Below are positions 1 through 64,000 of a DNA stretch of 64,000 nucleotides, one piece after another. Numbering within the stretch: the stretch's first letter is position 1; each line of letters starts with the position of its first letter. The position numbers and the translations under genes are program-made. The stretch is taken from positions 247,224 through 311,223 of the forward strand of contig ML996694.1 of the NCBI GenBank assembly GCA_010356995.1. The letters are read 5' to 3'. The notes below the pieces were generated by a model. It had not been told where the DNA came from. It did not search any database and saw only the letters and a program-made list of their open reading frames with translations. Source of the DNA: Trichodelitschia bisporula (lineage: Eukaryota).

Positions 1-1210
1 ACGATTAACTGAGGGTTTTGAATGGTCGGGGATTTTGCTGGACGGTATGAAACCTTGGTGCCCTTATTAGAAAGGCCGGTTTCATACCCACACAGTTGCC
101 ATCTACCCTCCTCAGCCTAGGCCTGCAACATGACGTTGTGTCTGTCTATGCGACCACGCGGCCAGCAACATCCATGCAACAGACCCACACTACACTTTGA
201 CAGGTCTTCGTGTATTGTAGGGTTGCCGACCTCCCTCCTCCCTGCAAGCTCCCGCTGCACGCTACGTTGGTTGGGAGTGAACCCCAGGCGGGGGGAGTGG
301 GGGGGGGGGTGGTTGTGGAGACAGGGTAGGAGAAAGAAAAGTGGATCGGGATGGGGAAGAGGAAGATAGATATTCCAGGCTCTGATGGTCACATCCCTGC
401 CGGTGGGCGATGAGATCGCTGCGATGAAACTGCAGCATATTCGATCAAGATCCAAAGGGGCGCGGATGGTGGCTGAAACTGGAGACCGAATGTGGTGATC
501 GGCCAGATAGGTTTTCCCCATGCATTCCTCACTGGGAACTCCATCAGCCGTTTTTTCTCTCTTCCTTTTTTTCCTTACGTTTCGCATGGGGGGGGGGGAG
601 GGGAGGGGAGAGGCTGGGGCGGCAAATGTGGGCGGAAGCGCGGGAAGGCTGGAGGGGTCGAGCAACAAACGCGCTGCCCACCCCTCAACGACCGTTGCAC
701 GAAATGAGTCGTCAGAAACCTCCTACTGGAATACGCCGACTGGCTGAGCCCCCGCGCAGGGATTGGGAGTAGGATGGACGACGCGGGATTGCGGGTGGCG
801 GCATCTGTAGAGCGCGCGTTTACCCTATGAACCCTCGTTCCCGATAACTTTCCTCTAGAAAGCATCAACACCTTGCGGCATCCAGCGGCATGCCTACGTT
901 GGAGAGGAGACATCTTAAGATATCATATCCTCCCGCGTTTGCCGTTGTCTCATCCCCAACCCCAACCGCCTGTCTCTCGCTCATGAAGCTCTTGTCTGAT
1001 ACTCCAACAGTCTAATTTCCCTTCTCGTCGGTACGCCCGCCCAAGTCGCCATCCCCTATTCGTCCCTCGGACCTCAAGTCTCATTGGCCTTACTTCACCG
1101 ACTTGCTCGCACCACAGCCGGGCGACGCGACTTCCTGCCATATCAGCGCAAGCGCCTTCAAGCTTGCCAGTCCGAACGAGATTCGCCGCCCGCCCATCTT
1201 CCGCTCCACC

Positions 1211-2032
1211 ATGACCACAGACCGCCCCATATCGTCGTGGCATCGCCAAATGACGCCCCCACAGAGCCCATCGGACCAACCGTTCCCGGAGCTGCCTTCA
1301 GCCTTGACCAAAATGTCGCTCGATTTCATTGTGTCGGGCAGCCAGGCCAGCAGCGCCAACCACTTCTCGTCTTCCAGCTTCTCCGGGTCTTTCGAAGCTA
1401 CCGAGCGGCCTGAATTGATGACCCGCCGCGCATCGGACTCGTACCGCTCGCCCCCCTCGTCCATCCGGAGTGACGACTCCGACGGCCCCTCAAGCCCGAT
1501 CACCAACCCACCGTTCACGCTCCCCCCATTCTCCGAGCTCGCTCCAGAGCTGGCGCCAGAGGGGCATGGTCCGCCTCGCCATCCCCGCACCTCAACGCTG
1601 GACCACTACCCACTACGCCTCCATCAACACTCTTCCCCGCCCTCCTCCAAGCACCACCCAACGCCCTTACGCCCAGAGCGGCATCCCTACGACGCCGAGG
1701 AGCTCACAGCCATCATCTACCTCCGCGCGGCCTGCAACCTGCGCTGGCACGAAGTACACCGGTGCTTCCTGCGTATCTTCCCCCCGAACACGCCCCGGCG
1801 CTGCCAGGCCGCGATTGCCAAGGGCCTGCCCAAGTTCTATCTCGAGCGCAACGTGCAAGGCCTGCAGTGCCGGTGGTACCGGCTGCGCGAGGAAGAGGGC
1901 CTGGCGGCGCTGCGGAAAGGAGGCGGTGGGAAGGGGGAGCGGAGTGCGCTGGAGAGGATGAGCCGCAAGGGGGAGATCAGTATGGAGTTCTGGAATAGGC
2001 TGAGGGCTGTTGGGGGGGATGGGGCGAAATAG
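1211..2032 (+). CDS. Hypothetical protein: Ser/Pro-rich N-terminus and C-terminal Myb/SANT-like helical domain
   Basis: ATG at 1211 in a CACC-ATG context within ORF 1103..2032. The C-terminal YDAEELTAIIYLR..LRWHEV..F...RNVQGLQCRWYRLR resembles fungal Myb-like DNA-binding domains. Confidence 0.6.
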   Translation: MTTDRPISSWHRQMTPPQSPSDQPFPELPSALTKMSLDFIVSGSQASSANHFSSSSFSGSFEATERPELMTRRASDSYRSPPSSIRSDDSDGPSSPITNPPFTLPPFSELAPELAPEGHGPPRHPRTSTLDHYPLRLHQHSSPPSSKHHPTPLRPERHPYDAEELTAIIYLRAACNLRWHEVHRCFLRIFPPNTPRRCQAAIAKGLPKFYLERNVQGLQCRWYRLREEEGLAALRKGGGGKGERSALERMSRKGEISMEFWNRLRAVGGDGAK

Positions 2033-3100
2033 ACTTTTCGGCGATTTTTTTTCCTTTGGATTCTTGGGATATTACGGGCAGGATTGGGATGGGATGGGAT
2101 GGGCTGGCGCTGGACAGCGCATTTTGGATAGGATTGGGAACTGGATCGGAGTGGAGGTGTTTGTGTGTCGGATTAGCGCTACTGTCATCGGGTTTGTGAC
2201 TTTCTCTTTGGTCTTTTTGCTTACCAAGCCTCAAAAGGCTGTTGCCGGTTTCACGATGGCATCTGATACTGTATGTATGCTCGGTATGGTTGTACGTGAG
2301 AAGTCTCAAAATCTTGTTGGTGGGAAAGGTGGCGGGTGTTGAAGGAGTCATGGCGCAGCAGTGGAGAGAAAGGCATTCCCTTGCTCACTTTGTAGATTAC
2401 TCAGGCTTGCGAAAGCATCTCGGAATATATCTCGCGGCGACAGCTGCACTTAATCCTTTGCTGCCACTGCAAGTGAAATGAAGTGAAGTGGCTGAGCGGT
2501 CCGGGGTGCTGGTTCTAGTTGTATCTATGAGGTTGAGTAGGGGCGCCGAGATATCAGAACTTTCCTCTGCCGAAGCGAACTGGCTCCTGTGCCTTCCTCG
2601 GCCGGAGATGGATCAATGGCAGAATGCCTTATGGAAGCTTTGAGTTATAATTGTGAGGCATCATGAGCCGGGGCCACGAAGGCGATGGGTCCTACTCAAT
2701 CAGCTTCACCTCCGGGCCATACCCGCTTGGCTCTTTCCTCGTCACCGACCTTCCTAAAACGATATCCTGCCTTTTCAGTTATAGCTTGGCTTGCAACTCC
2801 CTCGCACAGACCGTCAAAGACTGCTTCAAATTCTCACTGTCAACATCTACCTCTCCCTCACTCTTACATCCTCATCTTCTTCTCCCCACCCTCACGCACC
2901 CAGCCTTAGGCGCTTCCATATTATCAATCATCAATCATCATTCATATTCATCCTCTTCTCCCCACCCTCACTCTCCCGGCCTCGGGCGCTCCCTTATCAT
3001 CACTCATCAATCATCAATCATCATCTTATGCCTCTCCCCATCTTCTTTCCTTTTCTATACATCACTCCTTCCTGCCTTATATTCTGGCTCAGCGTCGTCT

Positions 3101-3475
3101 GAGTGGCATGATCCGAGAGCCCAACAGCCCCTTGCACCTGTAGGTTGCTCGCCTTTTCGCCTATATACTCTGGCAAAGCGTCGCCTGAGTAGCATGGTCC
3201 GGGAGCCCAACAGCCCCTTGCACTCTGGGTCCCTCCTCTCTTCGCCTCATCTCGCCAAACACCGCCTCACCACATCAGTCAGCCATATTCGGTTCCGGTC
3301 GTTCACTCACTGCTCATCGGCGCACTGAGCACTCGCTTTTTCCTATATACGCCATTGCCTTAGAGGCTCGTCATATAATACCTTCACGATGGCGCAGTCA
3401 GTGCACACTCGGAACGTCCCAAACAATTCGGCTCCTTTCAAATACCTTCAATATAGCGCAGTCAGTGCACGCTCA
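3101..3475 (+). repeat. Cluster of short imperfect direct repeats
   Basis: gagtggcatgatccgagagcccaacagccccttgcac (3101) vs gagtagcatggtccgggagcccaacagccccttgcac (3187); aataccttca..gcgcagtcagtgcac at ~3377 and ~3441. Confidence 0.75.
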
Positions 3476-3559
3476 TAGCGTCCTGGACCATTCGGTTCCG
3501 CCCCGTATACCTTCGCTCACGGGGGTCTCTTGCCCTCGTGCGAAGGCTGCAACTCAGTA

Positions 3560-4000
3560 TATCATACGCAAGCCGGAGGTTGAGATGAGCGCCAACAAGT
3601 CCGTCGACGAAGACGCAGCTGCCACCGGTGAAGAAGCAACTGATCAGGACTAGGATGGGACCCTGCCGGTAAGTCACCTATAAACGCCGACGTAGGAGGT
3701 ATGCTAACAGCCGCTAGCCACTCAAGCTTCGGATCTATATTAGTGGTCCAGACGGCGTTCAGTAGACCATCGGCGTATAAACATCTTCCATCCTCTCCGT
3801 GTCTTCTTAGTATACTTGACTTCGGATGTGGTAAAACATTCTCCGCCGTGCCAGAAACTCTCGAGCACACCGACCTTCTTCACCACCTCCTTCAGCAGAT
3901 CTGGATCAACTTATCATCCTTTATATTATATTTCGGCGAGAGCTCAGGTATGTCTACGCCTTACCGTCTCATTCATGACCCAGCTAATATTTTTAGGTTG
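3560..4000 (+). pseudogene. Decayed intron-containing gene relic, related to the ~34980-35160 locus
   Basis: Intron-like GTAAGT..GCTAAC..TAG at 3669-3717 and GTATGT..GCTAAT..TAG at ~3948-3996. No continuous ORF. Confidence 0.4.
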
Positions 4001-4800
4001 CTATAGTATATATTTCGTCCCTCCGCCCTAGCCATAGGGCCGGAGGTGCCGGAGATGGCAGCGAGCGGAACGGATATACACTATACACAATCTCCCTCCA
4101 ATGACCGTCTGCCGCGGCCGACGATCAGAGTGTAGCAATCGTGAGGCAACTCCAGCCTCATCGGGTGGGCTCATAAATTTTCAAGATGATGAGGCCATGG
4201 GTTCGTCATTTGCAACGAATTTCGAGCACATTGCCTCGTTGGGTGGGCTGACCATTGCTAAAATGACGAAGGCACGAGTTCGGGATTTACAACCAATTTC
4301 AATCACAATTCAACACAAGGGTGGATATTTTCCGCAGCCTGAATGGTGAGTTTGCTTCTTCTATCGAAGAACCTGGCTGACGTTCCCAGGCTGTGATGTG
4401 GTGACCTCAGTATCTTCATCATGGAGCCGACATCATTCAGATTTTGGATTGAGGGAGCGGGGGAGTGGGATCGGTTGAGGAGGATACTGTGCTCTAACAT
4501 AAAACTAGTTGGCTTCGATGCTGTTAAATTAAACCTCAATCCACTCAAATGCACTGAGCAATGAAGATGTGAAAATGATTGGACTTCGTCTTCGCCAACG
4601 CGGCATCGTCGAGCACTGGAATGTCAACACCAAGCAGGAAACGACGCCGCCGGCGCCAGACATGCTACTGTCCTTTAATCATGCACGTTGTGTAAATTAC
4701 ACCCAGACTCAAAATCCAGCTCATCGGCGCCGCACAAGCTCAAGGGCACTTGCGAAGTAAGAGCTACACATTGCATACAAGTACATTGCCCACGCCCGCG

Positions 4801-5790
4801 CTACAACAGCGGCACATCCAAATGCCTACTCTTAACCAACACGCCCTGCATCTCCCTCCCCGGATCTTCAAACCCCACACGTCCCATCACAAGCTCCCCC
4901 TCCGGCAACCCCCCCACCCTCGCAACCTCCCTCCTCAAATACGCAACCACAGTCGCCAACGCCACGGGATCCACCCCCTCCGCGCCCTTACACACATTCC
5001 GCCACACCGCGCCCGCCAGCACCGCATCCCCGCGTACCAAGCCCTCGTCATACGCCGCCAACACCCCGCGCCACTGATCAAACAAATCTTTCAAATACTT
5101 CGCGCGGATCCCCTTGCTATGTATCCCATGGTAACTCTCCATCCTCGTCTCCGCCGCGAAGAAGAAATGGTTCGTGAGGTGTTGCATCCACGACCGCGCG
5201 GCCTCGGCGGGGAGACACCGCAGGCGCACGGTTAAGATGTACATGTGCAGCATGGTGACTTGCGTCCATGTCGCAAACGTCGGTTCGAGACTCAATCCTA
5301 ATCCTTCATCAGCCCTAGCCCCAAAACCATGTTCACCCAACTTACCCTCATACCACCACCCCGTCCCGACGCCCAGATCCTCGCCCCCCGCGGCCTTGGC
5401 CCGCTCGCTTCCTTCCTTGACCTCGGGCATGGAGTAATCGGCTTGTGCCGCGCATTCCTGGAAGAGCAGCTCTGAGCCGCCGTATGCGACGTATGTTTCT
5501 GTAGCTCCGGGCGCGGCCTGGCGCAGGGAGCGCGCGATGCGGGATTGGAATTCTGCGGGGGGGGGGATGGGAGGTTGGGACTTGGCTGTTTCGAGGACGG
5601 GGGCAGATTTAGTGTCGGGTTTTGGAGGGGTGGATGTTGAGGCGAGTCTGCGCTGTGTCGGCTGGTATGGTGTACGGTGTTGGGTTGCTAAGCTCTGCAG
5701 GGCGGGAGCAGGGGACCGGATACTGCGCGGAGGGGCGAGCAGAGAGCGCGAGGCGCGGAGGCAGGTCCGGCAGGTAGATTTGGAGGCCAT
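4801..5790 (-). CDS. CBP3: Mitochondrial ubiquinol-cytochrome c reductase chaperone Cbp3
   Basis: Arg-rich presequence MASKSTCRTCLR; motifs TFATWTQVTMLHMYILTVRLR, QWRGVLAAYDEGL, DAVLAGAVWRN. In-frame 48-nt intron 5345-5298 (GTAAG..GCTGAT..TAG). Confidence 0.9.
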   Translation of the reverse strand: MASKSTCRTCLRASRSLLAPPRSIRSPAPALQSLATQHRTPYQPTQRRLASTSTPPKPDTKSAPVLETAKSQPPIPPPAEFQSRIARSLRQAAPGATETYVAYGGSELLFQECAAQADYSMPEVKEGSERAKAAGGEDLGVGTGWWYEGKLGEHGFGARADEGLGLSLEPTFATWTQVTMLHMYILTVRLRCLPAEAARSWMQHLTNHFFFAAETRMESYHGIHSKGIRAKYLKDLFDQWRGVLAAYDEGLVRGDAVLAGAVWRNVCKGAEGVDPVALATVVAYLRREVARVGGLPEGELVMGRVGFEDPGREMQGVLVKSRHLDVPLL

Positions 5791-6512
5791 TGGGGTGTGT
5801 GGGGGTAGGAAGGCCGAGAGGGCGTGATGGGCTTTTTTTTTGGTGGTGAGGTTTTGCATGACGTTGAAAGTTTTGGATGCCTGAGGCTCAAAGACTTGGC
5901 GGAAGAATTCATGATCTGCCCGAAAGGGAAGGAAGAGGTGAGGGCCAGAATTCATGTCCGCGAGATAATGGAGAGGCGAGTTCGTCTGTACTGCTCTATG
6001 TACCAACTCCACTATCCTTCTATCAATGACTCCAAGCCATCGTATGCTTCCTCAACATCTAGAAAGGGAGTGGGACCAGCTCACCCCGTACACACACAAC
6101 ACGCAGACAGTCACAATCATCACCACGCAAGGGCACATCGTCTGAACAATCTCATGCTCGCAAATCTTTTACACTAACGCCGAAAACCAAAGCCAGAAAA
6201 CGCCATACCCTTCCTTTGCATCCAACCTACGAGCCAAAATGAACGAAGATAGCGACAGTCCACACCAAAAGCCACCGGCGCGCACCCCTCGGCAGCAACA
6301 TCCATCGAAGAGAAAAAAACGAAAACAAAAAATGGGTACAGAAAAAAAAAAAGCCATGTACGGTCTTCCCAAGTCCCAAAACGAGCGAAGCGAGCAACTG
6401 AGCGAAGAAACGCAGACGCCAAACCTCGCCATTCCCCCGTCAATCACGTAACGAGTGTGTATCTTTTGAGTTCCCCCTTGCCACCATCAATCCCTCATAA
6501 CCGACACCCGCT

Positions 6513-9500
6513 CTACGCATTCCAGTATCCCCTCCTACCCCGGCCGGCAACCTGCCCTACCTGCACGCCGTTCACCCCCATGCCCACACCCCCCGGCATG
6601 CCAGCCCCCACACCGTAAACCCCCTGCACGGATGGAAACCCATAAACCTGTCCAAACCCATTGACGCCCTGCGCGCCGAACCCATTCCCCTGCGCAACCA
6701 CCGGGCTACCCTGCACGCGATACTCCCCATTCGCCTGGAACCCCATACCCGGGACGCCGACACCGGGCACGCCCATCGCAGGCACATAATACGGCTGCTG
6801 GATATTGCGCAGCATCTGTGGCTGGAACCCCATTTGCTGGAACATGTACGGCTGGACGGGACCATAGACCGCCGGGCTCTCAGCGAAGCCCCCGCCAAAA
6901 ACACCGCTGTGCTGGCTGTCCGAGCGCTGCATTCCGCCGTCGAAGCCCGCCGGGCCCTGGCCGTACCCGTACCGCATGTTCTCCATCTGTTGCTGCGGGG
7001 GAACCTGCGGCTGGTTCATCGGATTCTGTAGCGCGGGCTGGATCTGCGGCTGCGGCGCTGCGGACGCGGGTGCGTGCCGGCTGCTCGGGCGCACGGCCTC
7101 GGAGTGCGCGTCACGGGGTGCGCCGCCTGCGCGGTTGGACAGGCCGACTTCGTCCATGAGCCGCTTATAGCCCTGCTGGGGCTGTGCCTTGATGCGGACC
7201 AGGACGTTGCGCACGTTTTGCACAACATCGGCGCGGATGTTCTCGTCGAGGAAGGGCGTAGTCAGCACCTTAAAAATAAGGTTTGCGCCACACATGTGAT
7301 CCTGTAGGATGGCTTCTAGGACAATGTCGTTGGGCGAAAAGAACAGAGCCTGCATGATTACGTTGCGCGCCTCGGGTTCGTTGCGCTGGTTGATAATCTT
7401 GAGCACCGTGAGGTAGGCGACCTTGTGCGTGCAGAGGTGCACCAGGTGCGGCACCAGTCGTGGCGCAAGAACAGTGCGACGCTGCGGGAAGGTGCACGTA
7501 TCCAGGAACCAGGTGAGCAGCAACGCACCGTTGGCATTCGTCGCCAGCTGCACACTGTGCAGAGCGATGGCGGCCGCAATCATGCGCTGTTGCTCCTTAG
7601 TGGCGTGATGGCTCTCCAGACAGGCACGCATGGCGCGGGCGCCGAAGCGACCCTGTGCCAGCTCCCACAACCGGCTCAGCATTACCTCAAAAATGAAGTT
7701 ATTTGCCGGGAACCCGTAACGCAGGCAGCCTTGGATGACGTAATTGCCGAACTGGTCCAGAAACAGAGCCATGGCGTACGGACGCAGACTGTCCACAATC
7801 TTATTCATCAAACTGGACGAGCGCGTCACCTCGATAATCTTCTGCGCGGCCCAGGTACCGTTCTTGTGCACCCCAATCTCGGCCATATGGGGTGCGATGC
7901 GCTCAAACATGGCTTCCTGGAGGTCCTCCGAGCAGGTTTCAAACAGCTTCTGCACTACAGTGTTGCCCAGATAGTCTGATGACAGCTCGGCAATCTCGGG
8001 CAGCATGTCGACGGCCACGCCCTCAATCTCCAGGGGCGTGTAGGCATTGTTGTCGATGCGCTTTCGAATCTCGCGCAGTCGCGGCGCGTCGTGCATGCGG
8101 TTGTGATTAGGCTCGGGGATTGGCGGAATTTCGGCCTCGTAGTGATCATGCATGATTGCCATGTTGACCCCTTGGCTGATCACATTGCATTCCTCAGCCG
8201 TCGCGCCAAGCTCCTTGACAATGTCAATGATGTCTTGCTGACTGGAGGACAGCTCGGGAGTCGAGATAGATGCAGGACCCAACGGCGCCTGGCGCGGCGA
8301 CTGCTTCGCCTGCGGGTCCGGGGTTGGCGATGGGAAAATGCCGTTGTTGCCGGGTGTGCCGGAGGCGCTGGGCACTTTGGCGTAGCCGATACGGACGGGT
8401 CCAGCACCGGGGAAGATTTCCATGCCATTGAGCTTTGAACGCGCACGGATGGCGCTTTCAATGTTCTCAAAGTTGACAAATCCGCAGTTCTTGTGTGTCA
8501 AAACACGTGTCGACTCGACCGGCCCGTACTGCGCAAAAATGTGGCTCAGCGATGACGTGGTAGTTGAGACTGGAATATTGCCGAGCCAGAGAGCGCGCGT
8601 CGGCGATTCAACGTTATGTTCCTCTCCAGTCTCGACAGGGTGCCCGTTGAGCTGAAGGCTTTCGACAGCCTCGGTCAGGCCGCTGTACTCGGCCTCTTCC
8701 GTGAGCGGCATGTCAAGACCGTTCTTCATGTCCCGGCGACCAGACATGTAACCCCGACCAATCGGGGCATCGAGAATACCGGCAGTACGAGCACGGGGGC
8801 GGCTGGCGCTGGCGTAATTGACAAATGCTTGAACCTCTTGGTTGTGTCGGTGGATCGCTGCGAGCGTTTGAGCAGCTACCATAGAATTTTCACTTGGAGT
8901 CATGGTACCACTGTAACCGGCATTGATCATGCGCATATCATCCTCATCATCTGCGAATTTCTCCTTGGCATTCACCGAGTAGGATCGGAAGCGGTTATTA
9001 CTTTTGGAGAGCGCAGCGAGCTCGGCGATGGCGGCTGGCTGTAACCCCACGTGTTGGCCCGTCATGAGGTTGAGCTCGGCAAGCGCAGCGTTGGACGGTT
9101 TCGGAGTTTCGGCGAGACCGAGGTAGTCAAGAGTTTTTACGTCGTTGTCGGCGAGCGAGTCGCGGGAAAAGTGCGACTGAGCAGGCGAGGATGGGCCGTC
9201 AGAAGAGCGAATACTAGCAAGTGTAGATGAGCGGTCTCTTGAGGTCCAGAAGTAATTCTGGCCAAAAACGGGGGCTGGCGCCTGATACTGGCTACGCGGG
9301 GGCAAGGACCCAGCGCGGAAGCGGGATGGAACGCTGGACTTTGGCTGCTCGCTAATGTTGGCGCGGAACGGGCTGCCGGTAGGCGTCGGACGCGACGTCT
9401 TCGAACCCAGGTTCGAAGGTGGAGGGTTCAGAGGGCCCAAGCCCGTAGCGGGAGAGAAGCGCGACGGCAGAGTGCCGGCTCTGGCGCGCGATCTCAGTGG

Positions 9501-9955
9501 AAGCGACGCGGTTGAAGGCGTCGTTGCATTAATACTAGATTCTTTCAGGAAATCTGGCAAGTGAGCCTCGCCATTGGGCGACTCAGGAATAGTCTCCCGG
9601 AGGGGCGTCGAGTTGCCGCTTGTCGGAGGACCCCATGGTTGAAACCCAAGACCCTCCTGGGCTTGGAGCTCGCGGGTACGGAAGCTGTTGGGCCACGTTA
9701 GCCATAAAGACAGGTACGCAGCAAGGGAACGCACCTCTTAAAACCACGGTAGTCGTGCGAAGGGGATGAATTGTTCAGCCGGGACACACTGTTCGCACTG
9801 AATCCCGGTGGGACGCGCGAAGCCGACGGAGGCTCGATGGGCGACGTTGCTGCCGTCGACGAACCTGACCGCGGTGCCTGTTGCTGCTGGCTCGCCAGCG
9901 GCGGCACATACGACAGGTTCAGGTGTTGCTGCTCTGACCTCTGCGAAGGACCCAT
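6513..9955 (-). CDS. JSN1: Jsn1/Puf1-Puf2-type RNA-binding protein (RRM plus Pumilio repeats)
   Basis: RRM (RALWLGNI..KNCGFVNF) followed by PUF repeats (SDYLGNTVVQKL, KNGTWAAQKII, DQFGNYVIQ). ATG at 9955; intron 9734-9685 (GTGCGT..GCTAAC..CAG). Confidence 0.9.
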
Positions 9956-12514
9956 TATGATTATGAATCGTTTATCCGCGCTGGAGTCGCCGTGCGGTTA
10001 TGCGTTCAGTCGAATCGAGTCGTCTGTCGTCTGTCGAGACAAGGAGCGAAACCAATGGGACCGGCCAAAGGAACGTACGGGCGAGCCCAATGGAATACGA
10101 ATAGGATGTGGGAAGGTGCAGTGTCTTTCTTGATCGTTATTCTCAAAAGGGTTTCGTAGCAGGCCGGCTGACGAAGTCGAGAAGCAGAAGGAAACTCAGT
10201 TCCAGCTCAGCCACATGCGCCCTGTCCCCAAGAATATACTTCTGGATTTGCCGAGAAGCCAGCTAATGCGTTTCAAGGGCGATGACGCCGATGAAGAAAT
10301 GGAGAATTGAAGGGCGACTGGTGATGAGTTGTGCGGGGGCACTAAGTGTCGATTAGAGATGACGAGCGGGGATGGTGGGGCGGGGGAGGACGTCGCGGGC
10401 GAGATTGAGCAGTTGCGGGTCTCTCTGATCGGGGAGGGTGGGTGAGTCCGGATGAGCGGTGGGGCGGGAGGGTGTGTGCGATTCTGTGGTGAGGGAGTAT
10501 GGGCGATTTCAGGTAGATGTCCGGCAACGACAAATTGCGGGTTCGTCCCGGGACAACCACTTGGCCTGAATATTATGGTACAGGAAGCTCGGACAGTGCA
10601 ATATACAGACCAGAGAAGGTCTGGAGAAGACAACAAGGGCCGGGGTTGCTGGCGAGGTTTGGTTGATTGAATAGGAGTGGGAAAATAGCCAGCCTATTGA
10701 GAAGTGACCGCAAGTCCCGTAGGATTATCGATGGGTGATTCTTGTCTGATGTGAAGTGGGTTTCTGGGAGTAAGAGACAGCGTGAGAGAGGAAGAGGGAG
10801 AAGAAAGGTGAGGAGGAGAGTATTAGTCGGAAGGGGAGATGGATGGAGAAAGAAAGGAGTCCGACAAGACGACGACGTGTTGATGGAGAGATGTAAGAGA
10901 GCGAGGTGTCCGGTTGAGGAGGAAGAATTGGCATTGGGGGAGGGGGACGGGTCGGAATAGCGGAGTCACGGGGTTCCCATCTTTTTCGCGGGGGGTGCAC
11001 GAAGTTTTAGGGGAGGCTGGGGGCGGGGGGCTTCTCTTTGGAGTAGCGTCCTATGGCGCGGATTGGTGGGTTGGCGTCTAGACCTTGAGAGAGAAAGGCC
11101 CGATGGGAGGGGGTGGCCTGAATAGTTACAGTACAGTAGTACGCAGTACGGATGTACGGTAGAGGCAGGACGAGGCATTCATCCACTAAGATCGAAGGCT
11201 GTTCAGTGGCTAAGACGCTTAATGGTCTTAATGGAGGACACCAGCGTTTTGTCTCGCTCTTTGGCCTCCTCTTCTGACTCTGTTCTTCGGCCTCTTTTCT
11301 GGCTGTCGGAGGCTTGCAAGGCGCATGGTGATGTATCAGCAGTCCATCACGACCAATGACAGTGCAGCTATTAACATAAATCCAGGCCTATTTTCGCATT
11401 GAACTTGTCGGTCAGATATACTGCTTGCAACCGGCCGCCGTGCACACTCTCATGCAATGCGCAGATGTAGAGGATGCAGTACGTGCGGTCATCCTGATGT
11501 TCTATTCATAAACGTCAACCCCACGGTCGTCTGTTTCCAACTAACCCAAGACCTCGTCATCTACATGCAGCTTCCGTCAGGGGCAACATGAAACGCACCC
11601 GCCAGGAAGAAAGGAGGCGCTTCGGGAGACTTGATGCACTCACAGCACTGGCTGCGCCCAGCGGCAGCGTGCATGCAGGTCACATCCGCGCTTGAAGTGA
11701 CGAACATTGGCACTCGCTCATTGTTTTAACCTCCTCCCTAGGAGCAAGCCTTGTGGAGTGCATCAGCCGAGGGCCGCGTACGTCGTCGTCGTCACTTGCT
11801 GTCTCCTTGCCTTCATCTATCCTGCAGGCTGCAGCAAAAGCACCTATCCGCTTTCCAGTAACAATGTTGTATGAGGGAGGGCTAATGCATCCTACTATCG
11901 TACAAACAGTCAGCGTGCTTATTGGGGAATTGCCCATATTCTGACTGAGACGGTGAAGTCTTGATCTGAGGGGATACATTGCATCCTGTTCCATCACTTC
12001 AAGACGAACCTCTCAGACGGGAATTGGAGGGCCGTAGTCGATAACATTGTGACGTTCAGATTTGATGATGCCAGCTGTTGTTTCACGCTCCACGAATGCA
12101 CTCTGGTACGCAAACAAGTTCCAGTAGGAAACAAACGTTGCTCATCGTGTCCTCCGCAAACCTCAAACATTGATCGCTGAAAAGCTCGTCGCCTGGTCAC
12201 GTGCACGTCGAGCCCTATCGATACTGCCCTCCATGGCCAGCCAAAAGAAGTCGTGGCCCACTCAGTCCGCCAAACTGCCCAGGCCAGGCAGCAACGACAT
12301 TTCCCAGTGGCCCTTGGACGTGCATGCCAAACTCCCGGCCCAAGCGCGTCACGAACTCCCAACCCATCACATCCCTAATCTCTCCACATCACGACCCACA
12401 CCCACCCACCAGGTTCGCCCACCCGCCGCAAATCTCCCGCATCCCAACCCGAAACCACCATCTCCCCCCCCATCTATCGTCAACACACACCGCCCCCGCT
12501 CCCAATCTACCACC

Positions 12515-15346
12515 ATGCCCTCCACCGCCCCCGCCGACGACGACCCCGAAACGCCCATGGTGCTCGCCCGCCCGCGCCGCGCCAACGCCGGCTCCCACAT
12601 GTCCAAGCTCCTCGCCCTCGCCGAAGCCGAAGACGCCGAGCAGGCCGCCGCCTACGGCGAAATCTTCGCCGAAGCCCCGGATGATATCGAGTTCACGGCT
12701 GAGGGCGCCGACGACGGCGATGTCAGCCTGAGCAGCAGCAGCAGCGAGGACGAGAATGCGGGCGAGGAAGATGAGGGTGAGCGGGCTTTGCGCCGCGAGG
12801 AGCGTGGTGCGGCGGGCAAGCGCAAGCGCGAGTCCCTGCTGCAGCAGGCGATGAAGCGTGCGCGGGCGAAGACGGCGGCCAAGGCGGCGAAGGCGGTCAG
12901 GCTGGCGGAGGATGCATCATCGGCCGGAGATACGGCAGCTGTGGGTACAGCGGGGACAGCGGAGCGTCCGCGGAAGCGCTCTGAGCGCGTGTCGTGGCTG
13001 CCGACGGCTGACGACGGTCCCACGCGCGCGTCCTCGCGTAAGCTGGCGCAGATGAACCGCGCGGCGACACACGAGCGACTGAAGGAGAAGGAACAGCATC
13101 GGCTGCGCACGGTGGCAATCATGAAGGCGGCAGAGCAGCGAAAAGAGGGGACAAAAGCGAAGGTGCTCACACAGGCGGACCGGTTGGCCGCCGCCGCCGC
13201 GACAGAGCGACAAAATGCAAAGAGTTTGAATAAATGGGAAGAGACGGAACGGAGGCGCGTGGAGGAGCAGCGGGCACGGCTGGCGGCGCTGAAAAATCGG
13301 AAGCTTGAGGGGCCGGTCATCACGTATTGGAGTGGGCAGGCGGTTTGGCGGGGGGATACGCTCGTGTGGGTTGGCAAGCCTAGGGAAGAGAAGAAGACGG
13401 CTGCGAAAGGGCCGGGTATTTTGTGCGACAACAATAGCGCCCCGCCGACGCGGGAGGGGTCTCCCGCGGTGACATTGCAGGATCAGGCAAGCAAGAAGCC
13501 GGATGAGGAACTTCAGGGGGAGAAGAACGAGCAGCCATCCTCAACAACTCCCGTTCATTCGGAGAGCAACACGATCGACAAGGAGCCCAGCAACAACACC
13601 ATCAAAGTGGCTAAGCCCAATGCTACTACACCGAGCAACGACACCAAAGACGCCAACTCGCAGGCTACCACCCAAAGCACATCCGACGAAGCCACCATCG
13701 TCGTCCAACCCCTGAAGCGCCCCGCGTCACCTCCCGCTCCCAGATCAACCCTCCCTTCACAGCCTCCAGTCACTCAACCCTCCGCTCCGCCCAATCAAAC
13801 CTCCGCTCCGCCCAATCAAACCTCCGCTCCCCTCCCTCAACCCTCCGCCCCGCTCCCCACTAAACCCTCTGCTCCACCCTCTCAACCCTCCGCTCCACCC
13901 TCTCAACCCTCCATCCCGACCAGCACCCAAATCTCCTCCCCACCCACTCAACCCGCTCCCAAACCCCAAACCCTCGGCGAAATCCTCACCGCCCAGGCCA
14001 AATCAAACCCATCCGCAGACGACCACGATCACCCCATGCTCGATGCGCCCAGCCCCACAAAACCCGAGTCGTCGGCTGAGGAGGGCCCGTTTCTCGCCGG
14101 CATCATGCAGTGGGCGAATACCCCGGCGGGGCAACAGTCTTCGGGTGCGGTTCCGGCTTCGGCTTCGGCTTCGGTTTCGGTTCCGGCTTCGGTTTTGGTT
14201 TCGGCTTCGGCCCCGGCTTCGGCACCGGTTCCGGGCTCAAACTGGACCTCGATTCCGGCTTCTCCTTCAGCCCCCTGGCTCCCATCGGGTCCCCCGCCCG
14301 TACTGCCCGGCTGGCCCGCAGACCTCGAACCCCGTCACCAATTCCAAGTCTCTACCCGGGTTACTCCAGAAGAGCGCACAAGACTCGAAGCCCTATGGCA
14401 AGCGCAACAGCCCCCACGCCAACACCCACAAGTCCAAAACCGCATCCCCACCCCACCCCCCACCATCCCCCACCCCGTATCCACACATCCCGCCCCCCTC
14501 ACGAAATCCTCCTCTTCCGAATCCTCCTCCTCCGAACCCCAAACCACAACCGCAACCTACATCCTCCTCACCCTCCCCCCCCCCAACTCCACCACCGGCA
14601 CCCCAACCGAGCAACACACCCGCGACCGCGCCTCCCTCCTGCGCACCCTCCTCTCCTGGCCCGCGTCCGTGCCCACCACTGCGCCCTCCGCCCGCGCCAA
14701 GCTGGCCGCGCAGAAGAAAACGCCCTGCGTTGTCACTGGCGATCCGGCGCGATATGTCGATCCCCGCACCGGGCTCGCGTATAGGGATGCCAAGGCCTTG
14801 GCTGTGCTGAGGAAGGTTACTATGGGTGGATATCGCTGGTTGAATGGCGTGGGGGGCGGGATTTGGGTTGCGGTTCCGAGGGTCGAGGTCCCCGCTGACA
14901 CGACTGCGGGCGCTGGTTCTGGCAACGCGGTGGCCGGGGTGGGCGGTGTGAGGCCCGCACGGGGTGTGCCGGAAGGTTTCTGGAATCCGGATGCGGTTAA
15001 GCCGGCGCCTGCTTCGTTGTCCACGCCTGCTGATCCTGCGCCTGGGGGCCCGGCTCCGTCGTCTGCAACGCATTCCACTCCTGCTGTCGCGGGGCGCAAT
15101 CCAGCATCTGCTCCGCCTGCTCCGCCCGCGTCAGCTGCGCCAAAGGCCTCGGCGCTCGATGCCTCGTCTGTAAGCGTTGCGCCTGCGGCCCCGTGCGTGC
15201 CGCCCGGCTCTGGGAGGGGGAGTCCGGTGGTTTCGGTTGTTATTCCTGTTTCGCGCGAGGGGGTGGGAAGAGCTGAGGTGGAGGGTTCTGGACAGGGTGC
15301 GCCTGCGGGGGTGGGGGAGAGGCCGGATGTGAGCATGGAGGGGTAG
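12515..15346 (+). CDS. VPS72: SWR1 complex subunit Vps72/Swc2/YL1
   Basis: N-terminal YL1 motifs (RPRRANAGSHMSKLL, LTQADRL..A..TE..N..SL) and YL1_C (CVVTGDPARYVDPRTGLAY), separated by a long Pro/Ser-rich linker. ATG at 12515. Confidence 0.85.
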   Translation: MPSTAPADDDPETPMVLARPRRANAGSHMSKLLALAEAEDAEQAAAYGEIFAEAPDDIEFTAEGADDGDVSLSSSSSEDENAGEEDEGERALRREERGAAGKRKRESLLQQAMKRARAKTAAKAAKAVRLAEDASSAGDTAAVGTAGTAERPRKRSERVSWLPTADDGPTRASSRKLAQMNRAATHERLKEKEQHRLRTVAIMKAAEQRKEGTKAKVLTQADRLAAAAATERQNAKSLNKWEETERRRVEEQRARLAALKNRKLEGPVITYWSGQAVWRGDTLVWVGKPREEKKTAAKGPGILCDNNSAPPTREGSPAVTLQDQASKKPDEELQGEKNEQPSSTTPVHSESNTIDKEPSNNTIKVAKPNATTPSNDTKDANSQATTQSTSDEATIVVQPLKRPASPPAPRSTLPSQPPVTQPSAPPNQTSAPPNQTSAPLPQPSAPLPTKPSAPPSQPSAPPSQPSIPTSTQISSPPTQPAPKPQTLGEILTAQAKSNPSADDHDHPMLDAPSPTKPESSAEEGPFLAGIMQWANTPAGQQSSGAVPASASASVSVPASVLVSASAPASAPVPGSNWTSIPASPSAPWLPSGPPPVLPGWPADLEPRHQFQVSTRVTPEERTRLEALWQAQQPPRQHPQVQNRIPTPPPTIPHPVSTHPAPLTKSSSSESSSSEPQTTTATYILLTLPPPNSTTGTPTEQHTRDRASLLRTLLSWPASVPTTAPSARAKLAAQKKTPCVVTGDPARYVDPRTGLAYRDAKALAVLRKVTMGGYRWLNGVGGGIWVAVPRVEVPADTTAGAGSGNAVAGVGGVRPARGVPEGFWNPDAVKPAPASLSTPADPAPGGPAPSSATHSTPAVAGRNPASAPPAPPASAAPKASALDASSVSVAPAAPCVPPGSGRGSPVVSVVIPVSREGVGRAEVEGSGQGAPAGVGERPDVSMEG
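13770..13955 (+). repeat. Coding tandem repeat of ~21 bp (QPSAPPx) inside VPS72
   Basis: Repeated caaccctccgctcc(g/a)ccc units. Confidence 0.8.
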
Positions 15347-15814
15347 GCGGGGTGGGATTGAATGGCTGCGTTGGGTTGTTGCTCCGATGGATGTGCGAAG
15401 ACACGGGCGTTCACTTCGCCCCCAGGTCACGTGGCCGATAACTGGTCTGTGCGAGTTTCAGCCTTATTGCATGTCACTGCACGTCGACCGGTCTGCGACG
15501 ACAATGTGACCACGGCGAGTGGTTGACAATTGGCTCAACTTGGCATGCGGGTGCGTCTGGATGTAGACAGTGCTCTCCTAACAAGTTGGTCAAATTCCTT
15601 GCTCTGCTGCGTGCGTGTGCATTCTGACCTTGAGATCAGCCCACTTTGACTTTTTTTTGCCTGACGATCATCATACACTCACCGGTTGCGGGATCTCAGA
15701 TGGCGCCGCGACTGTCCGCGCGCTGCATTCCGAGCCTCATGCGCTCCGAGTGCAATGCCTCATCCGCGCCATGCCAACGCATACCTCATGCACAACAACT
15801 CAACGCATGCTTCC

Positions 15815-16000
15815 TGCGCACCTGCCCAGCTCTTGCCTCATGCGCACCTGCCCAGCTCATTCCACATGCACACCTGCCCAGCTCTTGCCTCATGCACGTT
15901 GTCCCAGCTCTTGCCTCATGCACGTTGTCCCAGCTCTTGCCTCATGCACGTTGTCCCAGCTCTTGCCTCATGCACGCTGTCCAAATCTTGCCTCTTGCAC
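15815..16000. repeat. 26-bp minisatellite, about 7 copies
   Basis: Unit cccagctcttgcctcatgcacgttgt, with several perfect central copies. Confidence 0.9.
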
Positions 16001-16214
16001 ACCGCTCCAGCGCATGCCCCATTTGCGTCAGCAGTATGGCCCGTCAACGCCAGGTGTGTCCCTCATTCACGCCAGCAGTATCCCTCATCCACGCCGGCAG
16101 TTATGGCCCGTTCGCGCCAGCAGTATGACGTGTCGAGTTGGTGGCGCAAGTGGACCCGTTCGCGGTGGTGGAGGTCGATCGGTTCGGGGTGATGCGGCTG
16201 AGGGTGGGAAGGTT

Positions 16215-16490
16215 GAGCGAGGTGATTGATGTGAGCGAGGTGGGCGAGATGGACGAGATGGACGAGATGGGTGAGGAAAGCGAGACGAGAGGTGAGCGAA
16301 GTGAGTGAAGATGGGCGCGATGGCGAGTGAGCGAGGTGAGCGAGGTGAGCGAAGTGAGCGAGGTGAGTGAGGATGGGTGAGGTTCATGCAGCTCTTCCGG
16401 TTTCTCAAGACATGATCGTGCGGCTCTTCCGGTTTCTCAAGACATGATCATGCGGCTCTTCAAGATATGATCGTGAGGCTTCTCAAGAAG
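16215..16490. repeat. GAGCGAGGT-type 9-bp repeats followed by a 32-bp tandem repeat
   Basis: (gagcgaggt)n at ~16215-16375; gctcttccggtttctcaagacatgatc(g/a)tgcg twice plus degenerate copies at 16391-16490. Confidence 0.8.
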
Positions 16491-18415
16491 ACGTGTACTG
16501 GCTCCCATTCATATATACGAAATCGGCCGTCTCTTCCCGCTTTTGGAAGGTCGGTGGCGCTGATTTGAACCTGGCGTTAAGGTGGCCTTGCTGCAGGTCT
16601 CCTCTTGCATGACATGCTGGCGGTGTCTTCGCTACCGAGGGTGCTCATAAGATGCACTTGGTGCATGGGTATGATGCATGCGGCGCAGGGACCGGCCTCA
16701 AGACGCCCCGCTTTGGTGACTGCTTCTGGAACCCAGATCCTGTCTGCTGCGGTGGACCACCTGGCAATCGCTGGACATGAGCTCACCGTGAGCAACTTGC
16801 AGGCATTGGACGAACCCGGCGAATGATCGGCTTCAGAATAATCCAATGGTAACGCCGGTATCCTGTCGGTGCATGCGGCGGCCTGAATGAAAACGGGAGA
16901 AAAGGCAATAGCTCAACAGACCCAAGCCCCATGCGCCGCGGCGGCGTACTGTACCACTAGGCAAGGTGGGCGGCACTCCTACGTAGTACGAGGTACGTTT
17001 TATGTGCTGTTTTTGGAACCATCCACAGATCAGATGTTGCGAGGGTGGAATAACATGTGGCAGCAGCGACCGGAGCAAACGCAGGCCCGTTCGTGTAACT
17101 GGCCCCCGCACTTTCACACTTGCAGATTCACATCAGTTCACATTGCACAATTCCCCCGCTGATAATTATCTAGAACACGAGCTTCCCGCTCCTCAAATAA
17201 TTAACTCCGTCTGTCGAGGGGTGAGTCAGCTCGCCTGCGGAATATGTCCGCTTTTAGCTGACAGATGGCACGCGGAGGTTGCTGGCTAGCGATTGAGCTG
17301 CAGCGGAGCGGGGTGGCCTGGGACGATGCATCGAAGCGGCACTTCCGTACCGAGTGCACCGCGGCAAGGCGCTTTCACATCGATTACTCGCCCCACCACG
17401 ACTGGCCTGGGTAGTCGCCTGCATGATACTCGACCCTAGGTTCTAGACTTGAATAAAGCGGACAGAAAAAGCTCCGCTCAGATATTGAACACGACGCTCT
17501 CATAGGGAAAACTATCGACGACTCGAACGAGCCGCCAGCCTTGCAGCCGCGTCGCGAGCCAAACCCAGGCCTGAGGCACGACAACCTGCGGGGCGGCAAC
17601 ACTGATACTCCGATACCCCGCAGTACCATGCTGCAGTCTTGCAATGACCTGGCAGCCAATCAACAAAACTCGTCGGACTCGGCTTTCAGCCTCGCCCTTG
17701 ACTTTCCCTTCTCCATCCCCCATCAACACCCCCACGCCTTCTCATCGTTCAAGTTCCTTCATGGTCGGCATACTCTCCTACAGAGCGCAAAAGGAACGGA
17801 GTTTGTCGAGGTTGGACTGTGACTGGCCGATATGTACTACACACGCGCAGCTTTTCTGAGAAGGATTGGTTAGCCCAATCCCGATTCTAGTCTTCGAGGT
17901 TGCTGATGTGCCGAGTTTAGACACACATCATTGAATTTGGCCATCTCGTTCGGTCATTCTGCGCTACCCTAGATATGTGCCAGTCTGCGCATTCTGGATA
18001 TCTCTCTGTTGCCTTCATAGCCCCTTTGGTTGCCTTCTTTTGGACCGAAGTATAAAGCCCACCACGCATGGCTAGGAAGTTCGAATACGGGCATGTGAGA
18101 CTTCACTACTGGCTTGCATTTCGAGCAGCTTGTAAGGGCCTCCGCTAAAGAGTTCAAGGTACTTTCTCCCTTTGAATGTTCCTGACGAGATGAATTCTGA
18201 CTTTGCTTAAGCTAGACCGACGTGTTCCGGGACAGAGAACTAGCAACAGCCCTTTTGCAAACCATCCCGGCACAATACCACTGCAGGACGCGAACTTCGT
18301 TGTGAGAATTCCTCCCGCAAATATTTTCTGGTCGGATGCTAATTGCTGCGGTAGCGCCTTGACCATTTACGATCAAGGCCTCCCCGTCCCACAAGCGCAA
18401 GCACAGATATACAAG

Positions 18416-18751
18416 ATGGGCAATCAAAAGAAATCAAGCCCGCTGACGAGGGAGAATCTCGATGCATTCAACTCCGGTACGAAAACGGACTGGAGCAAGG
18501 TGCCACCAGAACGTCCCAAGCGCGAGTCGACGACTGCTAGCGCTCAGAGGACCCTGTGCACCGAGTCGTCTTGCTCGCATATCTCTCTGGAGCTGGGGTG
18601 GCTTACATGCCCCCACCGACCCTTCACAGCAGTGGTGCGGCCTGGCGGAGCTAATGGAGCTGGGGAAGGAGTGGATGATATCGTGGCATCCCTGGAGGGG
18701 ACGATGCTGAATGACATGCAGGCGGAGCATGCTGCGCGCTGTGCTGTATAG
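18416..18751 (+). CDS. Possible small hypothetical protein (MGNQKKSSPLTRENL...)
   Basis: ATG in an aagATGg context within ORF 18203..18751. No recognisable domain. Confidence 0.3.
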   Translation: MGNQKKSSPLTRENLDAFNSGTKTDWSKVPPERPKRESTTASAQRTLCTESSCSHISLELGWLTCPHRPFTAVVRPGGANGAGEGVDDIVASLEGTMLNDMQAEHAARCAV

Positions 18752-19759
18752 GTGCGGCGGCTGGAAGGCTGGTTCGGAGGCGTGGGTGGGCAGTTCCAAA
18801 AGTCGATTCATTTGTCCCCTAATACTATTGCCTTCCTCTATATTCTAAAAGAATCAGTCTCATCAAACTGGCGACCTCTTTCAGTGCTCAACTGATGAGC
18901 GTCCCTCCAATCTGAGCTCCAAGGTACCTTAGCTTTGACTGTACTCTTGCCACAAACAAGCGGTGAGCAGGGAACAAGGCTTCAGGTGAATGCTCCGCGT
19001 CTAATGGGCTAAAGCATGGTGAGCGAGCGCCTCCCAGTGCAGCAAAGCAAAATTCCCACAGGAAACGTAAGGACAAGCATGACCGCCGGCGTACCTCTAT
19101 GCTCACAAGGCCGTTTGCGGCCATGAGCTGCATCCCGGCTCCTGTCATTTGCTGTAGTCCCTATAGCTGTGCCCCCTTGTCTATAATAACCTTCATCTTG
19201 GCGGTGACCGGTTAGCATCATTGTTGAACCCCCACACCTACACCCCCACTCTCCAACCGGCCTCTCAGCCCCGCACCTCGATCCGGCAAAGCCATCCCGG
19301 GGCCCAGGCCGGCGGCTCGTCGTCGCGGTCCGCCCCCCGCTAGCGCTATGACCTTCTCCACGACGTGGTGCGTTCAGCGTGTACGCTTTACCACTAGAAC
19401 TACTTGGTCACGGAATGCAGTCACCGTTCTCCTGACCGGCCTCAAACTCAACCGCTTCATGCGTGTCCGCAATCCCGCTGTATCCCACTTTCCACTGCAA
19501 GATATCTCACCTGTTTCCAGGATCCTAGCTGCACGGTCTGCGCTCGCGTGCAAGGTACAGCGAATGTGCAACGAGTTACGTCAGAAGCGGGAGCAAATTA
19601 TAACGCACAGACAACGCTGCAAGCGCCCGGCGCAGGGATGGCACTTTCTTTGAGTGGTGGACTCGAGTATGTACCTGCGCCGTACTTCGTAGTTGGTGGA
19701 GGAGTGCATGGTGGCTGCCAGGGGCCGCGCAACCTCGTTACTCACTTTTGTACTGTGCT

Positions 19760-19880
19760 CGCCTTGCTCCGTTGCTCCGTTGTTTCGCTGCTCAGTTGTT
19801 TCGGTGCTCCGTTGTTTCGTTGCTCCGTTGCTCCATTGTTTCATTATTGCGCTGTTCACATGTTCACATGTTCACATGTC
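19760..19880. repeat. Low-complexity tgctccgt/tgttcaca 8-bp repeats
   Basis: Visible 8-bp periodicity. Confidence 0.7.
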
Positions 19881-20025
19881 GTAGAGTTAATATCACGCAT
19901 TGTGAAGCACGTCTTTATACCGTATCGGACAAACTTCCGTTAACTGGTGGGCCCAATAGGTGGTCTCTCGGGTCTGTCCAACGGTGCGCCAAATCCTGGG
20001 ACAACGAGAAGATGTTACACAGCAT

Positions 20026-20248
20026 GCTTGGCTCGCCCGCCGTGGGGTCGATATGCTCGCGGAGCTGAAGCCTAGCTTGCCAGTCGTGGGGTGAATACGC
20101 CTCGCGGCCCCACGACCGAGCTTGCCTCTCGTGGGGTTAATACTCTCGCGACATGAAGCCTAATTTAGCTTGCCGTCGTGGGTTGACTGCGTTATACGTG
20201 AGAGATGTGCTGCTCCATTGGCCATAGCTTGGAATCTCGCGTGGGGGA
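20026..20248. repeat. Array of five ~45-55 bp degenerate units (AGCTTGCC-n-CGTGGGG)
   Basis: cgtggg(g) cores at 20041, 20085, 20130, 20177 and 20240, each preceded by (a)gcttg. Confidence 0.75.
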
Positions 20249-20315
20249 TTGTGGGGTGCCGTTGCGACTGGGGGGGCGGGATCGGCGGGCCGGTGCTGCC
20301 TTTGTGGCGTAGGAG

Positions 20316-20524
20316 CAAGGGCTGATCGAAAAGGTCATGTCCTCCCCCGCGACTACATAGACCTCCGCCCAGAGTCGGCAAGAGGGGAACATGACCTTTT
20401 CGGGTAACCCATGGGTGAAAATTTGTCGCCGTCCCCTGGAAAATTCTGGCTGCTTCTTGCTGGGTACTGTATGAAGCAAGGACTATTGGTGTGGGGGCGC
20501 AACGACTTTTTCACCCGGCCCTTG
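20316..20524. other. Double-hairpin structured element, related to the CEM1 intron element
   Basis: 14-bp perfect inverted repeat 20327-20340/20389-20402; gggtgaaaa/ttttcaccc at 20413/20508; closing caagggc/gcccttg at 20316/20518. Confidence 0.75.
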
Positions 20525-21165
20525 GGGAGGGGTAAGGCTGAGATGAGGTAAGCCGGGGGGCCGGGGGGCGTGGGGGCAACATTATAAAATGATGGGGTAG
20601 CGTGGGGCATTTGAGGAACCGTGAGGCGCTGAATGCGATGATGAGGCTTGTACTACGTAGGTCAGCCGTGAGCGGACTATGAGTAGATTAGAACTAGCCA
20701 TGGTGCGCTTCCATGTCTGCCGGGTGCCGCATTTCCGAGGAGAAGCGCACTACTAGGGTTCGCCGACCAAGGTCATTTTCAACTAACGACGGAATGGCCG
20801 CTATCGCAAGAGTAGGACAGCCTCGCAGCCTAACAGGACCATAATCGGAAGGACCAGCCTTCCTTTGGACTTTACCTCTCATAAGCCTCCGCGTGCGGCC
20901 TCTAGTAGCATGGCGGTCCTGCAAATGGACAGAAGGGTCCGGAGCCCATAGCTGAATTCGGTTAGCTGTAGGCCTTGTAGCCTAACATCCGCCTATGAAG
21001 TTGGCTTCGAGCTTATCTGGAGGCGCTTTGCACGAATGATACAATAGCCGACGAGGCTGAAATACTGGTTGACACCGAATCGGATGGGGCCAACAAGTCA
21101 ACTAACCCTCTAATCCCAAGCTACCGATGATCAGGCTAATTCACCGTTCCATCCAGAAAAAATCG

Positions 21166-21618
21166 CTAAAATCTCCTCTCCATCCCCTCGGCCTTCGGAC
21201 TCGTCTCCACAAACCCATGCCGCGCATACAATTTTTTCCCCTGCAGGTCCGCAATCAAGTTAACATACGCCCCTTCAGGCGCCTCCTCTTTGATATGATC
21301 AATCAAAGCATGCATGATCCAGTCGCCCAGACCACGCCGTTGATGCTCCGGTAAGATGGCAATGTCTACAATGTGGAAGTACCCTCCGCCATCACCGATG
21401 ATACGGCCCATACCAACGACCTTGTTACTGTCCAGGTGGAGGATATGTACCATGTACCAGGATCCAGCGAGGGCGAGTTCGGCCTGTGCGGCGGTGCGGG
21501 GCGTTAATCCGCAGCTAACGCGGAGGTGGAGGCACGCATCGATGCGAGGGGCCCGCGAGACGAGGATGTAACCCGGTACCGAAGAATCGGGCGCTATGGA
21601 ATCCTTTCGCTCATTCAT
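21166..21618 (-). CDS. GNAT-family N-acetyltransferase (intronless)
   Basis: VGMGRIIGDGG..FHIVDIAILPEHQRRGLG (acetyl-CoA motif A) and LYARHGF (motif B). Confidence 0.85.
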   Translation of the reverse strand: MNERKDSIAPDSSVPGYILVSRAPRIDACLHLRVSCGLTPRTAAQAELALAGSWYMVHILHLDSNKVVGMGRIIGDGGGYFHIVDIAILPEHQRRGLGDWIMHALIDHIKEEAPEGAYVNLIADLQGKKLYARHGFVETSPKAEGMERRF

Positions 21619-21887
21619 AGTAGCTTTGCAATTAACGTTCAAAATCTTTCCGTTTTTGGTTACCCGTTGTCCGTCAATTTAAGAGTTCGGGGCCTGACGT
21701 TCAAATCCCAGGGGTGGAGCGGACCCGCCTTGGCACCCTCAGCACGCAATCCCGCTCCGCTCAAACCCTTCCCCACTGGTAAGAAAGTGACGCAAGCGGG
21801 GTCTTCAGGGTTCAGGCCCTTGCCTCCGGTCTGAGCATTTTTATACTGCTTCCTTACATACACATATCGCCTTCTCCCCGCTCCACA

Positions 21888-23514
21888 ATGGCTTCTCCAG
21901 CGCGTACGCTGCTGCGCGGTCCCGCGCGGAGCTTGCTTGGCCGCGGACGCCACTTCGACTGGACGACAAGCGTCTGGTCCCGCTCTTCGACGCGTGGCGC
22001 TCACGGGACCGCGACAAGACGAAATATCAGCAACGAAGCCAGCGAGCCGAAGTCATCGAACCCGGCGCTCTCGTTCCCATGCCTAGACGCCGTAGAGTCG
22101 CGCTCAGCGAGTCTTCACCGGCGCTCGCTGACGGGCGGCCCGGAGCCGAGTTACACGAGCGGCAAGCACCAGACCTTCACATCCAAGGAGCCGATTCTCC
22201 TCGACTGGGGCGGCGTGTTACCGGAGTTTGATGTCGCGTACGAGACGTGGGGAGAACTGAATGCCAGCGCGTCCAATGCGATATTACTGCACACGGGGCT
22301 TTCAGCGTCGAGCCACGCACATAGCACGCCTGAGAACCCGCAGCCCGGGTGGTGGGAGAAGTTCATAGGGCCTGGATGTCCGCTCGACACCAGCAAGTAC
22401 TTCGTCATATGCACGAATGTGATTGGCGGGTGTTATGGGAGCACTGGGCCGGCGTCTGTTGATCCCGCGGATGGGGAGCGGTATGCGACGCGCTTTCCGA
22501 TATTGACTATGGATGATATGGTGCGCGCGCAGTTTCGGTTGCTGGATCACTTGGGGATTGGGCGGCTGTATGCGAGTGTTGGGTCGAGTATGGGTGGGAT
22601 GCAGTCGCTGACGGCTGGGGTATTGTTTCCGGATCGTGTCGGGAGGCTGGTGAGCATCAGTGGCTGTGCGAGGAGTCACCCATATAGCATTGCTATGCGG
22701 CATACGCAGCGTCAGGGTGCGTACCTTCTCTCTCTCCTTCTATTGTACTCTTGTGATGCTGCCGTATCTTTGACCTATCCGTTGACTCGCCGCAGTGCTC
22801 ATGAACGACCCCAACTGGAACCGCGGCTTCTACTACAACAGCATCCCACCGCATGCCGGCATGAAGCTTGCGCGCCAGATCGCGACAGTGACCTACCGCA
22901 GCGGCCCCGAATGGGAAGCGCGTTTCGGCCGCCGCCGCGCCGACGCCTCGAGACCGCCCGCCCTCTGCCCCGACTTCCTCATCGAGACCTACCTCGATCA
23001 CGCTGGCGAGAAGTGGTGCCTTGAGTACGACCCCAACAGTCTGCTCTACGTCTCCAAGGCCATGGATCTGTTCGACCTGGGTCTGGCACAGCGTCTGCGG
23101 ATCAACGCCTTGCGAGACAAGAACCACCATAAGCTCGCCTCCGCCGGTAATCCGAAAGTGAACGAAGAGTCCTCTGTTGTCTGCAACCTCAGGCTTCCGG
23201 ATGAGCCGTACCAGGAACAGGAAGACGATTTGGTCGCTGATATCGAGAGCCAAAAGGCGTCCTCCGCGCCGCCGCCGGATCTGGTCGCTGGCTTGCGGCC
23301 TTTGGTGAACACTCCGGCGCTGATTATGGGCGTGGCTAGCGATATCCTCTTCCCGGCGTGGCAGCAGCGCGAGATTGCAGATACGCTGCGGGCGGTTGGG
23401 AACCGCAATGTATCGCATGTGGAGCTGGGAGAGGAGCAGAGTTGGTTTGGGCATGATACTTTTTTGCTGGATTTGGAGAACGTGGGCGGCGGAGTGAAGA
23501 GGTTTTTGGGATGA
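21888..23514 (+). CDS. cysA: Mitochondrial MetX-family serine O-acyl(succinyl/acetyl)transferase, CysA/Cys2 type
   Basis: Presequence; [24 protein letters not shown], nucleophile [21 protein letters not shown]. Intron 22717-22795 joins the two ORFs. Confidence 0.85.
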
Positions 23515-23744
23515 AGACCTCCCGCAAGGGCGACGTTGTCCTTAGCGTTCTTGTACAGCTGATGGCGCTGAACCGGACATGGAATCATGTAAATACACAT
23601 GGTTGCGGTGAAGGATTTCACCTGTGCATCACTTTGGGGCTCGCACTTGCCTTCCGGTTCCTACAGATATCGTCGTCAAGTGCTTAGCGTCTCTACTCTC
23701 ATGTAACCCATACTCAGTAGCATTGAAAGCATTGGCTTCAATAC

Positions 23745-24968
23745 TTAAACTGCCTCCCGCACCTCGGCCCCAACAAGCTTATCTCCTCCTTGCTCCTTTC
23801 CCTCTTCTCCCCTTCCCTCGCCCTCCGCCATCTGCATCTCCCCAACCAACCCCACCCTCCTGTCCACCCACCGTCTCCACGGCCTGTAACACACCGCACT
23901 CCCCACCGCAGCCAGCACGAAGAGCCCACACACGCTCCCTCCGATAACATCATACCGCTCCCCAACCCTCGTCACGCCGCGCCAAAACGCGCTCTCCGCC
24001 GCCTTCTCCTCACCTACGATCCGGCTCCCCAGCACCAGGGCCTGCAGCGTACCCACCACCACCGCGACCAGCACCGTGGCGCCGGTGAGAACGAGGGAGA
24101 AGTACGTGACCGCAATATCATCCCGCACTAACCTCCCCGACTCCGCCCCACCCTGCCCCTCCTCATCGCTAGAAGCAGGCTTCGTCGCCCCAACATAAAG
24201 ACTCATCATAAGCGCACCGTCCGTGGTGTCGAGCGCCGCCATCCCCGCCGCAAAAAGCACCGGAAAAAGCAATATCAACCACAAACTCGTCCCCCGCGCC
24301 GCCTGCAGCGCACTAAGTCCCAACAATGCAATCTCACTGCTCGTGTCAAACCCGAGCCCAAACAACACGCCCAGCGGGTACATCTTCCACGGCCGATCCA
24401 CCAGCCTTGCTGCCCTCCCAACCGCACGCGCCAGCGGGCCCGAGGGCAGGACGAGGGCCGGGGCGTCCGAGGTGGGGTGCAGGAGGAGGGAGAGATGCCG
24501 GGCGAGTTTGTAGAGCAGAATACAGTTGAGGAGTCCGAGGAGCAGGAGGAATGCGGCGCTGACGGAGGAGCCGATGAGACCGCCTATGCGGCTGAAAGAA
24601 TCGAAGTGGGACGTCAGGGTGGAGGCGGTGGCTGCGACGCAGATTGCTGTTATGAGCACGATGGTTGAGTGGCCAAGGCTGAACCACAGCCCGACTGTTG
24701 CGGGCTTCTGGCCGGTTGCGACGAGGCGCCGCGTCATGAGGTCGATGGCGGCGATGTGGTCTGCGTCGAGCGCGTGGCGCAGGCCGAGGACCCAGGATAG
24801 GACGGCGGTGGAGATTAGGGTACGGTGGAAGGAGAGGACGATCCCCGCGACCACCCACACCGCGCCATTAGCGAGGATTAGAGATGCGATCGCGACTACG
24901 GCGCGGAAGGGGAGGGCGCGGAGGTACGGTGTGCGCGCGTGTAGGGCGGCGAGGCGGGGGGGTAGCAT
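23745..24968 (-). CDS. nic1: High-affinity nickel transporter, NiCoT family
   Basis: Signatures GLRHALDADHIAAID, FSLGHSTIV and GVLFGLGFDT. Confidence 0.92.
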   Translation of the reverse strand: MLPPRLAALHARTPYLRALPFRAVVAIASLILANGAVWVVAGIVLSFHRTLISTAVLSWVLGLRHALDADHIAAIDLMTRRLVATGQKPATVGLWFSLGHSTIVLITAICVAATASTLTSHFDSFSRIGGLIGSSVSAAFLLLLGLLNCILLYKLARHLSLLLHPTSDAPALVLPSGPLARAVGRAARLVDRPWKMYPLGVLFGLGFDTSSEIALLGLSALQAARGTSLWLILLFPVLFAAGMAALDTTDGALMMSLYVGATKPASSDEEGQGGAESGRLVRDDIAVTYFSLVLTGATVLVAVVVGTLQALVLGSRIVGEEKAAESAFWRGVTRVGERYDVIGGSVCGLFVLAAVGSAVCYRPWRRWVDRRVGLVGEMQMAEGEGRGEEGKEQGGDKLVGAEVREAV

Positions 24969-25318
24969 TGTGGCTTCGGGTTCGTGTCAACGACGATGTC
25001 GAGAATCGGGGTACGAGAAACTGATTCGAAGTTCGGATCCTGCAATTCGGGTAGCCCTCCGGGCGCAAGGCCCGAGGGAAAGTGCTTGCGACCCCGCCAA
25101 TGCCCAGTGTCTGCCCCGCCATGTTGCTATCACGAGTGTGGGGCAGCGGGGGGGGGCGGCGTCGCGCTAATGCACCGTTATCTGCACGCGATTTGCTACG
25201 GGGCTTACCTGAGCAGATCGTGGCGGCGGAGGACATTAGGAACATTCTCAGCCCTGTGCATATTATCATCGCGAGCTCGCCTGTCCCGAAGGAGTGTTCA
25301 CTGGAGTGGTCGTGATGT

Positions 25319-27207
25319 TCAGCCTTTGAATTTACTAAAACAAAGACAGGCATTTGTCCCGCCAAACCCGAAGCTGTTACTCAGCGCCACGTCCACGCGC
25401 CGATGCTGCGCCGAGTGCGGGATGTAGTTGCAGTTGAATTCTGAGGGTGGATCGCCGGGGTTGTCGAGGTTGAGGGTTAGGGGGATTACGTCCTGTCCAG
25501 TCTATCAGCGCACCCTCCTCCCCACGCCCACACTCAGCATCCGGGGCACTCACCTCCGCAACACTTTTAACCGCAAAAACTCCCTCCACCGCGCCCGCCG
25601 CTCCAAGTAGATGTCCAAGCGCACCCTTAACACTCCCGACATTAACCTCCACCGCCCTCGCCCACCCTTCCTCCCCAAGCAATACTTCCTTAACCGCCCC
25701 ATTCTCCGCCCGATCACCCAGCACCGTCCCCGTAGCATGCGCACTCACATAATCTACTTCCCGCGGCCTGCACCCGGCAAACCGCAGCGCATTCTCCATC
25801 GCCCGCCGCGGCCCCTCCCCATCCGCTCTCGGCTGCGTAACATGCCACGCATCACTACTGAGCCCATACCCGCGCAGTTCGGCATAGATCCGCGCACCCC
25901 GTGCCTTCGCGTGCTCTAGTTCTTCGAGGAGCATCACGCCCGCGCCCTCGGCGATGACGAATCCGCTGCGATCACGGTCGAAGGGCCTCGACGCACTCTC
26001 TGGCGTTTGAAAGGACGTAACAAGGCTGCGCGCGCGCGCAAACCCTGCAATTGCAAGCGGGTGAATGCACGACTCCGTGCCGCCCGCAAGAACGACATTG
26101 CAGTCACCATGCGCAATGAGCCGTGCTGCATCGCCGATGCTGTGCGCGCCGGTTGTGCATGCCGTAGCCGTAGCGTGGGTTGGGCCGCGGAAGCCGAATT
26201 TCATACTCACGTGCCCGGCAGCAAGGTTGATAAGTAGGCGGGGCACGAAGTGCGGCGAGACTTTCTTGTAGCCGCCCGTGGAAAAGGCGAGGGCTGTAGA
26301 GACGACTTCGTCGAGCGCGCCGATACCGGAGCCGATGTAGACGCCCTAGGTAGTGGGGTTTAGCATTGCGGAGAGGGTGTGGGTAAAGGGAGGGGTAAAG
26401 GGCTAGGTGAAAAAGTCGTGTCAGCTCCCCCCCAGCTGTTGTTAGAGACCAGCGACGAATGCCCGACACGACTTTTTCACCTAGCCCTTGGGTGAGTGTA
26501 CTACGGTCTCGGGCATAATGGGCGTTAAGGGTCCAAGGGCCAGCCGGAAAAGTGATGAGCTCCTTCCCCCGCGGCTTTTGGTGAGGCATATGGCCAGTGA
26601 ACCGGGGGGGGCGGGAACATCACTTTTCCGGGTGTTTTCTTCGGACCCTTAACATACATTCGGCCCGGCACCGTAGTAGCCATTGCAGAGCTGGACAAAG
26701 CATACTGTATCCCGCAAGTCCTCCTCCCGCTCCGGCCGCCATCCCGCGTCGTCCAGCGCCTCCGTCGCCGCGGCAAGCGCATACTGCGCAAAACGTGCTA
26801 TGCGCCGCTCCTCCTGTCTCAATTCAGCCGAAACCCCGTCCGCAAGCTTAGTAGACGTACACCCGGCTCTAACCAGTCACTCGCTCTCCATCCGCCTTCG
26901 GCCCTGGGGCCTTCGGGGATAGTCCCTGCTATCCGCACGGGGAGGCCGTCCCATTCCGCGCCCGCGAGGTGGCGGATGCCGGATTTGCTGGCGAGGAGGG
27001 CGGGCCAGGCGTGTTTTAGGCCTGGGGGTGGTTAGCTGGGCCGTTGATTGTGTGAGGAGGTAATGTGGATGGAGGTATAATGAGGGGATATGCGGCTGCG
27101 GCCGGGATATGCGCGCGGATGCTACGCCGGTGAGAAGGGGGAGGTGTACCAACGCCCAAAGGAGTGACGACTCCCAGGCCCGTAACTACGACGCGGCGCG
27201 CCGCCAT
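25319..27207 (-). CDS. CEM1: Mitochondrial 3-oxoacyl-ACP synthase (FabF/OXSM type)
   Basis: RRVVVTGLG, TACTTGAH (catalytic Cys), AHATGT, KGALGHLLGAAG, SNSFGFGGTNA. Introns 27149-27022, 26860-26814, 26705-26346 and 25553-25493. Confidence 0.92.
26398..26678. other. Intronic double-hairpin element (structured ncRNA or MITE-like)
   Basis: 25-bp perfect inverted repeat 26398-26422/26465-26489, followed by nested stems 26499-26514/26663-26678, 26524-26534/26643-26653 and 26544-26557/26618-26631. Confidence 0.85.
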
Positions 27208-27987
27208 CTTTCGCTATTTAGGAAGATGAAACTGATAATGGTGAAGTTATGATTTGTGGCGGCGAGAATGCGATGCGGGCACGTGGTTTGACGATGTGAG
27301 GTTGGTGTGCACGGATCACGTGGTGGATACGATGTCACGGAAACAGCAACGCTGAAAATTCAAGTCCTCCGCGCACAGTTCATCAGCCACCAATGTGATG
27401 AATCCAGATGCAGTTCTTCTTGACTCGCATCTCCCGCCCTTTGCCCAGATCCGCGCTCGTTTCCTGGAGCACTCCCATGCCATTCCTGCATCTGTTCCAA
27501 CCTCCGTTGCTTCCGCCGCTCGGCTCGGGAAGCCGAAGGGTCAAGTACGTCCTCATCTCTCCCGAGATACAGTAGCAGCCCACAAAGTTCAAATCAACCC
27601 CAATGCCACGCATGAACCCATCTACCATTCACCCCGCAATTTCTCGACGTTCGAGGCCTCGTCGATCGGCATGTCTCTCCACAACAACCCAAACGTCAGG
27701 CCCGCCACGCGCTAGGCACTGACAGTTGCGCCACATCTGCAGGCGGCCAGATGCGGGTGTCGTCAGGGCGTTGCGGGGGGAAGCGGGAGCATTGGCGCTT
27801 GGATGGGAATCATGGTTCATTTCCCGGGTTTGGGGGGAGCGTGCGGGGCTGGTTCTCGCGTGTTTGGTGGAGGGGAGGGATTAGGGAATGAGGTTAGGTA
27901 CGGTAAGTGGTGGAGGTTGGGTTTGCGGGATGGTTGTTGGGGAAATGATGATCACCTCTCCACCTGCTTTGAGGGGGAAAGTTCACG

Positions 27988-29060
27988 ATGGCAGCGCCGT
28001 GCAACTTTCCAACTCTCATCATTGAAATCGTCGCGGAAATCGCAATTGCAAAAAACCTCAGTTTCCAGAAACTCTCCCGCCTTCTGCAGCCCGCATACCC
28101 GCCCAGCCCTTGCTTCGCGTTCCCCCCCCCCAAATCCGAACCAACCTCGCCGCTACTCGCCGCTATTCAAGCCACTCGCTTCCACTCGCAGCTTGCAGAA
28201 TCCGCGACGCAAAACAACTCGGCAGGGCACTGGCATTGAACGCCCGCGGTCTCAACTCTGCTCCGCCTATCTCCCTGCCCGCGTCTGACCATCCCGCCTC
28301 ATGATCCTAAGAGCTAATGGAAAGAGTGATGTCGTCTCCACTACTGCAAAAGACAGAGAGGGCGATATCGCCTTTTCTATCAGCCTATGTCCCGTCAAAC
28401 ACGCGACTGAAGGACTTCGGGCGCTCACTGCATCCGTAAACCGATCAGTGACAAAAATGATACCCGTAGCCGTCCCGTCCGCAAGACCGCTCCGGCCGCG
28501 CGGCTGCAACTTCCCCGTAGCCCTCTCCCGTGATTTCATCTTCCCCCGTCCCCCATCCCCGGTCCTGCAGACATGGCGTGGCGAATATCTCGTTCCCTAC
28601 GGGCCTGCAGGAAAACGGTTGGGCCAAACGAACACGCATGAAAGGATCTACGCCACCATCCCGCTAAAACCCCCACCGCAAACACGCAAAACGCAGACGC
28701 AGAGTCATGGCCCGCGCCCTGCCAATTGTCAAATGCCATGGCGATGCCTCCGGTGTTAGCGTTCTGCGCGCGATTCAGGTCATTGCTGGAGATGGCTCCG
28801 GGATTGTGGGGGCTGGGGGAGGGCAAAGGAAGTGGGTGAGGCCGGTAAGATGGGAGCGCTGGAACTTCCTAGCTTTTTGGCAGGATTCTTACGACCCAGC
28901 TTCCTGGCCTTTGGCTACGGTGCTGGCGGAGTTCTTGCGCGATGGAGGTGCTTGGCGTGGCGTCCGGCTGCTGTGTTGGGGACTGGGCGTGCAGAATCTG
29001 GAGTATGCGGGGTGCAAAGAGGTTCAGGGAGTTGATATCACGGTATTGATGTCGTCGAAC
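27988..29060 (+). pseudogene. Possible disrupted gene with an F-box-like N-terminus
   Basis: MAAPCNFPTLIIEIVAEIA loosely resembles an F-box start. Protein-like fragments continue in different frames with no clear introns. Confidence 0.25.
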
Positions 29061-29817
29061 CCGTCAACGTCAACATCATCAACCATCAACGGAACCATCA
29101 CCGTCTCCTCTCCCCAACGCCCGGGACTCTTTCCTTCCCCACACTCTCGTCATCTTGTACCCCCACACCCAAACCCCCCCGCCCGGGCCCAGCGCCACAT
29201 GGCGCCGGTTCCTGACTCGCGTCGCAGCACCCAAACCGCCAACCCCGCCACCCACAAGCGCAGCGCCCAATCGCACACTTCCCCCAGTTCACCGCGCGGC
29301 TGATCCCGGACCCGCCCAGCACGTAGCGCGCGCTCACGACAGGCATGTCATGCTGGGCATCGGATCGCGGGCCGCGCGCGCAGCTTCGCACGACTAAGTG
29401 GCGCGGCGAGCGAGGGCGGACGAGAGTCCTTAAGCTGGAGGCTGCGCTAGCGGTGTGCGGTTGCCAGCGGAGCTGCTTTTGCCACTTTTATTGTATCACG
29501 TTCGAAGGTCAGGTCACGACAAAAGAGTTGTGGGATTTGGGTTTGCTGGTTGAACAGGATTGATTGTGCGTATCAACATTGCCAATAAGGACGGATCGGG
29601 TCCGGATTACGCTTGCCGACGGGGCCTCTTGGGTGGAATTTCTGCAGAGCCGTGCTTGACTTTTGGGCGGGATATCAGCATCCACGAGTGTGTTCGCCGT
29701 CTCCTTCGTGAGAGACGCAGCACGTCGACTGCTCTCTACGGCTCTTAGAGCAAGATACCCATCGTCGACTGCGCTCAGTGGCCATCTCCAGCGACACTCA
29801 CATCACCATCCGCGACC

Positions 29818-31011
29818 ATGTCCGGCGAAACCCTCGTCAGACCCGATCTCGGGGTCCCGATGCGGCCAGACGACAACCGCTCGCACTACTCCCTCCCCGT
29901 CGACAGCACCATGGCCTGGATCGCCATCGCGACGTACCTGCTCCGCATGTACACGCGCGTGTATCCGCGGAACAATCTGCGGTGGGATGATTTCTTCATC
30001 ACTTTAGGCGCTGTTCGTCCCCCCCCAAACAAAAATCCTCTCAGAGACACCCAACTAACCCTCCACAGCTCTGCCTCGTAATGGCATGGGTATGCGAAGT
30101 ATACATGGTGCGACACGGCATGGGCCGGCACGTCGAGTACATCATGTCGCCCACGAACTTGATCTTCATGGGCAAGATCCGGCTCATCGCGCTGCCGGCC
30201 TGGTTCTGGGGCACCACGTTCACCAAAGTCTCCCTGGGGTTCATGATGCTGCGCATTCTGCAGGCGCGGAAGTGGCAGATTATCCTCTACTCCGTGATTG
30301 CCGCGCTGTTGGTTGCGACGGCCATTACGACTGGGTTTCAGTATACGGAGTGCACGCCCTTCCGCGCGTTCTGGAACCCAATGACGCCCGGCGCGCATTG
30401 TCGCCCGCTGGAACTGGTGCTTAAGCACACTTATTGGTCTACAAGTACGCTTCCCTATCCCGCAAACACCACCCTCTAACCCCCCCGCAGTTATCTTCAT
30501 CGTCAGCGACGTCTTCTTCGCGCTCCTCCCGCTCTCCTTCATCCTAAAAATGCAACTCCCCGTGTACGAAAAAGTAATCATCACCCTCCTCATGGGTCTC
30601 GGCCTCATCGCCTCCATCGCCGGCATCATTAAACTCACCCACGCGCGCCAATTCCTCTCCTCCAAGGACCCGACCTGGGACGGGATTACCTTCGGCATGT
30701 GGGCGGCCGCCGAGCAAAGCATCGGTATTTTCGCCGCCTGTGTCCCGCCGCTCAAGGCGCTCCTCGCACAGTTTCTGCGGAGCATTGGAAGAGGGTTCAG
30801 TAAGAATTTCTCCGGGGGGAGTGGGTCGGGGTCCGGGGGGGCGGCGGGCGAGGAAGCCATTTATGGGGGGCGGAAGAGGGGGAGTAGTGAGGAGGGCTTG
30901 GATGCGAGTCGGGATGGGGACGGGTATCCGCTGGACGATACGACGGTTCAATATGTGGTTGGCAAGAATGGGCTTATTGTTAGGCAGGAGAAGCCGAAGG
31001 AGGAGGTTTAG
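29818..31011 (+). CDS. PTH11-like integral membrane receptor (fungal rhodopsin domain, no CFEM)
   Basis: LRMYTR..LRWDDFFI, GMGRH, TKVSLG..LRI, ECTPFRAFWN, SDVFFALLP, EQSIGIFAACVPPLK. Introns 30013-30068 and 30445-30490. Confidence 0.88.
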
Positions 31012-31623
31012 TGGGATGGGCGGGGCAAATGGAGGGGGACATGGGCTGGCAAGGGCGTCTGGTTTTTTTGGGTGTGCTTAATGCGTTGAGCGGGTCTGCT
31101 GCTGTTTGGCAATGGCACCGTATTTCTCTCGCGGGAGCGCGCGCGATGTGAGCGTGAATTATCCGCGTGCCTTATCCGCATTGCGGATCTCGCTCCTTGA
31201 TGCGCTTCTCTGAGGTAGAGCTAGAACGCATTGCTTCCTCCTAGTCGCTTGATGAAATCTCTGACCTCATGTCTGCGGGAAATGTGCGGAGTGCAGGTTC
31301 GAGTTGCTGGGTGCCTTGGTTCGGCTGGTGCAAAAGCAAAGCGGCCAAGTCCTGCCGAGTCAGGAACCGCCCTGCCCTTATCGGAACGAATCCGACGGCA
31401 TGTGCCGCGTGAGACACACTAGCCACAACGGCGTGGAAGACGGAGAACGCACGAAAGCGCGATTACATAAAAAATGGCAAGTTGCTGCGAGTCTTCGGCG
31501 ATACAAGTCACCTCACTTCAACAAGCGGAAGCCGAACGACGGCAGCGTCATTACAAAATTACATCCCAAACCCCAAATCCCATCCAAGTCCAACAGCTCA
31601 ACTCACGGCCTACAAACAACCAT

Positions 31624-32728
31624 CTACAAGTAAACATAGCACAAGATGCCCTGCCCATTCAAATTCAGCGGATCCATAACCTGGCGAATCGGCCGGTCCT
31701 GCGCATTATACCCCATCCACAGCTGGGTATCGAGCGTCACCGTGCCGCTCCCATTCCCGTACCGCGGGCCCCCAATCTCGGTCAGCCGCCCGCTGCCGAG
31801 CAACTGCCAGCTCCACCAAATGCGATCGAGGTTCGCATGGTGCAGGTAGAAAATCGGGTCATTAATCGAGCTCCACAGATTGAGCATCTCACCCCCAGTC
31901 CCATAATGCCCACCCCCATGAATCCCGAGGAAGTTCCCCGTAGCACCGGTATCCGTATCCACCGCCGCCGCAAACTCGGCATACGTCTGCTTCTGCAGGC
32001 AGGGCACGACATTTGCGCTCCAGCTCTGCGCGGTGTTGCCAAACGCGCCCTGAATGTTGCGCTTCATGCACCGCGCCGTCTGGTTGAAGGTGTAGCTGGG
32101 CCCCAACCAGAGCGTGCGGCTCGCGAAGGGGCCATCATTGATGCAGTTCCCGACGGGCGGGCCGAAGAGCGCGGCTTGCAGGTCGGTGATGGGGACGGTG
32201 CCGCCGGCGCCGTTACCGCCGAAGCCAGTTACCGGGTCGAAGATGGGAGAGGTGGCGAAGTCGCCGCCAAATTCGGGAGTATCGCGCGACCAGTCCCAGT
32301 AGGGTTGCGCGCCGTTGTAGCCGCATTCGTTGACGAGGGCGTTTTCGTATTCCCAGAGCATGTACCGATGCCACGGCAGGAAGACACCGTTCAGATGGAT
32401 ACCGCCGCCCGGAGTCTGCGGCCCGAGCACCGGGTCAAGGACAATGTTCTCCGTGGCGTTCAGGTGCATGAAGACGAAGTCGTCGTGGCGGTTCTTGATA
32501 CCCGGGAAACGGGTCTGCACCTTCGCGGGCTTGTCCCACAGACATTGTACCGCGTCGATGTACGCCTTCTTCTCCGACTTGCTGAGGGTGCGCCTGGGAG
32601 AGTTAATGCCTGCACAATGCACCGTAGAGTACGAGAACATACCACTCGCGCCGAATGCGCGGGATGCAGAAGGCATCCGCCGTCGACGCAAGGCCGACCA
32701 GACCTATTGTAAGGAACGACAAGAGCAT
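31624..32728 (-). CDS. Secreted tyrosinase/catechol oxidase (type-3 di-copper protein)
   Basis: Signal peptide MLLSFLTIGLVGLA; RREW|R across intron 32642-32594; CuA IHLNGVFLPWHR; PYWDW; CuB IHGGGH and DPIFYLHHANLDR. Confidence 0.9.
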
Positions 32729-34979
32729 CTCGAAAGGAGCGACTATAAGACGCGAGACAAAAAAAGAAGCGGAAGTCCCGTAGATTACCAAACGCTATCC
32801 GCGGGGCTCCTGCTCATTACTTATATATCACCCACGCCCCGTCCCGCACTCCCAACAACCCGCCCCATCCCATCCCCGCGCATGCGAACCCGGCCACCGG
32901 GGACGCAAAAGCGGGTCTCTCCCGCGTTAGGCGACAGCGGTCTCCGTTATCACGCCTATGAGAGCGGCGGACGTACGGTAGACGTTCGCGAAGCATTCGG
33001 CCAGACTTCCAGCGCCTCGTGCCGCGTCAGGTGCATCCGCACGCTCAGCTCATGCCACCAGCTCCTGGAAGGGTCCATATCCCATTGGTCCGTGCGTTCG
33101 GCTCGAACCGCGCCAGCGGGTCGCGGCGGTATTTGCGCAGGCCCTCCGCGGGACGATATCAGCAGCGGGGGCGCGGGCGGTGGTTGGTCAATTGCATGGG
33201 CGCAGCCTAAAGGAATGCGAGAACCCCAGCTGATGCTGAAAGTTAAAGTGCAGTGTGGGAACCGAGATCGGGCGAGCAGTGCGAGATGGAGCGGGACAGA
33301 CCTGGTGGCGAGAAGCGCGGGAACAGGAGATTGGGGCAATGTGCAGCGCGGTTCTCGCTTCTGACTCGTGCAGGTTAGCTATACGCGACTTGGCATTGGG
33401 TCGCACGATGAAGATTTTTGGAGCGGACATCGTGGACTGATTGCGAGTGTTCTCGGAATTCGCATTACGACGTTGGGAACGATGGATTCTTCGAAGAAGA
33501 GGCTAAATGGGGAAGGCTGATGTCGAGGAACGCGGCATCTCGGAAGCGGAGAAATCCCGGGCCTATCACATCCGCTCGTGGCGCATATGGATGCGAACTG
33601 ATGGGATAACCGGTATCTTGGCCGATACTTTGTCGTCCGCTTGAGGGTAGTTTGGCGCACGGCGGAGGGCAGTTGAATTTAGCTTTCTGGCGTGAGCGGG
33701 GCGGCGCTAATGGCGTCAACTCGTGACAGCGCCGATCGACAACGACGACGCGTCCCGCGCCAGCACGGCTGGTGCGGATGCTCAAATGGGCAGAATCTGC
33801 CCGTATGCAGCCTTCGGGAGGTGCGCCTTCGCTACAAATTGCAGCTGTACAGTACCACTTTCGGGCTTTTGAGGCCGCGATGCAAGCTCGCTGATGCAAA
33901 TTGCAGGCTTGCGACATGTCTGCGGTCGGAACCGGCGCGCGCCACGCCTACCCCTAGTGCGAGATTGCGACCATTTAGTCTCCGGAATATCGTATATGGC
34001 GACAGGCTAGACGCTGGCCTTCATCGATTGTACAGAGTGTACGGATGTAAGGTTGAGTGTGCTGTGCAAGTCCTATGATGAGCTGCTGAGAGTCGTCAGA
34101 TACCTGGAGAATTGGAAGTTGTCGAGTTAAGGAGATCGATGAGCATGACGAGTGCGATTCATGAAGTGGTGTACGTTCGACCTGGAAGTGTTGTGTTGAG
34201 TAGGTGCAAGCACAACCCTTTACGCTCAGTTAGCGGCCTTCACCTTTGTTGGCATCCAGGTCCGAAGTGCAAATGACATTCTCGCTAGATGTGTCAAGGC
34301 GCCCAAGCGATCTCTCGTCACCACTCCTTCGCTCCAATATGCTCCAGTATCGCGTCTCTCCAGAACCTCAAGCATCGGAGCAAACGCCGCCTGGAAAAAC
34401 CGAGGCCTTCCCTCCGTGGTTTTTGCTGTGTGAATGCACGGGCCATGGCGGGGAGCGGGGTGACCTCGACCCTTCGGGTGCACACCTCATAGCCGCTGCA
34501 TGCCTTTAGCCTGCCCACAACAACTTCACTACCAATGCATACCTCAATCTGCACACTATAACGTCACTGCTTCTGATCCGTCTGGTAGCAAAGCTTATAT
34601 AAACTGTACGACCTTCGCTGAACACCGACTGCAAAACAACTACCTCGCAGAACAGTCTCCCCTGACGACAAGGCAGCGAACAATTCCCTGAGCAAATGGG
34701 CAAGTACAACCTCAAGGCTTATAAGGGCGGCAAGGACGGTATCCGCCGTGCCTCCCCGCGTCAGGCTGTAGCGCAGCGCTACCTCCAGCAAACTCACGGC
34801 CCTTGGAACGGTCTTTGTCGGTCGTTTGACTCAGGTGCACCATCCTATCCACGGCACGGGCAACATTGAGAATGAGCTGGCAGCTGCGGTCAAGTATGGA
34901 CGGGGCAAGGTTGCTGAAAACATCTTCTTGTGGAAGAATGGCAGTCACTTCGCCAACAGCACTAGGCTCTCGTCCAGAT

Positions 34980-35560
34980 GATCGAGGACTATATCGACGC
35001 TGAGGAAGATGCGGCGGCGGCGTGCGAAGCGGGGAGACATTCGAAGTAGGTCACCCTAACGAACGGTGACGTATTTAGCAGGTATACTAACAGCCGCTAG
35101 GCATGGAAGCTTGAGATTGTCTTCCTCCCCACCGGCATTCAGGTTCATCTGCACCCTCGCTCTCTATCCATGCCAAATATCCAATGTATACAATTCCTCG
35201 TCAACACCCACCACCCCCACCACGACATAAGGGCTTCAAGACCTTATATATCTCGGCGCTGGGCAGCCCAGAAGCTGGACACCCATTGGATCAGGTACAT
35301 TGAAGAACACACACGACATCTCGACTTCCAGATCCTTGCGAGCTATAAGTAAGATCCAAAGACGGATGTTATGGTACCACTTCTGCTTACACACCGAGTA
35401 TACATCGGAGACTCCGTGAACTATATAACACGGTGTGTGCCGCGCGGGTACTTCGTAACGATACCAAAATCTAGGTCTCCGTACGGTATACCGCCATCTG
35501 GCGTCGGCTCTGATCACCTCCAAGTACCACCACGCCTGATGTTAAACCTCACATACAGCT
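34980..35560 (+). pseudogene. Decayed gene relic related to the 3560-4000 locus
   Basis: Intron-like segment 35046-35100 is highly similar to 3669-3717. Only fragmented ORFs. Confidence 0.35.
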
Positions 35561-37556
35561 TCGCCATTTCAAATCCCCCAGTATCCCCAACTACATCGCC
35601 ATATCGCCATAACGTCGAAGGATCTATCTGATGCGTTTTCCAGCACACTGCAGGATCATGGGCATGGCTTGCGGCGCAGCCTGCTCCTGTCGAGGAAGAT
35701 GCTCAGGTCAACCTTGAACTTGAGACCGCTGTTGAGCCCGAGGCCGTCATTGAGCGCGAGCCCGCCAACGAGATGTTTAAGTGCAGTCCCGCGCTCAACC
35801 CATAGTATAAGCAATGGCCAGGTGATACGGTCCGTTGTCCGTGAGCTGTACAATAGAAGGGAAAACCACAGCCGAACCCAAAAAAAGTCAGAACCCAAAA
35901 ACAAAAACCCAAAAAAAAACTCACAAAAGGAAGTCCGGCAGGAGAATGGATCACTGTACATGTTAGAGAATGGAAATTGTACGAGATTATCAGCTGTGCT
36001 GGGCCCCAGACTAGTTCACCTTTGACGCCGTTTCATCGCGCTCGACCTGATAAGATTTCGAACCCATTCAGATCCTTCACCAGCCCCTTCATATCAGCCT
36101 TCAGATCAAGCCTGCGGCTACTGTTTTGCGGGACGGCTAAGAGCTAGGCATTAGTGAAGAAATGAAATACCCGTGAGCGATTCATTTTTCAGTGGTTTGC
36201 GAGCGTGATAACTGGGCCCGGAGGCGGGGCGAGCGAGATTGCCTCTCTCGTCTTGCTAGGTTGACTGGACATCGCTATCGCTAGACTAAAGGAGTCTATG
36301 GAAGCATCGGATCATGGTACATGCCGCGCCCGTACTTTACAAGCAGACCGAAAAGTGCCTACGAGATGATATTGAACATGCTGACCGCGCCACGCCTGCG
36401 CCACAGGGTTGTCCTGGGCTGTTGAACTGACGACAACCTCCACTTAACGTCAACATCGCCACCCCACTAGAACTAAACTTCGTACATACCGCATCTTCAC
36501 TGTCTCTCTGTCACCGATCTCGTTTAAACTTCGCCTGTCACTACTTCGGTAAGGAAACGCTGTCTCGCGTCCACGTGTACTTGACGTGTCTATAGTCACT
36601 CGTCTGTCAACCATGTCCTCTCGTCTCCAGATCGTCTCTCCAACTCCCTCAAGAGTCTCCGACATGTTTCGCACCTGTCATATTAGTACCAAATCATCAA
36701 CCACCAGCACTCACTGCGTCCGTAGCAATGCATCGTCTATCCCATCTTGTCACTACCTCTTTGAGGGCCGCGTGCGTTTCACACGTCGCGGCATTGGCCA
36801 GCGACGCCCATCCGCGTCGGATAAACGAGCACCGTATTGCCTACGTTTATATTGCGATTCCAAGGACACGCCCGCAGCACCGTCGCTTGGCCACACCCTA
36901 GCTGCGTAAGCCTCGCAACCTTTTGGCCCACACGAAACGCTGCAGCCCCTCGTTGGCAGGTTGGAGGTATGGTGGTGATGTGCACCAAGGCCCAACACGT
37001 TGTTTCAGCCGCCGATTCGGGCGACATCGACATGTTTCTTGCCCACCTGGGAGGTTGTTTCGACTTGTTCTTTGATGGATTTGCACTCTCCTCGGACGGC
37101 TCTCCTATCGGATTCAACTTCATCAGGCCTCCCAACTCCAGACCCACTCTCGCGCATTTTTCCCCAGCCCAACGCTTCCCCAGATCGCCCACACGCATCC
37201 CCTTGTAGGCCCCATCAATCACCGCCCCTAAAAAAGCTACTCAGCCCAATTTGCAAAGAAACGTCCCTCGGCTTCCACGATCCCCGCGCACATCACCCGG
37301 GCGCCGCGTTACTCCGCTCCCGGGGATCTCAAGTACCATCTAGCCCTCTCTTTCTCCTGCAATCCCCCACCGCCATAGGGCCCGGTAACCCGGCGATATT
37401 GTTCTCCTCACCCACTATATACCATGTCCCACCCACTCCGCCCGCCGTGGTGCCCTCGCGTCACTGCCTCACACCCCCGAGCACCATCACCTCCGACCGC
37501 CTCTGGACGTTGGAGCAACATCACAACGCAACAGCATGCCCCTATAACCCATAAGC

Positions 37557-39329
37557 ATGTCGAATTTTGCGCCCCCTCCTCCCCCGGATCGACCCCTTCC
37601 TTCCCGGCCCCGTACTCCCAAGCGTTCGGCCTCTCCTCCTCTTCCTCCGATAGCCGAGACCCTCGCCGAAAAAGACGACGTTGAAGCTGCCGACCGCTCG
37701 CCTCGCTCCACCTCTTCATCTCCCACGGACCTCAGTCCGCAATATGGCCGCTCACCCTCCCCTCCTTCCGCTCCGGTGAGCGGCAAGTTCTTCCTCACCG
37801 GCACCCCCATGGAACAGCGCACCGTGGTGCGCGACCGCTTCGGCGCGCCCGTGTATCCACAGCCCGTGGCCGATGGGCGTGACCCGATGATGTGGAGCAT
37901 GGCGGTCAAACTTCGAGTGCTTGTCGTGGTGTCGCTGCTGGCGTTCGTGTCGCTCTTTACGGCATTTTCAATCGTACGTTTCTCTCCTAAGAACCGAGGC
38001 TGGCGCTGACGAAGCAAGTCTCCCGCCATCTTTCACGTTGCCAAGTACCTCGATGTGCCAGTCGTGCGTGGCTTGTACATCGTAGGCATCTACCTCCTCT
38101 TCGTCGGCATCGGGCCCTTCTTCTTCAACCCGCTCGCCCATGTCTACGGCCGGAGACCTGTATTTATCGCAGGTCTGGTCGGCTTCATATTGTCGGCCAT
38201 AGCCACGGGACTGGCACGCTCGTATCCCGTCATGCTCGTCTTCCGCGCACTGAACGGGTTCTTTGCCGGCATCCCTGTTGGGCTGGGCGTAGTCGTATGC
38301 TGCGACATGTTCTACCTGCATGAACGCGGGCTTTACATGGGAATATGGGTGCTGTTTCACTTGACGGGCGGGCACCTGGGCCCCGTCGTCGGCGGATACA
38401 TCTACAAAGGCCTCAACTGGCACTGGTGTCTGTTCATGCCCGCCATCGCCGCTGGCCTCCTTCTCGTCTTATTCTACTTCGCTGTGCCAGAGACACTCTA
38501 CCAGCGCGCTGTCGAGGCGCATGTCCGCGAAGGAATGTCGCTGTACCAACTCGAGCTGCTGGAGAAGCAGCGACGCGATTCTCGAGCGCTGCGGATCGGG
38601 AACTTCCTCCGCCCACTGCGCATGCTGCGCTACCCCAACGTCCTGATTCCGTGCATATACTACGCCGTGGCCTCGGGATATGGCAACATGATATTTGTGG
38701 ACACGAGTGCGATCCTCTTCCGCTTTGCCTACCACTTCAAGACTTGGCAGGTCGGCCTGCTGCTCGGCCTGCCATTGACGATTGGCTCGTTTATCGGCGA
38801 GTTCGGTGCTGGAGGTTTCAGTGACTGGGTTGCGAGGCGCAGGGCAAGTAGACGGGGTGGTGCCCGAGTGCCCGAGGATCGCCTCTGGGCGATGTTGCCC
38901 GGCGTGCTGCTTTGCCCGCTGGGTCTCATCGTCGAAGGATACTGCATCAAGCATAAAATACACTGGGCAGCGGCAGGGGTGGGGATTTGCATCGCGAGCA
39001 TGGGACTACAGATCATCACGACGGTGACGTACACGTACGTGACGGAGGTAAGCATCCCAAACTCCCTACCCGCGACTCAACTGACGAAACAGTGCTTCTA
39101 CCGCCAAGCGGCCGAGGTTAGCACCCTGCTCAACTTCTGCCGGCAGATCTTCTGCTTCTGCGTCGCGTTCTATGCCATGGGGTTTGCGTGGCGGTTCGAT
39201 GTCCCCATCGCGTGGGGGACGCTGGCCGGCGTGCAGCTTATTGTATTTATACCGGTTGCATTGCTGATGCGCAAAGGCGCGCAGTGGAGGGATATGTTTG
39301 GGGAGCCGGGGTGGAATCTGGACTTGTAA
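37557..39329 (+). CDS. MFS transporter (DHA1-like)
   Basis: DPMMWS..K, PLAHVYGRRPVF, DMFYLHERG, VPETLY, PEDRL. Introns 37974-38018 and 39048-39092. Confidence 0.88.
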
Positions 39330-39785
39330 ATCTATGAGTGGGGATAATGGCGCCTGTATGGTGGTGTTCGGTGGGGTGGGTGCTTTACCCGGGCTGGGTA
39401 CGTACGTATATAAGCTCATGGACTCAGGAAAATGCATCATGGTGTGTTTGGGTCCGCTTTGCGTACAGTTTGTGGAAATTCGAAAAAAAGCTCCGAGGGT
39501 TTACCGGGGGATCCGGGGGGTTTCCGAGGGCTCCGAGGCGGTATATGGCTTGTGACTTTAAGTCCCCCTGAGTCCTACACTGATGACTCCAAACTCCAGC
39601 TTCTCACCGGAGACATCTACTACGCAGGATGCCGCCGCGAACTAGCCTACGAGCCACGGCTGTCTTGTCTTCTGCTTCCTATACTATTTTCTGTCCGCGG
39701 AGCACGGAGCGGGCGAGATGTCTTATTAGGAGTGCTTATCTGGGCGGCTTTATGGGCGGGACAGTCCTCGACATCTTGCTCAGTC

Positions 39786-40890
39786 AAGCTCTCATCTCAC
39801 CCGCTGAGCAACGGAATCCTCCGGACTCCGCACACCATCTCAACCTTTCCAATCCTTTCGCAACAGCACCACAGCATTTCAAGCGCCGTGAATCAACTGG
39901 CTGGCATCGTCAGATTCCATTATATCCTGTACACTAATTTATTAGTTGAATCGACGTGGTTGGTTGAACACAAAAATCTTTGACAATTATCCAGTCGGGA
40001 ATTTGTGACTGACTGACCGACCGACCGGTAAGCCCGGATTAGGTATCCGGCGCGGCCCGACGAGGTGCGCTCTCGAGAGCTCTCTTCCCATCCGCTGAGC
40101 GATAGAATCCGGCGAAATCGGGATATGAACTCGGGCCTTTCAAGCGCCTTAGCATCAGCACCGCTGCGTTTCTAACGCTGGGAATTCATTAGCCGTATCC
40201 ACATGGAAGGGTTGACACAAAAATTTTGGACAATTAATTCAGTCGGGGAATATGTAACCGACTGACTGACCGACTAACTGACCGGTAAGCTCGAATAGGT
40301 AATTGGCACGGCCCGGCGCGGTGTGCGCTCGGGATCTCTCGTCCCACCCTCTGAACAACGTAAGCAGCTAGTCTCGGATATGAACTCCAAGCTTTGCAAC
40401 ACTTTTGCATCGGCACCACCTCATGTCAAGCGCTGTAAACCACCTGACCGGCATCATCGAATTTATCTTCATGTAGTACATCAATTCACTAACCGTATGG
40501 ACGTGGAAGGTTTGACAAAAATATTCAGGGGAATTATTTAAGTCGGGAATGTGCAATCACCCAACCGACGGATCGGCAAGCCCGAGTCGATGCCTGTCCC
40601 GGAGCCGAGGGTTTAACCGATTATATCGATTATTAGATCATACCGATAGTACCGATTCATCGCAATCAAGCTCTCGTCCTACTCACCGAGTGACCGAATC
40701 CCGCTGTCCGTGGGACACGAACTCTAACCTTTACGACTCCTTAGCATCAGCACCGCCACATTTCCAGCGCTGTGAGCTACCTTACTGATATAGCCAGACA
40801 CAACCCTATCCCGTGAACCACTTCAGTACTCGTATCGAGGTGGAACGTTGGACACGGAGAATACCGACTGACTGATACTGACCTAACCGT
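39786..40890. repeat. Diverged tandem array of four ~255-335 bp units
   Basis: Units start at ~39786, 40077, 40333 and 40668. Shared blocks: agctctc..cc..ctgagc, gca(t/a)cagcacc..tttc.agcgc, gtggaagg.ttgaca, agtcgggaat, (gact/gacc)n-ggtaagc. Confidence 0.85.
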
Positions 40891-41354
40891 TTCCAAAAGA
40901 AGCAATAAAGGAATGACAGCCGTGACATTTTGGACTGAACTGTAAAATCAGACAAGAAGTCACGGATCAGATCGCCCGATGTTCAGGCTGAGTCCTGGAA
41001 GTGGGGTCTGCGGCAATAATACGGATATTAAGGACTTTTTACAAGATGGAAATCTCGGTGTTGGAGAACGGTGGACTATTAGGCATGATGATGTGATCTT
41101 GGTCCAAGTAAGACTTTAGCCGCGAGTTCTCCCAGAGAGCTTCCTGGATCGTTTCTAGATGCATCTCAGTTCGGCGAAACAGGAAGGAGTCGCGGGTAAC
41201 TCGCTGTCACGTGCCAGCGCGACGGCGCACAGACGCCCTTGAGCCCTCACCGCGTCATCAAAATCACCACCACCACCTCCGCCCAATCTCAACACCAACC
41301 CCACATCGCAACATCAACCCCTCACCAAATGCACCCCCCCCCGAAGCACCCACC

Positions 41355-43118
41355 ATGACCGCCACACCCCGGGGCGCGGTCAGCACGCACATCCCTCTCA
41401 CGCAAAACACCGCGGAAGTCCTCGAATTCCGATGCCTGTACACACACGACCTGCGCCGCAAGCAGAAGCGCTGGCAAGACGGCCTGCTACGATACCACAC
41501 CTTTAACAAGCGGATAATGGTGTATGACGACGAGCGCCACCTCGTCGGGGACGCGCATTGGAAGCGGCCCGCCCCGATTGCGACCGATGAGGAACTCACG
41601 CTCGACGCTGGCGTGCTCGTTACAGTGTCCGAGCGCGTGGGCCAGGAAATTACAGACTTAACACCGCTTTTCGAACGCCGCACATCCAACGCCGCGAACC
41701 GCGACGCCGGCCGCACACTCACGCCCCGCCCTCTCTCCCGCGCCCCACCGTCAAAGCACGTGTCCCTATCCACCCTGCTCGGCGGCCCGAAGGGCATCGG
41801 TAAGGCTGCGCTGCCGACCCGCTCACCGTACGATGCCCGCCATGCTGACGCCAGCGACGGGCCGCAGGCTAAGCGCCGCCGCCTGGATTCTCTGCCGTCA
41901 AGTCCCGCGTACACTCTGCGCCCACAACCCGCCGTCCCCGGCTGCAGCTCGGCCGAGTTGGTGGTTGATCTGGTGTCCAGTGGTGGAGCGCCGCCTACGT
42001 CGCCAATTCGTGCGGCGCCGGTACCGAGGATCAAGACGCCAGCAGCGAGACCGTTTGCGCCACCGGCGAGGCCGCTTGAGCCAGCAGCGAGACCTACTGA
42101 GCCAGCTGCGAGACCACTAGAGTCAGTTGCGAGACCGACTATACCAGCTCGGGAGAGAACCGGCATACCTGGACCTGCACATCCCGTCGGCCCGGTTTCG
42201 GATTTTGCAGCGACGCGTCCCGCCAATTCACGTGCCGGTCTTGCAGTTCCAGCTCCAGCACCTGCACGGCCCGCATACGCGCCTCCGGACGTCACCATCA
42301 CCCGTGCAAAAACACTACCGAACCCCCCGGCTCCAAAGCCGACGAGAACCCCACACTGCGAGCCTGAAACCGGGCCCGAACTCGAACTCGAACCCGCCCA
42401 ATCCCCTCCAGCACCACTCCCCGCCCAACCACGCAGCCGAGCTCGCAAGTCCACAGCTCAGCAAACCGCGCCCTCTGTCATAGAACTCGAATCCGAACCC
42501 GAACCCCCAGCCCCTCCCGTCCCGAAACCGCGTGGTCGACCGCGCAAGACCCCGGCTCAGCACACCGCACCCTCCGCCGCAGCAGCCAAACTCGCAACAG
42601 CAGCAGCCAAACGTAAAGCTGCGCAGATAACCAAACCCCCTTCTGAACCACCCAAACCCCCCCCTCCCCCTTCCACACGCAACCCCCGCGCCCGCCCCCT
42701 GCGCCTCATGTCCGGCGGGCGGCCGACGCTGCTCTGCGCCCAGCCCCCGGCGTCGCGCACAAAACCCGCCGCGCCGAGAAGTGCGCCTACCGAATATGTA
42801 GACTTGGATTTCGACTTAGACTCGCCTTCTCCGCCGCGGGCGCGCACGGCCCGTGGCGGTGTTGGGAAAGGGAAGGAGCAAGGAAGGGTGCAAGGAAGGG
42901 AGCAAGAGGCTGGGAAGGCAGGCACGCCTCCCCCAGCAGGAACAGGCTCGACATCGTACGGCACGCCACGCGCGTCTGATTTTCCACCTTCGACGACGGT
43001 GCCGGTGTGTAAGCTCCCATTGGCGGGGGCGTGGACTGTTGAGGCGACGGATTTGTTTGAGTGGCGGCCGCCGGATTGGGAGAGGAGGGTTGCGCGGGAG
43101 GTGGAGAGTGATGGGTAG
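41355..43118 (+). CDS. DUF2439 (Mte1/ZGRF1 N-terminal-like) domain protein with Pro-rich tail
   Basis: EFRCLYTHDLRRKQKRWQDGLLRYHTFNKRIMVYD; conserved-looking C-terminal GAWTVEATDLFEWRPP. Confidence 0.8.
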   Translation: MTATPRGAVSTHIPLTQNTAEVLEFRCLYTHDLRRKQKRWQDGLLRYHTFNKRIMVYDDERHLVGDAHWKRPAPIATDEELTLDAGVLVTVSERVGQEITDLTPLFERRTSNAANRDAGRTLTPRPLSRAPPSKHVSLSTLLGGPKGIGKAALPTRSPYDARHADASDGPQAKRRRLDSLPSSPAYTLRPQPAVPGCSSAELVVDLVSSGGAPPTSPIRAAPVPRIKTPAARPFAPPARPLEPAARPTEPAARPLESVARPTIPARERTGIPGPAHPVGPVSDFAATRPANSRAGLAVPAPAPARPAYAPPDVTITRAKTLPNPPAPKPTRTPHCEPETGPELELEPAQSPPAPLPAQPRSRARKSTAQQTAPSVIELESEPEPPAPPVPKPRGRPRKTPAQHTAPSAAAAKLATAAAKRKAAQITKPPSEPPKPPPPPSTRNPRARPLRLMSGGRPTLLCAQPPASRTKPAAPRSAPTEYVDLDFDLDSPSPPRARTARGGVGKGKEQGRVQGREQEAGKAGTPPPAGTGSTSYGTPRASDFPPSTTVPVCKLPLAGAWTVEATDLFEWRPPDWERRVAREVESDG

Positions 43119-43462
43119 TTGGGATAGGTATCACGTCTTTTTGAGATCATTTCGGGATTGAAAAAGCAGGAACGGGGCATTTGACGATTCTGCATGGAGA
43201 TCCCGGAAGCATGATCACTTTGGGTTGGAAGTAGACGAGGCTCGTTCGATCTAGCTATGAAGAAACGCAATACAAGTCGCGCTGTGTCTAGCCGCGAACA
43301 CAATGCCTGGTATCCCGTGCGCCTATGCCCCTTAACGCCCTGTATGCACCATTGAACCCAATGCCCGAGACGTGCGAACAAACGATTATGTCCAACCCTC
43401 TTTCAGAGATCTTCTAAGCCGCTCCATGCGATGCTAGATCCCACCCATGCCCATGCCAGAGC

Positions 43463-46392
43463 CTACGTGTGCGGCTCCTCTAAGTCTTTGATGTACTTGA
43501 CAAACGCCTTCTTGTGCACCTGGTCCCATTAGCCGCATCCCCAACACACACACATCTTACTCACCAATCCCGCATATTTCCCATCCCTCAACACACAAAT
43601 ATACCGCAGTCCCAACTTAACAAAGCACTCATAGACCAAATCCATCGGAGAGCGCACATCGAGCGCAACGGGTGCCTGTCCTTGTTAGCACCAATCCAAA
43701 TCCCAAACCAAGCATCACACAACTCACCCGATCAATAAAGTTCGTAAAATCCGTCGGATCAGCCCCCCTAGCCGCCCCGTCCTCCTCCTCCCACGCACCC
43801 CGCCCATCCGCCTCCATCAGACACAGGCTATTATCCTCGTTCTCCAGCCGATCAAGCGCAAACTCCAGATCCGGCGCCGGGATCAGGCCGACCAGCACAC
43901 CCTCCTTGACAATCGGCAACCCGCCATCCAATTCGCCCGACATGTGCAGCACCTCGAGCAACTCGCGCAACTGGTGCGCAGCCACAAGCGGACTATGACT
44001 AACATCAAGAATACGATCTTCCCGCACACGCTTCGAGACAATATCCCCCAACTCATTCGTAAACAGCGGACGCATCTTGTTATCCAAAAACGGGTAGCTG
44101 TTCATATCCGTCAGTAAATCGTAAATGGACAGCGGCTCCAGCGCATCCGCCGTCCACTTGCTGACCAGCACGCCGATGCTGAATGGGAGGACATGGTCGA
44201 GGCTGCCGGTGAGTTCGAAGAGGATAACCGCGAGCGTGACGCTGAGCCGTGTGATACCGCACATTGTGGCTCCGGCGCCGACCATGGCGTACACGCCGGG
44301 CACGACGCACATCTCGGGTGCGTCGGCGGGGGAGCAGGAGCCGAAGAGGCCGGTGTGCGAGTAGTTCAGCGCGAGGTACTGCACTATGTGCCCGACGATG
44401 CGGCCTAGCAAGCCGCCGACGACCATGGAGGGAACGTAGATGCCGGCCGGGACCTTAATGCCGAAGGTGATGGTCGTGAGGAAGGCCTTCACGATAAACG
44501 CCCAGGCGAGATACCAAAGCGTCGTGGGGATCATGTCAACGGTAGGACAGAGCCCGATGGCGGTGTCGCTAAACGTGTCGCAGGGAGATGCGAGCTCAAA
44601 GAGCAGTTCCGTGACGGGGAGGCGCGTGTAGCGGTTCCACCAGCTTACGAGGGCGGTGACGAGGGCAACGAGGACGACTTCGGCGAGGGGGTAGGTCTTG
44701 ATGATGTGGAAGCGGCGGAAGGTGAGGGCCCAGAAGCGGGTGGCTTTGATGAAGAGGGCGCCGATGAGGCCGCCTAGCACACCGACGAGGATGAAGCCGA
44801 TCATTTCGAAGAATTGCCAGTCGGTTAGGTAGCGTACTTCGAAGAGGACGATTTTGTTCGTGCCGTAGGGGTTGAGGAATTTGAGGGATAGGGCCGCGAC
44901 CTAGTTGGTAGGTTAGAAGACAGCGTGGGAAGCAGAGTTTGGAGCAACTTACTATGCAGCAGAAGAATGTCCGGAACAGCGTCTTGGGGGGGAAGTAGTA
45001 GCTCACTTCCTCCAGGCTGAAGAGAACACCGGCGATGGGCGCGCCGAAAGCCACGGCAACGCCGCTCGCCGCACTGGCACTCAGCGCCTCACGCCGTTTA
45101 GCGTCATTGTTATGGTACTTCGAGAACAGACGGCAGGCGATGTTCCCGACGCAGGTGGCTATGTGCACAAATGGACCCTCCTTGCCGACGCTGAGCCCAG
45201 AGGCAACGCTAAGAATCAGTCCTAGCGTCTTGATGACCAGCGTCTTGACACCGAGATAGCCGTGCAGCACGAAGCCGCTGACGATGACCTTGATCTCCGC
45301 CACGCCACTTCCAGCAGCCGAGTAGTACACCATAGGCGGGCGCTGCTGCGTTTCGGCGTAGATTTGGTGCGGGCTTAGGGAGCCATCCTTACTCCGCTTT
45401 CGGGACTCGCGGTTGCGGTTTTCGGCCGCGAGGTTCTCATCAAGCGTCGAGAGGCGGACGTTGGATGGGATGACGGTCTTGGTTAGCATCGTTAGCACGC
45501 AGGAAGCAGACGCCAACAGCACAACCATGACAATGTAGCCTGCAAAATCGATCCACGGTGCATCAACATGTTTCGATATGAAGACCTCCGACCACCGCCG
45601 CCAATCGTCGCAGCTGGTCGTGCCGTCACAGCACTTCTTCTTGTTCAGGGCCCACGAATAGCTGCAGTAGCCGGATTTGTAGTCGAACATCAGACCCTCG
45701 GCCACATTGACGAAGAAAGCGACGCAGGCCGTAATGCAGCCGATGATGGCGACGAGAATCCACCCTTGGACCGAGTCGAACATCTGGGCCAACCTGCCCC
45801 GCCACCCACTGCGACTGCGCAGCTCCTTGAGCCGATACGCATCGGCAATATTATCGTGCACCCAGTCCGTCGACGTGAACTGGTCGTACCAGGCACGTTC
45901 GTCAATGTAGAACGAGTGCTTCGACGCCTGCAAGTTGGATTCTGGCTCGTCAATACGCGCACTCTCGGCACCAAACCCAACCGACTCACGTTCCGCATCT
46001 CGACTAGCACTGCGGTCCGCGACGAGGGCATTCACCAGCCGCTTGCTGAACGAGCCCTGGCGGCGGTGGTGGCGAATGCGCAGACTCGCCGTCATACTGT
46101 TTATCCTATGTGGTCCCGGCCGCGGCGTACCGGGCATGGAACTGGAGATGCTGCGGTACGGGCGGCCATCGGTGTGGTCGAGCAGACTCGAGGTCTCGTC
46201 GACATGCCCAACGGTCCAGGCGGAGCGGGAGCGACGTGTAGCGGCGGGGGAGGGGGGTCCGCCGGCGCCATCGCGGTGGCCTTCACGGCGGTAGCCGAAC
46301 TCGAGGACCTCGTCGGAGTCGTTGTTGTCGGAGTCGTTGACGCTCCGCTCGTGTAGACTCCGATGTGGAGAGGAGGACTTGGATGTAGGCAT
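43463..46392 (-). CDS. CLC-family chloride channel/transporter with C-terminal CBS region
   Basis: GSGVAE, GKEGPFVH, AFGAPIAGVLFSLEE, GIKVPAGIYVPSM, VILFELTG. Introns near 45990-45943, 44952-44902, 43727-43676 and 43564-43520. Confidence 0.92.
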
Positions 46393-47721
46393 GGTTGAGG
46401 GAGAGCGAGAGTGGAGCGAGGGGTTGATAGTGCAGGTTGTGGCACAGGGCACACCGGGATATTGAGTGAGCTGTGAGGGCCGATTGTCTCAGTAAGGCGT
46501 CATGCAGGCTGGGGTCATTGGGACGCACAGTGGCACGCGGGACTTCTCGGCGAGGTTATCTGTGTACCGCGACTCCAAGTATATGGTAGGTGATGTCGGG
46601 TGTGAGGGGTGGAAGAGAATGGTCGTTTAAAAGCAGCGGAGGAGGACCCGGCGGGGTCACTACATTCCTGGGTTCTGGGAAGGCCTCGATATCCTGAACT
46701 CCGGATGACACAACAAAGGGAGAGTCTTGGGCAAGGAGACCAATGCAAGAGGCCGGTGATGATGCTTTAGTGAGGATCTTGAGTGGTTAGGTATCGACAC
46801 TTGTTGCATAAACAAGAGATCAGCCAGCCAACCCGCCAACGCAGCTGTGATCAACGATAGGCTGACGCGTTCGGAGGACAAGGGCCAAGCATGAAGCCAA
46901 GCCATGAGGATGACAAGAGGGACGGCCCGAGGCTTTTCATCGCTTCAAGCCAGCACGCATCTGAGAAACGCGCGCTTCACCTCGTCTGCTTAAACTTTGT
47001 TGCGGACCTGTCCAGCACTTCTTTCGTTTCGCTTCGGACAGACCGCCTTTGGGCATACCCGCAGGATGTGGAGCATGGCGCGGCACGTGTGCGTCTACCG
47101 CGCTTGCATGCCGGGTGGTCAGCGGGGAGTACTCCGTAGCACGGGCGTTTTAGCTCCTACGGTACGGCAACCTCACCCCGCAACGTGACACCTTCATGGC
47201 CTTGTTCTCCATGGAATTCGGCTTCTACTATGCTTAACCTCTTTTCCATAAGCGCGATGCGGCTATAAGCGGCAGCCCGTGCAGACAGAGTCCATAAGAC
47301 CATCCTCCGGTCTCGACTTCCCCACACCTCCACAACACACGACCGGTATCAGCTCCACCATCTCCGTCAGCCCCATCAGCTTCCACATCTACCGTACAGT
47401 CTACCCCACAAAGGGCCATGCAAACGATGCAATGGGTTAGGCATGGCTTAACACCCTGCGTGACTGCACCCTGTGACATCAGTGCCTTGCATAAAGTCTC
47501 GTGATTTGCGCGACGTCCCATCCTTGTTCCATCCCCAAGCCATCAAGTGCCCTCTGTTTCCGTCGGTTAGCGCTAAACGCGGAAGAAAGCATGATAGGGC
47601 CTTAACAGGACCTGCCATGTCCGTCTCAACTGCGGAAAATACCGCTACTTGTACAGGATCATATATCACCGTTCGCACCTTATTCTCCTAACAACTTGTA
47701 TATCTGACAGTTCTCGCGATA

Positions 47722-48753
47722 ATGGGTTCGGCCTTTTCGTGTCCCGTCTCGGTAATACAAGCCTCACGTCGTACAATGCTGCAGCTAACACGAGCAGCCT
47801 GGGCTGTATGAGCAATTCCTTTTGTTTGGCGATTCTATCACCGAATTTTCCGAAAAGCAAGATGTGGGCTTCGGCTTTGCGCCTGCCCTTCGATATGGTA
47901 TCTACATCTTCCAGGCCTATCTAGCACAAGCTAATGCACCTATTAACAGCTTATATACGCCGCCTTGAAGTAGTTAATCGCGGACTAAGGTGTGCCACTC
48001 ACCAGCTCGCCGAGCCAGACTAACCTAGCAGCGGCTACAATACGGCCATGGCCCTAAAAGTGATAGATCGCGTTATACCTAAACCATGCGAAGCGAGAGT
48101 TCGCCTTATGGTAAGAAGAAGAGCCGATTCTCATGTCTTCCATCCTAACCTACAGACCATCTTCTTCGGCGCAAACGACTCCTGCTTCCCAACCGAGCGC
48201 AGCAACCAATGCGTCCCGCTGCCCGACTTCAAGGCCAATCTGATCAAAATCGTGCGCCATCCGGCTGTGACCGCCCATGCGTCACGCATAGTACTCATTA
48301 CACCGCCGCCAATCGACGAACGCACGCAGCAGGCCGTCGATCTGACTAAAGGATTTGCTCTGCGGCGGAGTGCCGAGAACACCCGGCGGTATGCTGAAGC
48401 GGTATGCGAGGTTGGTAAGGAGCTTGGCCTGCCGGTCCTCGATCTATGGTCCATCTTCATGCTCCAGGCGGGATGGAAGCCGGAGGCGGAGAAGCCGTTG
48501 CCCGGGTCATTGGATGAGGCGCCGAACGAGGAGTTGGCTCGGTTGCTGATCGATGGTGAGTTTGGTCGTTAGATCAGTTTTTGGGTGCTGATTGGAACAA
48601 GGTCTGCATTTAACCCCAGCGGGGTATCAGTTGATGTACGACCAGTTCAATGTTGTGTTGGCCCAGGCATATCCAACTGAGGTTCCAACAAGACTGCCGT
48701 ACATTCTGCCGCGATGGGACGACGAAGGGGCTTGGAGTAACTTTCCTTCATAG
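47722..48753 (+). CDS. IAH1: SGNH/GDSL esterase, isoamyl acetate-hydrolysing esterase type
   Basis: FLLFGDSITE, NRGL|SGYNT, FFGANDS, DG|LH. About five short introns; the start exon is inferred. Confidence 0.85.
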
Positions 48754-49784
48754 CTCTGTACGGTAGTCGAGTGATTGGTTGTTGCATGACTCGATGCGTG
48801 TCTAAACATTTTTTCGTCGTCTGTTTGCGTCCGTCAGCCTAATTGATTTTGATCATACCACGCCAACTGAGACAAAGAAAGGCAACCACAAATCAAGTGA
48901 AGGGCCCATTTGATGGAAAGGGACACAAGAATCTGTTGTGAACACTAACTGCTGAGCTTCATGTTGGAACTGGTAGCGAGGATAAAGGTAGCTATTTGCT
49001 ACAAATGTCTCTACATAGCCGGTGTTCCTGGCGCGGGCAAGCAAAGGCGCAACCAAGAGATATCAATGGGAGTTCATCACAATCACCACTCGACATGATC
49101 GATTGCTGGAAAGACAGACCCATCTACTAGTACCGCAATGGGGAGAACAAAGCAAGAACACTCAACATGTGGCGCGCTGCCTTGGTGCCTCAAACGACCC
49201 CCCTTCCACCACACAAGCTGCACGTCTGCGCGGATGTAACACACCCAGAGGTTGAACCACGTCCTCATTATCGCTCAACAACACCGACCCCAACACCGCC
49301 ACCGCCATCTGCAACATCTTTCACTCGACACCTAGCAAATTTTGCTACGCCATCAGATTATCGCGAACCTCATTGTCTCTGCGCGCTAGAATCTCGCCAG
49401 AAGCATCTCCGCTCCCATCTCGCCTCCCCCCCGCAGTCTTCACGCCCTCTCTCCCGATCCCGTCGCGACGCCATCACAACTTGCTTTCGGCCTTCACCAC
49501 GCGTGTACAGCACTCTGCCCGCTACCTCTCATCCATTCGCATCCATCTGAACCTTTACAATCTTGCGCGGGATTCAAATCACGTCACGACAGCGGGTTGC
49601 GCTCGGTTAGGACACATAGGCCACCCGCGGCGTCTTGCCGTCCGTTGGTCTCGGAGTGGGAGGGTCGTCGCCGTGGGGGAAGAGTTCTCGCAGCGGTAAA
49701 TCAAGCCACCTACTCCAGTCGCAATCTGTCCCCGCAAGGCAGAGTGAGAGGAGGCGTACGTCCCGATGAGCTGAGGGTGCGGCG

Positions 49785-51560
49785 ATGGACCCGCAGAGTG
49801 CACCTTTCACCCCCCGAGACGACCTGTGGCGCTTCCAGACCGACGTGCTGCGCATGCAACAGACGCAGCAGGAGCACGCCGAACGATTGCTACGGTTGGA
49901 GCGCAAGCAGGAGGACGATGCGAGGATGAAGTCGGTGTGGGGTACTTCTTCGCCCTTCCCGGGCGTGCTTGCTGGCACGCCTCAGCAAGGTGAGCCAGAA
50001 CTTCTCAAACGCGTTTTGGGCGTTCTAAACAATGGCACAGTGCCGCTGCGGCAGCCGCCGGTGGATGCCTTCAACGGCTTTGATGATGAGTCGTCAACCA
50101 ACCTCATCGGAAGCCTGCACTTGGATGCTGATGAGGAGCCACGCCGCACAGGTGCTACCTCCCGTGCGAACAGTGTCCGTTTCGATGAAACCGCCAACCA
50201 AGGCCACTGGTCCCACGCGTCGCGCTCGTCCATCGACCTCATTCCGCGCGCCAGCAGCAGCCTCAGCGCACATCCACTGATGGAGCGGACGTACTCCCAC
50301 AAGTCGGACGGCAGACAGAGCTCGGCCGGGCACTCGGTGCACTCGGCGACGTCGGGCCGTGCCAATAGTCTGGGGCTCGACACGCTGTTCAGCGCGTTCG
50401 ATGCACCAGCTGTCGCGCCCGGCATGTTTGTTCTAGGGCCGGTCCCGTCCATCATCCGCTGCTGGTTGACAACGACGTTCAAGCACGATTCACTTCTGTA
50501 TGCGGCCGTATGTACGGGGTCATATACATCGTATGTCGACAGACGGTTGGTGAACGCTCTAGGCCTGACCGATCGTGTACGCGTTGAAGGTGGGCACACG
50601 AACAAACTCAAGCTCTCAGTTTACCTGCCGGAAGCTGTCACGCGCACTCCGTCGTCAAGCGTAAGCAGTATCACGCCCCAGTTACCCGCCATCACCGTGG
50701 ACTTTACGGTGGTGACGCGTCTCGATGAAAACGATAGGTCAATTCAGATCTTCATTGGCAGTGACACGCTCCGCACGCACAGCGCCGACATCCTGTTCTC
50801 GTCCAATACAATCACCATGTTCGATGACGACCGCTGCAAGCTGTCCGTTCCCATGGTCCGTCCCGAGGATGAACGCAGCTTCAATGGCCTATTCCTGAGC
50901 AGCCGCGATACACAAGCCATGGAAGCGGCTCGAAAGGCCGCCAGCATGCTCACGGACCAGGAACTGCTGAACGGTCTCCGCCAATCTGTCCCGCTTGACA
51001 CTCGTCAGGACGCTAGCAGCCTTAAATCATCGCAAAGTTCCCTCGCCCCAGCCGCTGACATCGCCTCCAAGCGCGATGAACCCGCCGACACGCTCCCACC
51101 CCTTGGCACCATCAATACAAACTCCGAGTCCAAGCCGGCAGGTCCGACCAGCGCCCCCGCGCGCCCCGGCCCGTCTCCTGCTATCTGGAGCAACTGGCGC
51201 CGCGACGACAAGACCGCCGCTCCCGACGCGAAGTCCGGCGTGCCGCGCCGCGAGGGCATCAAGGTCCTGCGTCCCCTCAAGCCGGCCGCTCGCACCATCT
51301 CGTCCAACAGCGTGGCTACTACGACCACTGTCGGCGGAGCAGCTAGTCCCGCCGCGTCGACTGCTTCCACATCGGGGGCGGGCCAGTCGCGCTTCTTCGA
51401 CGACGGGAGGCGGCGTACGAGCCTGGATAAGGATGAGGGCAAGGCGAATGGGCGCGAGAATGTGGGTAAGGAGGGTGCTGCGGCTGCGGGGACGGCGGGC
51501 AAGCCGCGTGGTGCGAATCCTGTTGGGGGAGCGTCGGCGTTTGCTTGGTTGGCCAAGTAG
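49785..51560 (+). CDS. Conserved-looking fungal hypothetical protein with a retropepsin-like central domain
   Basis: 591-aa ORF with a probable in-frame intron 49990-50040; N-terminal coiled coil; central AAVCTGSYTSYVDRRLVNALGL..IFIGSDTL. Confidence 0.75.
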   Translation: MDPQSAPFTPRDDLWRFQTDVLRMQQTQQEHAERLLRLERKQEDDARMKSVWGTSSPFPGVLAGTPQQGEPELLKRVLGVLNNGTVPLRQPPVDAFNGFDDESSTNLIGSLHLDADEEPRRTGATSRANSVRFDETANQGHWSHASRSSIDLIPRASSSLSAHPLMERTYSHKSDGRQSSAGHSVHSATSGRANSLGLDTLFSAFDAPAVAPGMFVLGPVPSIIRCWLTTTFKHDSLLYAAVCTGSYTSYVDRRLVNALGLTDRVRVEGGHTNKLKLSVYLPEAVTRTPSSSVSSITPQLPAITVDFTVVTRLDENDRSIQIFIGSDTLRTHSADILFSSNTITMFDDDRCKLSVPMVRPEDERSFNGLFLSSRDTQAMEAARKAASMLTDQELLNGLRQSVPLDTRQDASSLKSSQSSLAPAADIASKRDEPADTLPPLGTINTNSESKPAGPTSAPARPGPSPAIWSNWRRDDKTAAPDAKSGVPRREGIKVLRPLKPAARTISSNSVATTTTVGGAASPAASTASTSGAGQSRFFDDGRRRTSLDKDEGKANGRENVGKEGAAAAGTAGKPRGANPVGGASAFAWLAK

Positions 51561-53184
51561 AGGCGCTTTCGCTTCTCGGATGGGATGGATTTGGGTCTAG
51601 GTTGGATGGTCGGATTTGGGGCTGGAACTGCGGGCGTGTGTTCGGGGCTAGTTTGAGTGAGACGAGAAGTATTATGGTGTATGTCACGGGCTATGCGGAT
51701 AGTGTAGAATCACTTGTGACTGCGAATGGAGGGGAGTGCAGTGACGTCGGTATGCCGTGACCTTGACACAGCGGCCCCTCTTCCACGCTGCTCCCCGGCG
51801 CGGCGTTTCAGCTCAACGTGCAGAGTGTCGTGTAATGTTTGTGTTCTGGACGGGACGGCTGGTGGAAGATTCTGGGTGACGGGTATTTGGTGATTGATGA
51901 ATGCTTTGTGGTGATGCCAAAGGGAATAGTTACATAGGCGTCGGGTAAAGGTGCATTTCCCAAAGGAAGCAACTGCGGCACTCTCCACTTCCAGCCGCCC
52001 TTCACTAACATCCTCCTCCTTGATTCAGTGTCAAGATCATCCTCGACGCCAGAGACAGGAAGCTTTTCAGATCTCTTGAACCCCATGTTTGTCTAGGCTC
52101 TTTCTACGCAGCCTGAAGTCTCGGACGTCCGCTTGAGGGACTGCGGTGAACAAAGCTAGACGCGCGCAAGGGGCGCTTATCGTGGTCACAAAACGCACCG
52201 TCTTAGGCTGGACAAAGACTGCTAAAGGTGTTGGATTAGGCATTATTCATCCATTCCTTCTCTGGCTAGCTGAGAGCAAATATCTAAAGCACAGCTCCGG
52301 GTAGTTGAGAGTTGAGAAGAGAAGACGAGGCTCAGCTCCGTCAAGACGACAGCTTCTTTGCCTGCGTCTAAACGGGCCCATCTTTCACGTATCCACCGCG
52401 TGCCTGCCGCTTTGGGTCTCGCCCTCCCCTCACGCTCACTTCTCATTATTCAAGGCGGACTGCGCACCTTACGCTCCTCCTCACCAAGCAAAAGCACCCA
52501 AGACCTTGCAAGCCAAACACAACCCATCCCCTCCACCCCCCACCCACCCACAATCCCATCACCTGTTACACTCCCACCTGCACAACCCTACCCATTCACC
52601 TGCAAATCGTCCTGTCATACCTTTTATTCAGCGCTCCTTTTCACCTGTACAGGTCTCCCAACAACCCATAGCGCGTCTCTTCGCGTCCCTACATCGCCCT
52701 TCTGCCACTCACTGCACCTTCGACACCTGCTTCTCCGCCACCACTTCTCCGCACTTCTTCCACCATCGTCGCCGTCGCGCACCACCAGCCGGCTGGACGC
52801 GAGCGCCTCCGCACCTCCGGAGCCGCTCCCGCCCACCGACAACCCGCCAACATCACGGCTCCAAAGAAGCGAAAGTTAGCCCGAGAGCAGGCCCAAGAGT
52901 TGAGCAGCAGCGGAAGCGACCGAACCACAGCGAGCACGGCCAGTAGCAGCTGTGCACCAGGCGCTGCCCACGGCGTCCCGGACAGCCATTCTGCCGGCCC
53001 GAACACATTCACCTCCGCAAATCCCTCCCACCCCACCGCGAACGTCAAATTCCACATTCCCGCTTCCCGCGACGCCCGCACCCGCAAAGACCGCCCCGTC
53101 CCCACTTTGCGTCTGTCTCTAGATTCCGACGCCGCCAACTCCCCTTCCGCCGCCTGCGCCGACTTGTCCCTCGACGACGGCGCC

Positions 53185-56100
53185 ATGGCGCTGGATACCG
53201 GGATGGAAGAACTGGGCACGGTTCAACGGTCGACGGAGACGGCAGAAGGGACGGTCGGCAAACACGCCGCTGAACCGGTGCCTGCCAACGAGAATCTGTC
53301 GCCGGACACACAGCCTCCCAAGTCACGCTCTTCATCGCCTGCGAAGCGCCGTGCGAGCGAAATGGACGACGAGGCTCCCCAATCTGTCGCTAATGACGCC
53401 ATGGATGTGGATACTGCCTCCAGCCCCGCTCCTGCGCGCATCCTCCGGGATGCGTCAGTTGACATGCTGAACGGTAGCGCCTCGAGCAGTGGTACAACGG
53501 CGAACACACCTGGGACTACGGACGCCGATGGGTCGTCGGCGACGTCGTTGCCAGACCAAGGCGTGGACCGAGAAATGGAGGACGTACGCCCGCGCGCTCC
53601 TGATTCCCAGCGCCCTTCCTACGACGAACAAATCGCCATAGTGCTTGAAGATTACAGTCAGCGGGTTCCGGAGGAAGGTGATGTGGGCTTCGCCATCTCA
53701 GGTAATTGGGTGTCGCGTGTGTTAGCACGTGGCTCGGATGGTGCCGCTCCTCGCGACAAATCTGCTCTAGAGGGCGAGGTCGGGCCTGTCGATAACAGCG
53801 ACTTGCTAGGCAAGAGTACGTTCCTTAAACACACTACCGTGTTTCATCTTCTTGCTGCTAACTGGGACAGAGCCCTGGCTCTCCGGTCTGGTCGATGAAA
53901 AGGGCGAGCCGTTCATACCGCTCGTGCCGGGCCTACGCTTTGGTGAAGACGTTCTCATCATGTCGCAAATGGCCTTCGACAAGATTGTGTCGTGGTATGG
54001 TGTTTCCAGTGGCCAACCCATCATCAAGCGCTATGCGCACGACACGAGCCCCGAAGGAGGTCAGCCCAATGTTCAATGGGAGATGTACCCGCCCATCTTC
54101 ACGATCAAGAAAGTACTCAACACCGCGGAGGGCACTACGATGCAGGTAATCCGCGACCGCAGCGAGAAGGCGCCCCGCATCCTGTCCAGCCGCAATGGTC
54201 ACTTCCAGACCTTCCTGGCACAGGTTAAAGAGAAACTTCACATTCCGAAGGAGAAGAAGGTTCGTGTCTGGCGCGTCATCACAGAGGATCTGCCGCTTGG
54301 CACAGACGGTCCGGACAACAACAAGGAGAGCAGCGTGTTCAGCCCGCCCCCGTCGCGAGATGCCAGCCCTATCCGCACTGCAGATCCTATGATCATGGAT
54401 GTCAAGGCCTTTAACGACCTGGCCGAGGGCACGCAACGTGAGATGGTCGACGTTAAGGACGAGACGGCCAATCCGAATTACAATGGGCGTCTGACTATGG
54501 ACATCATCGGCCTCGCGGCGGATCAGACCCTCATCATCGAAGAGCAAGCGACTACTGGCAACTTCGTGTCCGAGCGTGGCCGCCAGACTACGACCAAGAA
54601 CGGCTCCTCGCACCTGGTTCCGAAGAAGACTTCTACGGCGACCAGCAGCAAAGCCTCTAGTCCCGCGCCTAGCATGATGACCCGCGGACGTGCACGCGCC
54701 CAGGGTCGGTCACGAGGATCTGTCGGCCTGTCCAACCTGGGGAATACCTGTTACATGAATTCGGCCCTGCAGTGCATCCGTGCCTGCGAAGAGCTGACGA
54801 CTTACTTCCTTGAGACATGCTGGAAGCAAGAGCTCAACTCAAGCAACCCACTCGGCCACAATGGAGCAATCGCCAGGGCGTACGCCGGCTTGATTGAAAG
54901 CCTGTATTCGCCTAACCTCACCTCATTTGCTCCGCGCAACTTCAAGGCTCAGCTTGGTCGATATGCGCCTATGTTCTCTGGCTATGGCCAGCAGGATTCC
55001 CAGGAGTTCATGAGCTTCCTTGTCGATGGATTGCACGAGGACCTTAACCGTATCATCAAGAAGCCGTACAGCGAGAACCCCGAGTCGGATGACAAGACTG
55101 TGCATGATCCCGAGGCAATCCGCGAGCTGGGTGAGAAGTACCGCGCAAATTACCGCGCTCGCAATGACTCCGTGGTGATGGATTTGATGAACGGCTTCTA
55201 CAAGAACACCATGGTCTGCCCGGCGTGCGACAAAGTCAGCATCACATTTGATCCCTTCTCGCTGCTCACTCTGCAGCTGCCCATCGACCAGCCGTGGTCG
55301 CACAAGTTCACGTTCATTCCGCTCCAGGGTCGTCCTGTCGAGATTGAAGTCGAAATTGATAAGAACTCTTCCGTCCAGAATCTCAAGGACTTCGTGGCTT
55401 CGCGCATTCCTGGCCTTAACAGCGCCAAGCTCGCTGTCGTAGAACTGTTCTCCAACAAGTTCTATCGCGCTTTCGAGGATAGAATGTCCATTGCTGAGTG
55501 CCAAATCCAAAACCGTGATGATATGGTCGTCTATGAGTTGGAGGATCCGCTCAGCAGCTACCAGACACTTCCGAAAAAGAAGACGAAGAAGTACAAATCG
55601 ATGCTCACGCTTGAGGCTCCGTCTTCGGACGAAGAGATGCCTGACCATGAGACCGGGCCTGGCAAGTTTCTCGTCAGCGTCTTCAACCGTATTCCGAAAC
55701 AGAATATGAGCGGTAATCAGCTTACCCTTTGGCCCACACTCATTTCTTTGACGCACGAGGAGGCGCAGGATTATGACGAGATTCTTCGCAAAGTACTCGC
55801 TCGCGTTGCCGTCATGACTACGCGCGATATTCTCAACGAAGACTCGACGCGCTTTTCGGGCTTCTCTCCCCGCCCAGACGCCGAGACCGATGACGAGTCC
55901 TACACCACCACGTCGGCGGATACAACCGTGAAGGCGAATTCAGTTGAGGGAGAAGATGGCCTCGTCGACATCACCATGCGTGATGATGCTCCTTCTTCAC
56001 CCCGCTCACGCCGACCTTCCATTTTGCGTCCCGGCGCCTACATCCCTCCTGAGCACCGCCGCTTGTTCGAGATGAAGTACTTCACCGCTGGGTCCGATGT

Positions 56101-57828
56101 CATCCCCTCCGGGTGGAACTACATCGACAGTGGCCGGAACCATCCTCCCATCAGATCGCGCATCCCCAAGGAAGTGCCCGCGTCACCCGAGTCCGCGCCT
56201 TCCTCACCAGGCTCGCCTACTAGCGCGGAAGTGGAGTCCGACGCCGATGACGATGAATATACGCCTGCCGCGAGCCAGCGCGACCCCGTCAAGACGTCTT
56301 ACAGCGTCAACCCGCCTGACAGCGAGGATGAGCTCTTTAGCGCGAAGCCTGGCAGTGGCAACGGCAAGCGGAAGAACAAGACGTACGGGAAGAAGGGCGC
56401 GAAGGGCAAGCCGAAGATCAAGGGTCGCGGCAAACACGCTCACGTGCACCACAACACGCGGCCCCAGCGCGCGGCCGCCACGGGTCATGCGACGGCTGCG
56501 GCAAGTGAGTCGTCGGACACTGATGGCATACTCCTGCGGCCGGGTGAGGCGATTATTCTTGACTGGGATCCGGAGGCGTTTGACGCACTTTTCAACGGCA
56601 GCCCGAGCGACGAGATCCGCGGGCGCGACACACGGCTTGACGCTGAACTGCTTCCGGACAAGAAGCTCGAGGAGCGGAGGCGCCTTAGGATGGCACGCAA
56701 GCGGTCGGGCGTCACTCTTGAGGACTGTTTCGCTGAGACGGCGAAGGGAGAGATTCTCACTGAAGAGAATGCGTGGTTCTGCAGCCGCTGCAAGGAGATG
56801 CGGCTCGCTAGCAAGCGGCTTGAGATTTGGACGGTGCCTGATGTGTTGGTCATCCATCTTAAGCGTTTTGGCATCAGTCGCGGCTTCCGCGATAAGATCG
56901 ATGTGTTGGTGGACTTCCCGGTTGAGGGGCTTGATCTGAATGGCAAGGTCGGCTTGGCTGAAGGGAAGGATCTGATATACGACCTTTTTGCGGTGGATAA
57001 TCACTACGGCGGCCTGGGTGGCGGGCACTACACGGCGTATGCGCGTAACTTTGTCGATGGGAAGTGGTACGAGTACAACGGTATGCCTCCCCCTCTCCTC
57101 TTCTCCACACCCTAATAACCCACGCAGATTCCCACGTCTCCGTCAAAACCCCCCAAGGTGTCATCACCCCCGCCGCCTACCTCCTCTTCTACCGGCGCCG
57201 CAGCGCCACCCCCCTCGGCCCAGATTATCTACAGGAACTCGTAGCCACCGCCCGCGCGCCCCCCTCATCCGACGACGAAAACGGCAACACGCCCGGCTCC
57301 GCCAGCCCCTCGGACGACGAGGCGGGAAACGGTCGTGGTGGACCTGGCTTCGGGCGCGGAGCTGGGGGCGAGCGCGGGAGCGGAGCCGCGGCTGAGGCCG
57401 AGGGCGCGGGGAGCATGCTTATGCTGCCTGCTTACGCGGGGCAAGGTGCGGGCGGGAGTGGGAGCGATGATGAGGGGATTGGCCTCCAGGAGGTGTTTGG
57501 GCCGCAGTTACCCGGGAATGAGGGCAGGTTTAGTCTGGCGGATATTCAGGGGGTGGGGTGGGGGTGGGGTGGGGTGGGCGGGGAGGGGAGTGTGGGGAGT
57601 AATGATGCGGCGGATGGGGAGGGGAGTGCGGGGGAGGTGGGGAATCGGTTGTTGGAGGATTTTGGGGATGAGGAGGGGGTTTTTGAGGGGGGGGGGTTTG
57701 AGGTGCCTGAGTTGGTGGGGATGGGGAGGGGGGAGGGGAGTGTGAAGAGTTTGGTTGTGGATGCGGTTGAGATGGAGGGGGAGGCGGTGGAGGAGGAGGA
57801 GGTTGCGGAGATTAGGGTGGATGCTTAG
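53185..57828 (+). CDS. UBP12: Ubiquitin-specific protease Ubp12 (USP4/11/15 type, with DUSP-like domain)
   Basis: Cys box GLSNLGNTCYMNSALQC; QQDSQEF; His box HYGGLGGGHYTAY. Introns ~53816-53870 and 57081-57128. First ATG at 53185, but see the ACG finding. Confidence 0.92.
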
Positions 57829-58749
57829 GGGTATGGTCTGTGGTGTTGGACTAGACTGGTGGGCATTGATGCGTGGATGTGAGCTGGTGGACATCGATGT
57901 CTGGGTATGATTCAGATGAATGCATGTTAGGGCGATGATGGTGTGTCACTGTGTTAGGCATGGATGACATGGGTGTGTATCTCTGTAGAGAGAAGGTTGA
58001 TACGTGGTGGCATTTTATGGGGGCGTTTTTCGGTCTATGATAGGCAAAAAGTAATGGTTTAGACGGTGGTTATGATGCCTTTTTGGGAGTGTGTGATGCT
58101 GGGGGTGAGGTGAGGTGACACGAGTGAGGATGTGGAGACTTTATGCTGGCTATTTTGAGGCTGGATGGACCGGAGTTGGCACCTATTGCCGCACCATCTG
58201 TGTTAGCGTTGAACCCACGTCATCAGTCGCCTGGAATGATACGTCTGTTTGTATGAGGGGATATGAACCTACTTACTTACAGCTGTCGGTTTGCTCTCTG
58301 TTCTGATAACGGAGGGAAGTGGGCCACAATGCTCCTTCCGAAAGTTTAAAGCATGCCAGGATCCAGCTGCTAGTCACCTTCATTTGATAACAATAGACGT
58401 GAATGGCTTTTCCCTTTATAACTCCCTCTTTCAAAGCGTGTGTCCGCTATAAACCCCCCCCCATACCCCTTTCCATCCTCACCCTCCCCCCCTGTGGCTG
58501 TGCAGAGCAAGGCTGAAACCCCACCAGCGGGGGAGGCGCAACCGCAAGTCCCAAAACAATCTAGCTCGAGCACCGCGCGTAGCGCCACGTCCTCAGCTCG
58601 CACGGATGCAACCACATCTCCAACTTCTGACGAACATCCCATCCACCCCCCATTCATCCCCTCCGCCCCCACTTTCCCTCACCAAACCCGAACTTCACCA
58701 ACCCCAATTGCATTCTCTCGAAGGCCTGAACGCCCCCCCAACCGCCATC

Positions 58750-60271
58750 ATGCAGCGTATGCACCGCACAGTCGGGACCTTCAAGTCCCGCTCCGCCGAC
58801 GACGCACAAGTCGCCATGCTAATCCACGACTTCGAAGAAGCGGACAAAATGCTCGGCATCGTGCGTCCCTTCCCCCACCTACCAGCCTCACTAATCCGGT
58901 CCAGTTAGTAGAGTCCTCGAAGCTCTGGCGCGACGCCTGGAGCGACATCCTCACCCGACAAGCCGCGATGGCAGGCGACTACGACACCATCGTGATGCCC
59001 ATCATCGCATCGAGCGATGGGCGGGACGACGGGAAATACTCCGACACGCCGGTGTCTACGCTGGAGCGCACGCAAGCGCTGCGGCAGGCGTACGCTGAGC
59101 TTAAGGAGGATATGAGTGGAGAGATTGGGATGGTGGATCAGCGGATTGTGGAGCCGGCGAAGGATGCCCGGGCTGCGATTAAGCAGTACAAGAAGGTTAT
59201 TAAGAAGCGGGAGGATAAGAAGCTGGATTTTGAGCGGTTTAAGGGGAGGGTGGAGAGTGCGGAGAAGAAGACCCGCCGGACGGATAAGGAGAATATGGCG
59301 CTGATGAAGAGTCGGATGGAGCTGGAGACGGCGACGACGGTGAGTTTGGGGGTTTGCGTGGATTTTGTGGGGGATTGGCGGGCTAATGGATACAGGTGTA
59401 TGAGGCGGCAGACGAGCACCTCAAAGCCACACTCCCCGGCATCACAAGCGCGACATACTCCCTCCTCCCGCACCTGCTCAACGCCCAGATCATGATCCAG
59501 AACACGCTCCTCGCACAGCTGTACACCACGCTGCACACCTACGCCAGCGACTACGGTTTCCCCAACCCGCCCCCGGAATTCGACGACATTATCCTCACCT
59601 TCGAGTCAGACTTCACATCCCTACGTCTCGAAGCCGAAGGCGCGCTCCGCATGCTCAGCACCGGGAAGGCGGTGCACCAACCCATGGCTCTGGGGCCGAC
59701 GGGCAGCACGATTACAGGCCTGGGGATTAGGAACAACATCAACGCGCGCCGGCACGGGACCCCCGCGGCCCTCCCGCCCGCGTCGAAGCCAGCGCTCAAA
59801 CCCTCGCCCTCCCTCCCGGCAATCGAGTACCACGCCCCTGCCCCTGAGACCCCGCCGCCTGTCGACAATGCCCTAAAGCCAAGCTGGAGCCGCACCCAGT
59901 CGCACCAGCTCACCGCGCGCCCATCCGCCGACCACTTCACGCCCGCATCGCACAGCTCGCAGCTCGCCATCCGCCCGCGCCAGCCCTCCGCCACGTCGAC
60001 GACCAGTATGTCTAGTCTAGGCTCAGCGGCGGCTGCTGCCGCGGTGGCGGGGAAGAAGAAACCGCCTCCGCCGCCGCCGAAGAAGAAACCTTCTATGCAG
60101 TTTGAGTATGTAACTGCGTTGTACGATTTTGCGGGCGAGGGGCAGGGGGATTTGAGTTTTAGGGAGGGGGATCGGATTAGGGTTATGAAGAAGACGGAGA
60201 GTACGGATGATTGGTGGGAGGGGGAGTTGAGGGGGTTGAGGGGGAGTTTTCCGGCGAATTATTGTCGGTAG
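58750..60271 (+). CDS. BAR domain plus SH3 domain protein (amphiphysin/Rvs167-like)
   Basis: Helical BAR region (KKVIKKREDKKLDFER), KKKPPPPPPKKK, SH3 ALYDF..DLSF..WWEG..GSFPANY. Introns 58861-58904 and 59340-59395. Confidence 0.88.
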
Positions 60272-61256
60272 GTTGGGATGTGGAAAGAGGTGATGTGGTG
60301 GATGGGAGTTTGGGCGGGCGTTGGGTGTGGGGTTTGGTGGAGAGGTAAAATGACTTTGGCGCGGATGAGGGTACAGCAGGAGGTTGGGAGTTTAGGCAGC
60401 GGAAAATAAAGGTAATGACAGATGTGATGCGTGCCTGTCCAGGGAGTATGTGAGATCGTGATGCTATCATGAGTATGTGGGTTCCCTGAGGCTATCACGG
60501 CCTATATGCCGCGTCATATGCCCGTGCCATCTTCTAAAACCTATGGGGAAATCCTCCCGAGCCGCAGTGCCGTCGTCAGCCCTGCACCCGCACCCTCCGT
60601 CTCTCGCCTGCAAACAAACAACCGCACGGTAGGGTAGGTACGAGGGGGCGCTGAAACACGTTTCACACCCGCAGGCAGCAAGCACGACCTACGGCCCCAT
60701 CTGCATCTTAACTTCCCACCCGTCTCCATCGCAGCTTCCACCTCCAACCCCCCGCGCCTTCCCCAGGCCAAAATGACGTAACCCCCCCAGACCACCCCCA
60801 ACCCCCACAAGACCTCACGGCACTCCGCCACCTCTCCAGTGCCGGCGGATTATCCTACGCCAGCTGTCCCACCCACTCGGGACACGGGGCGTGGGGCCCC
60901 GCGTGGCCTTCGCGGTTAGCGCCCCGGCCGCGACTGCGGTGGCGATATTGATGTGCCAAGTATATGGCTCTGCTTTGCGGCGAGGGCATGTTTCGAGTAA
61001 ACGTGCGGGATGTACACCCGGGCTAGAACTAGAACTCGTTCTTGGAGATCTGGGAGGAGGATCGGGAGGTTTTTTCATCAATCGACAGCCGGAGAGGGTT
61101 CAGACGAATTCGCTACATGCAATTCACTACTATCTCCCACATTCGGCGGCTACACTTTCGCAGCTACTTTCTCGAATCAAAAACCAAGTGATTGTTATAG
61201 CCGTAGCCAGAGGGGCCAAAGGGATAATAATAATAAAACTGCAGAGGGCGAATAAA

Positions 61257-62515
61257 CTAGGGACCGCCGACGTACACGCGCATGTTGCCCATGAGGTTCT
61301 CCTTCTTGCCGTTGTGCTCCATGAGCGGGTACTTGACGGCGTCGTACCAGGCCTGCGCGGATTGTTAGCCAGTGATCCCCGCGCTCCAGAGCTCTCAAAA
61401 CTCACCTCAGCCGTCATCATTGAATTCTTCGGGACTTCGCCGAAGTTGATGCAAGCACCCGGATCAGAGATGTGAGCCATGCCGCCGTGGGCGTGGCCGC
61501 CGCCAGCCGCCGGCGCAGCACCAGCGCCGCCATGGCCCATACCCTCCATACCCTCCATGCCGCCGGAGCCCTTAGGCGCGTAGCCGGGACGAGCGTTGTA
61601 ATGCATGATGGACCTGCACACCTCCTTGCCAGAGATGAACAGGCGCATGTCGGTACCGCCGTCGTGCATGTGGCCGATGGAGTACAGCAGCTTGCCACCA
61701 ACATTGGCCTTCACCGGCTGGGTGGTGAACTTGTAGACACTGCAGACGAGGTTAGTGGCCTGTTTTCAACATTGTGATAGGAAATAACATACCCCGACTT
61801 GGCAGCTGGCTCGCCGATGGTCAGCCAGTACATGGTGGCAGCCTTGTAGCCCGAGCTCTTGGGCACCCATTCGTAGGTGATCTCCAGGGTCAACGACTTG
61901 GGCTTGGGGTCCTCGGTCATGAGATCGATCATCAACATGTAGTTGGCCGGGAAGTCGATGCCGTAATTGTACTCGGTGTTGAGGCGGAGAGTCGGGCGCT
62001 CGTTACCGCAGGCCCAGATGGAGCCGCCACCGGCACCTTGGCCGAACAGCGCAATATGGTGCAGCCACGCGTTGGAGTCGATGTTGGCTTCCGTCTTATC
62101 GGGGTACCGGATCGTGGCCTGCATGGCCGTCACGAAGCACCCAGCCTTCGGGCAAGGGCCCTTAGCGAGCTTGACCGTCGACAGCATGCGAGAGCTGCTG
62201 ACGCTGAAGGTGCCGTAGGCGATGGCCGAGCGGGTGGCGCCATCCTTGGGCCTGGTTGCTGTGTTAGCTGATGCTCCCCCCCAAAAAAACTCCGTACGGG
62301 AACACTCACTGGGTGGTCTCGAAGCGCGGCAGAATACGCACACCGTTGGCATTCGAGTTAGTGGTGGGCTTCTCGGCGTCGATGGCCTCGGCGGCCTCAG
62401 CGGCGGCGTTGTAGGTGTACTCCTCGACAACCTCACCGACAGCCTGCTCGGCGACCGGGACGGCGTGGGCAGGCAGAGCCGCAAGGAGCGCAGAAAAGAG
62501 CGGAACGAACTTCAT
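61257..62515 (-). CDS. Secreted protein with WLHH/GNER/GHMHDGG motifs (PHM-like copper protein?)
   Basis: Signal peptide MKFVPLFSALLAALPAHA. Three introns (~62309-62253, ~61793-61741, ~61405-61353) join the ORF fragments; the protein ends LMGNMRVYVGGP*. Confidence 0.75.
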
Positions 62516-64000
62516 GGTGTGCTCGCGGCTACTGTATTGTCGAATGAATGTGAGGGTGGTGGTGAAGAGCAAATCCAGGTACGGCGGGCGCGTCCTCAAG
62601 TACTTAACGGCCTGAGAGTGGGCGGGGAAGGGCCTACCGAGATTGATAGCACGATGTCGGCCGTCTCGTGGATCATCTTCGCTAGATTGCAACCGGAGCG
62701 AGGGCGTGCTAACAAGATTCGAAGCGCTCGATATTGCTCCCCGTGAGGGTGATGATGGCTGCTTCTAGCGAGAAGTGTATAGTAAACTTCATTTACCCGT
62801 TGCACCTCGGGGCCACGGGGGGTCGAAAAAGCCCCGCCCAATGGCAGCATCAGCGCCTCGGAGCTTTGGGATATAGATTGCGAAACGTGACCTAAACGAA
62901 ACGTTAGCCAATGAACAGGCGATCAAAATTTAAAGTATGGAGGATAATGCTTGCGCGATGCGGTGGGCCTCAGCGTCCCCTATAGTCTCGTGGTCTGGTC
63001 TATAGCGTCCGGCACACGATAAGAATCGCTTTGGAATACGGCGGGGAGATGCTTGATGCGTCGAGCCCGTCGCCAAGGGCCGATTTGGATATTGACAGAA
63101 GAATCTTTCGGGTTGCCGGTTTGGGAACTGTCCGCAAAGCAGATAGAATAGTGTAGAAGGACGAAGAGATCGGACGCCATCGATGCAATATGCTGGGCTA
63201 TTCACAAAGTAGCCATCCGCATAGCCGCCGTTAGTAGAGTGTTGGCAAGGACATGCGAGTGTCGTTGCCCCGACAATGTCACCGCTTGTCATCTTAGAAC
63301 CGTCATTTGACCCACCTGCGGAGCTATCCCAGAATCAATCGATCGTATTCTGCATGCCCTTGCGACCCCAGGATTTGCGAATCTTCCTGGGGCGCAGATC
63401 TGAACACGCAGAGTTACATGGGGAGGTCGGAATGACGAAGGATGCCGTAGGACAGCCAAGTGGCAAATCCGCCTGGGCAGTCGATAAGAGATTCTTCTAG
63501 ATCTTGTCGAATAGTCGAGTTCGCGGCCTCGATGCTGATCTTCACTCGTTGTCGCCCCTTCTGCAGGTACAGATCTCACATCGGCGTCGTGCAGCGGCTG
63601 CAACTGTGGCAATCGCTAGTGACTGATGCGGATCTTCGCTTTTGCTCCGTTCCGAATAGGTCAAATCGAGCGCCAAGAATCATGAGGGGCAAACTGTCTG
63701 GGGGACAATTAGCCCACCGCGTGGGTCTGGGGTGCAGCAAAGCCGTCACCGCGTCACCTCCTTGATTGAGGAATCAAAGCGCCACTCACATGGGCCCTAG
63801 GGCGTCTCAGGCTTGGGGCTCGGCAGGCGTGAAGCTTAGAGAGAGGCGGAAGCTTATCGTTCTGCTACCAGTAGCGAGCCGCAAAGCGTGGCGCCAAGGT
63901 ACTCCACGCGGGGCTCGGCTACAGTTGTGTCTTGGGATAATTAAGAGATCCAAGAACCCGCTGTCTAAGCGCCATCGGGAAGGAGAGTGGAGGGAGAAAT

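Follow-up and report, generated by a model that had tools for sequence, protein, structure and literature searches.

Palindromic repeats with mirrored arm changes in Trichodelitschia bisporula are probably decayed members of a family of small DNA transposons without coding capacity

The window, that is, the whole stretch of 64,000 nucleotides of contig ML996694.1 that was analysed, has a GC content of ~58% and is nuclear DNA of a filamentous fungus, whose genes present short GT..AG introns, spliced according to the RNA-type contigs. It holds five units of one hairpin family, named x, y, B1, B2in and z, all of them within 8 kb. Hairpins x and y form locus A, B1 and B2in are located in an intron, and z is at 28308-28389. 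The Pfam-based gene reading of the window recognised no gene at locus A or at z, and the gene closest to locus A with a Pfam match encodes a GNAT acetyltransferase (21166-21678, minus strand). The original prediction, which had been made from the sequence alone, described locus A as an intergenic copy. The tRNA scan found none. The contigs of the RNA-type runs X3 and X4 leave 20000-20935 uncovered, which says nothing about the expression of locus A.

Locus A (20316-20524) is a 209-bp unit closed by the 7-mers CAAGGGC (20316-20322) and GCCCTTG (20518-20524). Hairpin x (20316-20413) has 30-nt arms with 23 of 30 positions in Watson-Crick pairs; its inner 12 nt, GAAAAGGTCATG (20328-20339), find a perfect complement at 20390-20401, and its fold z-score is -3.39 on the plus strand and -5.76 on the minus strand. 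Hairpin y (20410-20524, fold z-score -2.91) carries a right arm which reads CAAGGGC-CGGGT-GAAAAAGTCGT as reverse complement and a left arm CATGGG-TGAAAATTTGTCG, with indels that make the pairing imperfect. The fold z-score of locus A is -2.49. Regarding the three-way junction that had been proposed to enclose both hairpins, the 7-mers are in place and folding with DNA parameters returns the junction as the structure of lowest energy (-44.5), but it is absent from the RNA minimum-energy fold (-91.6 kcal/mol), which omits the CAAGGGC/GCCCTTG helix. Enforcing this closing helix gives -90.7, a penalty of just 0.9 kcal/mol for RNA.

The other site is a spliceosomal intron of 360 nt (26345-26704, minus strand), which hosts B1 and B2, in a beta-ketoacyl synthase gene. 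The exons flanking it match PF00109 in Pfam, one as far as profile position 112 and the other starting at 117. Contigs from X3 and X4 contain the spliced joint 26344>26705, in which 360 nt are skipped between CT..AC ends, equivalent to GT..AG on the minus strand; the shorter side of this joint measures 29 letters. An unspliced contig in the same runs covers 26316-26734 with the intron kept, and the sample of these runs shows no differences from the window in the intron sequence. Both splice sites fall outside the elements, with 52 nt between the acceptor and B1 and 26 nt between the donor and B2. Without B1 and B2, an intron of about 88 nt would remain, its two splice sites included.

B1 (26397-26490, 94 bp) is built on a perfect 25-bp inverted repeat, AAGGGCTAGGTGAAAAAGTCGTGTC, with arms at 26398-26422 and 26465-26489 and a fold z-score of -8.09. 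B2in (26534-26642, fold z-score -4.52) presents the left arm CAAGGGC-CAGCC-GGAAAAGTGATG. Its 12-nt stem GGAAAAGTGATG (26546-26557, complement at 26618-26629) belongs to a perfect 14-bp stem (26544-26557/26618-26631), and its right outer terminus is decayed. B2in is enclosed in turn by the B2 outer palindrome (26499-26678), the 36-nt arms of which (26499-26534 and 26643-26678) are 81% complementary. The fold z-score of locus B is -10.84. A partial third copy of the B2 outer arm was observed at 43322-43380.

To compare the units, the arms were aligned in register on the 12-nt box GRAAARGTSRTG, and nine arms were tabulated, including those of the metagenome locus L017 described below. From the outside inwards, the anatomy of the unit is CAAGGGC, a 5-nt variable linker, the box and a C-rich run. 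Since all the arms read in this order, each hairpin consists of two inverted copies of one terminal sequence of ~30-35 nt, and terminal inverted repeats are common to the family members tabulated. CAAGGGC is exact in five of the nine arms, with the variants AAAGGGC, CATGGGT and AAGAAAA in three; the box is matched by eight, and the right arm of L017 shows one mismatch. The aligned arms at 20316 and in the intron are present as first described. The box occurs six times in the window versus 0.13 expected, and none of 100 shuffles reached six, a control which is partly circular because the pattern came from these same sites.

Within each of x, B2in and B1, the 12-nt box is identical in the two arms. 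When the elements are compared with each other, the box differs at three positions for x and B2in, two for x and B1 and three for B2in and B1; the partner arm mirrors all of these differences, with none one-sided. This confirms the three mirrored differences out of 12 that had been noticed between x and B2in. By our own arithmetic, the chance of three right-arm changes falling at the same positions with complementary bases is ~1 in 5,900. RNAalifold, run on four rows that represent three independent elements (x and B2in once each, B1 in either orientation), predicted 24 pairs, 10 of them with both sides changed. The near match between a second pair of arms was also verified, as 20502-20526 and 26468-26492 are identical at 23 of 25 positions (92%).

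A covariance model was trained on x, B2in and B1 and used to search the whole window with the filters off and E up to 10; a model built from the four hairpins had been suggested in the original prediction. It returned 16 matches, comprising the six of the training elements on both strands (x, itself among the training sequences, scored 99.2 bits), two of z, one of y (a weak match at 20489-20526, 7.9 bits, E 5.4) and seven others with E of 0.23 or above. The new element z is a fifth, decayed copy of the family (match at 28306-28391, 28.2 bits, E 9e-6; 20.6 bits on the opposite strand). It spans 82 bp (28308-28389) and retains two arms, correctly ordered and spaced: the left arm reads TAAGAGC-TAATG-GAAAGAGTGATG and the other arm, as reverse complement, CATAGGC-TGATA-GAAAAGGCGATA. 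Over 30 positions its arms form 18 Watson-Crick pairs, eight G.T, three A.C and one other, and transitions account for 11 of the 12 mismatches between them. Four of the 12 core positions differ between the arms. Folded as DNA, z is no better than its shuffles (z-score 0.05); as plus-strand RNA, it folds well via G.U pairs (z-score -4.25).

The decay of the family is uneven. The arms of x and B2in carry 7/30 and 11/30 mismatches, respectively, none of them in the 12-nt core and 5-6 in the outer 12 nt, and the chance of a mismatch-free core is 0.016 for x and 0.0006 for B2in (own arithmetic). Neutral decay alone thus does not explain the perfect inner stems of these two elements beside decayed outer arms. 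Six elements show both of their arms: x, B2in and B1 have a perfect core, and y, z and one other copy from the same organism, whose arms are complementary at 13 of 18 positions by eye, have lost it. The proposal that pairing is kept despite sequence change is correct for the inner stems of x, B2in and B1. Concerning the type of mismatch, the wobble-type mismatches in B1 and B2in are five G.T and two A.C on the plus strand, and the plus-strand totals over x, B2in, B1 and z are 16 G.T versus seven A.C, a weak bias. The G.T excess could equally be due to strand-biased C-to-T mutation.

The flanks of the elements were analysed by setting the element end at the 7-nt terminus and comparing the three bases outside it, in the five elements with both termini. 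The triplets are perfect direct repeats in four of the five: B1 (GGT at 26394-26396 and at 26491-26493), z (TCC at 28305-28307 and at 28390-28392), L017 (GGC/GGC, 3/3) and the metagenome contig of L038/L039 (GTC/GTC, 3/3). In the latter two, the repeats can be recognised as direct rather than inverted because of the middle base. Locus A matches at two of three positions (GAG at 20313-20315 versus GGG at 20525-20527). By our own arithmetic, a perfect triplet would arise by chance with a probability of 1/64. Direct 3-bp repeats point to the footprint of a staggered-cut integration, which an RNA gene would not need. The flanks of B2in are inverted and not direct (GTC/GAC), because this element sits inside the outer palindrome. 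An alternative 5-bp duplication, GGNCC, was dropped, since 3 bp with the 7-nt terminus suits more elements. Locus A is tentatively taken as one unit, since x and y as separate insertions would have flanks matching at only 1/3 and 0/3 positions, respectively.

Further copies are found in the same organism. In the DNA run X1, parts of the elements are matched at 90-99% by seven contigs in addition to the source contig. Beyond the matches these contigs hold unrelated sequence, and their loose ends show variant arms and different flanks. The matches to B1 cover 26398-26451 (one contig) and 26437-26490 (two contigs), and four contigs match the B2in loop (26566-26615), at 26566-26600, 26572-26609 (twice) and 26577-26615. 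Other family copies were also found in the RNA-type runs. Since the X1 copies have other flanks, the family appears to be dispersed in the T. bisporula genome. Regarding the loops, which had been called unrelated, those of x and B2in indeed do not align with each other, but the B2in loop recurs at 90% or more in these contigs.

Relatives of the terminus are also present in metagenome contigs. A scan for CAAGGGC-N5-GRAAARGTSRTG gave at least 121 loci. Single matches make up 116 of the matches listed, namely 115 without an inverted partner plus the pair L009/L010. Among the matches listed, only L017 has an inverted partner within 1200 nt, with a score of 29 versus 13 or less for the others, and six AAGGGCTAGGYGAAAAWGTCGTGGCCACGC termini occur on five loci from four low-GC contigs (L017, L025, L031 and L038/L039). 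Each of these six sits exactly at the edge of a repeat, and the metagenome repeat copies are 81-95% alike. L017 holds at 1501-1783 a complete element of ~285 bp, whose 39-nt inverted repeats are 89.7% alike and whose right arm is identical to that of B1 at 25 of the 26 terminal positions. The MITE (miniature transposon, see below) terminus CAAGGGC with a 3-bp duplication is common to a GC-rich fungus and low-GC metagenome contigs. In the contig of L038/L039, an element of ~1.67 kb lies between the same termini; it is AT-rich and full of stops, and its separate open frames gave a weak match to HTH_23 (E 0.0055), below the Pfam cut-off.

Some other results of the metagenome scan should be mentioned. 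One of the low-GC contigs encodes a PNP_UDP_1 domain protein, which we take to fit the fungal NLR-like proteins. The loci L091, L018 and L053 look similar and were rejected, with the second arm absent from the flanks read. A recurrent set reads AAGTCACCCAAGGGCA...GGTGATGGG and is presumably a bacterial riboswitch. Viral contigs contain four single matches. The covariance model, applied to 20 of 125 loci, gave no match below E 0.1; the interiors of the metagenome MITEs are too long for it to bridge.

MITEs are short DNA transposons without coding capacity, which are cut and pasted by a transposase encoded elsewhere. With a probability of roughly three in four, the hairpins are decayed copies of a family of such elements, scattered through the fungal genome. 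The units measure 82-209 bp, under the MITE bound of about 800 bp, and no open reading frame was found inside them, only run-through stop-to-stop frames without family matches. The flanking 3-bp repeats, the shared MITE terminus and the dispersed copies all agree with the terminal-inverted-repeat family which was one of the two options of the original prediction. An autonomous element with the same termini was not found, and the terminus pattern is restricted to these loci in the window.

As a possible mechanism, a transposase encoded elsewhere or now extinct would have recognised the CAAGGGC-type ends. The element would have been excised and then reinserted via a 3-bp staggered cut, duplicating 3 bp of the target. 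Copies could have landed in gene-proximal DNA, including one intron, where they would be tolerated because they are spliced out together with it. The two insertions may have taken this intron from roughly 88 nt to 360 nt, quadrupling its length without stopping its splicing. The mirrored changes could arise because the two arms are the two ends of one element and evolve in concert. This could occur in two ways. A single transposase may have to recognise both ends, in which case subfamilies would differ alike at the two of them. Alternatively, one arm of the stably paired inner stem may be corrected against the other in replication, by template switching or conversion. Template switching at quasi-palindromes is a known process.

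The closest precedent found comes from filamentous ascomycetes, in which many degenerate MITE families have been described, such as the 13 EFT families of Epichloe festucae (PMC3227409). The elements described there are likewise short and non-coding, with terminal inverted repeats of ~30 nt, and highly degenerate; some subfamilies share the inverted repeats only, with unrelated interiors, and copies lie near or inside genes, with parents that are missing or remain as AT-rich relics (PMC3227409). The Epichloe parent relic, AT-rich and without a recognisable transposase as that text presents it, resembles the ~1.67-kb element of L038/L039 (PMC3227409). On the other hand, neither AAGGGC nor GCCCTT occurs in the main text of that study, the duplications in the rows considered of its Table 2 are AT or TA whereas those found here are of 3 bp and G/C-rich, and the units of T. 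bisporula, unlike the Epichloe MITEs of that text, are very short, with 82-115 bp per single hairpin, and often adjacent or nested (PMC3227409). A full-text literature search for the terminus found no relevant description among the papers listed.

Concerning the superfamily, target duplications of 3 bp are typical of CACTA/EnSpm and PIF/Harbinger among others, and in PIF/Harbinger the duplication is typically TWA. The family shares with both the 3-bp duplication and the terminal inverted repeats, and its terminus starts with CA. However, we take these termini not to be of the CACTA type and the triplets GGT, TCC, GGC and GTC not to correspond to TWA. The family would thus be compatible with these superfamilies by its 3-bp duplication, and it fits neither textbook pattern.

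Instead of a transposon, the palindromes could have been made and kept by replication or repair, through fold-back synthesis or template switching and with no dedicated transposase. Such an origin would suit the perfect inner stems with their decayed outer arms, the lack of a detected transposase and the position of B2in within a 36-nt outer palindrome of intron sequence with the inverted flanks GTC/GAC. Nevertheless, it leaves aside the direct 3-bp duplications, perfect in four of five elements, and a specific 7-mer terminus that is conserved and common to a repeat in unrelated contigs. Taken together, the duplications and the shared 7-mer argue for staggered-cut integration by an end-recognising enzyme. 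Moreover, x and B2in have in common an ACCC linker and TTCCC after the stem in their right arms, unlike their own left arms, so that simple fold-back copying of the left arms does not account for the right ones. This explanation is therefore distinctly unlikely.

The other option of the original prediction, a multi-copy structured RNA, would imply a functional family, such as small-RNA precursor hairpins or a cis-acting hairpin of introns or UTRs, in which selection keeps the pairing as the sequence drifts. This is what the mirrored changes suggest at first sight, with 3/3, 2/2 and 3/3 in the pairwise comparisons of x, B2in and B1 and both sides changed in 10 of the 24 predicted pairs. The perfect inner stems beside decayed outer parts, the copies which keep the B2in loop better than the arms and the plus-strand RNA hairpin that z holds through eight G.U pairs fit it too, and the RNA-type contigs contain B1 and B2 (in the intron-retaining contig) as well as other family copies. 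A partly comparable case is that of the hairpin RNA loci derived from MITEs, such as plant miRNA genes and fungal hairpin small RNAs, where transcription of a MITE yields a long, near-perfect hairpin.

Several results argue against this option. The comparison with Rfam that had been proposed gave no match at the gathering thresholds in the whole window, and a permissive search of 20000-27000 found only MIR904 (E 0.61, 22.3 bits versus a gathering threshold of 80) and Guanidine-III (E 0.45), both of them well under their thresholds. Pairing is no longer perfect in half of the six elements, namely y, z and one other copy. The G.T sites of B1 and B2in are A.C on the minus strand, the sole strand for which a transcript is shown there, so the wobble pairs are mostly on the strand opposite to the transcript. 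The 3-bp duplications at the flanks, like the homologous MITE termini in other contigs, belong to DNA integration rather than to RNA genes. The covariation comes from only three independent elements, and inverted transposon ends yield the same signal. A structured RNA is thus very unlikely, and this seems to be a MITE family of the ordinary kind, apart from one feature that is left unexplained. It should be noted that 'compensatory base-pair changes', which serve as an argument for structured RNAs, are mimicked exactly by the inverted ends of a small transposon. For this reason, arm covariation in palindromic repeats needs checks of flanks, copies and strand before an RNA is claimed.

The idea of introner-like elements, mobile sequences that create introns with their own splice sites, draws on the presence of two of the five elements in an unusually long, spliced intron of 360 nt and is hardly tenable with the donor 26 nt and the acceptor 52 nt outside the elements, an intron of about 88 nt remaining without B1 and B2, and locus A and z outside any recognised gene. 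A related case is that of the symmetrical (stw)introns of the Hypoxylaceae, whose terminal inverted repeats are the intron ends themselves, with no flanking duplications, and for which the authors oppose DNA transposition in the text considered (PMC8469720). They resemble the present family, as presented in that text, in being fungal intervening sequences in multiple copies with long inverted repeats able to form hairpins (PMC8469720). In contrast to that description (PMC8469720), the splice sites are here not part of the elements, the flanks carry duplications, and some copies are found away from recognised genes.

Returning to the MITE family, the perfect inner stems beside decayed outer ends are a small unexplained point, which bears on arm-to-arm correction in short palindromes. 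Such a correction would account for the perfect stem, as would selection on the hairpin. A bolder possibility is that the inner 12-14-bp stem is actively kept complementary as the outer transposon ends decay, so that the family would be more than dead debris; we consider this unlikely. It could operate by hairpin-templated correction acting on short nuclear palindromes or, alternatively, by selection on a function of the RNA or DNA hairpin, for example as a small-RNA precursor or through an influence on splicing or transcription. If it were true, with stems that covary and a loop conserved in one subfamily, the family would be a transposon-derived structured element in the middle of its domestication.

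Finally, transposon ends are usually the best-kept part of the element. In the copies matching the B2in loop, the loop is kept at 92-97% and the arms at about 70-75% (arms by eye), and this higher conservation of the loop is an oddity for the MITE reading.

A fifth copy of the hairpin family, element z, lies at 28308-28389 and is flanked by TCC on both sides. This copy is decayed, and nearly all the differences between its arms are transitions. As RNA, the fold of the + strand is kept through G.U pairs (z-score against shuffles of -4.25), whereas there is no such folding of the element as DNA (z-score of 0.05).

Concerning the 360-nt intron of the beta-ketoacyl synthase gene that hosts the copies B1 and B2, it was kept whole in RNA-type contigs from two runs (26316-26734), with depths of 35.6 and 16.2. 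The spliced form co-occurs with these contigs in both runs, at depths of 99.7 and 35.5. The intron-keeping contigs may represent pre-mRNA, intron retention or DNA carry-over.

On the minus strand, the region 43322-43380 partly resembles the B2 palindrome's outer arm. The two share GTCTCGGGCAT and GGGCGTTAAGGG as exact 11- and 12-mers, which are collinear and separated by 17 extra bases. This region may be a solo arm belonging to a different repeat family.

Secondary hairpins at the family ends tend to be found in the metagenome relatives as well. One metagenome copy (L038, 700-735) carries a local palindrome, GGCCACGCCAA..TTGGCGTGGCC, directly after the terminal repeat. Among the metagenome matches listed, a conserved context, (A/G)GT(C/G/A)AC(C/T)CAAGGGCA..GGGAAAAGGT(C/G)ATGGG, recurs in chance matches (L016, L028, L029, L035, L042, L050, L055, L056, L062, L075, L086, L090 and L097), and presumably it resembles a bacterial riboswitch-type leader.

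Other repeats are also present in the window. Four short-period tandem arrays, C-rich or G-rich in composition, were located at 13758-13931 (period of 21 nt), 14124-14243 (6, or 12/18, nt), 16204-16382 (9 nt) and 19764-19859 (8 nt), some of them probably within coding or low-complexity regions. Three direct repeats of 64 nt each, 67-75% alike, start at 40120, 40375 and 40712 (40120-40775), spaced by 255 and 337 nt, and three pairs of adjacent tandem duplications of 59-76 nt occupy 2862-3013, 3078-3223 and 3377-3499.

Follow-up and report, generated by a model that had tools for sequence, protein, structure and literature searches.

The locus studied here raises the question of why one intron of a fungal gene should measure 360 nt and be filled with two long hairpins, whereas the three other introns of the same gene, as defined by the joints in RNA contigs, are 61, 47 and 128 nt long. 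That this intron is oversized was pointed out in a preliminary description of the same DNA, and the comparison within the gene bears it out. Three readings were put forward there, namely that the hairpins are a pair of small-RNA precursors hosted by the intron, that they form a structure that regulates splicing, or that they are non-autonomous MITEs nested in each other, with many dispersed copies being taken as the mark of the last. The window, i.e., the whole 64-kb stretch of DNA that was analysed, is a fungal nuclear region with 58% G+C, short GT..AG introns, a Fung_rhodopsin domain and housekeeping genes. The gene and the intron in question are as follows:

25309..27262, minus strand: putative mitochondrial-type beta-ketoacyl-ACP synthase II gene (CEM1-like; the KAS gene), recognised by Pfam, NCBIfam, solved relatives and the joints in RNA contigs
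25309-25491, 25553-26345, 26705/6-26812, 26860-27020 and 27149-27262: exons of the KAS gene, taken from RNA contigs
26346..26705, minus strand: spliceosomal intron of 360 nt, phase 0, with GT at 26705 and AG at 26346 and a joint in RNA contigs

The KAS gene matches Pfam PF00109 (5.7e-36) and PF02801 (2.2e-28), which are the N- and C-terminal domains of KAS II. Its large exon matches fabF of NCBIfam at 7.8e-105, a score that is under the equivalog cut-off because one exon alone was scanned, and the top four places among its solved relatives are taken by mitochondrial KAS of plants and human (1e-88 to 3e-87). In a protein atlas, the KAS exon matched bacterial FabF clusters only. With both Pfam domains, the fabF match and mitochondrial KAS as the nearest solved relatives, the name CEM1 given to the gene earlier appears reasonable, as far as sequence likeness can tell. 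The 360-nt intron begins with GTATGC at 26705, finishes with CTAG at 26346 and is placed between ..RDT and GVYIGSG.. of the protein. Two palindromic repeats, a short form (H1) and a long form that contains a core related to the short form, lie within it:

26398..26489, no strand assigned: H1, short-form palindromic repeat of 92 nt, its 25-bp stem perfect and its loop 42 nt long
26499..26678, no strand assigned: 180-nt palindromic repeat of the long form (TACTACGGT...ACCGTAGTA), TA at either end, recognised by its inverted arms
26535..26634, no strand assigned: the long form's core, related to the short-form hairpin as a diverged copy (AAGGGCCAGCCGGAAAAGTGATG.. / ..CATCACTTTTCCGGG), recognised by alignments

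The arms of H1 (26398-26422 and 26465-26489) are complementary at 25 of 25 positions, enclose a loop of 42 nt and have the termini AAGGGC...GCCCTT, just where such a perfect stem and loop had been described. The 25-mer occurs in the window as the two H1 arms and nowhere else, and two or more matches were reached in 0 of 100 shuffles. The long form has outer arms of 36 nt that are 81% complementary (26499-26534 and 26643-26678) and inner arms of 30 nt that are 77% complementary (26541-26570 and 26605-26634); all the stems that had been quoted for a nested hairpin of ~180 nt are present at their places. When the 360-nt intron is folded as RNA, the minus strand reaches -165.4 kcal/mol (z -8.9) and the plus strand -178.5 kcal/mol (z -8.6), and folding as DNA gives a z of -8.1, with 0 of 100 shuffles being as good in each of the three cases; the stem of the long form spans ~60 bp with bulges in the fold. 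Among the 49 short-range inverted repeats in the window, the four longest are all members of the hairpin repeat family. The hairpins of H1 and of the long form are real and far beyond chance. The antisense strand is predicted to fold slightly better than the pre-mRNA, which is more in keeping with a palindrome in DNA than with a structure under selection in the transcript.

Copies of the core occur five times in the window, inside as well as outside genes: H1, the core of the long form and three further copies (H3, H4 and H5). These three, together with a fragment that resembles an outer arm, are located as follows:

20316..20413, no strand assigned: H3, short-form copy, apparently intergenic, recognised by its inverted repeat and by blastn and nhmmer
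20413..20527, no strand assigned: H4, short-form copy adjoining H3, apparently intergenic, its left arm degenerate and with indels
28307..28390, no strand assigned: H5, decayed short-form copy, ~1.1 kb past the 5' end of the KAS gene
43322..43371, minus strand: weak fragment like the outer arm of the long form, in two collinear blocks that are split by extra bases

The approximate core consensus has CCAAGGGC and GAAAAAGT with five variable bases between them, then, a few bases on, a C-run and a loop, after which these parts return as a mirror image, and the alignment agrees with the earlier claim of a common arm motif that is followed by a C-run. This shared arm motif has five matches in the window, a number that was reached in 0 of 100 shuffles. 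The arms of H3 were found by blastn and nhmmer with E-values of 1.7e-07 and 3.9e-07 and those of H4 with 4.2e-07 and 1.8e-04, both copies having belonged to the training set. Around H3 and H4, from ~19940 to 21169, there is no ORF of at least 150 aa with a Pfam match. A covariance model was built from three copies, and its search of the window gave 16 matches at E up to 10. The training loci, matched on each strand, account for six of these and H5 for two, the other eight having E-values of at least 0.13. The core of the long form scored 89.5 bits as a member of the training set, H4 was missed by the search, and H5, which stands outside every training set, scored 27.8 bits (E 4.3e-05 on the plus and 0.0023 on the minus strand), its arms having nhmmer E-values of 0.017 and 0.29. 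The likeness of the fragment at 43322-43371 is weak (26 nt at 81%, the ATGCCCGAGAC block, E 0.46). Two adjacent pairs are found among the elements, H1 with the long form and H3 with H4.

The copies extend to the rest of the genome. Contigs of four public runs from the same organism were aligned to 25300-27300 at 80% likeness, with X1 being a DNA-type run and X3 and X4 coming from one sample of a second study; X3 and X4 were assigned to RNA from four GT..AG joints in their contigs. In X1, 21 contigs align to the 2-kb stretch, 19 of them only in part. The locus itself accounts for one of them (0 differences), a contig from which the window may have been taken and which so gives no independent support. 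By identity, one contig falls at 99% or more, two at 95-99%, six at 90-95% and 12 below 90%. About 20 other DNA contigs match the two elements at 80% identity or more and have unrelated flanks. The pieces listed for the other X1 contigs (26398-26490/91, 26410-26477/91, 26526-26600/09 and 26645-26678) cover the two elements and nothing else. Over the H1 region, 26398-26490/91, the likeness is about 83-87% and is followed by unrelated sequence, and at 26448 ten contigs have G where the locus has A. The matches begin and end at the ends of the palindromes, i.e., at 26398, 26490/91 and 26678, and the letters that follow them disagree among contigs (agreement 0.56-0.68), which indicates that the flanks of the copies differ. 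Element copies are also found within long RNA-type contigs of other loci, one of 4745 nt at a depth of 258 in X3 and one of 7921 nt at a depth of 1200 in X4. The exact 22-nt arm had 0 matches in a metagenome scan. A degenerate two-arm pattern gave six metagenome loci, which we judged to be unrelated, their common positions being just those that the pattern imposes; a single GC-rich palindrome was picked up twice, once in each orientation (L002 and L004), and two others (L001 and L005) are a different palindrome with 36-bp arms from an organism at 42-45% GC. The two metagenome scans thus yielded no relatives of the repeats beyond the organism itself.

The bin 26305-26371, which adjoins the 3' splice site, and all the exon bins have the same X1 depth, 414, as the single locus contig, and the regions of the splice sites are therefore single-copy. 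This result bears on the possibility that the whole intron is an introner-like element, that is, a member of a self-propagating family of structured introns that created the intron position. Such elements are multi-copy, are longer than regular introns and have stable predicted structures, as stated in the available part of one report (PMC3609843), and symmetrical proliferating introns exist in Hypoxylaceae, according to the accessible portion of another (PMC8469720). The repeats studied here nevertheless end within the intron, leaving as single-copy sequence a 27-nt stretch that follows the 5' splice site, a 52-nt stretch that leads up to the 3' splice site and a 9-nt spacer. Other contigs match at 26398-26491, 26526-26609/15 and 26645-26678 only, copies occur in intergenic DNA and, unspliced, within long RNA contigs, and the Hypoxylaceae elements, as far as that source's accessible portion describes them, are defined by a different palindrome (PMC8469720). 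We consider an introner-like origin of the intron to be exceedingly improbable and largely refuted.

The 180-nt element is a repeated unit in its own right. DNA contigs from elsewhere match the long form at 26526-26609 and at 26645-26678, and past 26678 their flanks are unrelated. In the copy that aligns from 26526, a comparison by eye of the preceding 30 letters with 26496-26525 finds 17 of them identical in register, the 9-mer TACGGTCTC among them, and homology of this copy extends at least 19 nt beyond TTAA. A second genomic copy, which aligns at 26645-26678, has letters like the right arm of the core before this segment and unrelated sequence after 26678. Since the outer arm, TTAA and the core are shared in register by another copy, the 180-nt unit is itself a repeated long form; judged from these alignments, it ends at 26678, and its outer arm, TTAA and core move as one. 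The nested arrangement described earlier holds only in part, as the long form recurs elsewhere in the genome and is no private nesting event at this locus. Likewise, the letters TA and TTAA do stand at the ends of the stems where they had been compared with transposon target sites, and TTAA, with homology continuing past it, is internal to the larger repeated unit and is hence no target site. A piggyBac-type element with a TTAA target was rejected on the same grounds, TTAA being internal and another copy being homologous for at least 19 nt further out.

Taken as an intron with inserts, the locus becomes ordinary. Without both inserts, the 27, 9 and 52 nt that remain amount to 88 nt, inside the 47-128 nt size range of the gene's other introns, and we propose that two MITE-like or foldback palindromic repeats were probably inserted into an ordinary intron of ~88 nt and brought it to 360 nt. 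The elements are short (92 and 180 nt) and contain no ORF beyond chance frames; they have inverted arms (25/25 in H1, and 36 nt at 81% and 30 nt at 77% in the long form), and homology stops at the palindrome ends. The five copies in the window and the ~20 further contigs with different flanks support the MITE-type reading. The hairpins are dispersed multi-copy repeats, not locus-specific RNA genes, and they belong to the genome rather than to the gene, being found in intergenic DNA, beside other genes and inside other transcripts. With regard to the three readings offered at the outset, the dispersed copies and their unrelated flanks were found as a MITE would have them, and a consistent target-site duplication was not.

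Target-site duplications were sought at six boundaries with a slack of 4 nt on either side and among the five copies, and none was consistent. The boundary scan returned GGGT at H1 with a 1-nt offset (-1), TA at the long form and none at H3, H4 and H5; the TA at the ends of the long form may be a target duplication or just the last pair of the palindrome. No transposase domain of Pfam was detected in 46 ORFs of the window, which were picked from the 105 ORFs of at least 150 aa, the other 59 overlapping the chosen ones. Both samples that contain the locus have the full intron with 0 differences and no empty site. The insert block as a whole is flanked by a direct repeat with nine of ten positions identical (26364-26373 and 26681-26690), which was equalled in only 16 of 2000 shuffles. 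Insertion of a single block with a 10-bp duplication was considered and not adopted: the block is without terminal repeats, and other H1-like copies are without the long form after them.

The hairpins could also be read as precursors of small RNAs (milRNAs or hairpin siRNAs) that are hosted by the intron and cut by Dicer, either once splicing is done or in its place, into RNAs of ~20-25 nt, which would act on the copies or on target genes. This reading, which we hold to be unlikely, draws on the perfect stem and 42-nt loop of H1, the bulged ~60-bp stem of the long form and the position of the hairpins in a transcribed region, with an unspliced RNA contig spanning the intron. It also draws on precedent, since MITE-derived miRNA genes are documented in plants, as the available text of one study has it (PMC9641971), and in fungi, mi/milRNA loci often go together with protein-coding genes, as the part of a second study at hand states (PMC9757828). 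The same part of the latter, a re-analysis of fungal hairpin RNAs, speaks for caution, fewer than half of the reported fungal mi/milRNA loci passing basic standards (PMC9757828). Against Rfam 15, the hairpins gave six matches at E up to 1, with scores of 18.9-27.7 bits against thresholds of 75-168, none of which reaches the gathering score; the best match has 27.7 bits against a gathering score of 100. Models of miRNA precursors match H1 weakly (best E 0.0046), but all six matches are far under the gathering scores, as any long hairpin would give. This sub-threshold result is easier to reconcile with a palindrome in DNA than with an RNA under selection, and the elements are a dispersed multi-copy family, no locus-specific gene.

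What the inserts do to the intron can be seen in the RNA contigs. Their joints connect 25491 to 25553, 26344 to 26705 and 26812 to 26860 in X3 and X4 and 27020 to 27149 in X3 only, and all four have CT..AC ends on the plus strand, from which it follows that the contigs are spliced RNA. The joint from 26344/5 to 26705/6 skips exactly 360 nt at depths of 35.5 (X3) and 99.7 (X4), and the 360-nt intron is excised exactly at its own GT..AG. An unspliced contig of 419 nt (26316-26734, 0 differences) is present at depths of 16.2 (X3) and 35.6 (X4), and the unspliced share is roughly 25-30%, a rough measure taken from contig depth in one sample. Over the three other introns, the bin depths are entirely accounted for by exon overlap (e.g., 33.9 x 15/67 = 7.59 for 25501-25567), and the depth of 27042-27108 is zero; by this bin arithmetic, unspliced cover of these three introns is zero in X3 and X4. 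Among the gene's four introns, an unspliced form is detectable for the 360-nt intron only. Contamination with genomic DNA is an unlikely source of the unspliced contig. If the intron is retained, the reading frame would meet a stop after 18 intron codons, ahead of the part that encodes the active-site region.

A regulatory reading of these data would be that folding of the hairpins, perhaps depending on temperature or on a protein, sets the proportion of spliced to retained CEM1 pre-mRNA and thereby tunes mitochondrial fatty-acid and lipoate synthesis. It agrees with the unspliced contig being confined to the hairpin-bearing intron (16.2 against 35.5 in X3 and 35.6 against 99.7 in X4) and with the stop that retention places upstream of the active-site region. 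We nevertheless regard it as very improbable: even without regulation, lower splicing efficiency is to be expected of a long, structured intron where short introns are the rule, and the unspliced contig fits such passive inefficiency equally well. X3 and X4 come from a single sample in a single study, and contig depth is a poor measure. Moreover, the same repeats occur at unrelated places, and the pre-mRNA strand folds no better than the antisense strand.

The insertion of MITE-like repeats leaves one feature of the stems to be accounted for. When three copies were compared, compensatory changes were found in seven of the 26 stem pairs, which is unlike the simple decay of inserted copies and suggests that something keeps the arms complementary while subfamilies diverge. 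The pairing could be maintained by a constraint from transposase binding, by copying through fold-back or by selection that acts on the hairpin. A more elaborate version is a hairpin-dependent mobile element that copies itself via a single-stranded fold-back intermediate, with the genic copies giving rise to intron-hosted dsRNA that feeds RNA silencing and lowers productive splicing of CEM1, a scheme that we find decidedly doubtful. The compensatory pairs, the target-site duplication that was sought and not found and the two adjacent pairs among the five copies would point in the direction of fold-back copying. Together with the direct repeat around the insert block and the 46 ORFs in which no transposase domain was detected, they leave room for a less ordinary way of copying, which five copies in a window are too few to claim.

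Under the MITE-like reading, a transposase acting in trans would insert the repeats at the DNA level, and the inserts would be tolerated because they landed in a region that is spliced out. Each insert would then fold back in the pre-mRNA, so that the 5' splice site and the branch point would effectively lie close together. Stems can reduce the effective distances within introns in yeast. Short repeats evade repeat-induced point mutation in many ascomycetes. Structures in introns have also been hypothesised to regulate processing, in the part of the source available (PMC12350175). The cost of the inserts would be some unspliced transcript that ends at the stop 18 codons into the intron. Processing of the 25-bp stem by Dicer, if there is any, would be a by-product common to such repeats, with no sign of a dedicated RNA gene. 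The repeats inserted in the KAS intron are most likely ordinary selfish DNA in an intron.

For annotation, this means that a long CEM1 intron is no evidence for an intron-hosted RNA gene and that the hairpins are to be masked as repeats. The locus provides a clean example of short palindromic repeats that thrive in the genic regions of a compact fungal genome, in which the insert-bearing intron is still exactly spliced, yet is the sole one of four with a detectable unspliced form. The absent target-site duplication and, provided that they hold genome-wide, the compensatory changes in the arms would make this repeat family worth a closer look.

Several known systems resemble the KAS intron in part. 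The plant foldback or hairpin MITEs that give rise to miRNA genes likewise combine a near-perfect long hairpin, a dispersed element and a transcribed gene region, in so far as the available text describes them (PMC9641971); unlike these miRNA genes, the hairpins of the KAS intron are known from sequence and folds, and their Rfam scores are far below threshold. The introner-like elements of Dothideomycetes (PMC3609843) and the symmetrical sister (stw)introns of Hypoxylaceae (PMC8469720) are, in the accessible parts of these reports, longer than usual, repeated and strongly structured, as the KAS intron is. In both of these systems, as described there, the repeated unit is the intron itself, including the splice sites, and there are no flanking duplications (PMC3609843, PMC8469720), whereas the KAS intron has its inserts inside single-copy splice-site regions and copies of them outside introns, too. 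The Hypoxylaceae (stw)introns were also considered as members of the same family and were rejected, since their defining palindrome is different and the repeat is the intron itself, as the accessible part of that report describes them (PMC8469720). MITEs in general are short non-coding elements with inverted-repeat ends that are moved in trans, of which the mimps of Fusarium are an example in the available part of one study (PMC3599309). By description, mimp (miniature impala), a Tc1/mariner-type MITE of Fusarium oxysporum, is the nearest in kind to the repeats of the KAS intron. According to the same part of that study, mimp is 200-220 bp long, has terminal repeats of ~27 bp and a TA target and is moved by impala (PMC3599309). 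In contrast to this TA target and the impala partner, the elements of the KAS intron have no consistent duplication and no transposase among the 46 ORFs of the window, and they are almost wholly self-complementary, while the centre of mimp between its terminal repeats is, as described there, non-palindromic (PMC3599309). What mimp, by its available description, and the repeats of the KAS intron have in common is that they are short (about 90-220 bp) and non-coding, have inverted-repeat ends, are multi-copy with diverged subfamilies and lie in or near genes.

Two diverged copies of the hairpin family, H3 and H4, abut at 20316-20527, in a stretch that is apparently intergenic. Within the 360-nt intron of the CEM1-like beta-ketoacyl-ACP synthase (KAS) gene, H1, the 92-nt short-form palindromic repeat, and the 180-nt long form are separated by 9 nt, an arrangement that parallels the abutment of H3 and H4. 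Adjacent pairs occur twice among the five family copies found in the window, which suggests either that insertion took place beside existing copies or that the copies shared a common target motif. The fifth copy is decayed and is positioned in or alongside an unannotated plus-strand ORF region:

28307-28390, H5, decayed fifth hairpin-family copy, ~1.1 kb past the KAS gene's 5' end

The entire 307-nt insert block of the intron, within which H1, the spacer and the long form lie, is flanked by a 10-nt direct repeat (26364-26373, CATTGCGGAG; 26681-26690, CATTGCAGAG) whose two units are identical at 9 of 10 positions. A match of this quality was equalled in only 16 of 2000 shuffles of the flanks. 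The bracketing repeat may have arisen by chance or may be the relic of a single insertion of the whole block; if the latter is true, the ancestral KAS-gene intron would have been ~43 nt long. A 12-nt tandem direct repeat is also found at 26381-26404 (GGGTAAAGGGAG / GGGTAAAGGGCT), with the second unit overlapping H1 at its left terminus.

Intron 1 of the KAS gene (27021-27149), at 128 nt, is also longer than its neighbors (47 and 61 nt); neither a family copy nor a strong hairpin is present in it. Short-period tandem repeats are also present in the window, partly within long ORFs, the YL1-domain gene (12128-15343) among them:

13764-13922, period 21 nt
14124-14243, period 6-18 nt
16204-16382, period 9 nt
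19764-19859, period 8 nt
42038-42142, period 21 nt

L001 (401-479) and L005 (401-482), contigs from a single metagenome that were both matched by a two-arm degenerate search pattern, contain a distinct palindromic repeat whose arms are ~36 bp long. L001 possesses an additional partial copy upstream. The metagenome palindrome likewise has AAGGGC...GCCCTT termini, together with a GGAAAAGTGGA box, and its resemblance to the fungal family is mostly imposed by the search pattern.
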